A stretch of DNA of 63,884 nt, filler included, from Basidiobolus meristosporus CBS 931.73 (Eukaryota > Fungi > Basidiobolomycota): NCBI GenBank assembly GCA_002104905.1. It is 3 parts of 3 records of this genome, joined end to end, with 100 filler letters (N's around TTAATTAATTAA, not from the genome) between each part and the next. Parts side by side here need not be neighbours in the genome. Positions count along the whole stretch, not along the records: positions 1 to 29,303 come from MCFE01000870.1; 2 more parts are not named here. One strand, 5' to 3'. Numbering within the stretch: position 1 is the stretch's first letter; each line of letters opens with the position of its first letter. The notes beneath the pieces are model-generated. The model had not been told where the DNA came from and ran no database searches. It saw nothing but the letters and a program-made list of their open reading frames with translations. The position numbers and the translations under genes were made by a program. Positions 1-63,884 of this stretch are shown piece by piece.

Positions 1-384
1 TGGAATAGCTATCGTTAACAAAGCTACTGCCATGTCATGACAAACAATTATTAAATTTTGTACCTAAGTGTCCTCATATTAGGGGACACTCTTGCGATGA
101 AATAACAAGAATCCTGATATTGAGCGAAATTCCGAACTTGAATCTTTTGTTACTTTACCAGCATCACTACTGAAAGAAGGTACATTTGTATAATGATGCC
201 ATTCAGTTCCTGAACAGCAATGTCGTAAAAGGGTGCTCCAACTTATATTTATAACAGAAACTCTTGGTAATGTTAGTGGTTTGGTGAGCAGTTGGATTAT
301 ACAGTATTCCCTTGATAATTTGGCTAATACAAGGCAGGGTAGGAACGGACCTAGGTGCGGACCATAAAGCTGTTTAATCTGCTG

Positions 385-711
385 TAAAAATTCGGAATTC
401 CACCTAAATATTCACCTAACTTAGTCACTTAGATCATTACCTTCAAATCCTAGAGAATACTAACCAAATTCCTTGTCGGGATTTACTTAGAATATTTACC
501 CAGAACATGAAAATTAGATAAGTTGTCCAAACAGCACCAAACTTTGCACACATGTTCTTGGGACCTTCCTTAACCTATTCTACGTGTTTGTAATGCCAAG
601 ACCATGTAAAAGTATAAATACTACTTTTACATTCAATATATCATTAAGTGAAAACCACATAATCTACTTGTTCTCCCAATCACTTCCAATATATCCAAGA
701 CTCTTACAACA
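385..711 (+). mobile_element. Degenerate LTR (family ending ...CTCTTACAACA)
   Basis: TATAAATA about 100 bp before a CTCTTACAACA terminus. Reverse-complement relatives begin TGTTGTAAGAG at 3160, 23338 and ~24660, with further pieces at ~24110-24400 and ~25210-25540. Left boundary approximate. Confidence 0.6.
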
Positions 712-2005
712 TAATCATGATCTGTGCTTATCAGACCAAGGAATACATAAGCCAAAATAGGGCTATATACACTTTTGGCAAAATAAATGCTAATGGAGAC
801 TGGCTAGAACTAGTAGGGTTTTGGGGGAGAAGTACAGTAACATTACCAAGATAATGATAAAGATAGAGAAGCCCTGAAGCACAACTTGATCATTAAAATA
901 CATGCATGGGCCATTTGATCACAACTATTATCAATGAGCTCTAAGCAAATCAGTGGTAAGCTCCCAAGGAATGAACATTTGTGTTATATAAAAACTCAAT
1001 ATGCAATCAGCTACATGAAATTAGCAGGTGGTTCTGGATTGAATATCTTACACTCTGAGCTAGGCAACCAAGATCTGAAATAGGTAATCCAGGCTGCCAT
1101 GTGATCATATCAGTTTCTGTAGAGCATATACCACCAACTGCAAGACAATACTAATTTGCTTCAAAAAGTACTGAAATTGTGCTTGCTATGGGTGCTTGCT
1201 TGCAATACTACAATATTATGCTGGTATTTTACTGGGACCCTCAGTTGCTGTTGGACATTGATATTTCTAGAATCAGTGAGCTGACTGCTAGAATATCTTG
1301 AGTGATCATTGCCCAAGCATAGCACTCATGAGCATATATATTTACTTTTCATCAAGCAGCAGTTACTGTATGGAAAATATAATATTTGCTGGAAGTTTGC
1401 AGCTGATAGGTGAATTTACTTGAGTGGTCACATATTGTCAGGTAGCACAATAGAGGGGCAGGGTACTATGCCTGGACAAAGCTAGGCTATATAAGATGCA
1501 AACTCAAAGATTGAATAGCAAGTTATAGAGCACCATATGGTGCAATGGGCAAGATATTGTCATTTTAATTATACCTAGATGATTGCCTAACTTAGTCACC
1601 TTAGCCAAGCATACTTGACATGTTCTTATTGCCCAAACCATGTAGAAGTTCAAATATCTCTTTTTGCAAAATGAATCTTTTAGTGCAAACAGCATTGTCT
1701 ACCTGCTTTGGTATTGTTCTCAGGCATTTTCAAGGCTGTGACTACTAAGTACCACAAGAAAGGCATCCTGAGCTTTGTTGGCAGCATATAAGTTTATGGA
1801 AATCTTTGTATAGAGTATGCTTACCAAAATTATAATACTACAGATACAAAGTGTTTATCTTTTTAGCTGCATCAAGTGCTTCTCTCTGCACAAATGACAT
1901 TTGGTGATAATATGTTTAACAAATCACAATAAAGAGCAGGGTCAGAAGCTAATAGTTTGCATGCTGTATTATTTGAATAAGGAGCTACAACAGTTATATA
2001 GGTAC

Positions 2006-2682
2006 TGTTGTATCCAAGAGAAAAGTGTAATAAAACTCTTGAATGAGTTAACTGAACCTAAGTGACAACTAAGTGCAGAATCTTAGAATTGTCAAGAGTG
2101 CCAGAAATATTAGCAGAGTGGTTCTGGTTTAATATTGGTCTTATATATAGCTGAGTTGGGCTATAAAGGCAACAGAGTAGGTTTGCTATGCAGGCTAGGC
2201 TTGGTGTTCTTGAGAGTGCTAGATATGCTAGGCTTGGGTAGAAACTAGAATGGATATGTTGAAATCTTAATTTTGTTGAGACACACACTAAACCAAAAGG
2301 CTCAGTAAGCTTTATTTATATCTTTCTGATTGAGTTGCATTAGTAAGCACCAAGAGATTGGACAAATTGGAATCTGTTGGGGTGTTGATAGGTGCATAAG
2401 ATAAATGAAAAATTGCATCATTAATCAGCTGATGTCTTGGCAACTGCTAATTGGTTGGATAAATCTCAGATGACTAATCACTTGGAAAGGCTTAGCAGAT
2501 CAGTTGAGGATGTAATGACCACATGAAAATTGATCAGGTGTGACAGCTAAAAATAGATTATGAGAAGTGATAAAATAAACCATAACAGGGATTAGTTATG
2601 TTTGGGTTAGGGAAAATCAGTTAGGGTACTAGATTTTCTAACGGAGTGAAATTGGCCAAGTTTCAAGTGTTGATGCACAACA
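2006..2682 (-). mobile_element. Solo LTR of the chromovirus-type Gypsy family, with 5-bp TSD GGTAC
   Basis: Termini TGTTG...CAACA, flanked by GGTAC at 2001-2005 and 2683-2687. Collinear by eye with the LTR at 50109-50805, which abuts a chromodomain integrase. Confidence 0.9.
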
Positions 2683-3159
2683 GGTACAACTATGGAGTCT
2701 GTAATATCAATGTACTAGCAGAATCCAACCCTGCAAGCCATTGGCAAACACCTGATATACTCATTGGCTCAGTTTACTGAAGCACAAATTAGAAGTGCTT
2801 GGAAGGATATGTTGTAATATGAAATGCAGCACATGCACTTATTTAGCAGCTTTAGATACTTGTCTGTATTAGCTATACAACCAGGAGTCAGCAACTGATA
2901 GTACTACAAAAGGCAAATATTAGTTTTTAGGGCTTAACCAAAAATTACAAGGGCAGAACTTTAGCACTACAGTAGCTAATTTTCCAAAATATAGGTTCCA
3001 GCTTCAAGAATATTGGGTCCATAAAAATACCACATGCATGCTCTACCAGGCTTAAGTATGTACTCAGCAAACATTGATTATCAAGTGGTTGGAGTGGCTG
3101 ATGGTGCAAATGATTGGACAGCTTGCACATAATGATCTATACAATTGGAAGGGGAAGTT

Positions 3160-3470
3160 TGTTGTAAGAGTTCTGGAGATATTTGAAGTGATTGGCAGAA
3201 TCAATAGAATATATGGTGTTCACTTAATTTATTGAGTATAAGAGCAGGATTGATACTTTTGCACAATCTTGGCAAGACAAATATATTGATTACAAATATA
3301 GAATAAATTTGGCTATCATTTACTGATTACCTGCACCAAGGGTTGCGACTTAACACTTGAAGCAAAAACACCAGCTGAATACCAGTAAAATACTATTGGA
3401 ATACCAGCTAAAAATCCAATGAATTCCAGCTTTGCAATTTTCCATAGGGTATTAGGACCTTGGGATTAAC
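3160..3470 (-). mobile_element. Degenerate LTR copy (CTCTTACAACA family, reverse orientation)
   Basis: Begins TGTTGTAAGAG and resembles the reverse complement of 385-711. Right boundary approximate. Confidence 0.5.
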
Positions 3471-4544
3471 AGGAGAATTCTCATATTATGTGGTTGAAGT
3501 TTTGATGAAAATATTCTGAGTAGATCCCAGCATAATGTCTGAGTGCAAACCAGTAGGGATCACAGGCAATGGTCTAAGCCAGCAAGTCAATGGAGCTTAT
3601 ATGTGTAATACATAGACATGCTCTACCACTATGGGATTATACAAAGCCTGCTCCTAAGTCCTCAATGTTATGTGGGCATCAACAGATTTAATATACCAAA
3701 CAAGCTTCACTTCACTTAAAAAGCTCAATGTGATGTATCACGAGAAATCTTGTGTTTACCTCCAAATTCTATAATTGAGGAGTGTATCCACTAAAATGTT
3801 AGGTGCTCAACATAAGAAGTATCTTATTGATGTATAAAAGATTACAAATTTTGAGCACACAATTTGGGACCCTCTAAGCATATTTTACTTAGGCTTGACT
3901 AAGATATGGGAAGAGTACAAGTAACATTGTTGCATTCAACAAGTGACTAGTTACCAACCATACATCTAAGTAGCTTGCCTAATCACTCGCAGTATCTCAA
4001 AAATCCGGATAGCAATTGCTATATGCACAAGACAAAAATCTTCAAGACATCAACTATCCTCTGGATATCATGCTTCACTTCTTTACCTATACTCCTCCAT
4101 TTATTGAGTTGTGACTTCAGCAGCATTTTGGCAAGGAACTAAAGTGTAGCATATCTAAGAGCCTTTCAGCCAATTAAATTAAATGGTTCATTCCTACAAA
4201 ATGTTGGTGGTATGGATGCAACAATAAAGCTGCCGAGTAGGAACCTGAAAGTAAAGCTCGTGTACCATCAGAGCGCAACATGCATTTGTTCAAAAAATTC
4301 ACAACCTAAGTGGAATATAGCCTTTGGGTGAAATAAAATAGGGAGGAGTTGTGTCAGAAACCAGACATTTAGAATTTTCAAAGTTCAGCTCAATCAATTC
4401 AAACTACCATGTTAAATATGATATCAAGCAGTATGAGTGATTAACTAGCCATAAAACGCGAAAGGGTTATTAAATCTCGTTGTTTTGTTTGAGAATGTGG
4501 GAATATCATCAACCTTCAGTTTGGGGAAGAAATATCCCGGGTCC

Positions 4545-4565
4545 ATATATATATATATATATATA
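4545..4565. repeat. (AT)n microsatellite
   Basis: 21-nt perfect AT run at the boundary between the CpG-poor repeat zone and unique sequence. Confidence 0.9.
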
Positions 4566-5338
4566 GATTCGGTCGTATTAGCCTACAAGATTAGTGGTTA
4601 AAATAGCTTGGAAGCAGATATAACTAATCTCCAACAAGGCTATATATCAAACCAATTCCCACAGCCCTGATATGCTAGAGAGGCCACGTGCCGATTTAAT
4701 CCATTTGTCTCAAACACAAGCCCCTTTGTGGGATTGAATCTTCCCTTCCTGCCATGCGTGCTTTGAAATAAAGTGGTGCATAGCGTAGTTTCGCAACTGC
4801 AACACTGATATCCACAATAGATATCAACAAGGTGAGAAACGCGAATTGGAGGGCGACGAAGATCGGATCCATTTAGTTCGTTCCCAATTCAGGATTTGAG
4901 TGCTGCCCGTTTTGCTAAATGCGGCATACCAACTCAATGCTGTGTTCATGTTTCGATGGCAAATGCTGTTCCAGCACATCAGGAATGCGCTTAAGAGAGG
5001 CCCAGGTGCAGGAATGGACAGTGCAAACGGCAAAGCCATCGCCGTTCCACGGATCCTTGTCTGTCAGCCGGAACCCTTATTCCCACCTCTCCAGTCTGTT
5101 TCATTTGAATTTCCAGGCTTCGCCCGTCCTCTTGCCTATACCAATCCCGAAATATGTATATGTGTGACTGTGCTGGGAAGCAGGAATCATAAATAGTCAT
5201 AAATGATCATCTCCTCTGGGGAATATCCAATCTGGCTACATTGCGGAAAAGGAACTGCTGATTGGATCGCTGATGTTTGCTGCCGGTACGGGTATACTAT
5301 TCTGGGAAAAAAGCTAGTAGAATAAGGTTGCAGCGACA

Positions 5339-5346
5339 TATAAAAG
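5339..5346 (+). promoter_or_regulatory. Putative TATA box of the MFS gene
   Basis: TATAAAAG about 70 nt upstream of the ATG at 5417. Confidence 0.45.
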
Positions 5347-5416
5347 CGGCCACGACCTTCATGCAATCATTTTAGCTGCCATCGGACCGTTTCGATTAGT
5401 TGTGGATTTTTAATTG

Positions 5417-7162
5417 ATGGACAATCAAGTCTCCTCAAAAGTGGTAGATCCCCAATTGCACACCACCCACATTGAGAAACAGGATGTTCGCTGTGAGCCA
5501 GTCACGGCAACCCCAGTGAGCCTTGTGGACGAAAAGCAGCTGGCCATTGAATCCGACGCCGAATGCAAATCTTCCGAGAAAAAGTACTACTGTGTGGTAA
5601 TAGTGCTGAGCTCATTTCTGGTAAGCCACGCCATCCTCTTCTTAATGGTCCCCCGCCACCCTCTGACACCACTTTTCTCTCAGATCAACTTCGCCGCCTT
5701 TGGCTATGTTACTATATGGTATACTGTGATCCACTTCATCTGCTATCCATTCTCTGATGTTCACCCTCCAACCTCATTTACCTGTTTAGGGGAATTTTCC
5801 AAGATTACTATATGAACAATGTTTTTGCTGGCAGCTCCACAGTAGCCATCAGTTTTGTGGGTAGCATAGCTGTCTCGGCTGAGTTTGGGTTCAGTATCTT
5901 TGCGGGCCCTATAATGTCGCTGTTCGGATACAAGCCAATCCTTTGGGCTGGTTGCTTCTTTATTAGTGCTGGACTGTTGATTGCGAGCTGGGCAACTCAG
6001 GTACGTCAGGAAACTCGGTGCCTCTATGCCAGTCCATGTTCTGACCCTATCCACAGTTCTGGCACCTATATGTAACGCAAGGGGTTATGTTCGGTACCGG
6101 TGCGTCATTTTTGTTCATGGCCGCCTCCTCCATACCTCCATTATGGTTCACTAAGAGACAGGGGCTTGCAATGGGCATTGCTGCCTCAGGGTCAGGAATC
6201 GGCGGATTGGTTTTAAGCCCGATAGCCAGAAAGTTGCTTGACTCCCTTGGGGTTGCTTGGGCCCTACGAGTAGTCGCAATATTTGAGCTAGTTTCGAGTG
6301 GCATAGCTGCTCTTTTGCTGCGTGCTCCAAGACGGCAGACTGCCTCTGGGGTCAAGGTAGCTGATAGTGGCAAGAAAAGGAAAGCACTAGACTTCTCAGT
6401 TTGGAAGGAGAAAGGGTTCGTCTTGTGGGCATGTAGTGCAGCCTTATTTACGTTTGGCTACTTGATTCCCTTCAGCTATATCCCAGGTATTTTCTAGCCG
6501 CTAGCTCGTGTCCCATTCACGTTTTCTAATGGTTTGAAACACCCATAGCATACGCCACCTTCGTCGGGCTAACCACCTCTGATGGTGCTATCTTGGTTAG
6601 CGTCATGTCAGGTTGTAACGCGGTGGTAAGTAACCTCTTGTCAGTCCAACTAGCGAATTACCGCTAAAAGTGCTCTTACAGGGTCGTATTGGAATAGGAT
6701 TTCTCGGTGACAGATTAGGTAGAATTAACGTGGCAGCAATTTGCTACCTACTCTCGGGGATCTCATGTCTAGCGATCTGGATCAATGCGACTTCCTACGG
6801 GGTCTTAATGTTGTTTTCTGTAATATATGGGCTGTTCTCCGGGGTGTTCTTTTCGCTGGCCGCACCCATAACTGGCAAAATAACCGTAGGGATTCTTACC
6901 ATTAGCATCATGTTTTCTGTGGTTGTCTGATTGTTTCGTTTAGGGATTGGAGAAGTTACCCTCGGCGCTAACATTTATATTCATAGGAAATGCGGTTGGG
7001 GCCCTGAGTTCCATTCCAATTGGCGGTGCATTATTTGAAGCAACTCGCAAGACTTCATACCAGTCGCTCATCATCTTTGTTGGCGTGGTTTTCGTATTGG
7101 GGGGATTACTATTGACTGTATTGAAGTTCCGAATGAAGCCCAGGCTATTTTCCGTTGTATAG
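5417..7162 (+). CDS. MFS transporter, monocarboxylate porter (MCT/MCH/ESBP6-like) family; multi-exon
   Basis: Exons join across short GT-AG introns: MDNQVSS..., INFAAFG, WGIFQDYY, FWHLYVTQGVMFGTG, WFTKRQGLAMGIAASGSGIGG, GRIGIGFLGDRLGRIN, ...MKPRLFSVV*. These are typical MCT-family motifs. Confidence 0.9.
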
Positions 7163-10100
7163 GAAAGATACGAGCCATTGCTCCGCTCGGGACCAGGAAT
7201 GGTCACAACCAATATCCTTAAATCCCCTCAACTGCATAGGAAAGACATCCTATGAAGACGGGTAGTCACGTAGATTTGCGTTTAGAATGCCCAGTGGTAA
7301 ATGTGCCCGATGCCGAGTGCGTCCCACAAGAACCTTGTCATAATTTTGACCTATTAAACGCAGCTCTCCACAGTGATCCAACTCTATTGTGGCGGAAGCG
7401 ACCATAGCTATGCAAATCCCTCCTTCTTGAAGTGCGCTTGTTGAGTACGCTGCGCTCATCCATCGATGCCGGGGAAATGTTTTCCCTGACCGATGAAATC
7501 AATACACCTATGATGCGTCACAGTGCTCGTTTCGCTGCTCATGTGACTAGAAATATGCGCTTATCTGAGATCTAGATTGCAATTCACTTATTATCTTCAC
7601 CATGCGCGGGAAATTCTGTTCAATTAATTTGCGAGATTGACATATCGAGCGCCAGCCAATTGTGATGGCGAATCCCTTCTCATTGGATCCACAATCACTC
7701 CAATCAATGTTCCGTGACTCATCCAAATCCAACCAAGGAAGTATTTGAAGTCGTGCAGGTGCCAATTTGTGAATGGGTTGTGTTTCAGCATGAATGGTTG
7801 GAAATAGGGTTTGGGTCATTGGTGGTGTCGATAGCTTTTCGTGTGAATGGTAGTCAAACGAGAAATATTGGAAAACATGGGAATCCAGGTTTGTACCTCA
7901 CCACGATCATTGCACAACGCTAGAGAACAGTTATTCAATACACGTCTAATAAGCGAAGATGGTCTCAGTAGCAAGCAACACATATCACCTTATTAATAGA
8001 ATTATGGGGATTTGCCCTCGATTAGGGATGTTGCTTAGCGACCCACAGCACCATGCTTCTGTAGATAAACTTCAGTGGTTACTCAGTGGACAGACAGTCG
8101 GTGGTGAAAATGGAACCATAAGCCCAGTTGCATAATCCTCTAGCATCTTTGAAACCATTGTCCGGGTCATTGGATTGACCGGACTTTATCTTCACGGTGA
8201 GAACCAAGCACTCATATCTAATCAGGAACCATTTTCCCCAAAGTATGTTTACATATTTCAGGCGTGAACTGAAACATTGGAGCCTAAGCCATTGCGGAGC
8301 ATGGCTGAGAATGGTATTAGCACATATATATGTGGATTATTCGGAATCTTGGAGAAGAATGAACAGTCTGTTGTTTGCAGTTGTTCTTGAGAATTTATCT
8401 GGGCCTATTCCTAGATGATTAAAGATCCCCAGGAACGTTCAAGACGGATGTACGGGTAACTGGTAACAATCTGGCTAAGCATGTGATATGTCCTTAGCAT
8501 TTTCATGACTAGAGTTACCTGTAATCCGATCCACTATTCAGCTTAGTATGCTGACAAATGATCAATATACTTTACTCATGCATAGAAATATGGCTCATGT
8601 ATTACAGTTGATTAGCTCGGATGATTCCACAATGAGGATAGAGTTGGTTATGACTAGTGGAAGGTTTATTTTTTGCCTAGTATATTGAGTGGAAACAGGG
8701 TGCCTACACTTGTAGAGCCTCATAAAAATAGCTACTGGGGCATACGCTGAACGCCTTAAAACAATAGGCTCAATTTGAAGTATTTTTTATGCTTTCTCAA
8801 ATCTGATAAATTCACCAATGGGCCATGCAACTATAATTACCAAGATGTTGTCAAACTTTGGAATCTGAATCTATAGAGGCTGGGGTACTCCACAAATTGT
8901 CTTCCAATAGATGAACTAGTTCCTAGCTTCCTACTAAATCTTGTAAGAATCTGGGGAGACTGTAGGTGATTTGACATGGTATTCACTAGTTATTTTTTGA
9001 AATACAAGCGTCTAGAAAACAATCTCGAAAAGTAATGTAAAGCGGTTGGGGTCTCTTGGATGATTTTGAAAACTTTGGTAACTTCCAGGGCTTCACTAAT
9101 TTGTAGATTTAGCTAATATCTTACCAACTATTCCATAGGTAAATAACTAATAATCAAACAATAAGCTAAATAGAAACTTAGGATGTCTGAATCTTTTAGA
9201 TGAATACTATAAGTTTCAACAAATCAAGGCTTTCTAAATCCAAGCGAAATGCAGCTATGTTTGCCACAAGGTTCATACTTCATAACATCGAAACACTGGA
9301 CCCAAGTATAGATTACTCGATGGCTATTTCATAAGCCAGCCATTCAATTCTCGCATACTGTTTGCTTATCTCTTTGAGCTTCTAAGATCGATGAGCTGAA
9401 TGTGTGTGTATCTTCATCCCTATATATATATCCTCCTATTAAGAAAGTTTATTTCACACACTGATGGACATTTGATGTTACTTCTACCTTTTTACAAGCT
9501 CAGATAGCATTCCACCCCACAACTAACCAAAATGTTTGCATTGCTCATGATTTATGAGAAAGCTAATGGCTAAGCTTCGTAATGTGCCCAAAATTAGGAT
9601 TTGCATGTTGTATAGGGGAAAGTTGTGGAGAAAAAATTATTTGAAGCATACTCTCTGAAATCTGATTGATTGTGCAGCTCTTTATTGGTATTGAAAGATC
9701 ACTTTCTAACGTAGTGGTGAAAACTCTTTAATCGCTAAAGAATAATGAAATTCGATTCGGTGTTATTTCTAATTTCTAGAAAAAATCCCATATTGAAATG
9801 AACGTGGTTGCAAAGAATGTCATGACAGTGGGACGTGTGTAGGTTCGAGTGCTTCCTGATAGTTTTTGATAAACCCTACTTGTTGAACATCTATCCAACG
9901 TGCCAAATTATCCATATCGTATCACCAAACTGCACACACCCCAACACCAAGCCCACCTAATACATGTGGTGATGTGCAAAGATTTTTCAATGTCGTATAT
10001 TTGAGATTAATGTTGGTAATGCAGCGGTGCTTACATATATACAACACAACCTCCAATCTCGAATGATAAAATGGCCATGTTTTCTCGCGGTGTTTGAGCA

Positions 10101-10973
10101 ACCTATCAAAAGTCCCATATTAATAATCTTGACGAGTTTCAATGAAAGATGTGCCGAATATTCGTCGCACACGTAATTTAGGGCTTAGCTTGCAGGTGAT
10201 ATCATTTCATCAGTTGGACCCCATGAGGTAGTATGAGCCACCCCGATGGTGTTAGATCGGAATTGGACTGCAGCTCCGAATAAATTGATCAGAAAATGGA
10301 AGCCATGGGGGAGCTTACTTAGTTTAGATTGCGGGATTCCTTAAATATCAATCCTTAAAACCTTAATGACGAGTAAGTGAAATATCCACGCGAACCCCAT
10401 CTCGCCAATTCATTGGCTAGAGCTCCCTTGACGCTGGATTGGAATTCACAGCTGGCACTTTTCGTGAGGCACATACGGGATGAAAGCATCTTCTGGGGCT
10501 TTACTTGCACTTTGTTTAACGCTCAGCATAATGAGTGGCACAGCATGCATGTTACCAAAAGCGAGTTGAGTAATGAATTGAACAACGCATGAGCTATGGG
10601 ACCATGTATATTAAACTTCTAAATGAAGTCCCACAGACGACCTCTGATTGGCTGTTGCGTTGTTTACAAAATAACACTGAACTCCATTCGACGTGGGTCT
10701 TCCGAATGATGGATTAGTATGGGGTGGCTATTTCGTGACTGATGAAAACATTCCAACCCTATTAATAGGGGCACGTCTGCTGTCCACCGGCTTCTAAACG
10801 AAAGCTTACCTCGCGTATACTAACCGATTCTCCTTCCCATTCATCCCACAGGATTTTTGCCCTTGCTACACACCTTGTGTATTTTCCCACCTATTCACCT
10901 TGTATAGACATCTGTATATACCTGTTTTTCGCCCCCTGCTTATTCATTATACATCCAAAACTCGTCGGTCGTT

Positions 10974-13838
10974 ATGGAAGTGATGTCGCCATCTAGCATA
11001 CTCCCATCCAGGGTCTCAAGGAAAGTCCAACCTCAGAGCCCGATATCAAACGCACGCAAGAGCCTCTTCACGGGCACTTCATCCCCTGGCACACTAGTCG
11101 GTGGCAAAACACCGTATCATAACAGGCTCGAGAAGAAATTCAACAGCTACGACCCCAACAGGGAACCGGTCAAGACGTATCTACGCATCCGGCCGGGCCC
11201 CACGCGCAACCTACAAACAAGTCTGCCGTCAAGCTATTTGAACTTGGTCAGTGATAATGAGGTACTTATGGCCCCTCCGACAGAATCCAACGCTTACAAG
11301 GTTCGCTCCGGCATACAAGAACGGTTCAAATTCACCAAAGTGTTCAGTGAAGAAACCGAACAGCAAGATTTCTTCCAGGAAACTGCACGACCACTCATCG
11401 AGCAGGTGATCGAAGGGGAGAATGCGTTGATCTTTGCCTACGGTGTGTCAAATTCGGGTAAAACTTACACCATTCAGGGTTCCCGAGAGCATCCGGGGTT
11501 GCTACCCCGCAGTTTGGAGTTGATTTTGAACAGCATTCAGGAGAATCAAAGCAACGATCAGCTTCGACCAGTGAGATATTCCGAAGTCGAGAATTTCAAA
11601 AATCACCGGGACTTCAACGTGACGTATGATGAGTCCCTACACTCCTACGAGAAACCGGAGCAATCTCCCGACAAGATCGCCTGTGATCCAGACTACGAGT
11701 ACGCCGTCTGGGTTTCCTATGCCGAGATTTACAACGAGAAGGTGTATGACCTGTTGGATTCCTCCTCCCTTGCCGACACCAAACGGAGCTCCCTGACTCT
11801 GAAGAAAGACCGCAAAACCGGGTACAAGTACATCCATGGCCTGAGAGAATTCCGAGTGAACTCCGTTGAGGACGGCTACCAATTGCTCAACCAAGGGCAG
11901 AAGAACCGAACCGTTTTCTCAACTATGCTGAACGCAGTTTCTAGTCGTAGCCACAGTATATTCACCATCAAGTTAATCAGAGTTCCTAAGAACGCCATGA
12001 CTGAGGAGCTGAAGATCAAGTACTCCTCGGTTAGCCGGATCTCTTTGGTAGATTTGGCAGGTGCTGAGCGCAGTAAGCTGACCCAAAATACAGGTGAAAG
12101 ATTGAAGGAGGCGAACAACATCAACAAGTCTTTGATGGTGTTAGGCCAGTGTCTAGTCAGCTTGAGGCACAACCAGACCCGTGAACACAAGGAAGTGGTT
12201 CCTTTCCGTCAGTCCAAATTGACCGAAATGTTCCAGAGCTCGTTTACCGGGGAGGCTAAAGCGGTGATGCTGGTTAATGTCAATCCGTACGAGACGAGTT
12301 TCGCCGAAACAAGCCACGTTCTGAAATTCGCGGCTGTTGCAATGGATATCACCACGGTAAGAAGAACTGTGCAAAAAGTGAAGGTCACGAAATTGCTGGA
12401 GATGGAAGCACAACTTGCTACGCCCACTAAGCCTCCCAAGCGGCCAAGCTTTGACTCCGACTTCGTTTCAGAGGAGGATGAGTATGAGTCTGACGAGGAG
12501 ATGTACATCGCCGACATGGTCAAGAAGTATGAGGATATTCTATACGAGATTCGCGAGAAATGGTTGGATGCCGAGTCGAGGTGCGCCAATATGGAGACGA
12601 TAATCCGCGAGGAATTGACTAACGAATTCGCCTCCCAAGTCAAGCATCTAGAGAGTCTATTCAGCTTACGCTTGACCAATGAATCCGACATGAACGAATT
12701 CAAAACGGAAAGGAAAATCGACATTGTTAGTCGAAACACCATGTTCATGGTCCAACCATTGAACCAACTGGATTCGAATATTGGTAATGAGATTGAGCTT
12801 CAGAAGTCGCGAATCATTTCTTTGGAGCACAACATCCGTGAACTGGAGTTCGATTTAGCAGCGACGAGAGGGCTTGTTGCTGCTGAGAAGTCTCAAAAGC
12901 TGGCCCTCTACGACAAGTTGCAAACCGTAGAAGAATCTATGGCCTCCGAAATCCAGCGTTCCGTGGCAACAGCTTTGGAGAAGCAGGCGGAGGAGCAATC
13001 TTTGAAGTACTCCAAGCTACAAACTGCGTATGGATCGTTGCATAGCAACTACTCACAGATGGAAAAGTATCTCAAGGAGATGGTGGAGGAAAATCTGGAG
13101 TTGAAAAAAGAATTCGACAAAGACAAGGCGTATTTGCAGCATAAGAACTCCCGTTTACTAGAAATCGCATCGTTCTGCCAGAAAGAGAATGGCTTGCATG
13201 AGGAAGAGAAGGCCACTCAGGTGACACCCACAAAGCCCAAGCCAAACGCATTCATGCACACCACCCCCGAGTCTCAAATCTACAGTATCCCAGCCCCAAG
13301 CTCTACCGTATTGTCGAAGAGCGAGATTGCAAAATCTGGCTTCTTGAAGAAGTATCTCTGGGGCAAGAAGAAGCTGGCTTATAATTCATATGAAGCCATA
13401 TCAGTTGATGCAGAGACAGCAAACACTACCATTGTCAAAGGCCCTATCATCAAGTCACCGACTGGAGGTGTTCAGGTTGTGTTCAACGAGATAGAGACCC
13501 ATCCTACCGTTGAAATGGAAAACCCCATTCCGAGCCCAGCTATTCAAGCGCTTCGTGCCCAGCAAGAGAAGAAACCCTTGAGCCCGTTCATCAAGAAAGC
13601 CCGGGATTTATTCCGCAAAACTCCGGCCAAAAATGTTGTGACTACTGACGAGGACAATATCTTTGATGCTGGCAATCAAAGTGTCAAGAAGAAGACCAAG
13701 AAGCTGAGAGTCAAGAAAGCGGTGACTGAGCAGGACATCAGCAACAATGTACAATCTATCGAGAAAGATAGCCGGACTCCCATGAAATTCAGACTACGTC
13801 AAAGAAATGGCACCAAGCCTGATTATCAAGGCGCTTAG
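10974..13838 (+). CDS. Kinesin-6 family mitotic kinesin (KIF20/KIF23/Klp9-like), 954 aa, single exon
   Basis: N-terminal motor with P-loop GVSNSGKTYT, SSRSH, LVDLAGAER and VPFRQSKLT. Long insert after the P-loop helix (kinesin-6 loop L6), then a coiled coil and a basic tail. Subfamily assignment is inference. Confidence 0.9.
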   Translation: MEVMSPSSILPSRVSRKVQPQSPISNARKSLFTGTSSPGTLVGGKTPYHNRLEKKFNSYDPNREPVKTYLRIRPGPTRNLQTSLPSSYLNLVSDNEVLMAPPTESNAYKVRSGIQERFKFTKVFSEETEQQDFFQETARPLIEQVIEGENALIFAYGVSNSGKTYTIQGSREHPGLLPRSLELILNSIQENQSNDQLRPVRYSEVENFKNHRDFNVTYDESLHSYEKPEQSPDKIACDPDYEYAVWVSYAEIYNEKVYDLLDSSSLADTKRSSLTLKKDRKTGYKYIHGLREFRVNSVEDGYQLLNQGQKNRTVFSTMLNAVSSRSHSIFTIKLIRVPKNAMTEELKIKYSSVSRISLVDLAGAERSKLTQNTGERLKEANNINKSLMVLGQCLVSLRHNQTREHKEVVPFRQSKLTEMFQSSFTGEAKAVMLVNVNPYETSFAETSHVLKFAAVAMDITTVRRTVQKVKVTKLLEMEAQLATPTKPPKRPSFDSDFVSEEDEYESDEEMYIADMVKKYEDILYEIREKWLDAESRCANMETIIREELTNEFASQVKHLESLFSLRLTNESDMNEFKTERKIDIVSRNTMFMVQPLNQLDSNIGNEIELQKSRIISLEHNIRELEFDLAATRGLVAAEKSQKLALYDKLQTVEESMASEIQRSVATALEKQAEEQSLKYSKLQTAYGSLHSNYSQMEKYLKEMVEENLELKKEFDKDKAYLQHKNSRLLEIASFCQKENGLHEEEKATQVTPTKPKPNAFMHTTPESQIYSIPAPSSTVLSKSEIAKSGFLKKYLWGKKKLAYNSYEAISVDAETANTTIVKGPIIKSPTGGVQVVFNEIETHPTVEMENPIPSPAIQALRAQQEKKPLSPFIKKARDLFRKTPAKNVVTTDEDNIFDAGNQSVKKKTKKLRVKKAVTEQDISNNVQSIEKDSRTPMKFRLRQRNGTKPDYQGA

Positions 13839-14751
13839 TCAACATCGACTTCGACCACCAAGCCATTTTCTATTTTCTATTAATTTTCTTGTACATTCTT
13901 GCGAAAGTAGCCTATTTTTCATCCAATTGTTTATTAAATATTCACTGCCAAATCTGATCAGAAGGAATTGACCTAGGTTTGCATTCTACACACCCATCTC
14001 CTTGAACCTTGATATATTTTGGAATGATTATACTAGGATACATTGCTCCCATTTATTTCACCAACAAATTGAATGCTGCCCCCATATCACATGCCGTAAG
14101 AATGATTCCTCTTGTTTGTCAGATTCGGTGTTCAATGATGGCTTCTAAATCATAATGCACGAGGTGTAGATTTCCTTGGGTGATTTAAAACAATGATCAA
14201 TTTTACACGAGGTAGAGTTTACTGTGTTTAGTAATAGTCACAAATGAGGAGAAACGCTTAATCTAGTTATAGCCATCACAACTGAATGGTGGTTGTTTCA
14301 TTGGTACCGTTGTATGGATGATCAGTTGAAGTGAGATTGATGTAAGTAATGTAAATTGCCGCGCGTATTCAACATGAACCAGTAGAACTGGTTTACCGAA
14401 CCGGTCGAATATAGTCAAACCAAATCAAAAAAAGCGGTTCGTTAATGGGTAGTTAGAGGGTTGCACGCATGTATCCTACCAAGATTATCAATATGAAATC
14501 TTACAAGCAACTCACCACGTTTCTATGACCTTAACTTGATCCTTGAGGGGAAATTTTCATCAGAGCTGAGTAATATTGTGCTTCGAATGGTAGCAGGCTA
14601 GATAATCAAGCCAAGTATCACCTAGTTGGCATGACCGGGTTCGATACATACTACTAGAACTACAACTCACGGGGTTACTGTGGAGAAACTCAATTTACCT
14701 CATGAACACAAGAGTAGTTACTTGCTTTGAAGCTCACCACACGATCAGTCC

Positions 14752-14758
14752 TATAAAA
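14752..14758 (+). promoter_or_regulatory. Putative TATA box of permease copy 1
   Basis: TATAAAA about 52 nt upstream of the ATG at 14811. Confidence 0.45.
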
Positions 14759-14810
14759 TGTCAGTACTTCAGCCAAAACATTAACGAGACAGAATAGTCT
14801 GATTGAAAGG

Positions 14811-16547
14811 ATGAAGAAAGTGGAAGTTAACTCTGGCATGGATGATAAAGACATCATCTCAACCGAGCCTGCGGCTTATCCCGATACTGAAGACAGCAAT
14901 CTAAAGTGGTACCTGCGCAACCTCTGCACAAAGGATGGCTGGATCGGTGAATACAACATTGGGTTCCTTTGTCTGCCGAACTTGCCTGGATTTGCAAAGC
15001 AGCCACCCGCAAGGTTCATTGGAATCAAGGACCGCTTGCCGCTTGCCGTCGCGATCATCATGGGCTTCCAGCACTGCTTGGCCATGCTGGCTGGTGTGGT
15101 CACCCCTCCTATCATTCTCTCGGGCCCGGGGCCACAACACATGAATCTCAACACTGAATACCGTTCCTACCTCATCTCCGCATCACTCATCACCTGCGGC
15201 ATGTTGTCGATGATCCAGATGACGAGGTGGAGGATTCCTGGGACTCGCTACTACATGGGCACCGGCCTGATCACCGTGGTTGGGACTTCATTCACCATCA
15301 TGCCTGTTGCCGAGTCCTCGTTCGACTACATGTACCAGTCGGGGTACTGCCCAACAGTGAAGAATGCCAATGGGGACATCACTCAGTACCTCCCGTGCCC
15401 GGAGGCGTACGGAGCACTGCTCGGGACCACGATGGCCTGCTCTGTCCTCATGATCCTGATCTCGTTTGTGCCGGCAAAGGTTCTCCACAAACTGTTCCCA
15501 CCGCTTGTCACCGGCATCACTGTCACCCTGATCGGAGCCCATCTGGTTGGCTCGGGGCTGAAGAACTGGGGTGGAGGAAGTGGGCCTTGCATCAAGCTCC
15601 CCGAGTCTGGTAACTTTGCCCTCTGCCCGAACGTCAATGCCCCGAATGCCCTCCGCTGGGGCCACATCAAGTACATGGGACTTGGCTTTCTTGTGTTCAT
15701 CTCCATCATCATCTTTGACATCTTCGGCTCGCACTTCATGCGCTCGGCCGAGGTAGTGCTTGGGCTGATTGTGGGGCTGATCGTCTCCTGGACCACGGGG
15801 TATGTGGACACCAGTGTGATCAACGAGGCCCCCGTGGTGACCTTCGTGTGGGTCAAGACGTTCCCACTGAGCATCTACACCCCTGCGATCATCCCGATCC
15901 TGGTGATCTACATGCTGATTGCTGTCGAGTCGATCGGCACCATCACCGCTTGCTGTGATGTCTCGGGTGTGGAAGTCACTGGGCCGGTGTTTGAGACTCG
16001 GATCCAGGGCGGCGTGTTGGCCGATGGGATCAACAGCCTGCTCGCCGGAGCATTCACCAACCCGCCAATGTCCACCTTTGCTCAGAACAACGGGATTGTT
16101 GCACTGACCCGATGCGCCAACATCACCACTGGCTATGCCTGCTGCGTCTTCCTCATTGTCATGGGGGTCTTCTCGAAGCTAGCCTCGGTGTTCCTCGCCA
16201 TTCCCGAGTCGGTGCTGGGCGGAATGACCACATTCCTGTTTGCGAACGTGCTGGTGTCAGGCATTCGCATTCTCTCCTACCTCAAGTGGACCCGTCGCGA
16301 CCGCTTCATTGCTGCGGCCTCGATGACGCTCGGGATGGGCACCACCATCAAGGACGACTGGTTCTCGTATGCGCTTACCAACCTCAAGGGCACGAACACC
16401 GCAGTGAACGGGCTGATCATCTCTGCCGAGATGGTGGTGAACTCTGGCTTCACCATTGCGGCGATTGTCGCGATCATTCTGAACCTTGTGATGCCCAGGG
16501 AGATTGAGGACCTCGAAAACGAGGAGAATGGTCACCACCCAGTTTAG
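14811..16547 (+). CDS. uapA: NCS2/NAT xanthine-uric acid permease (UapA/UapC-like), copy 1, 578 aa, intronless
   Basis: TM1 QH motif (GFQHCLAM), NAT signature FAQNNGIVALTRCAN, IPESVLGG, RRDRFI; many hydrophobic segments. Orthology to uapA versus uapC is not resolvable. Confidence 0.92.
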   Translation: MKKVEVNSGMDDKDIISTEPAAYPDTEDSNLKWYLRNLCTKDGWIGEYNIGFLCLPNLPGFAKQPPARFIGIKDRLPLAVAIIMGFQHCLAMLAGVVTPPIILSGPGPQHMNLNTEYRSYLISASLITCGMLSMIQMTRWRIPGTRYYMGTGLITVVGTSFTIMPVAESSFDYMYQSGYCPTVKNANGDITQYLPCPEAYGALLGTTMACSVLMILISFVPAKVLHKLFPPLVTGITVTLIGAHLVGSGLKNWGGGSGPCIKLPESGNFALCPNVNAPNALRWGHIKYMGLGFLVFISIIIFDIFGSHFMRSAEVVLGLIVGLIVSWTTGYVDTSVINEAPVVTFVWVKTFPLSIYTPAIIPILVIYMLIAVESIGTITACCDVSGVEVTGPVFETRIQGGVLADGINSLLAGAFTNPPMSTFAQNNGIVALTRCANITTGYACCVFLIVMGVFSKLASVFLAIPESVLGGMTTFLFANVLVSGIRILSYLKWTRRDRFIAAASMTLGMGTTIKDDWFSYALTNLKGTNTAVNGLIISAEMVVNSGFTIAAIVAIILNLVMPREIEDLENEENGHHPV

Positions 16548-17398
16548 ATAAACCTAAGATTATCAAAACCATGGACCGAAAAAAGGTCGGATATAACATA
16601 AGGATCAATTAGTGCACTGAATTGCTTTGGAACTCAATCTTTATATGGGGATAGTGATTCCATTTGGTTGTAATAAACCAGCTTAAGTTTCAAATCGGTT
16701 TCCAGTTTGAATATCATCGGGAAGAGCGAATATTTAGTTGGCATTTACTTATCCCACTAGGAAATATAATCCAACTTTGATTTTAGTGCTCAACCTTCCC
16801 GAGTATTGCTTTTACATGATCTCCGAATTTATCTTATATAATATATACCATGTGGTCATCTGTATATTCTGCAAAGTGCCATTGTCAGACCCTCCATGAA
16901 TTTAGTTCTCGGGTGATGGATTAGCCTTGCAAGTTTTTGGGAACTGCCCAATATCTATTTATCATAGACCAATTCCCAAATTCTTCTGTTAACCTTAACC
17001 ATCTTACTGATAGATGCGATTCGAATTTTACGTCCACCTAACAGACCAGTGCTCAAGGGAGTATGCCAATTGTCGCTGTTGTATAAATCTTTACAACTAA
17101 AATTTGACTGGTATGTTTGGGGTATAAACCTGGAGCCAGGCGAAGAATCGTAATAAGAACATTTTGAGACTAGATTTGGTACGGAAAGTTGAACTCCTGT
17201 ATTAATATATCTTAGTGAACTCAAAATGTAAACTCGGTTTATTTTGAATACGAGAGGATCAAAAATCCTCTCAATGTACACGTCCCATAACATTTACGTT
17301 TGGCTGCGGCAACTAGACGTGAGGTTCAATCAAATTAGACTCAGCTTAGGCGTAGTAAGGTACATGTATAGATTGACTACAAATTTCTACCCAGCAGC

Positions 17399-19135
17399 TT
17401 AAGCTGGATGATGATCATTCTCCTCATTCTCAAGATCTTCAATCTCCCTAGGCATCACAAGGTTCAGAATGATCGCGACAATCGCCGCAATGGTGAAGCC
17501 AGAGTTCACCACCATCTCGGCAGAGATGATCAGCCCGTTCACTGCGGTGTTCGTGCCCTTGAGGTTGGTAAGCGCATACGAGAACCAGTCGTCCTTGATG
17601 GTGGTGCCCATCCCGAGCGTCATCGAGGCCGCAGCAATGAAGCGGTCGCGACGGGTCCACTTGAGGTAGGAGAGAATGCGAATGCCTGACACCAGCACGT
17701 TCGCAAACAGGAATGTGGTCATTCCGCCCAGCACCGACTCGGGAATGGCGAGGAACACCGAGGCTAGCTTCGAGAAGACCCCCATGACAATGAGGAAGAC
17801 GCAGCAGGCATAGCCAGTGGTGATGTTGGCGCATCGGGTCAGTGCAACAATCCCGTTGTTCTGAGCAAAGGTGGACATTGGCGGGTTGGTGAATGCTCCG
17901 GCGAGCAGGCTGTTGATCCCATCGGCCAACACGCCGCCCTGGATCCGAGTCTCAAACACCGGCCCAGTGACTTCCACACCCGAGACATCACAGCAAGCGG
18001 TGATGGTGCCGATCGACTCGACAGCAATCAGCATGTAGATCACCAGGATCGGGATGATCGCAGGGGTGTAGATGCTCAGTGGGAACGTCTTGACCCACAC
18101 GAAGGTCACCACGGGGGCCTCGTTGATCACACTGGTGTCCACATACCCCGTGGTCCAGGAGACGATCAGCCCCACAATCAGCCCAAGCACTACCTCGGCC
18201 GAGCGCATGAAGTGCGAGCCGAAGATATCAAAGATGATGATGGAGATGAACACAAGAAAGCCAAGTCCCATGTACTTGATGTGGCCCCAACGGAGGGCAT
18301 TCGGGGCATTGACGTTCGGGCAGAGGGCAAAGTTACCAGACTCGGGGAGCTTGATGCAAGGCCCACTTCCTCCACCCCAGTTCTTCAGCCCCGAGCCAAC
18401 CAGATGGGCTCCGATCAGGGTGACAGTGATGCCGGTGACAAGCGGTGGGAACAGTTTGTGGAGAACCTTTGCCGGCACAAACGAGATCAGGATCATGAGG
18501 ACAGAGCAGGCCATCGTGGTCCCGAGCAGTGCTCCGTACGCCTCCGGGCACGGGAGGTACTGAGTGATGTCCCCATTGGCATTCTTCACTGTTGGGCAGT
18601 ACCCCGACTGGTACATGTAGTCGAACGAGGACTCGGCAACAGGCATGATGGTGAATGAAGTCCCAACCACGGTGATCAGGCCGGTGCCCATGTAGTAGCG
18701 AGTCCCAGGAATCCTCCACCTCGTCATCTGGATCATCGACAACATGCCGCAGGTGATGAGTGATGCGGAGATGAGGTAGGAACGGTATTCAGTGTTGAGA
18801 TTCATGTGCTGTGGCCCCGGGCCCGAGAGAATGATAGGAGGGGTGACCACACCAGCCAGCATGGCCAAGCAGTGCTGGAAGCCCATGATGATCGCGACGG
18901 CAAGCGGCAAGCGGTCCTTGATTCCAATGAACCTTGCGGGTGGCTGCTTTGCAAATCCAGGCAAGTTCGGCAGACAAAGGAACCCAATGTTGTATTCACC
19001 GATCCAGCCATCCTTTGTGCAGAGGTTGCGCAGGTACCACTTTAGATTGCTGTCTTCAGTATCGGGATAAGCTGCAGGCTCGGTTGAGATGATGTCTTTA
19101 TCATCCATGCCAGAGTTAATTTCCACTTTCTTCAT
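17399..19135 (-). CDS. uapA: NCS2/NAT xanthine-uric acid permease (UapA/UapC-like), copy 2, 578 aa, intronless
   Basis: Reverse-complement near-identical copy of 14811-16547. Protein differs at position 6 (I vs V) and in the last residues (DHHPA vs GHHPV). Confidence 0.92.
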   Translation of the reverse strand: MKKVEINSGMDDKDIISTEPAAYPDTEDSNLKWYLRNLCTKDGWIGEYNIGFLCLPNLPGFAKQPPARFIGIKDRLPLAVAIIMGFQHCLAMLAGVVTPPIILSGPGPQHMNLNTEYRSYLISASLITCGMLSMIQMTRWRIPGTRYYMGTGLITVVGTSFTIMPVAESSFDYMYQSGYCPTVKNANGDITQYLPCPEAYGALLGTTMACSVLMILISFVPAKVLHKLFPPLVTGITVTLIGAHLVGSGLKNWGGGSGPCIKLPESGNFALCPNVNAPNALRWGHIKYMGLGFLVFISIIIFDIFGSHFMRSAEVVLGLIVGLIVSWTTGYVDTSVINEAPVVTFVWVKTFPLSIYTPAIIPILVIYMLIAVESIGTITACCDVSGVEVTGPVFETRIQGGVLADGINSLLAGAFTNPPMSTFAQNNGIVALTRCANITTGYACCVFLIVMGVFSKLASVFLAIPESVLGGMTTFLFANVLVSGIRILSYLKWTRRDRFIAAASMTLGMGTTIKDDWFSYALTNLKGTNTAVNGLIISAEMVVNSGFTIAAIVAIILNLVMPREIEDLENEENDHHPA

Positions 19136-19785
19136 TCTTGGCCTACTTGGAATTCAACAGTTGGTCAGATATTTTTTATTTGGTTCGAGTCTCGGTTTGC
19201 TCTTTTTATTGCCAAAATCCGAGAAATAGGAAGATCCAGAAGCAAGCATATTTCCAACACTAGCTGAAATTGTGGCAACTGCAATATACGGCTTTACCCA
19301 TAACTAATTTGCGTACAACTACTCACTTGTGCCATGTTTCTCCACGTTCACCACGGATATTGGTAATTTATCAGGATTTATGCTAAATTCACAATGATAC
19401 CCAAACATTTAATTACCTCGATCTACGGTTTAGATGCAGAAACTCATGAGTCCGTTAGTTACGAATACTTTAAAATGTTCACCGCTTTGGTGAGGTACCT
19501 TTAAATTACCATTTCAGAAAAATACAAGTTCACCCTCTTGAATTTCCTTTTATTCAGTCACAAACAATCGTACAAAATCACCCTTTACAGGGTAAGCAAT
19601 GCAATTTGAGTCAAATAGTACTGTATTTCACCACAAACACATTCTTGGATGTATCTGGTTGTCGGTAACTTGTGGAGAAACGAAATAGAACGACGCTAAT
19701 TGAACTGGTCTGTTATATGCAATTTTTTAGGTGTGGTATTTCTGGCGAGTAACTGGGACAAGGGTGTCCACTCCACTCTGCGAAT

Positions 19786-20175
19786 GTCATGGGGGTGTTC
19801 TCGAAGCTAGCCTCGGTGTTCCTCGCCATTCCCGAGTCGGTGCTGGGCGGAATGACCACATTCCTGTTTGCGAACGTGCTGGTGTCAGACATTCGCATTC
19901 TCTCCTACCTCAAGTGGACCCGTCGTGACCGCTTCGTTGCTGCGGCCTCGATGACGCTCGGGATGGGCACCACCATCAAGGACGACTGGTTCTCGTATGC
20001 GCTTACCAACCTCAAGGGCACGAACACCGCAGTGAACGGGCTGATCATCTCTGCCGAGATGGTGGTGAACTCTGGCTTCACCATTGCGGCGATTGTCGCG
20101 ATCATTCTGAACCTTGTGATGCCCAAGGAGATTGAGGACCTCGAGAAAGAGCTGAACGATCACCATCCAGCCTAG
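19786..20175 (+). pseudogene. 5'-truncated third permease copy (128-codon ORF from ATG 19789, last TM helices only)
   Basis: Homology to copy 1 starts abruptly at ~19786 (TGTCATGGGG). Substitutions G>D (VSDIRIL) and I>V; distinct tail MPKEIEDLEKELNDHHPA*. Confidence 0.85.
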
Positions 20176-20516
20176 TCCCCTTTTCCTTTTACAATCATTT
20201 CGTTCCTGATAGGCAACCACTTCATATGTTGACCAATCTTCGGTTTCCTGATTGGAACTCTTCTTTCCTGAACAATACCCTTGCCCTCCACCTAACCAGT
20301 GTCTCCTACTATGGGTTGCCCCATATTATCCTATCATGTAGTGAATAACGCATTTCCGTGCGGGGTCTCACCAAGTAGACTCACTTGCGAAATATTTTAT
20401 GCGTGGACTAAGCACAACAACGAATGGAATTCAGTATCATTTACAATTGGGAGAGTAAGTTGATATAGATGAATCGTCAGTATCAGATTTAATTACCTCT
20501 CAATTAATTTAGAACA

Positions 20517-20540
20517 TAATCCTAATCCTAATCCTAATCC
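20517..20540. repeat. (TAATCC)4 hexamer microsatellite
   Basis: Four perfect tandem units. Confidence 0.8.
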
Positions 20541-20785
20541 ATACCTGCAAATTCAATATGAATCATCGCTGTCAATCTACATGTTACATGGGTTGAGAAA
20601 GGTTTTATATAGAAGTAGAGTGATCGTGCTCTGCATTCCCAGGTATGTGCTAGCTCGGTAGTAAAATTGGAGGAGAAAAGGCAGTGTGACATAAGATATC
20701 ACCATGAAGAATACCATTGGCGAAAACAAACAAGTTGCTTACATATCCGGATTCGGAGGTTCCGCATTTCAGGATAACATCCAAC

Positions 20786-22059
20786 CTAAGCTGCCTTCAC
20801 TTCCTCGACCACTCTTGCCAGCTTCTCCTTCACCGACTCGCTGACATCTACCTTCTTCTCACCTTTCACCAGATCGTCTTCCTCACTGCTGTCGACCTTT
20901 CTTGGGGTCACGACGCCGTCGGGATCCAGGTTCTGAGTGGATTCTTGATCGGAATCGGCCTCACCACTCGCTTTCGTATCCATCGCTTTCAGGAAAGTGG
21001 GCAGGTTGATTTTCTTTCCATTCGGGTACACCAGCTCTTGGGTGAACACATTACGCAACTTTCCGATGATCAAAGAGCTAAGCTTGGGCAGATCCTTGAC
21101 TTTGGTGTGGTGTCCGAGAAGGGATTTGATGTTGATCTGAAGGTCGAAGTCCGGTTGGATCGACACAAACAGGTAAGTGCTCTTGTCGGAATTTTCGGTG
21201 AACTCTATGTACAGCTACGAGAAATCAGGTCAGCTCTTCACTGCTGGAACTGGGATCCGCCGGATGACTACTTACAGTTCCGTTGAACTTGGCTACGGAC
21301 GCCACCAAGGAGACTGGCAATGCGGCTAGATATGCTTTAGGCCAGTTGACTAGGATCTGGGTGTCAATGCCGAGTGATATCTGATCATCGAATTCGAACG
21401 AGATCTCGGCACGCATCTTCGAACCGTCTTCCGAGGGTCGAATCCTTGCATCTTTGAACAAGGGGTATTCCGTTCCCAAGGATAATTCGGTCAGCGTGAT
21501 ATCTCCCTACAAGACGCGAACCGTTTAATGTTGAGCGTATCAGCCGAAGGGGGCGGTTGGCACCTCTTACCATGAAGTTCGGCTTGACACCGCTGTTTAG
21601 TGTTTCGTCAAATACCCGGATGAGTCTGCTGTTGGCCTGAGCCTCCCGACGTAGTTTGCTCAGGGTTTGGGCGAGCAACACGTTCAACCAGTCACACGAT
21701 TCCGCTGGGTGTTCCGTCGCGTTGTATGCGGTTTTGGCTAGGATCTCAGCGTCCAAAAAGGTTCTGGAATCTCTGTGAAGACGCTAGAAGATTGGTTCAA
21801 ATATTAAGTAGCTGTTCGGGAAACTCCGCCTTCCTGGCCAACGAACCTTCTCCTTCTCTGTCGCCTCCTTGTTGCGTTTCAGCAACTCGGACTTCCGGGA
21901 GATTCGGTCCCCATGAACGGGGTCTTCTAACAGTAGATATTTGACACAAACAACCACCAGTACCAAAATACTCAGTTGGCCAAGTAGGAGTCCCTTGGTA
22001 AAACTCCAGGTGGCCTGGGACACAGCTTGGCTTAGGTAATCACCCCATTCGGAGGACAT
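20786..22059 (-). CDS. MMM1: ERMES subunit Mmm1 (SMP-domain ER-mitochondria tether); multi-exon
   Basis: N-terminal TM WSFTKGLLLGQLSILVLVVVCVKYLL; HPAESCDWLNVLLAQ; SMP strands LGTEYPLFKDARI, DDQISLGIDTQILVNWPK, LPVSLVASV; HTKVKDLPKLSSLI. GT-AG introns separate the pieces. Confidence 0.92.
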
Positions 22060-23599
22060 TGTGAAGGAACGAGTTGTGCAGGTGTTGGTTTGAGTTGAGG
22101 TATGGCTGGAGGTAAATGTGCTGGCGTGAAGCTCAATTTGGTGGTAAAGTGGGAAGGAAAATTTTTAGATACTCGTTCGTGAGATGGATTTGCTATGCTG
22201 ACTATGTCATCCGAATCGATTTCAGCCGATGCTCACCCGCTTTCCTAATTTGGGAATCCTACCGATGCGCACGCAAGCCAGCCTCCTTGCCTGCTGTTCC
22301 AGTGAACTGCGCGGTCCCCGCTTCGATAACCACGCGGGCAGTGATTCGCTCAAGAAACGTCGTTTCCTAAGATGCCAGACGACAGATGCCCCACCAGATT
22401 GGACATGGGTGGTAGGCGCTTCAATCTGGCCGAAGTGGAGCCAGCGTTTGTCTAATCTACAAAGAATACGGGATGTCAGTTACTTCAAATGCATATCGGC
22501 TGTCAGTGTCAAGAGCTGAAGAAGCACCACGCAATAAATCAGTTTATGAATTACAATTAGCGTTGCCTTAATTTCCGTGTGAAGCTTGAGGACCAATAAT
22601 CCTCTATACACGTGACCATACCGCCATCAAATGTTTCTTGATCAGGTCGATTTGGGTACAGGAAGTGGAGCTGCAGGTGGTCTACTACATTAAAAAGGTA
22701 GAGTGGAGAAAATAGATGGTGATATCAAGCAAAAAGATACAGGGAAACTAGGCTGATTTGTGGTTGCTTGTATGATAGCTTCAATGCTTAGGCTGATGGA
22801 CTGGCAATTGTTGACCAATATCCTCAACCATACATGGCCTGCTGAACTTCTGAGGTTGTTGTGGTATCAGTGGTCTCTATTTCTTTCTCATTTCAAGAAC
22901 CATTATGGTGATGGCTGTTAGTTATCTCAGCTGTGCCATGGCACCTACACCTTGCAATGCTTCTGCTGGCAAACATTCCACATGGTGTATGCAAAGTCCT
23001 TTTTAAAAAGTTCCAACTTGATTTTCTTGTTGTATACATGATCTGGATGTTTTTAGTGCACACACTGAATGATAATTCTCCTGGCTTTAAGCCAAAATTT
23101 ATACCTGCTGGATATTGGAAGTGGAACTTGCTATCATTGCTCAAGTGATGGGTAGTGAGGTACTTCTTGTAACTACACCTACTTGCTGACTTGACCTGGT
23201 TACTAAGACCCAAGTCCACAAATCTTAGAGATTTCTGCCCAAATTCCTTAATGAGACATGCCAGAGAACATTTTATGTTTGGATACCTGTTGCTTTATTA
23301 AAACTACTCTTGATTGTTCAAACAGCCCTAAGCTTTGTGTTGTAAGAGTTTCAGAGATATTGAGAATGATATGGAGAACTAGTAGTTCATGAGTTTCACT
23401 TGGTTATTTAATGAATGTAAAAGCAGTATTTAATCTTTTACATAATTGTGGCAAGACAATCACATGGAATATGCTGACCAGCTTCTAAGAGTATGTGTGC
23501 AAGGTTTGACACTGCTTGGACAACTTTGAGATATTTCATATTTGGAGTGAATGATATTTTGGTGAGCATATTCCAAGTAAGTCCAAACAGGGAAGCATA

Positions 23600-24110
23600 G
23601 GCTTTTGGAAGGCTCTAAGCTCTATTGATTTGGTTCAGTTCTGACCAAGTTGAGGTTTGTCTCCAATGGAGTAGCTACTTGCTTACAGTCTTCTATGTGG
23701 TACTTCTTATGTATTGCTAGAATATACCAGAACTAACTGAATGTGATAGTCTAGATATTCTTGTTGATGGAAAACTGTATCCATCAGTATTACATGAGCT
23801 CTTCAAGCTTGGATAATTTGAGCTCCTTAGATAGGCTGCATATAGTCTCTTCCAATGCTCTTTGGCTAATGGTGGCTATAATGAAATTATCTACATATGC
23901 AGCTGATAGAACAGAATTTGCTATATTTGGCTTATAGTAGACAATATAGTCAGTAATACTTCTCTGAATACTTGAGGACTTGAGGTTGGAGTTCATCTTG
24001 CAATCCCAGGCTTGCACGGACTGATCATGCTGAGATTTTCTATTTCACCTCAATATTTATTGAAGGACTTCGATATTGAAAGAGACTGGGGGTACAAGTA
24101 TATTTGAAGT
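23600..24110 (-). mobile_element. Ty1/Copia reverse-transcriptase remnant
   Basis: QAWDCKMNSNLKSSSIQRSITDYIVYY...AAYVDNFIIA matches the Copia RT QAxRxW...YVDD region. Interrupted by stops and flanked by LTR fragments. Confidence 0.7.
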
Positions 24111-25829
24111 TTCCACTTGATGATTAGTATAATGCCAAAGTGCTACATTGACTTTTAGATGGTCTTGGCAAATCAAACATATAGAATATGCTTAGGAAGG
24201 TTCCAAAGACATTTATTTCAAGTGTGGGGCTGCTTGGACAACTTTGAGAAATTTCACCATTAGGTACCTGATATGATAATTAATATATCATGAGTGAATG
24301 ACTACAAGGATTTTGCTTGGAATTCTCTATGTTCTGTAGGTAATAATCCAAGTGACTAAGTTAGGTGAGTATTTAGCTGCAATTGCAAAATTTGCAACAA
24401 TTTTCATCCAACCTAGTCATATAGCTCATAGTGGACCACCTGGAGAATTCCAACCAAGCTCCTTGTTGGGATTTGCTTTTAAGGCTATCACCAAAAGCAT
24501 CAGATGGCTAGAGCATACAATATGTTAAGGTTGTCCATACAGCCTCCAGCTGTGCACACATGCTAGTGGAAACTTCCTAATCCTAATATGTGTTTTCATT
24601 GCCAAGACCATGTAAAGCTTAAATGCCACATTTACATCTTGTAAATCAATAAGTGAAGGCTGTTGTAAGAGTTTTGAGCACTTTGTGTCATGATCACATG
24701 ACATCCTTGACCTTTCATGATTTGACCAAATCAGGTTGGTGAAGAAATACCAGTTCCCTCTAGAAAGCTCTACCACATTCTAGCAACTTGTGGAAAGCTC
24801 CAAGTCAACATTACATAATGGAAAATTCTATGGAAGCTTCCCTTTGAAATTTATGTAGCTCAATACCATATATGGTTACTGCATGTCACATGACCTATTC
24901 ACATGATCAGCTGACTCTGGGCATATCCCCATGTGATGTTCTAATCTGTTGTTTAGTATACTTCTATCTTGGCACACTTATTGTTCCTCACCCTAGAACC
25001 CTGTCAGTATTGACCAATATCTCTTGGCATCCATATTGCCAAAAAGTATATATAGTTCTATCCTCCCTTATGTTTTCCTTAGTGTGATAAACACAGGTCT
25101 TGAATAAACAGCCTTGCCTTGGAGATCCACCTTGCCTTGTTGATCCACCCCTAAGTCCTTTCTTGGTCCTGCCTTGCCTAGCTCTACTCTCCTGCCTTGT
25201 GTCTATTCATAACACTTTAGAAGTGACAGAGAGAACAAGTAGGTTGTGTGATTTCACTTGATAATTTATTGCCTATATAAATATATCTCTACTTACAATA
25301 GGCTTTGCATGACAAACATGCAAAATATGTTCAGGAAGGTCCAAAGAGCATATGTGCAAGATATGGGGTTGTTTGGACAACTCTGCAATATTTCATGTCT
25401 TGGGTACACAATGTTTTGGTAAAAATAATCAAAACATATCCCAACAAGGGGTTTGAGTAGAATTCTGTGAGATTCACGGGCAACAATCTGGCTGAGTAAG
25501 GTAGGTGAGTATTTAGATGGAATTGCATGCATTATAACACTCCCACTCTGTAAAATATTCATATTGACTAGTCCTTATTGTGATCTGAGATATTTAAAGT
25601 TGTCTCTAGCTAGTGGTCTGGGAAATATGTCTGCAATAATTTCATATGCAGCTACATTAACTAAGCTACTTATAATAGCTTCACATATGAAAAAAAGACT
25701 TTCATGCATGTGCATAGACTTGGCATCAATACTTGAATTTATGCCAAACTGTATATATCCTTGATTATCTGGAGATAATATAGTAGGAGCACTTTGCAAA
25801 AAGCCTCAGCCTTAAAAAAGCTTTCTTAG

Positions 25830-27346
25830 CCACATTGCTTCTTTCTTATTCTCAGAGGCTGCCTTCTCAAATATCTTGAAATTGGTCCTTTGGAGTAAAG
25901 AAAGGTTTATGCTATGGTGGATCTTCTGCCTTCTGCATATTGTCCCAATTAGTATCATGGTGTCCCACAAGATTTTGTTCTGAGCCCACATAAATGCACC
26001 TTAAGCATATACTGGCAGAGATATCCAGACATGTATCAAAATTACTAGGAGAGTCTTGGCTTTCAGATAGCACCAAGCACTCTTGATGTGATTGAGTTTT
26101 GAACAAGCTAAGGTCTGACTCCATTGGGGTAGCTGCTAGCTGACAGACTTCCACTTGGTGCTCTTTAAGTATAACTTGGGTATTCCTGGACTGGCTTAGG
26201 GTGATATTCAGGGTACATCTGTGTAAGGAGAACTTTAGGACTCAATAGTAATCCTATAAAAAACAATAGTGATGATCCTGTCAAAAGGCTGTCACAAAAT
26301 TTAGATTCTGTGACTAAGAGGTGTGGATACCATTGGGATATGTATCTCTTGGTGGCAAAGGCACCAATGTCATATTGTCTGTTGCCAGGGCCACTGGTGC
26401 TCACTGCATGTGCCCCACTACAGGAATCAACAGTTAACTTTCTGATTGCTGAGTCAGAATTCTGGAATAAGGCTCTCATCCCTCCTCTTTGGAAATTGGT
26501 GGGAATCCTCCTTCCTTCTTTGTCAGCAAGTAATTCATCAGCATCAAACTGTACAGTTTCATCTCTTAGCAGCTGACTAAGCTCTGAGCACTCTCTTCTA
26601 GCATGTTGAATAGAGTCACACCAGATACAGTGTCTGAGCAATGGCCTTTGGCCCTCAGTAGCCACTTCAGCTCAGCCATTAGTCTTGAGGGCTAGCTGTT
26701 GCAGCTGCTCAGCAAGTTGATTAATTCTGTTGGTAGTGTAGGTTTGCTTGTCAAAGGCAGCACTTCCTGACTACTTGGCTGACTGGTCTGGTAGATTAGA
26801 TTTTGAGAGTCTCATAAAGGTGGAAGTCTGTTTTGCCTCTAGGAGAGCACATTTCATCTCTGCAAAGCATTAAATGCCAGATTTGTCATACTTGGCTGCA
26901 TGTAGGTCAACTTTCTTTGCCAAGTCCTGGGGAAGTCCCTGGGCAAGGCAAAGTGTCATAGTAAGCTCAGTTATGGCCTGCAACTCTAGGGGTGGATTGG
27001 CCATGTCTTCATGCTGTAGAATGAATTTTTCAAGAGGTAACTTGGAAAGTCCAGTCCTTCCAAAGTGTCTCAGGTCATTGATTCCATAGTATATAAGGCA
27101 TCTACCATGCTCAGTTTGTAGTTAGGGCTTCATTAAGGTCTAGTCAGTGAGAATGCCTCCTTATCTGAGAAGCTTAGTGGTAATATGGTCAGTGCAGTAG
27201 TATGGGAATTCTTCAGCAATATCTTGTTCAGAGAGGCTGAACATCTTGCAAAGCTTCTCCCACTGGTATATGAAGCTTTCCACATTCTTTCCATCATACT
27301 GTGGGGCTTCATGTGAGAGTGGGTATGGCATAAAATACATGTTCAC
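25830..27346 (-). mobile_element. Gypsy gag-protease remnant
   Basis: Gag N-terminus APQYDGKNVESFIYQWEKLC; CCHC knuckle CIWCDSIQHARREC followed by RRIPTNFQRGGMRALF; degenerate aspartyl-protease-like motif CIYVGSEQNLV. Multiple stops. Confidence 0.75.
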
Positions 27347-28689
27347 TAGGTAGGTTGGTGTTGTAATCTTGCTAATACTGATAATCTCCTTTCAATTAGT
27401 GGATAATGGCTTAAATTGTCTGATAAATTTTGTTGGGTCCTAGGGAGTTTGTATGAGCCCCCCATGCCGGGTGCCAAATATGTGGTGGTGCATAGTACAA
27501 GGGCAAGACATGTCCAACACTTCTCAAGTGTTTTGTGTATGGGGTGCTCACTGGGTGCAATAACCTCTGGCAAAAGTGTGCTAGGAGTACTTGGGTTCTG
27601 TTTCTAATATAATGTGATGGGGAAGAAAGCCACATACTTGCCAAGGGAAAAACTATTGAGCTACAATCCCCAACTTGGTTGGTGTCTCAACAAAAGTATG
27701 TGCTGGGTTCAGTGTCCTTTGAGATGCAAATGAACTAAAGCTTCCAAAGTCAAAACAACTGTACACTCCTCCAGCAGGGACTTGATAAGAATGCAGCTGT
27801 GGTTCATAGTTACAAAGACAGAAAATTATCTTTGCCTGTGCAAGAACAAGCTTAGGAAAAAATCAAATATAATAAAAGATACCTATTCTAAGTATTCGTC
27901 ACAACTAGTGCCTCCAAGGTCAGTTGGCTGTCAGAGTGGTTTCCTAGGAGTATCCTGTGGTTTGGAATTAGAAGTTCCGGTAGCAGTAGGTAGCACTGAT
28001 AACACTAATCAACAAGTTGGTATATTGATAAAAGGGATGATGTTTTATTGTTGGGGGATTGCCTTCCCTATATACTTCTCTCACTGGCTTAGTGATTACT
28101 AATCATGCTGTTCTGGAAGGTTCTGGATATCAATAGAACTCTGAATGACATCAGAATAGGCCAAGAATTTTTAAGTAGATGCTGGAAGGTTCCAAGAGGT
28201 ACAGCACATCCATCCAATTCAGGGATCAGTATTCTAAAACCTGTGTGACATTGGGATACAATATATGGAATGAGAATGGTAGAGATAGTAACACAACTTG
28301 ATCATGTTTTACAGGTCTTAGTGCAGGCACTTGCCTGATATGGAAGTACTTACACCTAATAACCTTACATCAAGTGAGAGATAACTTGTACAATAAATAA
28401 TCAGGTCTCATACTCAACTGGCTTATGCAATACTACTGATCAGATAAGACAAATGGGATAAAATTCAAATAAGTGTAGCAGAGAAATAGGGAAGTAAACA
28501 ATATGAGAATGGCCACATCTGTCAGTGGGTGTCAGTGTGACCCCATTACAGCCCTTACACCCCTATTTTCTGACACATTCTTTACCACATCAGCCCTCCC
28601 AATGATATATATAAATTTGGATTCAGTCATGTGGAGAAAAGGAAATATATTTGATTCAATAATCATAAATCTTTACCACCTCCTTACCT

Positions 28690-29010
28690 CCTGCTAGAAG
28701 CTATTGTGAGCCAAGTGGCCCTGAATTGACCTACAAGCTCTCCCAACTAGCACGCACAGCTGGTATTTACTGACACATCTAGTGCTATCTTGGCAGAAAT
28801 AGCATATGTGCAGACAAGACTACCACTGATGAACTGAAAGAGAGCAAAGGAAAGAGATAGAATGCCCCTGAGTGGTTTGATATGTTTGAGAGGGTTGTGG
28901 TCAAAGCAGGATGGGATAACAATGGAAAAGTGAGGGAGTTTGCAAGACATATGGATGGGTCAGCATAGCATAACATTGTGGGCTGGAAGATACACTCTAA
29001 GGCAGCTGGA
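28690..29010 (+). mobile_element. Gypsy gag fragment, same family as 32350-32900
   Basis: Visible nucleotide similarity to 32350-32680 (gaagctattgtga..., gagtggtttgat..., gtgagggagtttgcaagacatatgga). Confidence 0.65.
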
Positions 29011-29303
29011 ATGCGCTAACAGAGGCCCACAAGTCTTGCATTCAATATGCCAACAAGAATTACTCCCTGTGAGAGATAATATGGTCCTGCATGTGGATCC
29101 AATCCAGATCAGCCATCAGGATCCCACAAGGAATCCCTTACAGTGCCAGCTGCATGGAGTTATTGACCTTCCATATGACCTTCATTTACTTCAGCAGACC
29201 CAGCTGGCTGGTACATCCAATTGCCTAATTTGACGAGAAACTTGATGATATTTTGGTGGCCTCATTGCTGACATCCACTGGCATTATCACAGCAGTACAG
29301 TGA

Positions 29304-29403
29304 NNNNNNNNNNNNNNNNNNNNNNNNNNNNNNNNNNNNNNNNNNNNTTAATTAATTAANNNNNNNNNNNNNNNNNNNNNNNNNNNNNNNNNNNNNNNNN
29401 NNN
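29304..29403. other. Assembly gap with artificial TTAATTAATTAA spacer
   Basis: N-run with TTAATTAATTAA at 29348-29359; the same 100-nt N-run and spacer recur at 52640-52739. Confidence 0.95.
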
Positions 29404-29569
29404 AGGTTCCAACAGGCACAGCACATTCAACAAGTCAGGAATCGGTAGTCTGAAACCTGTACAACATAGAAATACCATATATGGTATTGAAATGGTAGGG
29501 ATGATAACACAGACCTAGGTCATGTGTCACAGGTACTGATGCGGGTACTTGCCTTATGTAGATACATAT

Positions 29570-29763
29570 ACTGATCACAAAGCTGAATAACATCTGAGAT
29601 AACTAATGCTAATAACTAATCAGTGTAAACATCATATGAGAATAATACTGATAATATGGGCAAAAGAAGAATGGGATAATACTGATAAGATAAAATATGG
29701 ATAAGTATTTTATAATGGCTATATGAATAAACTTGTCTGTGGGAGGTATGTTTACCCTGACAC
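29570..29763 (+). repeat. LTR-like dispersed repeat, second copy at ~34081-34278
   Basis: Shared text actgatcac...agctgaataacatctg...taactaatgctaataactaatcag...aataaac...ggaggtatgtttaccct. Confidence 0.7.
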
Positions 29764-32349
29764 ACCTGACTGGAAAAGGCAATGTCAGATCCGTTTTAGT
29801 TCTTGCCAAATAATTTCAGTATGGCCCAAGTGTCTATTATGAGCCTTCATACAGATATTTGGGCACTACTCATTAATCTAGCAGAACTAGATACCTTGGA
29901 GAGTTGACAGAGATGGAAGAACCTGAGTAGAAAGCTGTGGCATGAGTTCTACATCAAGATGCCAGCAGATGTATGTAAGAAGATATATAACAAGACTAGT
30001 ACTGAAATCAAGAATGAGCTGAGAGTGAGGGGATTTGATGAGGATGCTGTGTGGGAACAATTTTGCATGCAATTTGCACAGTATGGCCAGACGCATCCAT
30101 TTGTGCCTCAACTTTGGGAACCAAAGAGATTTTAAATGAGTTTTTGCCTCAAATGACTAATGTATTACGTGATATATTAGTAGAGCTAAGTGGCTTCCAA
30201 GAGCAATATACACAGGACTCATCCAGGCAACAGTTGCAAAGTACTAGACAGAGGGTAAGTGAATACCTTGAGGAATTGGAAGGTGAGCTTCAAGAGGAGG
30301 AATACAGACCGCAAGCAACATCTTCTAGATTGCACCAGCACACCTTGCTGAATTCCCTACCATCCCTTGCAACTTCAGCATGCCAAAGCACGTCAGTCCA
30401 AACTATGCCAACACCCTTCACAAGAGCACCCTGCATTGACTCAACATGTATTGGGTCAACATGCATGCTTCAAAGCAAAACCACCTGAACCCACCAAACT
30501 GCTCAAAAAGACACAAGTCCATTGGAGCGGGCCAAGTTGCGTCCACAAGCGGCATCACATCAAACTCAGCCAAGGGCCATGCCGGTGCATCAAGTTGTGT
30601 CTGTGCATGCCATTACACCTGACCATCAGCAAGTTTCTTCTGGTGAGCTGACAGATGATGACCCATGTGAAGTGCCTCCACCACCAGAGCCTTTGATTAG
30701 TAAAAGAATGTGTCAGCATGTAGCACCTGCAGGCCAGCTCAGTTCCATCATCTGGAGCAATTCAGCACGGCCAAGCTGCAGCATTGCACTCATCAACTAG
30801 GAGGCAAAATACTGACTACAAATACACAAGTAGCCAAGAGGATAGTCAACAAGAAAGTAGTTTAGGTGTGCAAAGTGAATCACTACCAAATGCTTCAGTA
30901 GTAATCCTTGTGAGAAAAAGCGTAGGAGAAGATGATGCGATTGCATTGAATTGCTATTATTTGTAATGATCTAAACAATACATTTTTTTTGCAACCTACA
31001 TCAAGCCATTGCAAATCAGTGATCACTAAATTTCTGATATAAGCAATATTAAGGTTGTCTCACATTTGAGACAGGACCCGTATAATTAAGCACCCTGCAT
31101 ATGTATACATCATCTGTGGCACCAGTGCAGCCATTTGATCTGATTTGCACCCATACAATTGGTTGCATGCTAGCTATGACACCTTGTACAATCACTAGGA
31201 TCAGGGATTTACTTGCTTAATGGGCAAAATGGGATACTTGATGGCAAATCAGGTAGCTTGTGTATTGGTCAAAGTGCCAATTGGGGGCTGAAAGCTTCAG
31301 GATACTCTTTGACCAATTAACCTCTGAGATACCATCCAATTAGAGTGATGGTAGCCAAAATGGTAAGTATCAGTGTAGTTTATAGTGTGATACGCATTTA
31401 TTTCCATTTACAGTAAAGAAACATATCCAAATACTGGATTTTACCTACCATAATAGTGGTATCCAATTGCGCACGTGATGCAAACATTACAAGTGGGTGC
31501 AATCATTTGTGCCAACCTTATTGTGTCAGATTGTGCCATTGTGTGCAAGATTGTCCCACATGGTGCAAAATTGTCCAAGAGCAATCCTGCCTACTTGTAG
31601 CTACAATATTGCGCCTGATTGCTCTTAGAGACCGCAGATTGCACCACGCACCCTGGTATGGTACAATGGAACAAGTCTACTACATACAGAACTAGCTCTA
31701 GGCCACCATACAGCCTTGATAATGCTATCAGAGACCTGCAATAAGGCTATCAAAATACTGTCAAGTTTTTTGCCACACAGGATAATTGGATGCACTGGCC
31801 AGTTAAATCCACTCTGATAGTAGTAGAACTCACTCAGATCACAACAATGTGATGCAACCTTTGGCAAAATGCCATACAGACACCTTTATGCTTTTTACTT
31901 CATTTGGCTCCAAAATTAGCCAAACACCATTGTGATCTAGCTATAAGATTGTATAGATGGTAATCAATTCCAAGCTGCTGATATTATTGCGGTCTCCTGA
32001 TGGGATCTTGATGGCTGATCTGGATTGGATCCACCAGTGGGACCAAATTGCTTTGATAGGGAATAGTATGTGAGTACTAAATATAATACCCACACTTTGC
32101 CAAAGGGTTCCCCCAGAATCCAACCCAAAGTCTCCCCAGTATCCTCCAATGGGTCCCTCCTACATCCTTACTCCTATTCATGTCCTTACCTAGTTAGAAC
32201 ACTTATCATCACAGGAAGGTGTTCACACCCCTATTGAATAACAAATTGTCTATCACCTAAGCACCTTGCAGTGAGATATATCCATATATATCCTATTAAG
32301 ACAAGTTGAGAGGGACAAATTTTTTGACATAATAAACATAAGTCTTTAT

Positions 32350-34080
32350 TACCTTGCAACCTTTATTGGAAGCTATTGTGAACAAAGTGGTACTGACTTG
32401 ACCTACAAGATCTCCCAACTACCAAGTGCAGTCAGTAATAAGCTACAGATTTGGTGACGTCTCTGCGGAGATAAGCACAAGTGAGGTACTGACTACTACA
32501 ATCAAACTGGGAGCATACACAGTGAAGAGAGAGAAAGCCCTTGAGTGGTTTGATAAGTTTGAGAGAGTTGCGGTTGACACAGGATGGGACCACAATAAGA
32601 AAGTAAGGGAGTTTGCAAGACATATGGAAGGATCAGCATGGCAATGGCATTATGGGTTACAAGATGCAATTAAAGGTGACTGGGATGCACTGGAAGGAGC
32701 CTACAAGACACACTTTCTGTATTCCAAAGTGTACCACTATGAAGCCCTTCTACTTTTCTCACAAACAAAGCAGTGAAAGCTACAAAGCCTACACTAAACT
32801 ACTTCTGAAACAAGTTTGATGTCTCTCAAAGGACAAAATTGCCAAACAACATCTCATGAGGTATTACATCATGGGCTTAGATGACAAAATAAGACTCAGG
32901 GTTTCCAAAGAGCAACAAGGATGTTAAATGCTGCAAGAGTTAGTCAAACAAGTAAGTGGGGTCATCCTGCTATGAGGGCTACCCTATAGTGACACAGGTG
33001 TCTGAAGAACAGGGATCCCTCATAAGAAAGGAAAAATTATCCCCCAAAAGACTGTGAGTTAAAGGAATTACAACATAAAGTACAAGAACTCTTAATCAAT
33101 AATGTCCAAGAAGTCCCCATAGAAGGCAATAAGCTCTGGGAAGCTGTTGTAGATCTAAAGGCCCAGGTACAAGCCTTGACACAACAGATGGAACAACCAC
33201 AATAACAGTATTATGATAAGTATGCAAAGAAGTAGGACACAGAGCCCACAAATGTGAAAAGTGGTATGGACTGGAATCTGTACTAGAGACAAAGGATAAG
33301 AAGATGTCTAAACACAGAGTCCCTTGCATCATGGCCAACAGGACTTGACCAATTTAGGCCCTCTGGTTAGAACAGTCAAAGTGCAGAAGAGGAAGCTTTG
33401 ACATGATGCTTCTTGAGGGGAGGCAAAGGAACCTACAGTAGAGGTTTCTTCAAAGAGAAAGAACATGAAAGTGAGGAAGAAGTAGAGGATGAGCCTTGGA
33501 AAGAAGTACTGAAGCAAACTAGAAATGCCAGTATGTCCTCCTGCAGCCTACTCCCTATAATGAGGGTACTACAGCAAACCAAGGCAACCCTCCCAATAAC
33601 CTATATACTGGGACTTGCCCTGACTCTAGTCAAAAGGTTGTTAGAGGGATTGAAGGAGATAACAGCCCTTCATGTCTGCCAGACAGTCCTACAAAAGCCA
33701 AATAAGGGTACATAGGTAAAGGTATGTATAGAGAATAAGGAGATTGTTGCCCACATTGATGCAGAATCCTCTACATTGATTATGTTAGAGTTGTTAGCAA
33801 AACATCTCAAATTAGACATAGTCCCCAATGACATTATTTGAGTATGGCCAGCAAATGACCAAGTAAACACAACAGTAGGCATGGTACCTAATTGCCCCAT
33901 CTGGCTAGGCAACCTGATTATACACCAAGATGCTATGGTCCTACCTGTTGCAGCCAGCAACCTACTTATTGGCAAGAGTTGGTTTGTCCAACATAAGATG
34001 GACATACTCTACAGTGCATCTGAGCTCAGGTTGGAAACTAGGAGTATCCCACTGATTCAAATCACCAAGGAGACCAAGGC
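32350..34080 (+). mobile_element. Gypsy gag-protease remnant
   Basis: Retrotransposon-gag-like LEWFDKFERVAVDTGWD...MEGSAWQW...WDALEGAYKTHF. Protease-like region VAHIDAESSTLIM...LPVAASNLLIGKSWF at ~33720-34050. Confidence 0.7.
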
Positions 34081-34639
34081 ACTGATCACTGAGCTGAATA
34101 ACATCTGGGATAACTAATGCTAATAACTAATCAGGGTGAACATCATATAGGGATAATACTAATAATAATGACAAAACAGGTGTAGGATAACACTGATAAG
34201 ATAAGATATGGATAAGTGCATCATAGTAGCTATATGAATAAACCTGTCTGTTGGAGGTATGTTTACCCTACCACAACAGCCTTTTGACATGATTATCACA
34301 ATGATTTTTCATTGGGACTGCCAATAGAGGTTTGCAATGAGGCTGTCAGAACACTGTCAAGTCTCTTGCCATGCAAGGCAATTGGATGTATTGGCTAGTT
34401 ATGTCTGCTTAAATAAATGTAGAGTGTATCAAGACTGTTTAAATGCCATGCAATTATTGTCAAAAGACTGCTGAATCACTGTCAAGTCTTAAGCTTTTTT
34501 TTGGTAGCTGGACTCAGTTTGAGTTTTAAATATCTGATACTGGATTATTGATCAAAATGGTGCTCATGTTGCTTTGGGTATCAGAGGTCAGAATCCATAC
34601 AAGTTGACTTGCATTCCATCATATCTGGAAGCCATCACA

Positions 34640-35590
34640 AGTAACTGAATATAAGTAATGCCAATGCTTTGGTTCAAGAGGTTTGAACACTTCAGCTCCA
34701 ATAATTTACGCAAAATGATCAAAGATCTGCTAATATCCAGAGTAAAAACTGATCCCCAGCATATTTAGAGCACTGTGAAGCCTGCATATATGGGAAACAA
34801 GCCAGAAAACTCCTCAAGAGCTTGGGTCTAGTCAAATTAAGAAAAAATTATATCTTACTCACCTAGATACTTACCCCAATGGAGACAAACTTTAACTTGG
34901 TCAACACTCAGCCAGATCTCAGGAGCTTGGTACCATCAGAGAGCCCAGGACTTCATTTTTAGTTTATAGACATTAGTTTGATAGATATCAGGTTTGGAAG
35001 GTGTTCAGATGCCACATATTCAATGGGATTTTTTAGCTGGCATGATCCATACTATGGATCAAATCACATTGCAGAAGTAAAGCAGATTCTTAGATACATA
35101 AAAGAACATCTGATGTCTGCTTAGCGGACTCCTATAGTGATCTAGAACAAGAACTTGTGGGTAACTCTGACACCAACAGGGGACAAAGTTTGAAGGACAA
35201 AAGTTCCAACAAAGGATACACCTTACTTTATATAAAGGAATAATTTCATGGAACTCTAGAGAGCAACTAACCATAGTACCTTCCACCAGAGTGGCAGAGT
35301 ATATGGTGGCCTGTGAGGCTAAAAAAAGCAATGATGTTAAGAAAACTTTTTAAAGCTTTTGGCCTATGTGCAAGATACCTATTACTTTATTTCAAGATAG
35401 TTTAGGAATTGTACAGTTAGGTAGAAATCCAATCAAATATGCTCTAGCTAAGCACATAGATATCGGACATTGTATTGTTCTTGAAGCTATAAAAAACAGC
35501 TTAGTTAGTGTAGGTTATTGTCCTACAGATGAAATAATTGCGCATGTACTGACCAGCCTGTTGGCCAGAAACCAAAAAAGGATTTACTTT
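34640..35590 (+). mobile_element. Heavily deleted Copia remnant (integrase Zn finger and RNase H end)
   Basis: RFEHFSSNNLRKMIK...EHCEACIYGKQARK at ~34680-34810 and NPIKYALAKHIDIGHCIVLE...YCPTDEIIAHVLTSLL at ~35420-35560. The right end is cut by the Gypsy at 35591. Confidence 0.7.
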
Positions 35591-38500
35591 TGTTATGATC
35601 TGCCGCTTGAATGGTTAAGTTAGATCAGTTTTAGTCAAATCAGTTAGTTATATGCTTAGCTTATCAGTATATCTGTATTATCTATCAAATTAGTAGCATT
35701 AGTCAGCAAATGAATCAGCAGATCCTTATCAGACAGAAATAGATATTTTAACAAGGATCTAACTGGGTGATCATGATGCAATCAAATGAGTCATCAGCCA
35801 CAGCCTGGGTTAGGAAGTATACTTAGTCAGCAATTGATCTGGCAAAATGTATATATGGAGATGCTGGAACCTCAATAAAGATCAGTTCAAGTTTTAGTGA
35901 ATACATTACTAGCTAAACTCCCTATTCCTCTACAACTCTTACACCAAAACTTATAACATTGGTAGCAGCAATAACTAGAAACATCCCTCCTGAAGAAAGA
36001 AGAAGCCTCCCTCAAGATGTCCAAAAATCAAGAATGGAAGAATGCTATGTAACAAATCCTGGCCCAACAGCAACATTTACTCCAGATCCTTAGCCAGCAG
36101 CAATAAGGAATGACCACCATGGCCCAAAGCCAGCAAAACCCGGTCAAGAGCAACTTTGTAAGCCTACCACCAGTCAGAGACATGGATCATATCATCAAAA
36201 CAGGAGATAGCCCTCCAGTGAGTAGCACACCTTATGCAATATGTCCACTGGAGTTGGAAGAGATGAAGAGACAAATAGATCAGCTACTGGAGCAAGGATA
36301 TATCAGACTCAACAAGTCACCTTGGGGAGCACCAGTACTTTTTGTGAGGAAGAAGGATGGAACACTTAGTATGTGCGTTCACTACGGAGCCCTCAACTCA
36401 GTTACTGTGAAGAATAAGTACCCCATACCTTGGATTGATGAGCTTTTGGATCAACTCAATGGAGCCACTATTTTCTGCAAGATTTACTTCATTTCAGGAT
36501 ACAACCAGATTAGGGTGAAGCCAGAAGACATCTCTAAGACAGCATTCAGGACCTGATATGGACATTACAAGTACTTAGTCATGAGTTTTAGCCTCCCCAA
36601 TGCCCCTGCAACATCCATGACCCTGATGCAGACAGTCTTCCAAGTGTACATAGACAAGTTTGCGATAATCTACCTAGATGATATATTGATATACAGCAAC
36701 ACAGAAGAGGATCACTTGGTGCACATTGAAAAGGTCTTGAAGAAGCTAAGAGAGAACAAGCTTTATGGCAAGCTATCCAAGTGTGAGTTCTTCAAGGAAC
36801 ACATTGAATATCTGGGACACATAGTACTAGCACAGGAGTAACATTAGACCCCAAGAAGGTTGAGGTTATCAAGAATCTGAAGCAGCCCCATAGCATATCA
36901 GAGCTCAGATCATTCCTTGGAATGGTTTCCTATTATTGGATATTTGTCAATTCCTTTGCAAGTATTGCCGCCCCTTTAACTGATATCCTCAAGAAAGACA
37001 AAACCTACAAGTGGGACATAGCTTGTGAGACTGCCTTCCAGACACTCAAGAATGAACTTGCTCAGCTGACAAGCTTAAGAATACCTGACTTCAGAAAAGA
37101 GCCTACTCTGTGCACAGATGCTTCCAATCATGCAATTGGTGGAGTGTTGAGCCAAGAACACAAGGGAAAAGACTATCCTGTTGCCTTTGAATCCAAGAAA
37201 CTGAACCTAGCAGAACAAAACTATCCAGTGCATGAGAAGGAGCTGCTTGCTATAATACACCGCTTGAAGACATGGAGATGCTATATTGAAGGAGTCAAGT
37301 GCACCATAAAGACTGATCATGCTTCCCTCAAGTATATATTTACTCAGAAGGTACTTTCCAGAAGAATGACAAGATGGAGTGATTACATTCAGCTTTTTGA
37401 TTTGGAGATTGCCTACTGCCATGGAAAAAACAACACAGTTGCTGACACTTTATCAAGATTAGAACAAGTTGCACAACTCAACTTGGTGCATGAATCAGAT
37501 TGGCCTAGCCTATTACCAAAGTACTTGCAGGAACAAGCCATTCCTATTGAGGTGGATGAAGATATCAAGAAGATAATCTGGGATGAAGCCAGCAAATTTG
37601 TACTACAGAGTGAAGCACTCTACCAAATTGTTGATGGAAGCCCTATTGACTATTGCCCTTATGTTGCTTGCCTGAATTTAATACATAAGCAACACAATGG
37701 CTATGGACATCTTGGAATTGAAGGAACCTATAGCCTTGTGAAAGCCAGAGTATGGTGGCCAAGAATGAAACATGACATTGAGAAGCTAGTGAAACCATGC
37801 CCAAATTGCCAAATCAACCAAGGCCAACTACAGAGGAGCTGAACTCTTTTCCTTGGAGCCTGTAAGACCATTCAAAAGATGGGGAATTGACATTATTGGA
37901 AGACTGCCAACTTCCAGGAAATGCAACCGTTGGATCCTAGTAGCATTTGACCATGCCACTAAATGGCCAGTGGCTAAAGCTGTGCCTATAGCCAGTGAAT
38001 AAGAAGTTGCAAGTTTCATCTACCATGATATCCTTATGAATCTTGGATGCCCTGTGGAGATTCTATCAGATAGATGTGCAAGCTTAATGGCAAAGACATT
38101 TGAAGCTTACCTGGAAATGCAGCAGATCAAGCACTTGAAAACCTTGGCATATCATCCCAGAATTAACGAAGTCATTGAATGGTTTAATTGATTATTTGGA
38201 AAAATGCTGACCAATTATGCAAATGGAGTTGTCAGTATATGGGATGAGTGTATAGACCAAGCACTCTTTGATGAAGATTCAGAGTACACAACACCAACCT
38301 ACAATTGTCATTTTACTTAGTGTATGGATGTGAACCAAGGATTCCAGGAGATCTCACACCGCCAAAGCTTACAGACACCTTAGAAGATGAACTCAGTCAG
38401 CTAAGTAAACACTAGCAACTTGAACAAAGATGTCAAGAGGCACAGACTAAAGTATCTCAAAGTGCAGAAAAGATGAAGTAGAGAATTGATAAGACTAAAG

Positions 38501-39143
38501 CACCAGAAGCATTGACAGTTGGGAGCTTTATATTGCTAAGAAACAACAGTCAGAGGAAGTTTAAGCCATAAAGGACAGGACCATTCAAGATCATCAGAGA
38601 ATGTCCATTTGCAACTTACCAACTAGTGGACATATAAGGCAATATCTGGGAAAGACTTAGTGCATAGGGACAGACTCAAGCTTGCAAGACTTACTGATAA
38701 TACTGAACAATCAAGATGTTGGTATCACAAGAAAAGAGATTCAGGAGAACCCTCTCAACTTTAGTAGTGGAGAATGTTATGATCTGCTGCTTGAATGTTT
38801 AAGTTAGATCAGTTTTTAGTCAAATCAATTAGTTATATGTTTAGCTTATAAGTATATCAGTATTACCTATCAAATCAGTGGCATTAGTCAGCAAATGAAT
38901 CTGCAGATCCTTATCAGACAGAAAACAATAAATTAAGTAGGATCTAATTGGGTGATGATGATGCAATCAAATGAGTCATCAGCCACAGCCTGCATTGGGA
39001 AATACAATTGGTCAGCAATGGATCTGGCAAAATGTATATAAGGTGCTGCTGAAACCTCAATAAATATCAGTTCAAGTTCTGGTGAATACATTACTAGCTA
39101 AACTCCCTATTCCTCTACAACTCTTATACCAAGACTTGTAACA
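35591..39143 (+). mobile_element. Ty3/Gypsy element with both LTRs, gag/protease deleted, pol decayed
   Basis: LTRs 35591-35958 and 38775-39143 (TGTTATGATC...TAACA). PBS-like TGGTAGCAG at 35960; purine tract before 38775; CTTT on both flanks. [17 protein letters not shown] and YLDDILIYS, RNase H TDASNHAIGGVL, integrase HxxxGH...CPNC. Confidence 0.92.
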
Positions 39144-41794
39144 CTTTGAAAATTATCATCAACATGTCAGGTACCCCAATCATGAAAATTTTCAAAGTTA
39201 CCCAGGTAGCCCCATACTTTGTGCACATGCTCTTAGGTCCTTGCTAAGCCCATTCTATGTGCTATAAGAGCTCCTCTAATGTGTCAAAGGGAAATCCAGT
39301 GGTGGTGATAGGGCTGATAAGAATAGATCATTCAGGTGAGTAATGTACCTATTGGAAGGTCCTCAAGCAGAGGAAAATTGACCAGTGTGCTTGCTCACAT
39401 CAGTCTGATACATGCCAACACCCTTCACAAGAGTGCTGCACATTTAGTTAATACAAGTTGAGTCAATGCGCATCTTTCAGCTCAAGATTACCAGAACTTA
39501 CAAAGCTGCTCAATTTGACACAAATCCATTGAAGCAGGCCAAGTTGAGTCAACATATAGCATCACAACAAAATAAACTAAGGGCCATGTCAATGTATCAA
39601 GTTGTGCCTGCATGTACCACTTCACCTGATTATCAGCAAGTTACTCTGGTAAACAATCTGACAATGACCCACCTGGATCAAGATATTGAGTAGCAAATAA
39701 AAAGCTCTAAAGTTCCCAAATTAACTGAGGGCAACTACAGTGAACTATTCACCTCTTTCCCTTGGGGCCTGTGAGACCACTTGAGAGATGATAAATGGAC
39801 TTTGTTGGAAGCAACCCAATTCTAGAAAATGCAATTGATGGATTCTTATAGCTATTGACTATGAAACCAAATGGAAAGTGGCTAGAGCTGTACCAGTAGC
39901 CAGTGAACAAGTCTAATCTACCCTAAGTGCCTGGTGAAGTTTGAAAGCCCTATCAAGATTTCAACTGAGAGAGAAGGGCAAGCTTTATTGCAAATACACT
40001 GGATACATACCTGGACATGCAGCAGATCAGACATCAGCAAACTTTGGCATATCACCCTAATACTTATAGGGTCACTGAGTGGCACATGTTGCAACTTAAG
40101 AAGTGATTTGGATATAAGGAGCTTATCAAAATATAGTATTAACAATTGAACTGTTATTTATTCATAAAGAGGACCAATATTTATACCTTGTGGTAGTAAT
40201 ACAGCTGCAACACTATGTAAGGAGGGTTTCTTAACATTTGGGAGCACTCTGTAACAGCTTCAGGGTTAGTACACAATATTTGGTAAAAAGTGTAAATTTG
40301 ATCTTGCCTATAGGGGAATTAGCATAGGATCATAGATGTGAAGGAACTGGCAAAGTTGGGGCTGCCAATAGGTCCTACAGTGACCAAGACTACTCTAGAA
40401 TTTGTAAGTAAACTTTTAGCTGCTGAATAATACCAAATAGTCCAATATTTCAACACTGCCCCTTAACTAATTAATTTATTAATCCTAATTCCTCTCTGAG
40501 ATTCTCAAACTGTGGTCTAGATAGTGGTTTTGTCAATATATCTGCCACCATTTTTTCAGTTGGACGTAAACTAACTGTATTAAGTTACTTTCTACAGCTT
40601 CCCTGGCATAGTGATGTTGTATATCTATGTGCTTAGTTCTGGCATGATTAGTGGGATTCCTAGCTAATGAAATACAACTTTGATTCTCTTTGTAAATACG
40701 TGTTGGTTCATCTGAATTAAGTCTTTGAATAATTTCTGGAGCTATATAGCCTCCTTAATTGCTTGGTAAGCAGCCATAAATTCAGCTTCAGTTGTAGATA
40801 GGGCCACACTTGGTTGTTTCTTGCAATTCCAAGTAATAGCTGTACTTGCATAAAGATATACATACTCAGTGGTAGAGCATCTGTCAATCAGATCTCTATC
40901 CAAATCTGACTCACTAAAACTATACAATTCCCACCTATCAGCTACTCCAGAGTATTCCACTACCATATTTATGGTACCTTGTAGATATCTGAAAATCCAA
41001 AACTACTGTAATTTGATCTGGTCCATAATTCTGCATGAATTGACTGACTATTCCAGCTGCCACTGCAATATCAGGATGCATAGACACCATCAAGTATATC
41101 AGGCTGCCAACCACTGATTGATAGAGAAAATCTTGGTCCATATTTGAGCCGTTTTCACCTAAACCGGCTGACATTTGCTCAGTTTTATAACATTGTCCAT
41201 AGGGGTAGCTGCAGGCATGCAATTTTACATTTTGAAGTTTCTGAAAATGTTCCTGATGTACTTAGCCTGATTCAGCACAATTTTCCAGTTAGTGTTGACT
41301 CTATCATCAGGTAGCTGGCCAATGATTTCTGTGGCTTTCTGATTTGAATTCTCCTCAAATACAACTTCCCAGCTAAATTTTGCCATCATACACCCTATGC
41401 CCCTGAGTATCATCAGAATACCCAAGAAAGATCCCTTCTCAACTCTTTGGTTCAAGCTTTGAGCATTTTTTGTGAGGGATGTGGTAAAAGACATTGCTGC
41501 CAAAGATCCTGAGGTGCTGGAGGTCTGGTTTTTGCCTGTATATGCTTTAAAGGGTGTAGAATCATGAAGTGCTGTTGTTGGGCATCTAATCTTGATGTAT
41601 ACCATAGTAGCAACAGATACAGCCCAAAACTTGTAGTCTGTTCCCTTATCATGTAGCATAGATCTTGTCATCTCTATTATTACTCTGTTTGCACATTCTT
41701 CTACTTCATTTTGCTGTGGAGTATGTGAAGCAGTGGTCTGTTGAAGTATACCAGTAGATGAGCAGTACATTGCAAACTCTTTTGAGCAGTATTC

Positions 41795-43007
41795 TGTTGT
41801 GTTGTATTATGATTAGTTTGGGGCTTGTTCTACAATGTAGAGGCTAATCAACAATATACAACAACTTCCAGTATGCTAATACTGAAATAGTTTATTGGGA
41901 GTTTGATATACCAATAGAAGATATAACTTTCACTAATTTCCTCAATCTTGGGCTCAAAATATACTGTAGGCAGTGTTTATCACTTCTACAGCAGTGTTCT
42001 GACCTTCTGTCAACTAATGGGCCTATTTACTTTTATAGTAACTTTTCCTTATTTGGAAGTCACTTTCCTTTCCGAGAAAATATTTCCTAATATGGAAATT
42101 CCGAACTCCCCTTTAACCTAAAGGGGTGTGTTGTAGAAGTCTCTAAAGGGGTCTTTAGACCGAAAGGGGTGTCTAAAGGGGTGTCTTTAGAGTAAAGGGG
42201 TTTCTTAAAGGGGTCTCTAAAGGGGTCTTTAGACTAAAGGGGTGGACTAAAGGGGTGTCTTTAGAGTAAAGGGGTTTCTTAAAGGGGTGTCTAAAGGGGT
42301 GTCTTTAGAGTAAAGGGGTTTCTTAGAGGGACTTTTCCAACAGCAAAGTGGTAGTTTCTTGTAGAACTTAGATTGGATTCTTGTGAGCTTTGCAGTCTCT
42401 TTACTGATGTAGTACCAATCAAAGTCAGAATACTCAACAGTGCAAGTGATGCAGGGGAAGTCTTATAACCTTTAAACTTGTAATCGTAGTGTGGAGATTC
42501 TGGAAAGAGAGGCTCTCCCTTTATTTTTCAGCTGGGGAAGTCATATATATGAAAATTTTGAAGGATCAAGGTTTTTGGGCGATTGCGCAAGCAATACACG
42601 TGATACAAAGCTAAAATTTTGCAGTGGCGCAGATCGGACATAGGCGCAGCACCTGTGAAAATTCACGTGATTTGATTGGCTGGTTCAAAAGTTACACGCG
42701 ATCAAAGTCACCATAGTAATCCTAGCAATAAGGCATAGTATATATCATAGTTGGACTCTTTTGGTCATAACTCCTTAAGTAATGCTTCAAATGAGCTGTA
42801 ATTTGAAACATGTGTTGGCTACTACGTGTTCTGTATGACAGAATATTCTTGGGTGGACTGCTTGTCAGGGTCTGGAGCATTTGCTCTTCAAAGTTGGAAA
42901 TTCTTGATCTTTCTCTTGTGTGTTACGATAGCAAAAAGCAAAATAAAGAAATGAGTGCAATATTGGTTTAGAGATATTGTAGTAGTGGAATACTTTCCAT
43001 TACCACA
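41795..43007 (-). mobile_element. 1213-bp solo LTR inserted in the Copia integrase, 4-bp TSD ATTC
   Basis: TG...CA termini with ATTC at 41791-41794 and 43008-43011. Removing it restores integrase DNGGEYCS. Minus-strand TATAAAAG at 42030-42037 and AATAAA at 41892-41897. Confidence 0.85.
42119..42320. repeat. Degenerate tandem array, 13 copies of AAAGGGGT
   Basis: Counted by eye; units of 11-24 nt such as TAAAGGGGTGTCTTTAGAG and TAAAGGGGTTTCT. Confidence 0.9.
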
Positions 43008-44404
43008 ATTCCCCTCCATTGTCACTTTGAAGTACCTTCAAGTTGCACCCAATTTGTGTTTCTGCCATGTTCTTGCAGTATTTAAGCCCCTCTAAGGCCT
43101 CATCCTTTGTTTTGAGGAAGTATACCAATGTATATCCTATCTAGTTGTTGATAAACGTCATAAAGTATATCTTGACTCCAAAGGACAGTGTTCTCATGGG
43201 ACCACATATGTCTGCATGTATAATAGCCAGTATTTGGTGATGTTTATGCTTCCTGAGCTCCTGGCTTGTTTGCCATATGAACATCCCTTACAGACACTCA
43301 ATTTGATTGGAATTGAGTAATTTAGGCCTAAAACAAGCTCATTTTTTACCAATTGGCTTATTTTCTGTTCCCCAATGTGTCTAAGCCTTCTATGCTAATT
43401 TTTGTTTTTTTTACGCTGAACCACTCCTTTATACCACAAATATGCTGTGATGCTCTATAGTCAATATACCATATGTTACTTTGGTTGCTTGCACTCTCTT
43501 GTACAGTTACAAATAACTGTTAATCAGTAGCTATGTAGTTTGCCTGCTCCAGCTTTTGTTTTTTCTCTGCTTGCTTCTTCTCACATTCTCTTGCCCTGTG
43601 TCATGGCTGCTAACAGTAGTTACAGCAACCAGGTTCTCCTTGATTTTGTTGCTTTCCCTTCTTTTTTGTGTGCCTTTCTGAGCCAAATAAAGCATTGTCT
43701 TCAATTTTCTCTGCTTGATCATTACATCTGAGTTCTTCATGGAGAAGTCTTCCTTTGACATAGCCTAAAGTCAAATTGTGTTCTCTGCTTTCAAAAGAAA
43801 GTATGAGTGGCTCATACTTGTCTGGTAGGCTGCTAAGCAGACAGAGTAACTTTTCTTCATCATCTACACCAGCATTAATACTGTAAAGCTATTCTGCAAA
43901 TGTCTTCATTTTGGTGATGAGTTGTAGCATTTCATCATCTGGCTTCTTTGTCATGTTGAAGAACTTTAGTTTCAAATAAAGCTTGCTTGATACTGATTTT
44001 GATCCAGAGATCCTCACATTGGAATCACATGCTGCTTTGGCAGTATTTAAGGCATGGATTTGTTAAATGAAGGAATCTTGCACATTGATACATAGAGCTT
44101 TGAAGGCCTTTCTCTTCCTCCCTTGAAACTTCTCCCCTTCTTCTGCTGTTCTTTTGGGCTCAACTTCTTTTCCTGTTACTATATTCCAAGGTTTCTTTCC
44201 TCAAGGTGGATCTGCATCTTGATTCTCCAAAGTCTGTAGTGCTTCCCATTAAGCCTCTCCTTTACAGCAAGGATGTTTGTTTTGTTCTGTTGCCTGGCAG
44301 AATTCATCTTTAGAATAGGTAAAGGCAACTGGGGCTCATAACCTGTTGCAATTTAAGAAGTGATATGGATATAAGGAGCTTATCAAGATATAGTGATAAT
44401 AGTT

Positions 44405-47400
44405 GGTTGAAATATTGGACTATTTGGTATCATTCTGCAGCTAAAAATTTACCTAACAATTCTGGACTAGTCTTGGTCACTATGGAACTAACTTACAGCT
44501 CTAACTTTGTCACTTTCCTCAGATCTATGATCTTATGATTATTCCCCTATATTCAGGATCAAATTAGCACTAATACTAACTATTAGATACTAACCCTGAA
44601 ACTGTTACAGAATGCTCCTGAATATTGAGAGGCCCTCCTTACTTAGTGTTACAGCTGTATTACCTCCACAAGGGTATAAATACTGAGCTTCTTTCCTAAT
44701 AAACAACAGTTCAACTGTTATCACAATTTCTTGATAAGTTCCTTATATCCATATCACTTCCTAAACTGTAACAGGTTATGAGCCCCAGTTGCCTTTACCT
44801 ATTCTAAAAATGAATTCTGCCAGGCAACAGAACCAAACAAACATCCTTGCTGTAAAGGAGAGGCTTGATGGGAAGCACTACAGACTTTGGAGAATCAAGA
44901 TGCAGATCCACCTTGAGGAAAGAAAGCCTTGGAATATAGTAACAGGAAAAGAAGTTGAGCCCAAAGGAGCAGCAGAAGAAGTGGAGAAGTCTCATGAGAA
45001 GGAGAAAAATGCCTTTAATGCCATATGTATCAAAGTGCAAGATTCCTTCATTGGACAAATTCAGGCCTCAAATGCTGCCAAAGCAGCATGGGAATCCTTA
45101 GAGAAGATCACTAGGGCAAAATCAGTATCAAGCAAGCTTTATTTGTAACTAAAGTTGCTCAACATGACAAAGAAGCCAGATGATGACATGTTACAACTCA
45201 TACCCAAAATGGAGATGCTTGCAGAAGAGCTTTACAGTATTAATGCTTGTGTAGATGATGAAGAAAAGTTACTCTGTCTGCTTTGCAGCCTACCAGACAA
45301 GTATGAGCCACTCATACTTTCTTTTGAAAGCAGAGAAGACATTTTGACTTTTGACTATGTCAAAGGAAGACTTTCCATGAAGAACTCAGATGTAATGATC
45401 AAGCAGAGAAAACTGAAGATAATGCTTTATTCAGTTCAGAAAGGCACTCAAAATAGAAGGGAAAACAACAAAACCAAAGAAAACCTGGTTGCTGCCACTA
45501 TTGTAAAAAGCCAGGACACTGGGTAAGAGAATGCAAGAAGAGTCAAGCAGACAAAAAACAGAAACTAGAGCAGGCAAACCACATAACTACTGAAGAGTAG
45601 TTATTGCAACTGTACAAGGGAGTGCAAATAACCAAAGTAATGAATGGTATATTGACTCTGTAGCCTCACAGCATATATGTGGTTTAAAGCAGTGGTTCAG
45701 CATCTTAAAGACTATTACCGTAAGAGAGGATTATCTAAGCAATAACTCTGCTTTGGAAGCTACCACAACTGGGTCTATATAACTAAAATGAGTGATTGCT
45801 CAGGGGCAACAACAGTAAGACTCACTGACATACTCTATGTACCTGGAATAGCTAAGAACCTACTCTCAGTCAGTAAAGCAATATGTCAGGGACTGAAATT
45901 TGTTTTTACTAAGATGAGCTGTTCAATATTGAAAGAGAATGGACAAAAATTAGCTTTAGGAATAAGAGATCACAATACATACAAGTTGCAATGCAAGATC
46001 ATTGTACCTGAGTATGTCAACATTGCTGAAACTGATGAAACCAACTGGGAGACATGGAATAGGAGGTTAGGACACATTGGGGAACAGAAAATGAGCCAAT
46101 TGGGGAAAAATCAGCCTTTTTAGGCATAAAAACTCAATTCCAATCAAATTGAATGTTTGTAAGGGATGTTCATACGGCAAACAAGCTAGGAAACATTTCC
46201 AGAGCTCAGAAGGTATCAATACCATCAAAATATGGGCTTTTGTACACTCAGACATATGTGGACCCATGATACACTGTCCTTTGAAGCCAAGTTATACTTT
46301 ATGATGTTTATTGTTGACAAAACAAGATATCCATGAGTATACTTCCTCAAAACAAAGGATGAAGCTTTAGAGACATTTAAGCACTGCAAGAACATGGCAG
46401 AAACACAAACTGGGTGTAAATTGAAGGTACTACAAAGAGACAATGGAGGAGAATACTGTTCAACGGAGTTTGCAAAATACTGCTTCTCTACCGGTATACT
46501 TCAACAGACTACAGTTCCTCATACTCCACAGCAAAATGGAGTATCAGAACATGCCAATAGAACAATAGTAGAGATGGGAAGATCTATGCTACATGATAAG
46601 GGAATGGACTACCAGTTTTGGGCTGAATCTGTTGCTACTGCAGTATACATCAAGAACAGATGCCCAACAACAGCACTATGTGATTCTACACCCTTTGAGG
46701 CATATACAGGCAAAGAACCAGATCTTCAATACCTCAAGATCTTTGGCAGTGATGTTTTTTATCACATTCCTGACAAAAACACTCAATGTGGGAACCAAAG
46801 AGCAGGAAAGGGATTTTTCTTGGGTATTATTAAGATACTAAAGGGCATTGAGTGTATGATGGCAAAATTCAGAAGCTGATCAAGAGCATGGATGTTGTAT
46901 TTGAGGAGAATTCAGATCAGAAAGCCACAGAAATCATAGGCCAGCTGCCTGATGATGCAATCCACACTAATGAAGAAGATACGTACCAAATCAAGCCTGA
47001 TAGGGAAGATACTTCTACCAGTTCCAGAGCAGAACAGATTATCCCAGTTAAGAGATCTACCAGAATAAGAAATGCCCATGGATCCTGGTGGCAGACATCC
47101 TATGATCATGAAGAAGCTTATCTTGCCTTATGTGCCAAACCTCAGAATCTGGAACAGGCAATGCAAAGTCCAGATGCCACTATGTGGCAACAAGCCATGC
47201 AGGAGGAGTACCAGTCACTGATCAAGGCAATAACATGGGAGCTGATAGATTTACCAAATGGGAGAAAGCCAATAGGATGTAGATTGGTCTACAAGATCAA
47301 GATAACTTCAAATGGTGCTGTTGATAAGTACAAGGTTGGAGTGGTGGCTAAAGGCTATTCACAGAGCCAGGGACTATACTTTAAGGAAACATTTGCTCCG

Positions 47401-49078
47401 GTTGCAAAGCTTAACTTCATTAGGACAGTTCTAGCCCTGGCAGCTGTACACAGTCTAGATTTACGCCAAATGGATGTCAAAACAGCCTTTCTAAATGGGG
47501 ATTTGCAACTAACTATAATTATGGAGCACCAGAAGGTTTTACCAATCCAAAAGACCCCCATAAGGTGTGTAAAATTAGCAAATTGTTGTATGGGCTCAAG
47601 CAGGCACTTAGAGCATGGAATAACAAGATTGACACATATCTAAAGGAAATTGGGTTCTCTCAAAGCACTGCAGATCACAGTATATATGTGAAACAGCTCA
47701 AAAGGGTGTGATCACCCTAGTTCTGTATGTGGACAACCTAATTATAGCTGCAAGTGACCAAGAGGCACTTAAACAGTTGTAATCAGATCTCTTCAGCAAG
47801 TTTGAGATGAAAGATCTTGGAAAATTGAGCTATTTTTTTGGAATTGAAGTTAGTTTCAACATAACTACGCAGATAATTGTGCTAAATCAGGCCAAGTAAA
47901 TTAGGGATACTCTTAGAGGCTTCAAAATGGAAAATTGCTAACCTACAGCTGCTGCTATCAACAATAACCTGAGATTAAGCAAATCTCAGCCAGTTATAGA
48001 TGAAACGGCTGAAATTTGGACCAAGACTTTCCCTATCAATCAATAGTTGGTAGCCTAATGTACTTGATGGCGTCTACATATCCAGATGTTGCAGTGGGAG
48101 TTGGAATAGTCAGTTAATTCATGCAGAATCATGGATCATATCAAATTGCAGCAGTCAAGCGGATTTTTAGATATCTACAAGGTACCATAAGTATAGTACT
48201 GGAATACTCTAGAGCAGCTAATAGGCAAAAAATTGATGGCTATAGTGATACAGATTGGGGTATGGATCTGATTGACAGATGCTCTACCACAGGCTATGTA
48301 TTTCTTTATGCTGGTATAGCTATTACTTGAAATTGCAAGAAACAACCAACTATGGCCCTATTTACAACTGAAGGAGAATATATGGCTGCATGTCAAACAA
48401 CTAAGAAGGCTATATGGCTAGAAAAATTATTCAAAGACTTAGGTTTTAATTCAGATGAACCAACATATATTTACAAGGATAGTCAAAGTTGTATTTCATT
48501 AGCTAGGAATCCCACCAATCATGCCAGAACTAAGCACATGTATATACAGCATTACTTTGTGAGGGAAGCTGTAGAAAATAACTTAGTAGAGTTAGTGTAC
48601 TGCCCAACTAACAAAATGGTGGCAGATATATTGACAAAACCACTAGCTAGGGCACAATTTGAGAATCCCTGGGAGGAATTAGGATTAAGAAATAATTGAG
48701 TTGAGGGGAAGTGTTGAAATATTGGACTTTTTGGTGTCATTATGCAGCTAAAAATTTACTTAACAATTCTGGACTAGTCTTGGTCAATGTGGAACTACTT
48801 TACAGCTCTAACTTTGCCATTTTTTCAGATCTATGGTCTTATGATTATTCCCCCATAGTTGGTATCAAATTAGCACTAATACAAATTATTATGTACTAAC
48901 CCTAAAACTGTTGCAGAATGCTCCTGAATATTGAGAAATCCTTGTTACTTAGTGTTAGAGCTTAATTACCTCTACAAAGGTAGAAATACTGAGCTTCTTT
49001 ATGAATAAACAACAGTTCAACTTTTATCACTATTTCTTGATAAGTCCCCTACAACCAGATCACTTGTTAAATTGCAAC
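44405..49078 (+). mobile_element. Full-length but mutated Ty1/Copia element
   Basis: LTRs ~44405-44771 and 48712-~49078. PBS GGTTATGAGCCC (Ty5/copia-type half-tRNA-iMet primer site); PPT TTGAGGGGAAG. Domains in Copia order: gag LDGKHYRLWRIKM, protease WYIDS, integrase LQRDNGGEYCS and TPQQNG, RT QMDVKTAFLNG, RNase H ADILTKPL. Flanks TAGTT/TAGCT. Confidence 0.93.
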
Positions 49079-49329
49079 ATAGCTGAACTGTTATTTATTC
49101 ATAAAGAGGATCACTATTTATACCTTTTTGGAAGTAATACAGCTTTAGCACTAAGTAAGGAGGGTTTCTCAACATCTGGGAGCACTCTGCAACAATTTCA
49201 GGGCTAGTAAATAATGTTTGGCAAAAAGTGTGAATTTGATGTTGACTATATGGGAATGATCATAGGATCATAGATGTGAAGAAACTGGCAAAAAAACAGT
49301 ACAAGATTGCAACTCTTACCAACAATGCT

Positions 49330-50108
49330 AAATTGTCAAGATACTGGTCTACCAGGTACTTTGATAATGGGCTAGGCCAATCTGATCCATGCACCTAATT
49401 GAGTTGTGCCACTTGTTTATCTTGGTAAGGCATCAGCAACCATGTTGTTTTTCCTAGGCAGTGGACAATCTGTAAATGAAATTGCTGAATGTATCCATTC
49501 CATCTTGTCATTCTTCTAGAGAGTACCATCTGAGTAAATATATACTTGAGGGAGGCATGCTCAGTCTTTATGGTGCATTTGACTCCTTCAATATAGCATC
49601 TCCATGTCTTCAAGCAGTGTATCATAGCAAGCATCTCCTTCTCTTGCACTGCAATGTTTTGTTCTTCTGAGTTCAGCTTCTTGGATTCAAAAGCAACTGG
49701 GTAGTCCTTGCCCTTGAGTTCTTGGCTCAATATGCCACCAATTGAACAATCTGAAGCATCTACACACAGTAAACACTTTTCTGACGTCAGCTATTCTTAA
49801 GCTTGGCAGCTTAGCAAGATCATTCTTGAGCATCTGAAAGGCAGACTCACAAGCTGTGTCCCACTTGGAGGTATTGTCTTTCCTGGGGATATCAGTCAAA
49901 GGGCCTGCAATACTTGCAAAAGACTTGACAAATCTCCAATTATAGGAAACCATTCCAAGGAATGATCTGAGTTCTGCTATACTATGGGGCTGCTTCAGAT
50001 TCTTGATGACTTTAACCTTCTCAGTGTCTAAGGTTACTCCTGTGCTAGTCATTCTATGTCTCAGATATTCAACATGTTCCTTAGAGGATTCACACTTGGC
50101 AAGCTTGC
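49330..50108 (-). mobile_element. Gypsy RT/RNase H fragment, same family as 35591-39143
   Basis: ELRSFLGMVSYNWRFVKSFASIAGPLTD and DYPVAFESKKLN mirror 36900-37450. Its right end is cut by the LTR at 50109. Confidence 0.8.
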
Positions 50109-52639
50109 TGTTGTATCCAAGAGAAAGTGTAATCAAGCTCTTCAATGGTTTAACTGAACCAAAGGGACAATTAAGTGCAGAATCTTAGAATTGTCAGAGA
50201 GTGGCGGAAATATTAGCAGAAAGATTCTGATCTAATATTGGTCTTGGATATAGCCGGGTTGGCTATAAAGGCAATGATATTTGTTTGCTAGGCAGGCTAG
50301 GCTTGGTGTTATTTGGAGTGCTAGATATACTAGGCTTGGATAGAAACTGGAACGGAATTGTTGGATTCTTATTTTTGCTGAGACAGAATCTTAATTTTGT
50401 TGAGACACACACTAGACCAAAAGGTTCAGTAAACTTTATTTATACTTTTCTGATCAAGTTGAATTAGTAAGCACCAAGGGACTGGATTGAATGAAATCAA
50501 TTTGGGTGTTCATAGGTGCATAATATAAATGAAAATTACATCATCAATCAACTGATGTCTTGGCAACTGCACCATGGTTGGATAGATCTCAGATGACTAA
50601 TCACCTGGGAAGGCTTGGCAGATAGGTTGATAACGTAATGACCATTTGAAAATAGATCAGGTGTGATTGCTAAAAATAGATTCTGAGGTGGGATAAAATA
50701 AACTGTAACTGGGATTTGTTATGTTTGGGTTAGGGAAAATCAGTTAGGGTACTAGATTTTCAAACGGAGTAAAATTGGCTAAGTTTTAAATGTTGATGCA
50801 CAACATCACTTCCTTCCGGAAGAGGAGCTTTTTGATCCCTTCTGGGTTCCTCTACGGCTCCAATACTGATCAATTATGGCAACATCATCAAAGTTGGTGT
50901 AAGGTTCCCAGGTGTTGTGTTTGGCATCATAGCCTTTCCACTTGACTAAATAAAGGCAATTTGGTTCTTCTCCATCATGGTCCACCATAGCTTCAACTTC
51001 ATAGGATTCCAAAGTTACTGGGTCTTGGGAAATAAGTTTGAGTGAAGAAGGTGGAAAGTTTTTGGGTAGCGGTGCTCCAGTGTTATCCTGAAGTACATAA
51101 GATCCTCCAGTAGTGCGTCTGATAACCTTGAATGGTTCTTCATACTTGGGGTCAAGCTTAGATTGCCGGATTGGATCTAGTGTCATGACATATGACCCAT
51201 CTGGGAAGCTGCTGTTCCTGTGTCTTGAGGCGTACGTTGAAGTCATCTTTTGCTGAGAGGCCTTACTTCTGGCACTGATAGCAGGGTAGACAATGTTGGT
51301 AAGGTACTCAAGCTGGTTCTTTAGCTTATCTGTATTCAAACTTGCTAACTCTGTATTCTGGTAGTCTCCAAAGTGGTTGTATCTTCTTCCAAACATCAAG
51401 GAAAATGGTGTTGATCCATGTAGAGCGGCAATTTTGGTGTTGATAGCATATTGTACAGTTGGAATGTACTTGTCCCAATTCTTCTTGATACCTATGATAG
51501 ATTTCCTGATGATGTTCATGGAAGTCTGAACATGTCTTTCAGCCAGTCCATTAGCTTTGGGATGATATGGAGTGATCAGACGGTGATCAATGGCGCTATT
51601 CTAGCAAAGGGCTTTGATCACGTGATTCACAAATTCTGTTCCATTATCCAATTGAATGACCTTAGGGAATCCAAAAAGGCAGAAGAGCTTGAATAGTTCT
51701 TGTGCAATAGTGGCAGCATACTTGTCTGGGATAGCTTTGAGGAAGACAAAACGTGTGCAGACATCCACAATTACAAAGAGGTAGGTATTACCATCATCAC
51801 TAGTGGTGAAAGGTCCAGCTAGATCAATTGCAATATGATCCATAGGAAGGCTTGCATGGATGGGGCTCAAAGGGTGAAATCCATGGCGGCTGATATTGTA
51901 AAGTTGACATTCTCTGCAGGACTTGACAGATTCTAAGCAGTCAACTTTGATATTTGGCCAGTGATATCCATCAGAGTGTAGCTTCTTCATAAGTGTGTCA
52001 GCTCCAAAGTGGCCAAGTAAATGACTCCTCTGTATCAATGTTTTCCTTTGTTCTTCAGGTGGGATTTTCCAAGTTGCTGAATCCAGTTGAGGAATTATTT
52101 TGGAAGTTGTAGAGAGTTTACTGATTACATCAGTAATCACATGTCCCTCCCAAGGTGAAGTTGGAAAAAGTCTTGACAGGTGGTCAGGAAGGATGTTGAG
52201 AATTCCTGGGCAATGCATAACTGATATTCATAATCAAGTAGAGTATCAAGCCAGTTGGTAAGCATTGGAGTCAGAGTCTTCTGAGTGTGGATATAGACAA
52301 GGGCTTGGTGGTCAGTGTACAAGGTAAAAGGATTACCCCATAGATACTGATGAAACTTCTTCAAGGCAAAGACTATGGCAAGTAGCTCCTTCTTGGTAGC
52401 AGAGTAGTTTCTCTCAGCAGGGTGTAGGGACCTGGCTTGGAAAGAGATCCAGTGAGGCGGATTTTGGTCTTCATCTTGATAGAGGACTGCCCCTAACCCA
52501 ACATTAGATGCATCTGTAGCAACAACAAAGGGCTTAGTAAAGTCTGGGTAGGATAAGCTGGGTGCTTGTGGAAGCAGTTGGCAGAGTGACTCAAAGGCTT
52601 GGTCATGAGTCTTGTTCCAGGCTGAGGTGAGATCAGGGC
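50109..52639 (-). mobile_element. Chromovirus-type Gypsy: 3' LTR, RNase H, integrase, chromodomain (truncated by gap)
   Basis: LTR 50109-50805 (TGTTG...CAACA) starts right after the pol stop at 50806-50808, preceded by a purine tract. Motifs ATDASNVGLGAVL, HIAIDLAGP, QLDNGTEF, YHPKANGLAER; chromodomain YEVEAMVDH...YLVKWKGYDAKHNTWEP. Confidence 0.92.
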
Positions 52640-52739
52640 NNNNNNNNNNNNNNNNNNNNNNNNNNNNNNNNNNNNNNNNNNNNTTAATTAATTAANNNNN
52701 NNNNNNNNNNNNNNNNNNNNNNNNNNNNNNNNNNNNNNN
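52640..52739. other. Assembly gap with artificial TTAATTAATTAA spacer
   Basis: N-run with the spacer at 52684-52695. Confidence 0.95.
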
Positions 52740-53168
52740 CGCAACGTATTTATGTAGTCACTAGGGCCGAACAAATTTAGAACCTAAGTAGAAGTGCTAG
52801 TTCTCATGTGGATATAAATGATGGGTTTCTGGCTCGAAAAAACGTACCATTGGACTCAGACCTCTTGTACGTGAGTAGTATTTTATTTCCATGTGAAGAA
52901 AGACCACATACATTTCGTGCTTTGTCTCCTCTATTACATAGACTAATAGGTTGACCCACCGACGTACATTTGGTAATAGAAGTGGGGCGTGCGCTGAGTA
53001 ACTACCCAACCCAAAATACTTCACTTGAATATTCACCCGTGCTGATAATCAACACCGGTTCAATATATCAGCTAGCCACTATCACAGTTGAGCGCAAATG
53101 GTGAAGAGCATGAATCACAATTCATGTGCAGACGAAAAATGTCTACTGTCTTTCGAGAAAAAGATGTC

Positions 53169-53250
53169 TGATGAGAGTGGGGTTCGAACCCACGCCTCCG
53201 GAGAGACTGCGACCTGAACGCAGCGCCTTAGACCACTCGGCCATCTCACC
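53169..53250 (-). tRNA. tRNA-Leu(CAG), copy 1, no intron
   Basis: GGTGAGATGGCCGAGTGGTCTAAGGCGCTGCGTTCAGGTCGCAGTCTCTCCGGAGGCGTGGGTTCGAACCCCACTCTCATCA: cloverleaf, anticodon stem CTGCG/CGCAG with loop TTCAGGT, long variable arm, A73, and a T5 Pol III terminator downstream. Confidence 0.97.
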
Positions 53251-54278
53251 ATCCTGCTTTTGTAACAGAGTAAAAGAGTCACTCGATGTTAAGTGACATC
53301 AACGCATACAAAGACGACTTAGTAGCCAGGGAAAAGCAAATCAAAGACAAATCACCAGACTCACAATAAGGTATAAATACCAAACAAGCAACTAAATAAA
53401 AAGGGAGTTTTTGGTTATAGGCAGAAGAGCGTAGTAGGAACGAATATTAGCTTGAATATATTTCTACAAAGTCACCACCCTAACCTTTTAAAGAGATATT
53501 CTTACACTACCCCGTCGAATCTACAAGATAACATACACGTTATCCCTTTTCGTACTCTCTAAAGGACATTACTCTTTAAGTACATAACAGTTTTGGAGTA
53601 AGAAACAAACTAACCTCAAATGACGGCATAAACAAAATTTTAGTTTTAGGAAGTTTACGAGTATATAATAACTACAACATCTTGAGAGATACTCTTATAC
53701 TACTATTTCGAATCTACACAATTTTCCTCAAGTTATTAATCAGGGGACTAGCACTTCAATTTCCTAGTAGTTTTTACTGCGCAAAGAGCCAGATAGGAAT
53801 ACCATCATGCTAAGACATGCCCGAAAATAAGGCAAACTTCAGATCGCTGGAGCAGAACGAATGTATAATATCAGTAGAAGCGCTTTATTTCATGTAATCA
53901 CAAATGATTTATTTCTGGTTTAAAGAAACGTATCATTGAGCTTTTGACTTTATGTGCGTAAGCGATGCTTTATTTCCATGTTAAAAAACGTCCCTTGCTC
54001 CTATATCACATAAAATTATAGTGACACATATTTAGTAATATATGTAGGGCGTGAGACGGGTAGTTACCAACCAAAAACACAATACTTGCATTAGTCACTT
54101 GGGCCAAAAATCGATATCGCTTTCAATTTAAGGGACCAGCTCAAAATATTGGCTGCCTAACCCATTCACTGAATACTTTTTAGATTCCGGTGGAACTAGT
54201 GTAAAATAGAGTATGAATCGCTTAATTCATGGCTAGTTTAAAATATCTGACATTTCTCAAGAAAGATAAAGCAAAAAG

Positions 54279-54360
54279 TGATGAGAGTGGGGTTCGAACC
54301 CACGCCTCCGGAGAGACTGCGACCTGAACGCAGCGCCTTAGACCACTCGGCCATCTCACC
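54279..54360 (-). tRNA. tRNA-Leu(CAG), copy 2, identical to copy 1
   Basis: Same 82-nt sequence, with TTTTT immediately downstream. Confidence 0.97.
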
Positions 54361-54693
54361 CATTGATATTGGAGTTATTCAAATTTCTGTAACGAATATT
54401 TATAATTTTATCTCAACAATTTTGCAAAGTATTTGTGATCTGCTTCTATTCAACGTGCAATAATGGTGAATCCTTGGGCCCATACTACTACTGGTAAAAA
54501 CGAAGCAACATTAACCCTGTATAAGTTCAGCATAAGCTTATATTTATATTTATCGTGCTGATTATTGGCCCCGTTATCCATTATGCGCACGTATAGGTGA
54601 GCATTCATGGTAGCTAATGCATAGGTATTCCAATTGAACATTTAGCCAAAATTCTTGCAATTTGATTTATTTGTTGAATAATAGGTGGGTAAT

Positions 54694-54923
54694 AACAAGC
54701 TGTCAGAATGTGCAAACCGTCCTCGCCAGGCTGTTGGAATAATCAACCGGCAAGTTCATCAACTGAGTAGGTCCTATGGGCCCGAAGGTCCGATCGGTCA
54801 CTACTCACACTTCCCTTTACGGACAGCGCACTACATCTCATCTACCAGCTTGGTATTAGTGTCTTTGTTGGGAAACAAAGACTGGGAATGTACTATATAC
54901 ATAATCCTGTAAAGTACAGTCGT
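54694..54923 (-). ncRNA. U3 snoRNA
   Basis: 5' end ACGACTGTACTTTACAGGATTATGTATATAGT resembles the U3 GAC box, box A' and box A. Box C' GATGA (54838-54842), box B-like GAAGTGTGAG (54804-54813), hairpin TGAGTAG/CTACTCA with a C(UUCG)G loop, box C TGATGA (54756-54761), box D CTGA (54703-54706). Terminal stem CAAGCTG/CAGCTTG. Confidence 0.88.
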
Positions 54924-54949
54924 GAAGAACAATCGATACACTTGCTCCC

Positions 54950-54957
54950 TATTTATA
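54950..54957 (-). promoter_or_regulatory. TATA box of the U3 gene
   Basis: TATAAATA on the minus strand, 26 nt upstream of the predicted U3 5' end. Confidence 0.65.
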
Positions 54958-55242
54958 CTTTTTTTCCAAATATTTTTGCAAGGTCGTTTAGTGAAAAAAA
55001 AAGGATCGATAGAAAACATTTTTCATCCCACACATTGTTCTATGAAATGGTAGATTTGAACGAGTTCCACTGCATATTTACGGTCACAGATTCAAGCATG
55101 GTTAGGAAATCAATGAAAAAGTAAGGTGTTTATTTCAAAACGAGTATCTATTATTACTACAAACAAATACATATAAGTGAAGTAGATTATTCAGTGAATC
55201 AAGAAATGGTCAGTATATGTCTAATATTTGCGACGGTGGTCT

Positions 55243-56140
55243 TTAAAATTCCTTGAACTCTCCGTTAGTCCATGCACACTTCAATTGAACTTGGAATTCG
55301 GCCATTTGGACGTAGAACAATTTCAAGAGCTGTGCTTGATGTGGGGTCAAAGTATCGCCAACCTTGCAGATGGTGTAATCGACAGGGAGTGTGACGATTC
55401 CATTTTTCAAAATGGTTGGCATACCGAGGCCACGAAGTTGAGGCTCCATGTTATGGGGGAATGGATCGGCACCTCGCTTAACTGGTCCACCTGGAATGAC
55501 CACCTCGTCAGTAGCAACATAGCCGGAGCGTGGGTAATCTTGCTGCTTATACTCTTGGAAGAACCTAAGCACATGGTTAGAAATCTGGATTCTTGCAAAT
55601 CGCCGGGTAAATTGGTTCTTACTTTTCAACTTCTTCGACAGATTTGTTGGTGAACAAGAGACCAACGTCTCCGATCAAAGCGTCGGCGATATGGTGGATG
55701 TTCTCCTTGTATTCCTCTTCTTCAGTGTTACCCAAAGCCTTGGCCATAACCTTATTTTTGCCAAAGAAGAATCTACTGGTCTTCCATTCGTTACGAATAT
55801 CCTTCAGGTAATAGTTTCTCATGTTCTCCACTGAGAAAACGAAGATATTGTTGTACTCATCCGCGCAAGAACGAATCTGTTGATTGGAGAAGAGACAAAG
55901 AACCATCAGTATCTGTGTCTCGGATATTGTCCAGCTTGTGCAGCTATCGACTCTACACATATTGAAAGCTCAGAGGGTCCAATTACCTGCTCAAAGAGGG
56001 CCTCTTTTTCAGCACGACCTTTACTTTCGGTCTTGGTCAAGGATACTAAGCAAAAGTAAAGGTTTAGTTTTCTTGGCGCGAATAGTAGCAAGTAACGGAA
56101 TCGAGGCTTTACCAATCTTCTGTCTCTTTGATTTAGGCAT
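55243..56140 (-). CDS. MRT4: mRNA turnover protein 4 / 60S biogenesis factor (uL10 paralogue); multi-exon
   Basis: MPKSKRQKI-VSLTKT start; ENMRNYYLKDIR; FFFGKNKVMAKALG; GDVGLLFTN; EPQLRGLGMPTILKNG; LTPHQAQLLKLF. Confidence 0.95.
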
Positions 56141-56405
56141 GTTAGTTACAAAGGCAGTAGGGAAGGGCCAGTAACAATGGAGTCGAATGTGGATGTATAT
56201 CTAGTGTCCGAATTTTTTTTCTGGAAAAAAAATGAATGTCAGTTAACTAGTTACATTAGCCACAATTTGAAGCATCATTATTTTGGCTAGGTCCTCGATT
56301 AGAATAATCAGAGTTTGAGTACTCATTCGTTGATTATGTCAGTATCCTGAGCACTTGTGTTTCCAGTGTTAGTTTCAAGGATTATCAGAACATAGACGTT
56401 ACGTT

Positions 56406-57491
56406 ATGAGTCCCAAGATATCGGAAATAAGTGGTTAGTTCTAATACACTGCGTCATATCAACAATTATTGCCAGAATTCAAATTATTGTTAGAATAGAT
56501 TCAGAGGAAGAAGAGTTCTACGAGTCGTTGGAATATGCAGATGAGCCCAATACAGTGCTAAAAGAGACTCAATTGAAGGAGGTCTCTTCAGAGGACCCCA
56601 CTGTTGTAGCTGAGAATTCTACACATGCGATTCCAAAGACAGTGGCCAGCGTCGAAGCTTCTGAGATAAATATAATACCGCCGACGCCGCTCACAGAGGA
56701 GGAAATCGAAGTAATTCCGGTATACAGGAAATACCTTTTCAACAGCTTTTGTCTGACTACTGCTATAGGAACGTGTTCAAGAAGTAGAGAGCTACAAGGC
56801 AGTTGGAAACCAGCTTTTTGGGAGCGGCGAATATGAGAGTGCAGTTGAAAAATACAATCAGGCACTTGAAATATGCCCAAAAGAAAAGCCCTCACTCTTG
56901 GCGCTACTTCACGGAAACATCGCTGCTTGCTATATCAAATTGGTACAGTGTGCTATTGGCCTCTGAGCTTCGTAAGCCAGCTCTCTAAATAGATATTTAG
57001 GAACGTTTGGAGGACGCAGTTAGCGCATGTGATAGTGCACTTGCGCTCGAACCAACCTATGTCAAAGCGCTAGTACGAAGAGCTCAAGCAAATGAAAGAA
57101 TCGGCAAATATTTAGCTTTAAGCTCAGCCCTAGAAGGTTAAGTCGTAGTCCGAATATCCTCATTGTGACCAATATCTAGGATATCTAACGCAATGGGTAG
57201 ATTACAAGAAGTTGCTCGACATAGCACCCAACTATCGTCGCGAATGTGAACGTGCACTTGTGCGCCTACCACCACGGATAGAAGAGCAGCAAGAGATCGA
57301 AAAAGCCGAAATGCTCGGTAAGCATGGTTTAGTTCATACTATGACTTGAACACGAACTAACACGACGGACTACAGAAAAAGTCAAGGACCTGGGAAATCG
57401 GTTTCTGGGCATGTTTGGCCTTTCAACCGACAACTTTCAAATGCAGAAAGATCCATCCACTGGAAACTACTCTATGCAATTCAAGCGTTAG
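56406..57491 (+). CDS. TTC1: TPR protein, TTC1-like co-chaperone; multi-exon
   Basis: Acidic N-terminus; TPRs ([33 protein letters not shown]); C-terminal EML-G...[35 protein letters not shown], characteristic of TTC1. The start codon at 56406 is inferred from a short first exon. Confidence 0.85.
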
Positions 57492-57625
57492 ACACTTCCA
57501 GTCAAGTAATCGCATGTAATTACTCAATCGCCACTAATGCGGGCTAGATTTTAAACGAATAAAAATTGTCTAGTCACATTAATTTCAGTTGGGTGAAATT
57601 TCTGCTTGTTGGAACACAAGTCAGT

Positions 57626-60600
57626 ATGATAGCCACGTTTCGGGCTCCTTGTATCAGGTCCACAGCTGGTCTCTCGCAAAGAGTGCTTTTACGCCCAGTT
57701 CGAAATTATGCCCAAGTAAGCAAGCCTAAAAGACCCTTGAATGGGAAGTATCAACCCGTAAGTACGTTATACCTTGAATGGAGGACCGGAAGCTTCTTTT
57801 AACTCCTCCCAAATCAGGCCGAAGTAGAAAAAGGCTGGTATGAATGGTGGGAAAAGCAAGGTTGGTTTGAATCCCTCTGCACCGATGGAGTTCGATTTAT
57901 TTAGCCGTTTTCTTTGAAGGGTACTTTTCCCCCACGCACCGGCACTCTCGAGCTGGTGAGCAGAAAATCACCACCGTTTTGACACCTCCTCCGAACGTAA
58001 CTGGAAATTTGCACATCGGACATGCGTTAACCTTCAGTGTGCAGGTATATCCCGACCTTTCTGAGTAGGTCGACGCCTTACTCATCGAGATATATGTAGG
58101 ACTCACTCGTCCGGTGGCGTCGTATGTGTGGCGAGGCAGTATCCTGGATCCCTGGGACAGATCACGCCGGGATAGGAACCCAGTCGGTGGTAGAAAAGCA
58201 ATTGATGAAGCAGCACAAAGTACAAACGATTTCAACCACTAATGGATACTTGCGGTTATTAAAGCTACCCATGTTTGTCTATCCTAGCTCACTAGACACG
58301 ATTTGGGCCGAGACAAGTTTATTTCGGAGGTGTGGAAGTGGAAGGAGCTTCATGGGAATAAGATCATTGAGCAAATGAGGAAGATGGGCTCGAGTTTGGA
58401 TTGGAAAAACGAATTCTTCACCATGGACGCGCCTCGTACCGAAGCAGTAACCAACGCCTTTATACAGTTCTTCAAAGATGGGCTGCTATATCGCGACACA
58501 AGGATAGTGAATTGGTGTTGTCATTTAGAAACTGCTATTTCTGATATCGAGGTAAGAGCTATGCAGCACTCGTTCGTGATGCCAAATGCTGATGCATCGT
58601 GGGTAGGTCGACTATGAGACAGTGCAAGGGCAAACTTTCCTTACATTGCCCGGAAGAGAGGACAAGTACGTCGCCTTATAGATGAGTATATGGATAGAGC
58701 CTAACAGCATGTTGCATAGAGTTGAAGTAGGTGTACTGCATAAACTTGCCTACAAAGTAGTCGATCCTGTTGGTGATATTGAAGAGTTGGTGGTAGCCAC
58801 AACTCGTATCGAGACGATTTTGGGGGATTGCGCCCTTGCTATCCATCCAGAAGACCCTCGGTATAAGGTATGTAGGTGCTAACATCCCAGGAAAGTGGGA
58901 AAAATCTAAATCCTATACCACAATTAGACATTGCACGGCAAGTTTGTGTTGCATCCAGTTCTCAATCAGAAGATTCCTATCATTTGTGACCCTGAGCTCG
59001 TTGACCCGGATTTTGGGACAGGTGTAGTTAAGGTAGAAGAGTAAATTGACTCGTTGCCTTTTTCTCAAGGCTCATTCACTCCCCCCCCCCAGGTAACTCC
59101 CGGACACGATCCTAACGATTATGCCTGTGGTCGCAGACACAACCTTCCGCTTACCAGCATCATGGATAAAACCGGAACATTCAACGAACTGTGTGGAGTC
59201 CGGAAGTATCAGGTATTTTAAAATATCGGCGGTCTTCTCGAGTACAAGCATTCACGAGCCCACTTTCGCCAGAACAAGGATAGATACGTTGTTCGAAACG
59301 AGATAGTGGAGGACCTAATCAGCTCAGGCGCGTATCGTGGAAAGGATGTCAATCACGAGATGAGGATTTCGCGATGCTCTCGCTCGGGAGACATAATCGA
59401 GCCCATGGTTCAGCCGCAATGGTATGTTTGTTGAAGCAATCGGGTGTGGATATGCGATAGAAAGATTTGGTCGAGTAACGTATTTAAATAAGGTTCTTAA
59501 ATTGCCAAGAGATGGCCAAGACTTCAATCAAGAATATGGATAACCGCTCCATGAATATCACTCCCGGTCATCATAAGCCTGATTGGTATCGCTGGCTGGG
59601 TAAGGCAGTGGTCGAGAGCTTCACTTCTGGGATTTTCAACTCATCAGGGTTTAGAGAATATTCAGGACTGGTGTGTGTCGCGGCAACTTTGGTGGGGCCA
59701 CCGGATACCTGCATACAGACTCATCTTCAATGACCCAGAGATTCGCAAGGTTATTCAAGGCTCCGCCTCATCGAACGAACTCTGGTTTGTTGCTGAATCA
59801 AAAGAAAAAGCCGTTGAACAAGTGTCAGATTTCCTGAACAAGCACAAGATCTCGAACCAAACCGATTATTCGCTTGAACAAGTGAGTTCATGCAGTCCAA
59901 ACGTTCATGATCAGACAGACATTAATTACACTTGAGTTTAGGACGACGATGTGTTGGACACTTGGTTTTCATCCGCATTGCTTCCCCTTTCGGCACTCGG
60001 TTGGGATAGAAAGTCCAAATCTTTGGTAGAGTTATTCAAGATAGCGGTTGTTATCGAGTGGATATTCAAATAGTATTTTGCGAGTAGGAAAATTATCCCA
60101 CCGCGTTTATTGAAACAGGATTCGATATTCTCTTCTTTTGGGTGGCTCGTATGGCTATGTTATCGACCTACTTCTCGGGCTCTCCTCCTTTCAAGGACAT
60201 TTATTTGCACGCTATGGTACCGTTGACTGTGATGCATCGATTCCAGCATTTATTTACTGGTGAATATTAGATACGCGATTCGCAGGGAAGAAAAATGTCC
60301 AAGTCGTTAGGGAATGTAATTGACCCTCTGCACGTTATCAATGGGATATCCTTAAATGAGCTAAGACAAGCACTACACAGCGGGAATCTTGCATCCGAAG
60401 AGATAAAGAGGTAATTTAGATGTTGTGTTGGTGTAATCTCATTCCTGACCCATTAATGAAATCCAGGAGTGAGTCGGTGATGGAGAAGGAGTTTCCGGAC
60501 GGGATTCCAGCTTGTGGGACTGATGCGTTGAGGTTTTCACTTGTCTCTTACACACAACAGGTTTGGCCAACCCATAATACCATATCAGACTGCCTGCTCA

Positions 60601-61859
60601 CCATTTCTTCCAGACGAGACAGATAAATATGGACATATCCAATGTTACATCCGCCCTTCATTTTGGAAACAAGCTTTGGAATTTATGCAGATTCTCGTTT
60701 GGCCGATTCGACACCTTACGCGAATATGTGCCGCCAATCTCGGACTCGTTGGCGGTCCCTTCGATTACCAAGCTTGAGGAGCAACCGTTGGTGAACAAGT
60801 ATATCCTTTCTAGGCTAGCCGACACCGTTCGAAAAACCCATTCGGCCATGTCCGAATACCAGTTGCACCAAGCGACCGATTCGATCCGCAGATTCGTAGT
60901 CAACGATTTATGCGATGTGTACCTAGAATTTAGTAAACCCACGTTGTACGGTAAATCCACTATCGAGGTACACTGCTGTCCGGTGCTATTGGCTGTCCTT
61001 CCTTTTGCTAACCCCAAATCTAGGAGCAACGCTCTGCGACCTTAATCCTGACCACGTGCCTGGACACATCATTACGGTTACTTCATCCATTCATGCCATT
61101 TGTAACAGAGGAGCTGTGGCAAAATCTGATAGCACACACCAATCCTGAGTCCTCGACCCAGCCCGATTCATTAATGGTTACTGAATTCCCCGCACCAGAG
61201 AAGTTCGGGGCATTCTATGATGAGCAAGTAGAGTCCGAAATGCAGGTAAAGCAGCCCCTCTTAAACACAGCTAGGTGATTTCCCAGCTAACCCGAATGTG
61301 TCGGTGCAGATCATATTGTCGTTGATCCATGCGTCGCGCTCGTTAAGGCAGACCCAACATGTTTCCATCTCCCAGGAATTACCCTTCTCCGTCTGGACCG
61401 ACCAGCCCGATTTGCTAGGCCCACTTCGGAGATATTCCTCGGAGCTCCAGAATTTCGTCAAAGCGACCTCTCTGGAGATCGTTCATGGCCAAGAGGCCGA
61501 GATACCTAGCGATGTGGCCGTCTCCACGATCTCGCCCAACCTGAAGGTGTTCGTGCCTGTGAGCGCATTGAAATCCGTGGGAAGTAACTCGAAGGTCCAA
61601 GGGGAGATCGATCGAATCAAACGGAAAATGGCCAAGATCACCAAGGAGATCGAGGACCTAGAGGATAAGATCAACAAGCCTGAATACGAGGTCAGAGTAC
61701 CAGAACGTGTCAAACTCAGCAACAGGTAAGTGGCACACTGTCTGATTATTACCAGCATGCCCGAGCTGAAACATCTTTCTCTCACCCAGCAAACGACTAG
61801 CCATGTTCAAAGAGCAGCTGACCAGTTTCCAAACGAACCTGGGACTATTAGAGAAGTAA
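57626..61859 (+). CDS. VAS1: Valyl-tRNA synthetase with predicted mitochondrial presequence; many introns
   Basis: [15 protein letters not shown] (HIGH), [42 protein letters not shown]-terminal coiled coil ending ...LGLLEK*. The N-terminus [28 protein letters not shown] is Arg-rich and lacks acidic residues. Confidence 0.93.
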
Positions 61860-62057
61860 ACGGACTGAATGGTCTCCAAGTGGTAGATGTTGCTCCATTC
61901 ATTTCATACCAAGTTGGTATTGCATTCAGGTCGAAAATCAAGCCATGAATAATATTCAATCCTCCACAATCACGTTTAGCAATCACGTTTATTTCTACCT
62001 GAATTCTATTTCCAAAATCATTGGTTGTTCATGAGTTCAGGGTTGTGTAGCGGTGGC

Positions 62058-63884
62058 TTAAGCCCAGTCACAAATGATGGAGCCCTCGAAACTCTTGCAT
62101 ACAGTGCCAACTGCACAGGTGTTTCTAAGTAGCTCGCCGTTCGCACAAACCGTGAAGAGTCTGGATTTACCAGAGTCAACACATTCGTAGGTGCCATTGA
62201 TGCAGCTGGCTTCAGTGGGCTTGGGGGAGTGAGTGTGGGGAGTTACCGTCACTGTGGTAGTAATGGTGATAGTGTTGGGATTAGGGATGCAGGAGGGTGG
62301 TGCGATGGAGGTGGTAGGATGAGAGGTGGCGCTACCAGACTTGGATTCGTCAGTAGTGTGGGCAGTGATATGAGAATCCTTGTGAGCTTCAGTGGTCGCA
62401 GAGGCCTTGTGGGTTTCTTTGGGTACAGTTGCTTCGGAAGTCTCAGTGACCTTGTGAGACTCCGATGATTTGGTACCCGTTTGAACCACGGTAGACTTGG
62501 GGGACTCGTGAGTCTCAGTAGCCTTAGGAACGCTGATAGTCTCATGTTCCTCGTGAGATTTGACAGTCTCGGTAGTCTCAGTTGGCTTATGGGTCTCATG
62601 AGTCTCGGTGGTTTCCATCGATCTGTGGGCAACAGAGGTCTCAGTGGATTTGTTGGATTCTGAGACTGCCTTGGCCTTGCTGGAAACAGAAGTCTCAAAG
62701 GATCTGTGAGAGTCGGGGGTCTCGGTTGACTTGTGGGCGGTGTGGTGTTCAGTATCCTTGTGAGACTCGGCAGTCTCAGTTGGCTTGTGAATGTTACCAG
62801 TCTCAACAGTCTTGGAGGTTTGGTGGGATTCAGAAGTCACGGTAGGTTGGTGAGATTCCACAGTGTCCACTGGTCTATGGGTGTTGCTGGTCTCTGAGGT
62901 CATGTGGGATTCGGTAGTCTCAGTGGCCTTGTGCGATGAAGTGATCGCATTTGACTTGTGAGCGCTGCTGATCTCAGAGGCTTTGTGAGCCTCGGATGTA
63001 GGGACTGATCTGCGGGACTCCAAAGTATCAGTTGATTTATGGGCATCACTAGTCTCCGAGGTCATATGAGACTCAGTGGCCTTGTGAGATCCAGAAACCA
63101 CTGTTGGCTTATGAGATTCTACGTTTGCGGTGGATTTGTGTGCTTTCGTTGAGTCGGTTGACTGGTGAACAGTCTTGGGCTCAGTATCCTTGTGAGATTC
63201 GGTGGAATGGTGCTTTCCTGTGGTCTGAGCAGTATGTTGTGATTCAGTTGCTTTAGTGGAGCCATGGGGTTTCGTAGTCACCACAGAGCTGGAGGAAGCG
63301 GAGCTATCAGTAGCTTTGCGAGACTCGGTTGCCTTGGATTTACCAGTAGAGCTATGGGAGCTAGATGTTCCGGAAACCAAGTGGGATTCGGTTGGTTTTG
63401 GTGCCTCATGGGATGTGGTGTCACTGGGAGTGTTGTGAGCAGTAGAACGTTCATCTGACTTGGAATGCTCATCTGAGGCTGATTGACTGGGAGTAGACTT
63501 GGATTCAATGATCTCAGACGTGCTAGCCGTAGACTTCAAAGCCTCACTAGAGCTATGCGAAATGGGTGTTTCAATAGCCTTGTGGGACTCGGTTGATTTG
63601 AGGGTCTTGTGGGATGCGGAGTTGTGAGTGGTGCTATGAACACTCGAAAGTTCACTTGACTCGGAATGCACACTTGGAATATTGGATTTGGGGGTCTCGC
63701 TTCCGGAATGAGATTCAGTATGTTGATGAGTGTAGGACGTGGCGCTCCCATTGCTCGATGGGGTTGCCTGGCTCGAGTTAACCTTACTGGACATGGAAGT
63801 CTCAAGGTGCTTATGACTGTCTGAATGAGATTCAGTGTGATGCTGACTCGCCGACTCGATGCTCTTGGCAGATGAGTGAAGTGC
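62058..63884 (-). CDS. Ser/Thr/Glu/His-rich low-complexity protein with C-terminal CBM19-like chitin-binding domain; 5' end outside window
   Basis: The frame stays open from the window edge (30 codons upstream of the M at 63794 contain no stop). Terminal Cys pattern SCINGTYEC...FTVCANG...TCAVGTVC...ICDWA resembles the fungal CBM19 module. Confidence 0.8.
   Translation of the reverse strand, partial: ALHSSAKSIESASQHHTESHSDSHKHLETSMSSKVNSSQATPSSNGSATSYTHQHTESHSGSETPKSNIPSVHSESSELSSVHSTTHNSASHKTLKSTESHKAIETPISHSSSEALKSTASTSEIIESKSTPSQSASDEHSKSDERSTAHNTPSDTTSHEAPKPTESHLVSGTSSSHSSTGKSKATESRKATDSSASSSSVVTTKPHGSTKATESQHTAQTTGKHHSTESHKDTEPKTVHQSTDSTKAHKSTANVESHKPTVVSGSHKATESHMTSETSDAHKSTDTLESRRSVPTSEAHKASEISSAHKSNAITSSHKATETTESHMTSETSNTHRPVDTVESHQPTVTSESHQTSKTVETGNIHKPTETAESHKDTEHHTAHKSTETPDSHRSFETSVSSKAKAVSESNKSTETSVAHRSMETTETHETHKPTETTETVKSHEEHETISVPKATETHESPKSTVVQTGTKSSESHKVTETSEATVPKETHKASATTEAHKDSHITAHTTDESKSGSATSHPTTSIAPPSCIPNPNTITITTTVTVTPHTHSPKPTEASCINGTYECVDSGKSRLFTVCANGELLRNTCAVGTVCKSFEGSIICDWA

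Follow-up and report, generated by a model that had tools for sequence, protein, structure and literature searches.

Two inverted-repeat permease gene clusters of Basidiobolus meristosporus with coding bodies probably homogenised by ectopic gene conversion

On scaffold MCFE01000870.1 (29.3 kb) of Basidiobolus meristosporus, an old cluster of paralogous permease genes very probably has had its coding bodies kept near-identical by repeated ectopic gene conversion. The original prediction had proposed, for two of these genes, that old paralogues are homogenised by conversion across an inverted repeat. This proposal is strongly supported by the diverged tails that the copies retain, by a second homogenised locus in the same genome, and by the clustering of the copies by locus.

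Permease copies and their diverged tails

The window (the whole stretch of DNA analysed, 63,884 nucleotides) contains two full-length permease genes, copy A (14811..16547, + strand) and copy B (17399..19135, - strand), each encoding 578 amino acids. They had been described as two convergent intronless coding sequences of 1737 nt facing each other across an 851-bp spacer, and this was borne out by the coordinates of the ORFs and of the inverted repeat, whose arms (14807-16546 and 17400-19139) are 1740 nt each and 99% complementary. Upstream of the cluster lies an MKLP1/KIF23-like kinesin gene (10974..13838, + strand; Pfam PF00225, E=6e-95), which served as the synteny anchor on the 5' side, and the downstream neighbour is an MMM1-domain gene (20786..22059, - strand; JGI model; PF10296). 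A third permease copy, C (19785..20175, + strand; PF00860, E=7e-9), was recognised by its similarity to A and B. It is truncated to codons 450-578, its first 1346 nt having been lost. Across 338 nt it is 98.8% identical to A and B, and it ends in a diverged tail of its own (77-81% identical). The piece was also scanned in full for Rfam families and tRNAs, with no matches.

The ORF of copy A matches PF00860 (Xan_ur_permease) with E=6.9e-64 over residues 81-512 and profile positions 3-384 of 389, and the UapA structure 5i6c_A with E=6.4e-167 over query residues 28-568. The NAT signature motif, defined as [Q/E/P]-N-x-G-x-x-x-x-T-[R/K/G], is present in A as QNNGIVALTR, aligned to QNNGVIALTR of UapA; the signature region TFAQNNG..ALTRCAN and the QH motif are conserved. 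Judged from these similarities, A and B probably encode a UapA-like uric acid/xanthine:H+ symporter of the NCS2/NAT family, the substrate being that predicted for a protein of this type. UapA of Aspergillus nidulans, a uric acid-xanthine/H+ symporter with the paralogue UapC, resembles A in domain, in signature and in near full-length similarity, and the closest fungal homologues outside Basidiobolus are at most 56% identical. The two species differ in copy number: A. nidulans has two copies, UapA and UapC, whereas B. meristosporus has at least 11 full-length permeases of this family.

In total, 16 sites distinguish A from B, all of them transitions, 13 of which fall at third codon positions. 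Only five are found in the homogenised tract (CDS nt 1-1685; 14811..16495 on the + strand in A), at nt 16, 63, 327, 846 and 909, and these are the same five transitions that had been noted earlier for the first ~1680 nt. The remaining 11 all lie within the last 52 nt (nt 1686-1737), which form an apparently unconverted tail in A (16496..16547, + strand), diverged from the tails of B and C, and in B (17399..17450, - strand), with 11 transitions relative to A. At the protein level, B differs from A at three residues (V6I, G574D and V578A).

Outside the coding sequences the similarity vanishes. The spacer between A and B (16548..17398; 851 bp; GC 0.37) is unique, contains both 3' flanks, and has no more inverted symmetry than shuffled sequence. 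The region upstream of B, which is also the B-C spacer (19136..19784), is unrelated to the region upstream of A, the alignment of the two being within the shuffle range. When the flanks of A, B and C on the 5' and 3' sides and the two halves of the spacer were aligned locally, the scores did not exceed those of shuffled sequence, in agreement with the upstream sequences and 3' flanks having been described as unrelated. The identity had also been said to stop exactly at the coding boundaries. This holds at the 5' end, where the upstream edge of A/B identity is within ~4 nt of the ATG, and fails at the 3' end, where the tract halts 52 nt inside the CDS.

Compared pairwise, the three tails (A, B and C) are homologous and 77-81% identical (78.8% for A and B, 80.8% for A and C), as against 98.8-100% for the bodies. 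A breakpoint between A and B was placed near nt 1697 with a maximum chi-square of 257.7, a value matched in none of 5000 permutations. Third codon positions differ between A and B at 4 of 561 sites in the body (3 of 535 within nt 79-1685) and at 9 of 18 in the tail (Fisher p = 1.7e-12), and the GC content at third positions (GC3) of the tail is 0.29 in B vs 0.65 in A. Given that the tails are homologous and diverged while the bodies are near-identical, an old paralogue evidently stood at each site, and its body was overwritten later. RIP-like mutation was considered as a source of the all-transition pattern and was rejected, as the tail changes are mostly in twofold-degenerate codons, in which a silent change can only be a transition, and have no consistent dinucleotide context.

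A second cluster and the wider family

A sister locus was found in the same genome on the 104-kb scaffold MCFE01000280.1, where permeases E (+), F (-) and G (+; L006:9896-11634) come after a kinesin paralogue that is 75% identical to the kinesin of the window. The layout of a kinesin gene and then permeases in the order +, -, + is common to both loci, and the full-length G occupies the position that corresponds to truncated C. Within each locus the bodies are nearly the same, at 99.5-100% identity among E, F and G and 99.8-100% between A and B, whereas identity across the two loci is 79-81%. In the gene tree, the groups (A,B) and (E,F,G) were both recovered with 100/100 support; their stems measure 0.30-0.33, and no tip exceeds 0.002. 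At third positions the A/B tail is as diverged (8/17) as the two loci are from each other, represented by A vs E (246/535), from which it follows that the copies are old and have been homogenised within each locus.

The regions that were spared differ by locus, being the 3' tail at the A/B locus and the 5' head at the E/F/G locus, where the first 78 nt are just 42-63% identical, which puts the 5' boundary of the identity 78 nt into the coding sequence. A and B, whose identity begins within ~4 nt of the ATG, have no diverged head. This observation runs against the conversion reading: for a process that depends on homology, it is surprising that A and B lack a diverged head when E, F and G have such strongly diverged ones.

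The residues EIEDLE and HHP occur in the tails of A, B and C and are missing in other family members, which implies that, once the two loci had separated, these tails either underwent homogenisation of their own or arose from a common source. No signal of positional orthology was found for the tails in the pairings A-E, B-F and C-G, because the tails of E, F and G have themselves been homogenised. Among the heads, those of A, of E and of the permease on the B. ranarum contig L007 are mutually closest (64-68%), although that of paralogue D is equally close; as a signal of positional orthology this similarity is only suggestive. The two loci also differ between their arms. E and F are separated by a PRP38 gene, of which a tblastx search found no trace in the spacer of the window or in B. 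ranarum L007. The F-G and B-C spacers are unrelated.

In B. ranarum, contig L007 carries the C-terminal part of the kinesin orthologue upstream of one permease and stops 2.9 kb past it; contig L005, which has the kinesin, measures only 6.8 kb. Among other old paralogues of B. meristosporus itself, such as D (76.6% identical), homology is likewise confined to the CDS. Among 13 full-length family copies examined, B. ranarum genes included, 11 are uninterrupted single ORFs. The two exceptions, G and Bran_L002, are broken by frameshifts only (in G, an apparent 1-nt deletion), apart from one in-frame stop that is also present in Bran_L002.

Gene conversion and the alternatives to it

On the best-supported reading, the locus is an old cluster of three paralogous permease genes in + - + order after a kinesin gene, in which repeated non-reciprocal recombination between the copies has very probably held the coding body nearly identical. 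Since A and B are inverted, unequal crossing-over could not have homogenised them, and we infer conversion as the form that this recombination took. Conversion tracts would be limited to the stretch in which homology survives, the non-coding flanks having presumably diverged past recognition long ago. The last 52 nt, being poorly constrained, may have escaped conversion and so retained their old divergence; truncated copy C still matches A and B in the part that remains.

A recent duplication of A, arising independently at each locus to give rise to B and C, with diverged tails and heads imported later by small conversion tracts from distant family members, would also account for body identities of 99.7-100%. 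The full-length copies, at least 11 in number, would provide potential donors, and the tails of A, B and C share residues that are missing in other family members. However, 12 other family members were retrieved, and not one has the tail of B or of C. Although the A, B and C tails are closer to one another than to any other tail, they are saturated at twofold-degenerate third positions. The same + - + triplication beside a kinesin paralogue would have to have arisen twice, and both breakpoints would have to coincide with CDS ends, whereas true recent duplicates carry their flanks, as seen for L009/L010, a recent duplication or haplotig in the assembly that is 99.3% identical over 14.7 kb with flanks included. 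We consider a recent duplication improbable.

Copying through RNA is less probable still. B could be a retrocopy, or the copies could have been repaired from a cDNA template, as the original prediction had suggested for the homogenisation. Either would limit identity to the transcribed coding part, and the intronless genes and an identity that begins within ~4 nt of the ATG are in keeping with this. Against it, the identity stops 52 nt before the stop codon and not at a polyadenylation site, the A/B/C locus shows no common UTR, poly(A) tract, target-site duplication or flanking direct repeats, and the 5' boundary at the sister locus lies inside the CDS. Furthermore, all family members examined are intronless, including those of B. 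ranarum; the intronless state of B is thus uninformative, as no intron loss marks it. The cDNA-templated part of the earlier proposal thus found no support. Even more doubtful is an artefact of assembly or polishing, in which one gene, or two more divergent genes, had been rendered as a near-identical inverted pair. The scaffold is short, and near-duplicate scaffolds such as L009/L010 do occur in the assembly, but the arms enclose a unique spacer, have different flanks, and differ by third-position-rich transitions rather than by indels. The same architecture was found independently on the 104-kb scaffold, and a sharp mosaic with in-frame, homologous, diverged tails would not be expected of an artefact. 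A SMRTbell-type palindrome artefact was rejected in view of the unique spacer and the different flanks.

Regulation, base composition and significance

The unrelated DNA upstream of A and B would agree with a separate, putative promoter for each copy. The inverted arms are long and near-perfect, each of 1740 nt at 99% complementarity, and an 851-nt loop lies between them. It is conceivable, though we regard it as unlikely, that the pair is maintained because read-through would give a 1.7-kb fold-back dsRNA tuning the dosage of the whole family of 11 or more copies via RNAi; what conversion preserves would then include a regulatory hairpin in addition to the two coding genes.

A milder alternative to the hairpin reading concerns base composition. 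GC3 is 0.77-0.79 in both clusters, and 0.48, 0.53, 0.62, 0.65 and 0.735 (copy H) in the singletons, a small sample of seven loci in which the two clusters rank highest; GC1 and GC2 are unchanged. Raised GC3 has been reported for converting gene pairs (PMC2720389). The pattern hints at GC-biased conversion, although selection on codon usage could act likewise, and strong GC bias of conversion in this early-diverging fungus may have driven the clustered copies to their present GC3.

Long-lived concerted evolution by ectopic gene conversion is known for the mammalian BMP8A/B (an inverted pair), DDX19A/B and TUBG1/2 genes (PMC2720389). As in those pairs, the paralogues described herein are closer to each other than to their positional homologues, form mosaics of homogenised and divergent segments and are stable in copy number; they may also share the raised GC3 of the converted parts. 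Unlike those pairs, they are intronless fungal transporter genes lying 0.65-0.85 kb apart, with three copies of which one is truncated, and two paralogous loci have evolved in parallel within one genome with differing tract boundaries. The arms of sex-chromosome palindromes also undergo gene conversion (PMC3403216), and the likeness extends to inverted arms, a unique spacer and an identity of ~99.7% produced by intrachromosomal conversion. Those palindrome arms measure tens of kb to Mb and include non-coding DNA, whereas the identity here is restricted to ~1.69 kb of coding sequence, everything else having diverged.

The locus adds one more instance of a process already described; as concerted evolution it is clear-cut but ordinary. 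It is at the same time an unusually clean natural one, with two + - + triples, each homogenised internally, in one genome. A literature search found no paper on nuclear gene conversion in Zoopagomycota, and both loci could serve to measure the limits of conversion tracts and GC bias in this group. B. meristosporus is a fungus of vertebrate guts (PMC3281927), and its large expansion of UapA-like permeases may reflect the use of uric acid as a nitrogen source. Gene trees of the permease family will falsely indicate recent lineage-specific duplications.

A convergent permease pair with clustered differences

An ORF scan located two 578-codon permease genes facing each other in the window, A (14811-16547, + strand) and B (17399-19135, - strand), and together they make an inverted repeat with 1740-nt arms, 99% complementary, around an 851-bp spacer, which bears out the facing pair of the original prediction. 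The encoded protein carries a Xan_ur_permease domain (PF00860, E=6.9e-64) and its residues 28-568 match the solved structure of UapA (5i6c), the uric acid-xanthine permease of Aspergillus nidulans, with E=6.4e-167; the NAT signature region is conserved. An exact match places the protein on MCFE01000870.1 (29,303 bp) of Basidiobolus meristosporus CBS 931.73 (GCA_002104905.1). Its closest relatives are other Basidiobolus proteins (85-90% identity); outside the genus, fungal proteins do not exceed 56%.

Comparison of A with B gave 16 differences, every one a transition. The five transitions previously counted in the body of the CDS (nt 1-1685) were recovered at nt 16, 63, 327, 846, and 909, and the other 11 lie in the tail (nt 1686-1737). 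The maximum chi-square, with its breakpoint at about nt 1697, was attained in 0 of 5000 permutations. Differing third positions were found in 4 of 561 body codons and 9 of 18 tail codons (Fisher p = 1.7e-12), and the clustering of differences is far beyond chance. Alignment of the copies with 200-nt flanks placed the start of identity no more than about 4 nt from the ATG and showed the DNA upstream and downstream to be unrelated; Smith-Waterman scores for the 5' flanks, the two spacer halves, and the 3' flanks were inside the range of shuffled controls, in agreement with the flanks having been called unrelated. Identity had been predicted to halt at the coding boundaries, which held at the 5' end but not at the 3' end, where the near-identical tract ends 52 nt inside the CDS. 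A separate promoter for each copy would fit the unrelated upstream DNA.

A fragment not mentioned in the original prediction, copy C, was identified by sequence comparison at 19785-20175 (+ strand) and corresponds to codons 450-578. Over 338 nt its identity to A and B is 98.8%; the last 52 nt are only 80.8% identical to A's and 76.9% to B's, and the sequence downstream of it bears no relation to the 3' flanks of A and B.

The sister locus and the age of the copies

A search with the kinesin gene neighbouring A (10974-13838, + strand) revealed a sister locus in the same genome, on MCFE01000280.1, where a 75% identical kinesin paralogue is followed by two P5CR genes, permease E (+), PRP38, and permeases F (-) and G (+), which repeats the strand order (+ - +) of A, B, and C. 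Body identity among E, F, and G is 99.5-100%, against only 79-81% with A, B, and C, and mutual identity in the initial 78 nt of E, F, and G is just 42-63%. Maximum-likelihood analysis of the body grouped (A,B) and (E,F,G), each at 100/100 support; their stems measure 0.33 and 0.30 substitutions per site, and no tip exceeds 0.002.

The A, B, and C tails align in frame as clear homologues, with about 20% of sites differing, nearly all silently. Third positions of A and B differ at 8 of 17 sites in the tail and 3 of 535 in the body (nt 79-1685); the tail proportion equals that between A and E (246/535). Given these diverged homologous tails, each of the three sites must originally have been occupied by an old paralogue, the body of which has since been overwritten; homologous but saturated ends cannot come from a fresh duplication. 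The common + - + architecture suggests a triplication that occurred before the loci separated, or is no younger than that event, and at that age clustering by locus on long stems would be the signature of concerted evolution. Collectively, the saturated tails, the sister triple, and the tree uphold the earlier proposal of old paralogues homogenised by conversion, and it is very probable that the copies are old and were homogenised within each locus. Unequal crossing-over cannot homogenise inverted copies. Since A/B and E/F are inverted, gene conversion would be left as the homogeniser, a mechanism that we infer from the sequence pattern and that rests on recombination genetics. The suggestion that this conversion was cDNA-templated found no support: the tract stops short of the stop codon without UTR or poly(A), its 5' limit is internal to the CDS at the sister locus, and the whole family is intronless.

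Several other features were seen around the loci. The tandem P5CR (pyrroline-5-carboxylate reductase) pair between kinesin and E (L004:13696-14576 and 15275-16155) is 91.9% identical and hence not homogenised as the permeases are; the window locus has no P5CR gene between kinesin and A. If the proposed fold-back dsRNA formed at the sister locus, its loop would contain a whole PRP38 gene. The window kinesin has an open frame of 954 codons and its B. ranarum orthologue 960 aa, so the deposited 592-aa B. meristosporus model looks truncated. A dispersed repeat family, probably a transposable-element remnant, flanks the cluster (window 380-714, 1567-1646, 3160-3228, and 23335-25527; copies about 70-84% identical, both orientations) and recurs downstream of G (L006:13497-15328). 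Matches of 86% join window 27481-28550 to L006:18649-19719 and window 2303-2682 to L006:21256-21634; the former, about 7 kb downstream of the third permease in both loci, in the same orientation and without a long ORF, is either conserved non-coding synteny or a repeat.

Limits of the proposed conversion tracts

Conversion would act only within the CDS because the flanks of old copies have decayed and conversion needs homology. The match of copy D (scaffold 172), 76.6% identical to A, is likewise confined to the CDS. By contrast, L009:1-14747 and L010:4372-19136 (MCFE01000182.1 and MCFE01000608.1), which would be a haplotig pair or a segmental duplication of very recent date, share 99.3% identity through 14.7 kb of both genes and flanks. 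At the sister locus, 5 of 15 variable sites lie within the last 16 nt, consistent with a pile-up of differences near tract edges as an edge effect.

Three observations count against this account or stay unexplained by it. The 5' limit of A/B identity is at the start codon, although the E, F, and G heads are very diverged: F starts MSEAKNEF, and B has A's MKKVE head. Several family members have in common a short conserved motif surrounding the start, AAG-N-ATGAAGAAAG, which might anchor the tract. In addition, EIEDLE and HHP residues are common to the A, B, and C tails and occur in no other family member, which suggests that the tails still had common sequence after the loci separated and then long escaped conversion. 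Third, in B. ranarum the syntenic contig (L007) has P5CR and a single + strand permease along with the C-terminus of the kinesin; only 2.9 kb of sequence follows this permease, with no second copy within that span.

Base composition and family expansion

Body GC3 is 0.77 in the window copies (A, B, and C) and 0.79 in the sister copies (E, F, and G); in singletons of the same genome it is 0.48 (D), 0.53 (D2), 0.62 (J), 0.65 (I/I2), and 0.735 (H), and in two B. ranarum genes 0.54 and 0.44. GC1 and GC2 are equal across all copies. Elevated GC3 is known to accompany gene conversion (PMC2720389). As a sign of conversion the raised GC3 is no more than suggestive, with two clusters set against five singleton loci and H close; codon-usage selection is also possible.

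The UapA-like family is much expanded in B. meristosporus, with 11 full-length copies (A, B, D, D2, E, F, G, H, I, I2, and J; from L001, L006, L008-L012, and the window) and fragment C on 8 scaffolds, all intronless; B. ranarum has at least 4 members. Only G (L006:9896-11634) has a frameshift, a 1-nt deletion in a CCC run near L006:10324, which may be a genuine pseudogenising mutation or may stem from a homopolymer error in long reads; the deposited model (536 aa) bridges it with an intron. A B. ranarum permease (L002:7783-9514, JASJQH010000107.1) whose frame is shifted close to codon 123 and also broken by an in-frame stop reflects either a pseudogene or assembly errors, and adjoins a purine nucleoside phosphorylase-type gene (PF01048). 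Singleton H (L008:1-9117) is directly downstream of a very large NRPS gene (>3244 aa). The expansion may be linked to the use of uric acid for nitrogen in dung and the guts of vertebrates.

Our literature search for nuclear gene conversion in Basidiobolus found none; papers with both terms concerned minor introns and Conidiobolus mitochondrial codon usage. The concerted process is already well known, inverted pairs included (PMC2720389; see also PMC3924832 and PMC3403216). The A/B locus would be a very clean new example of a well-known process.
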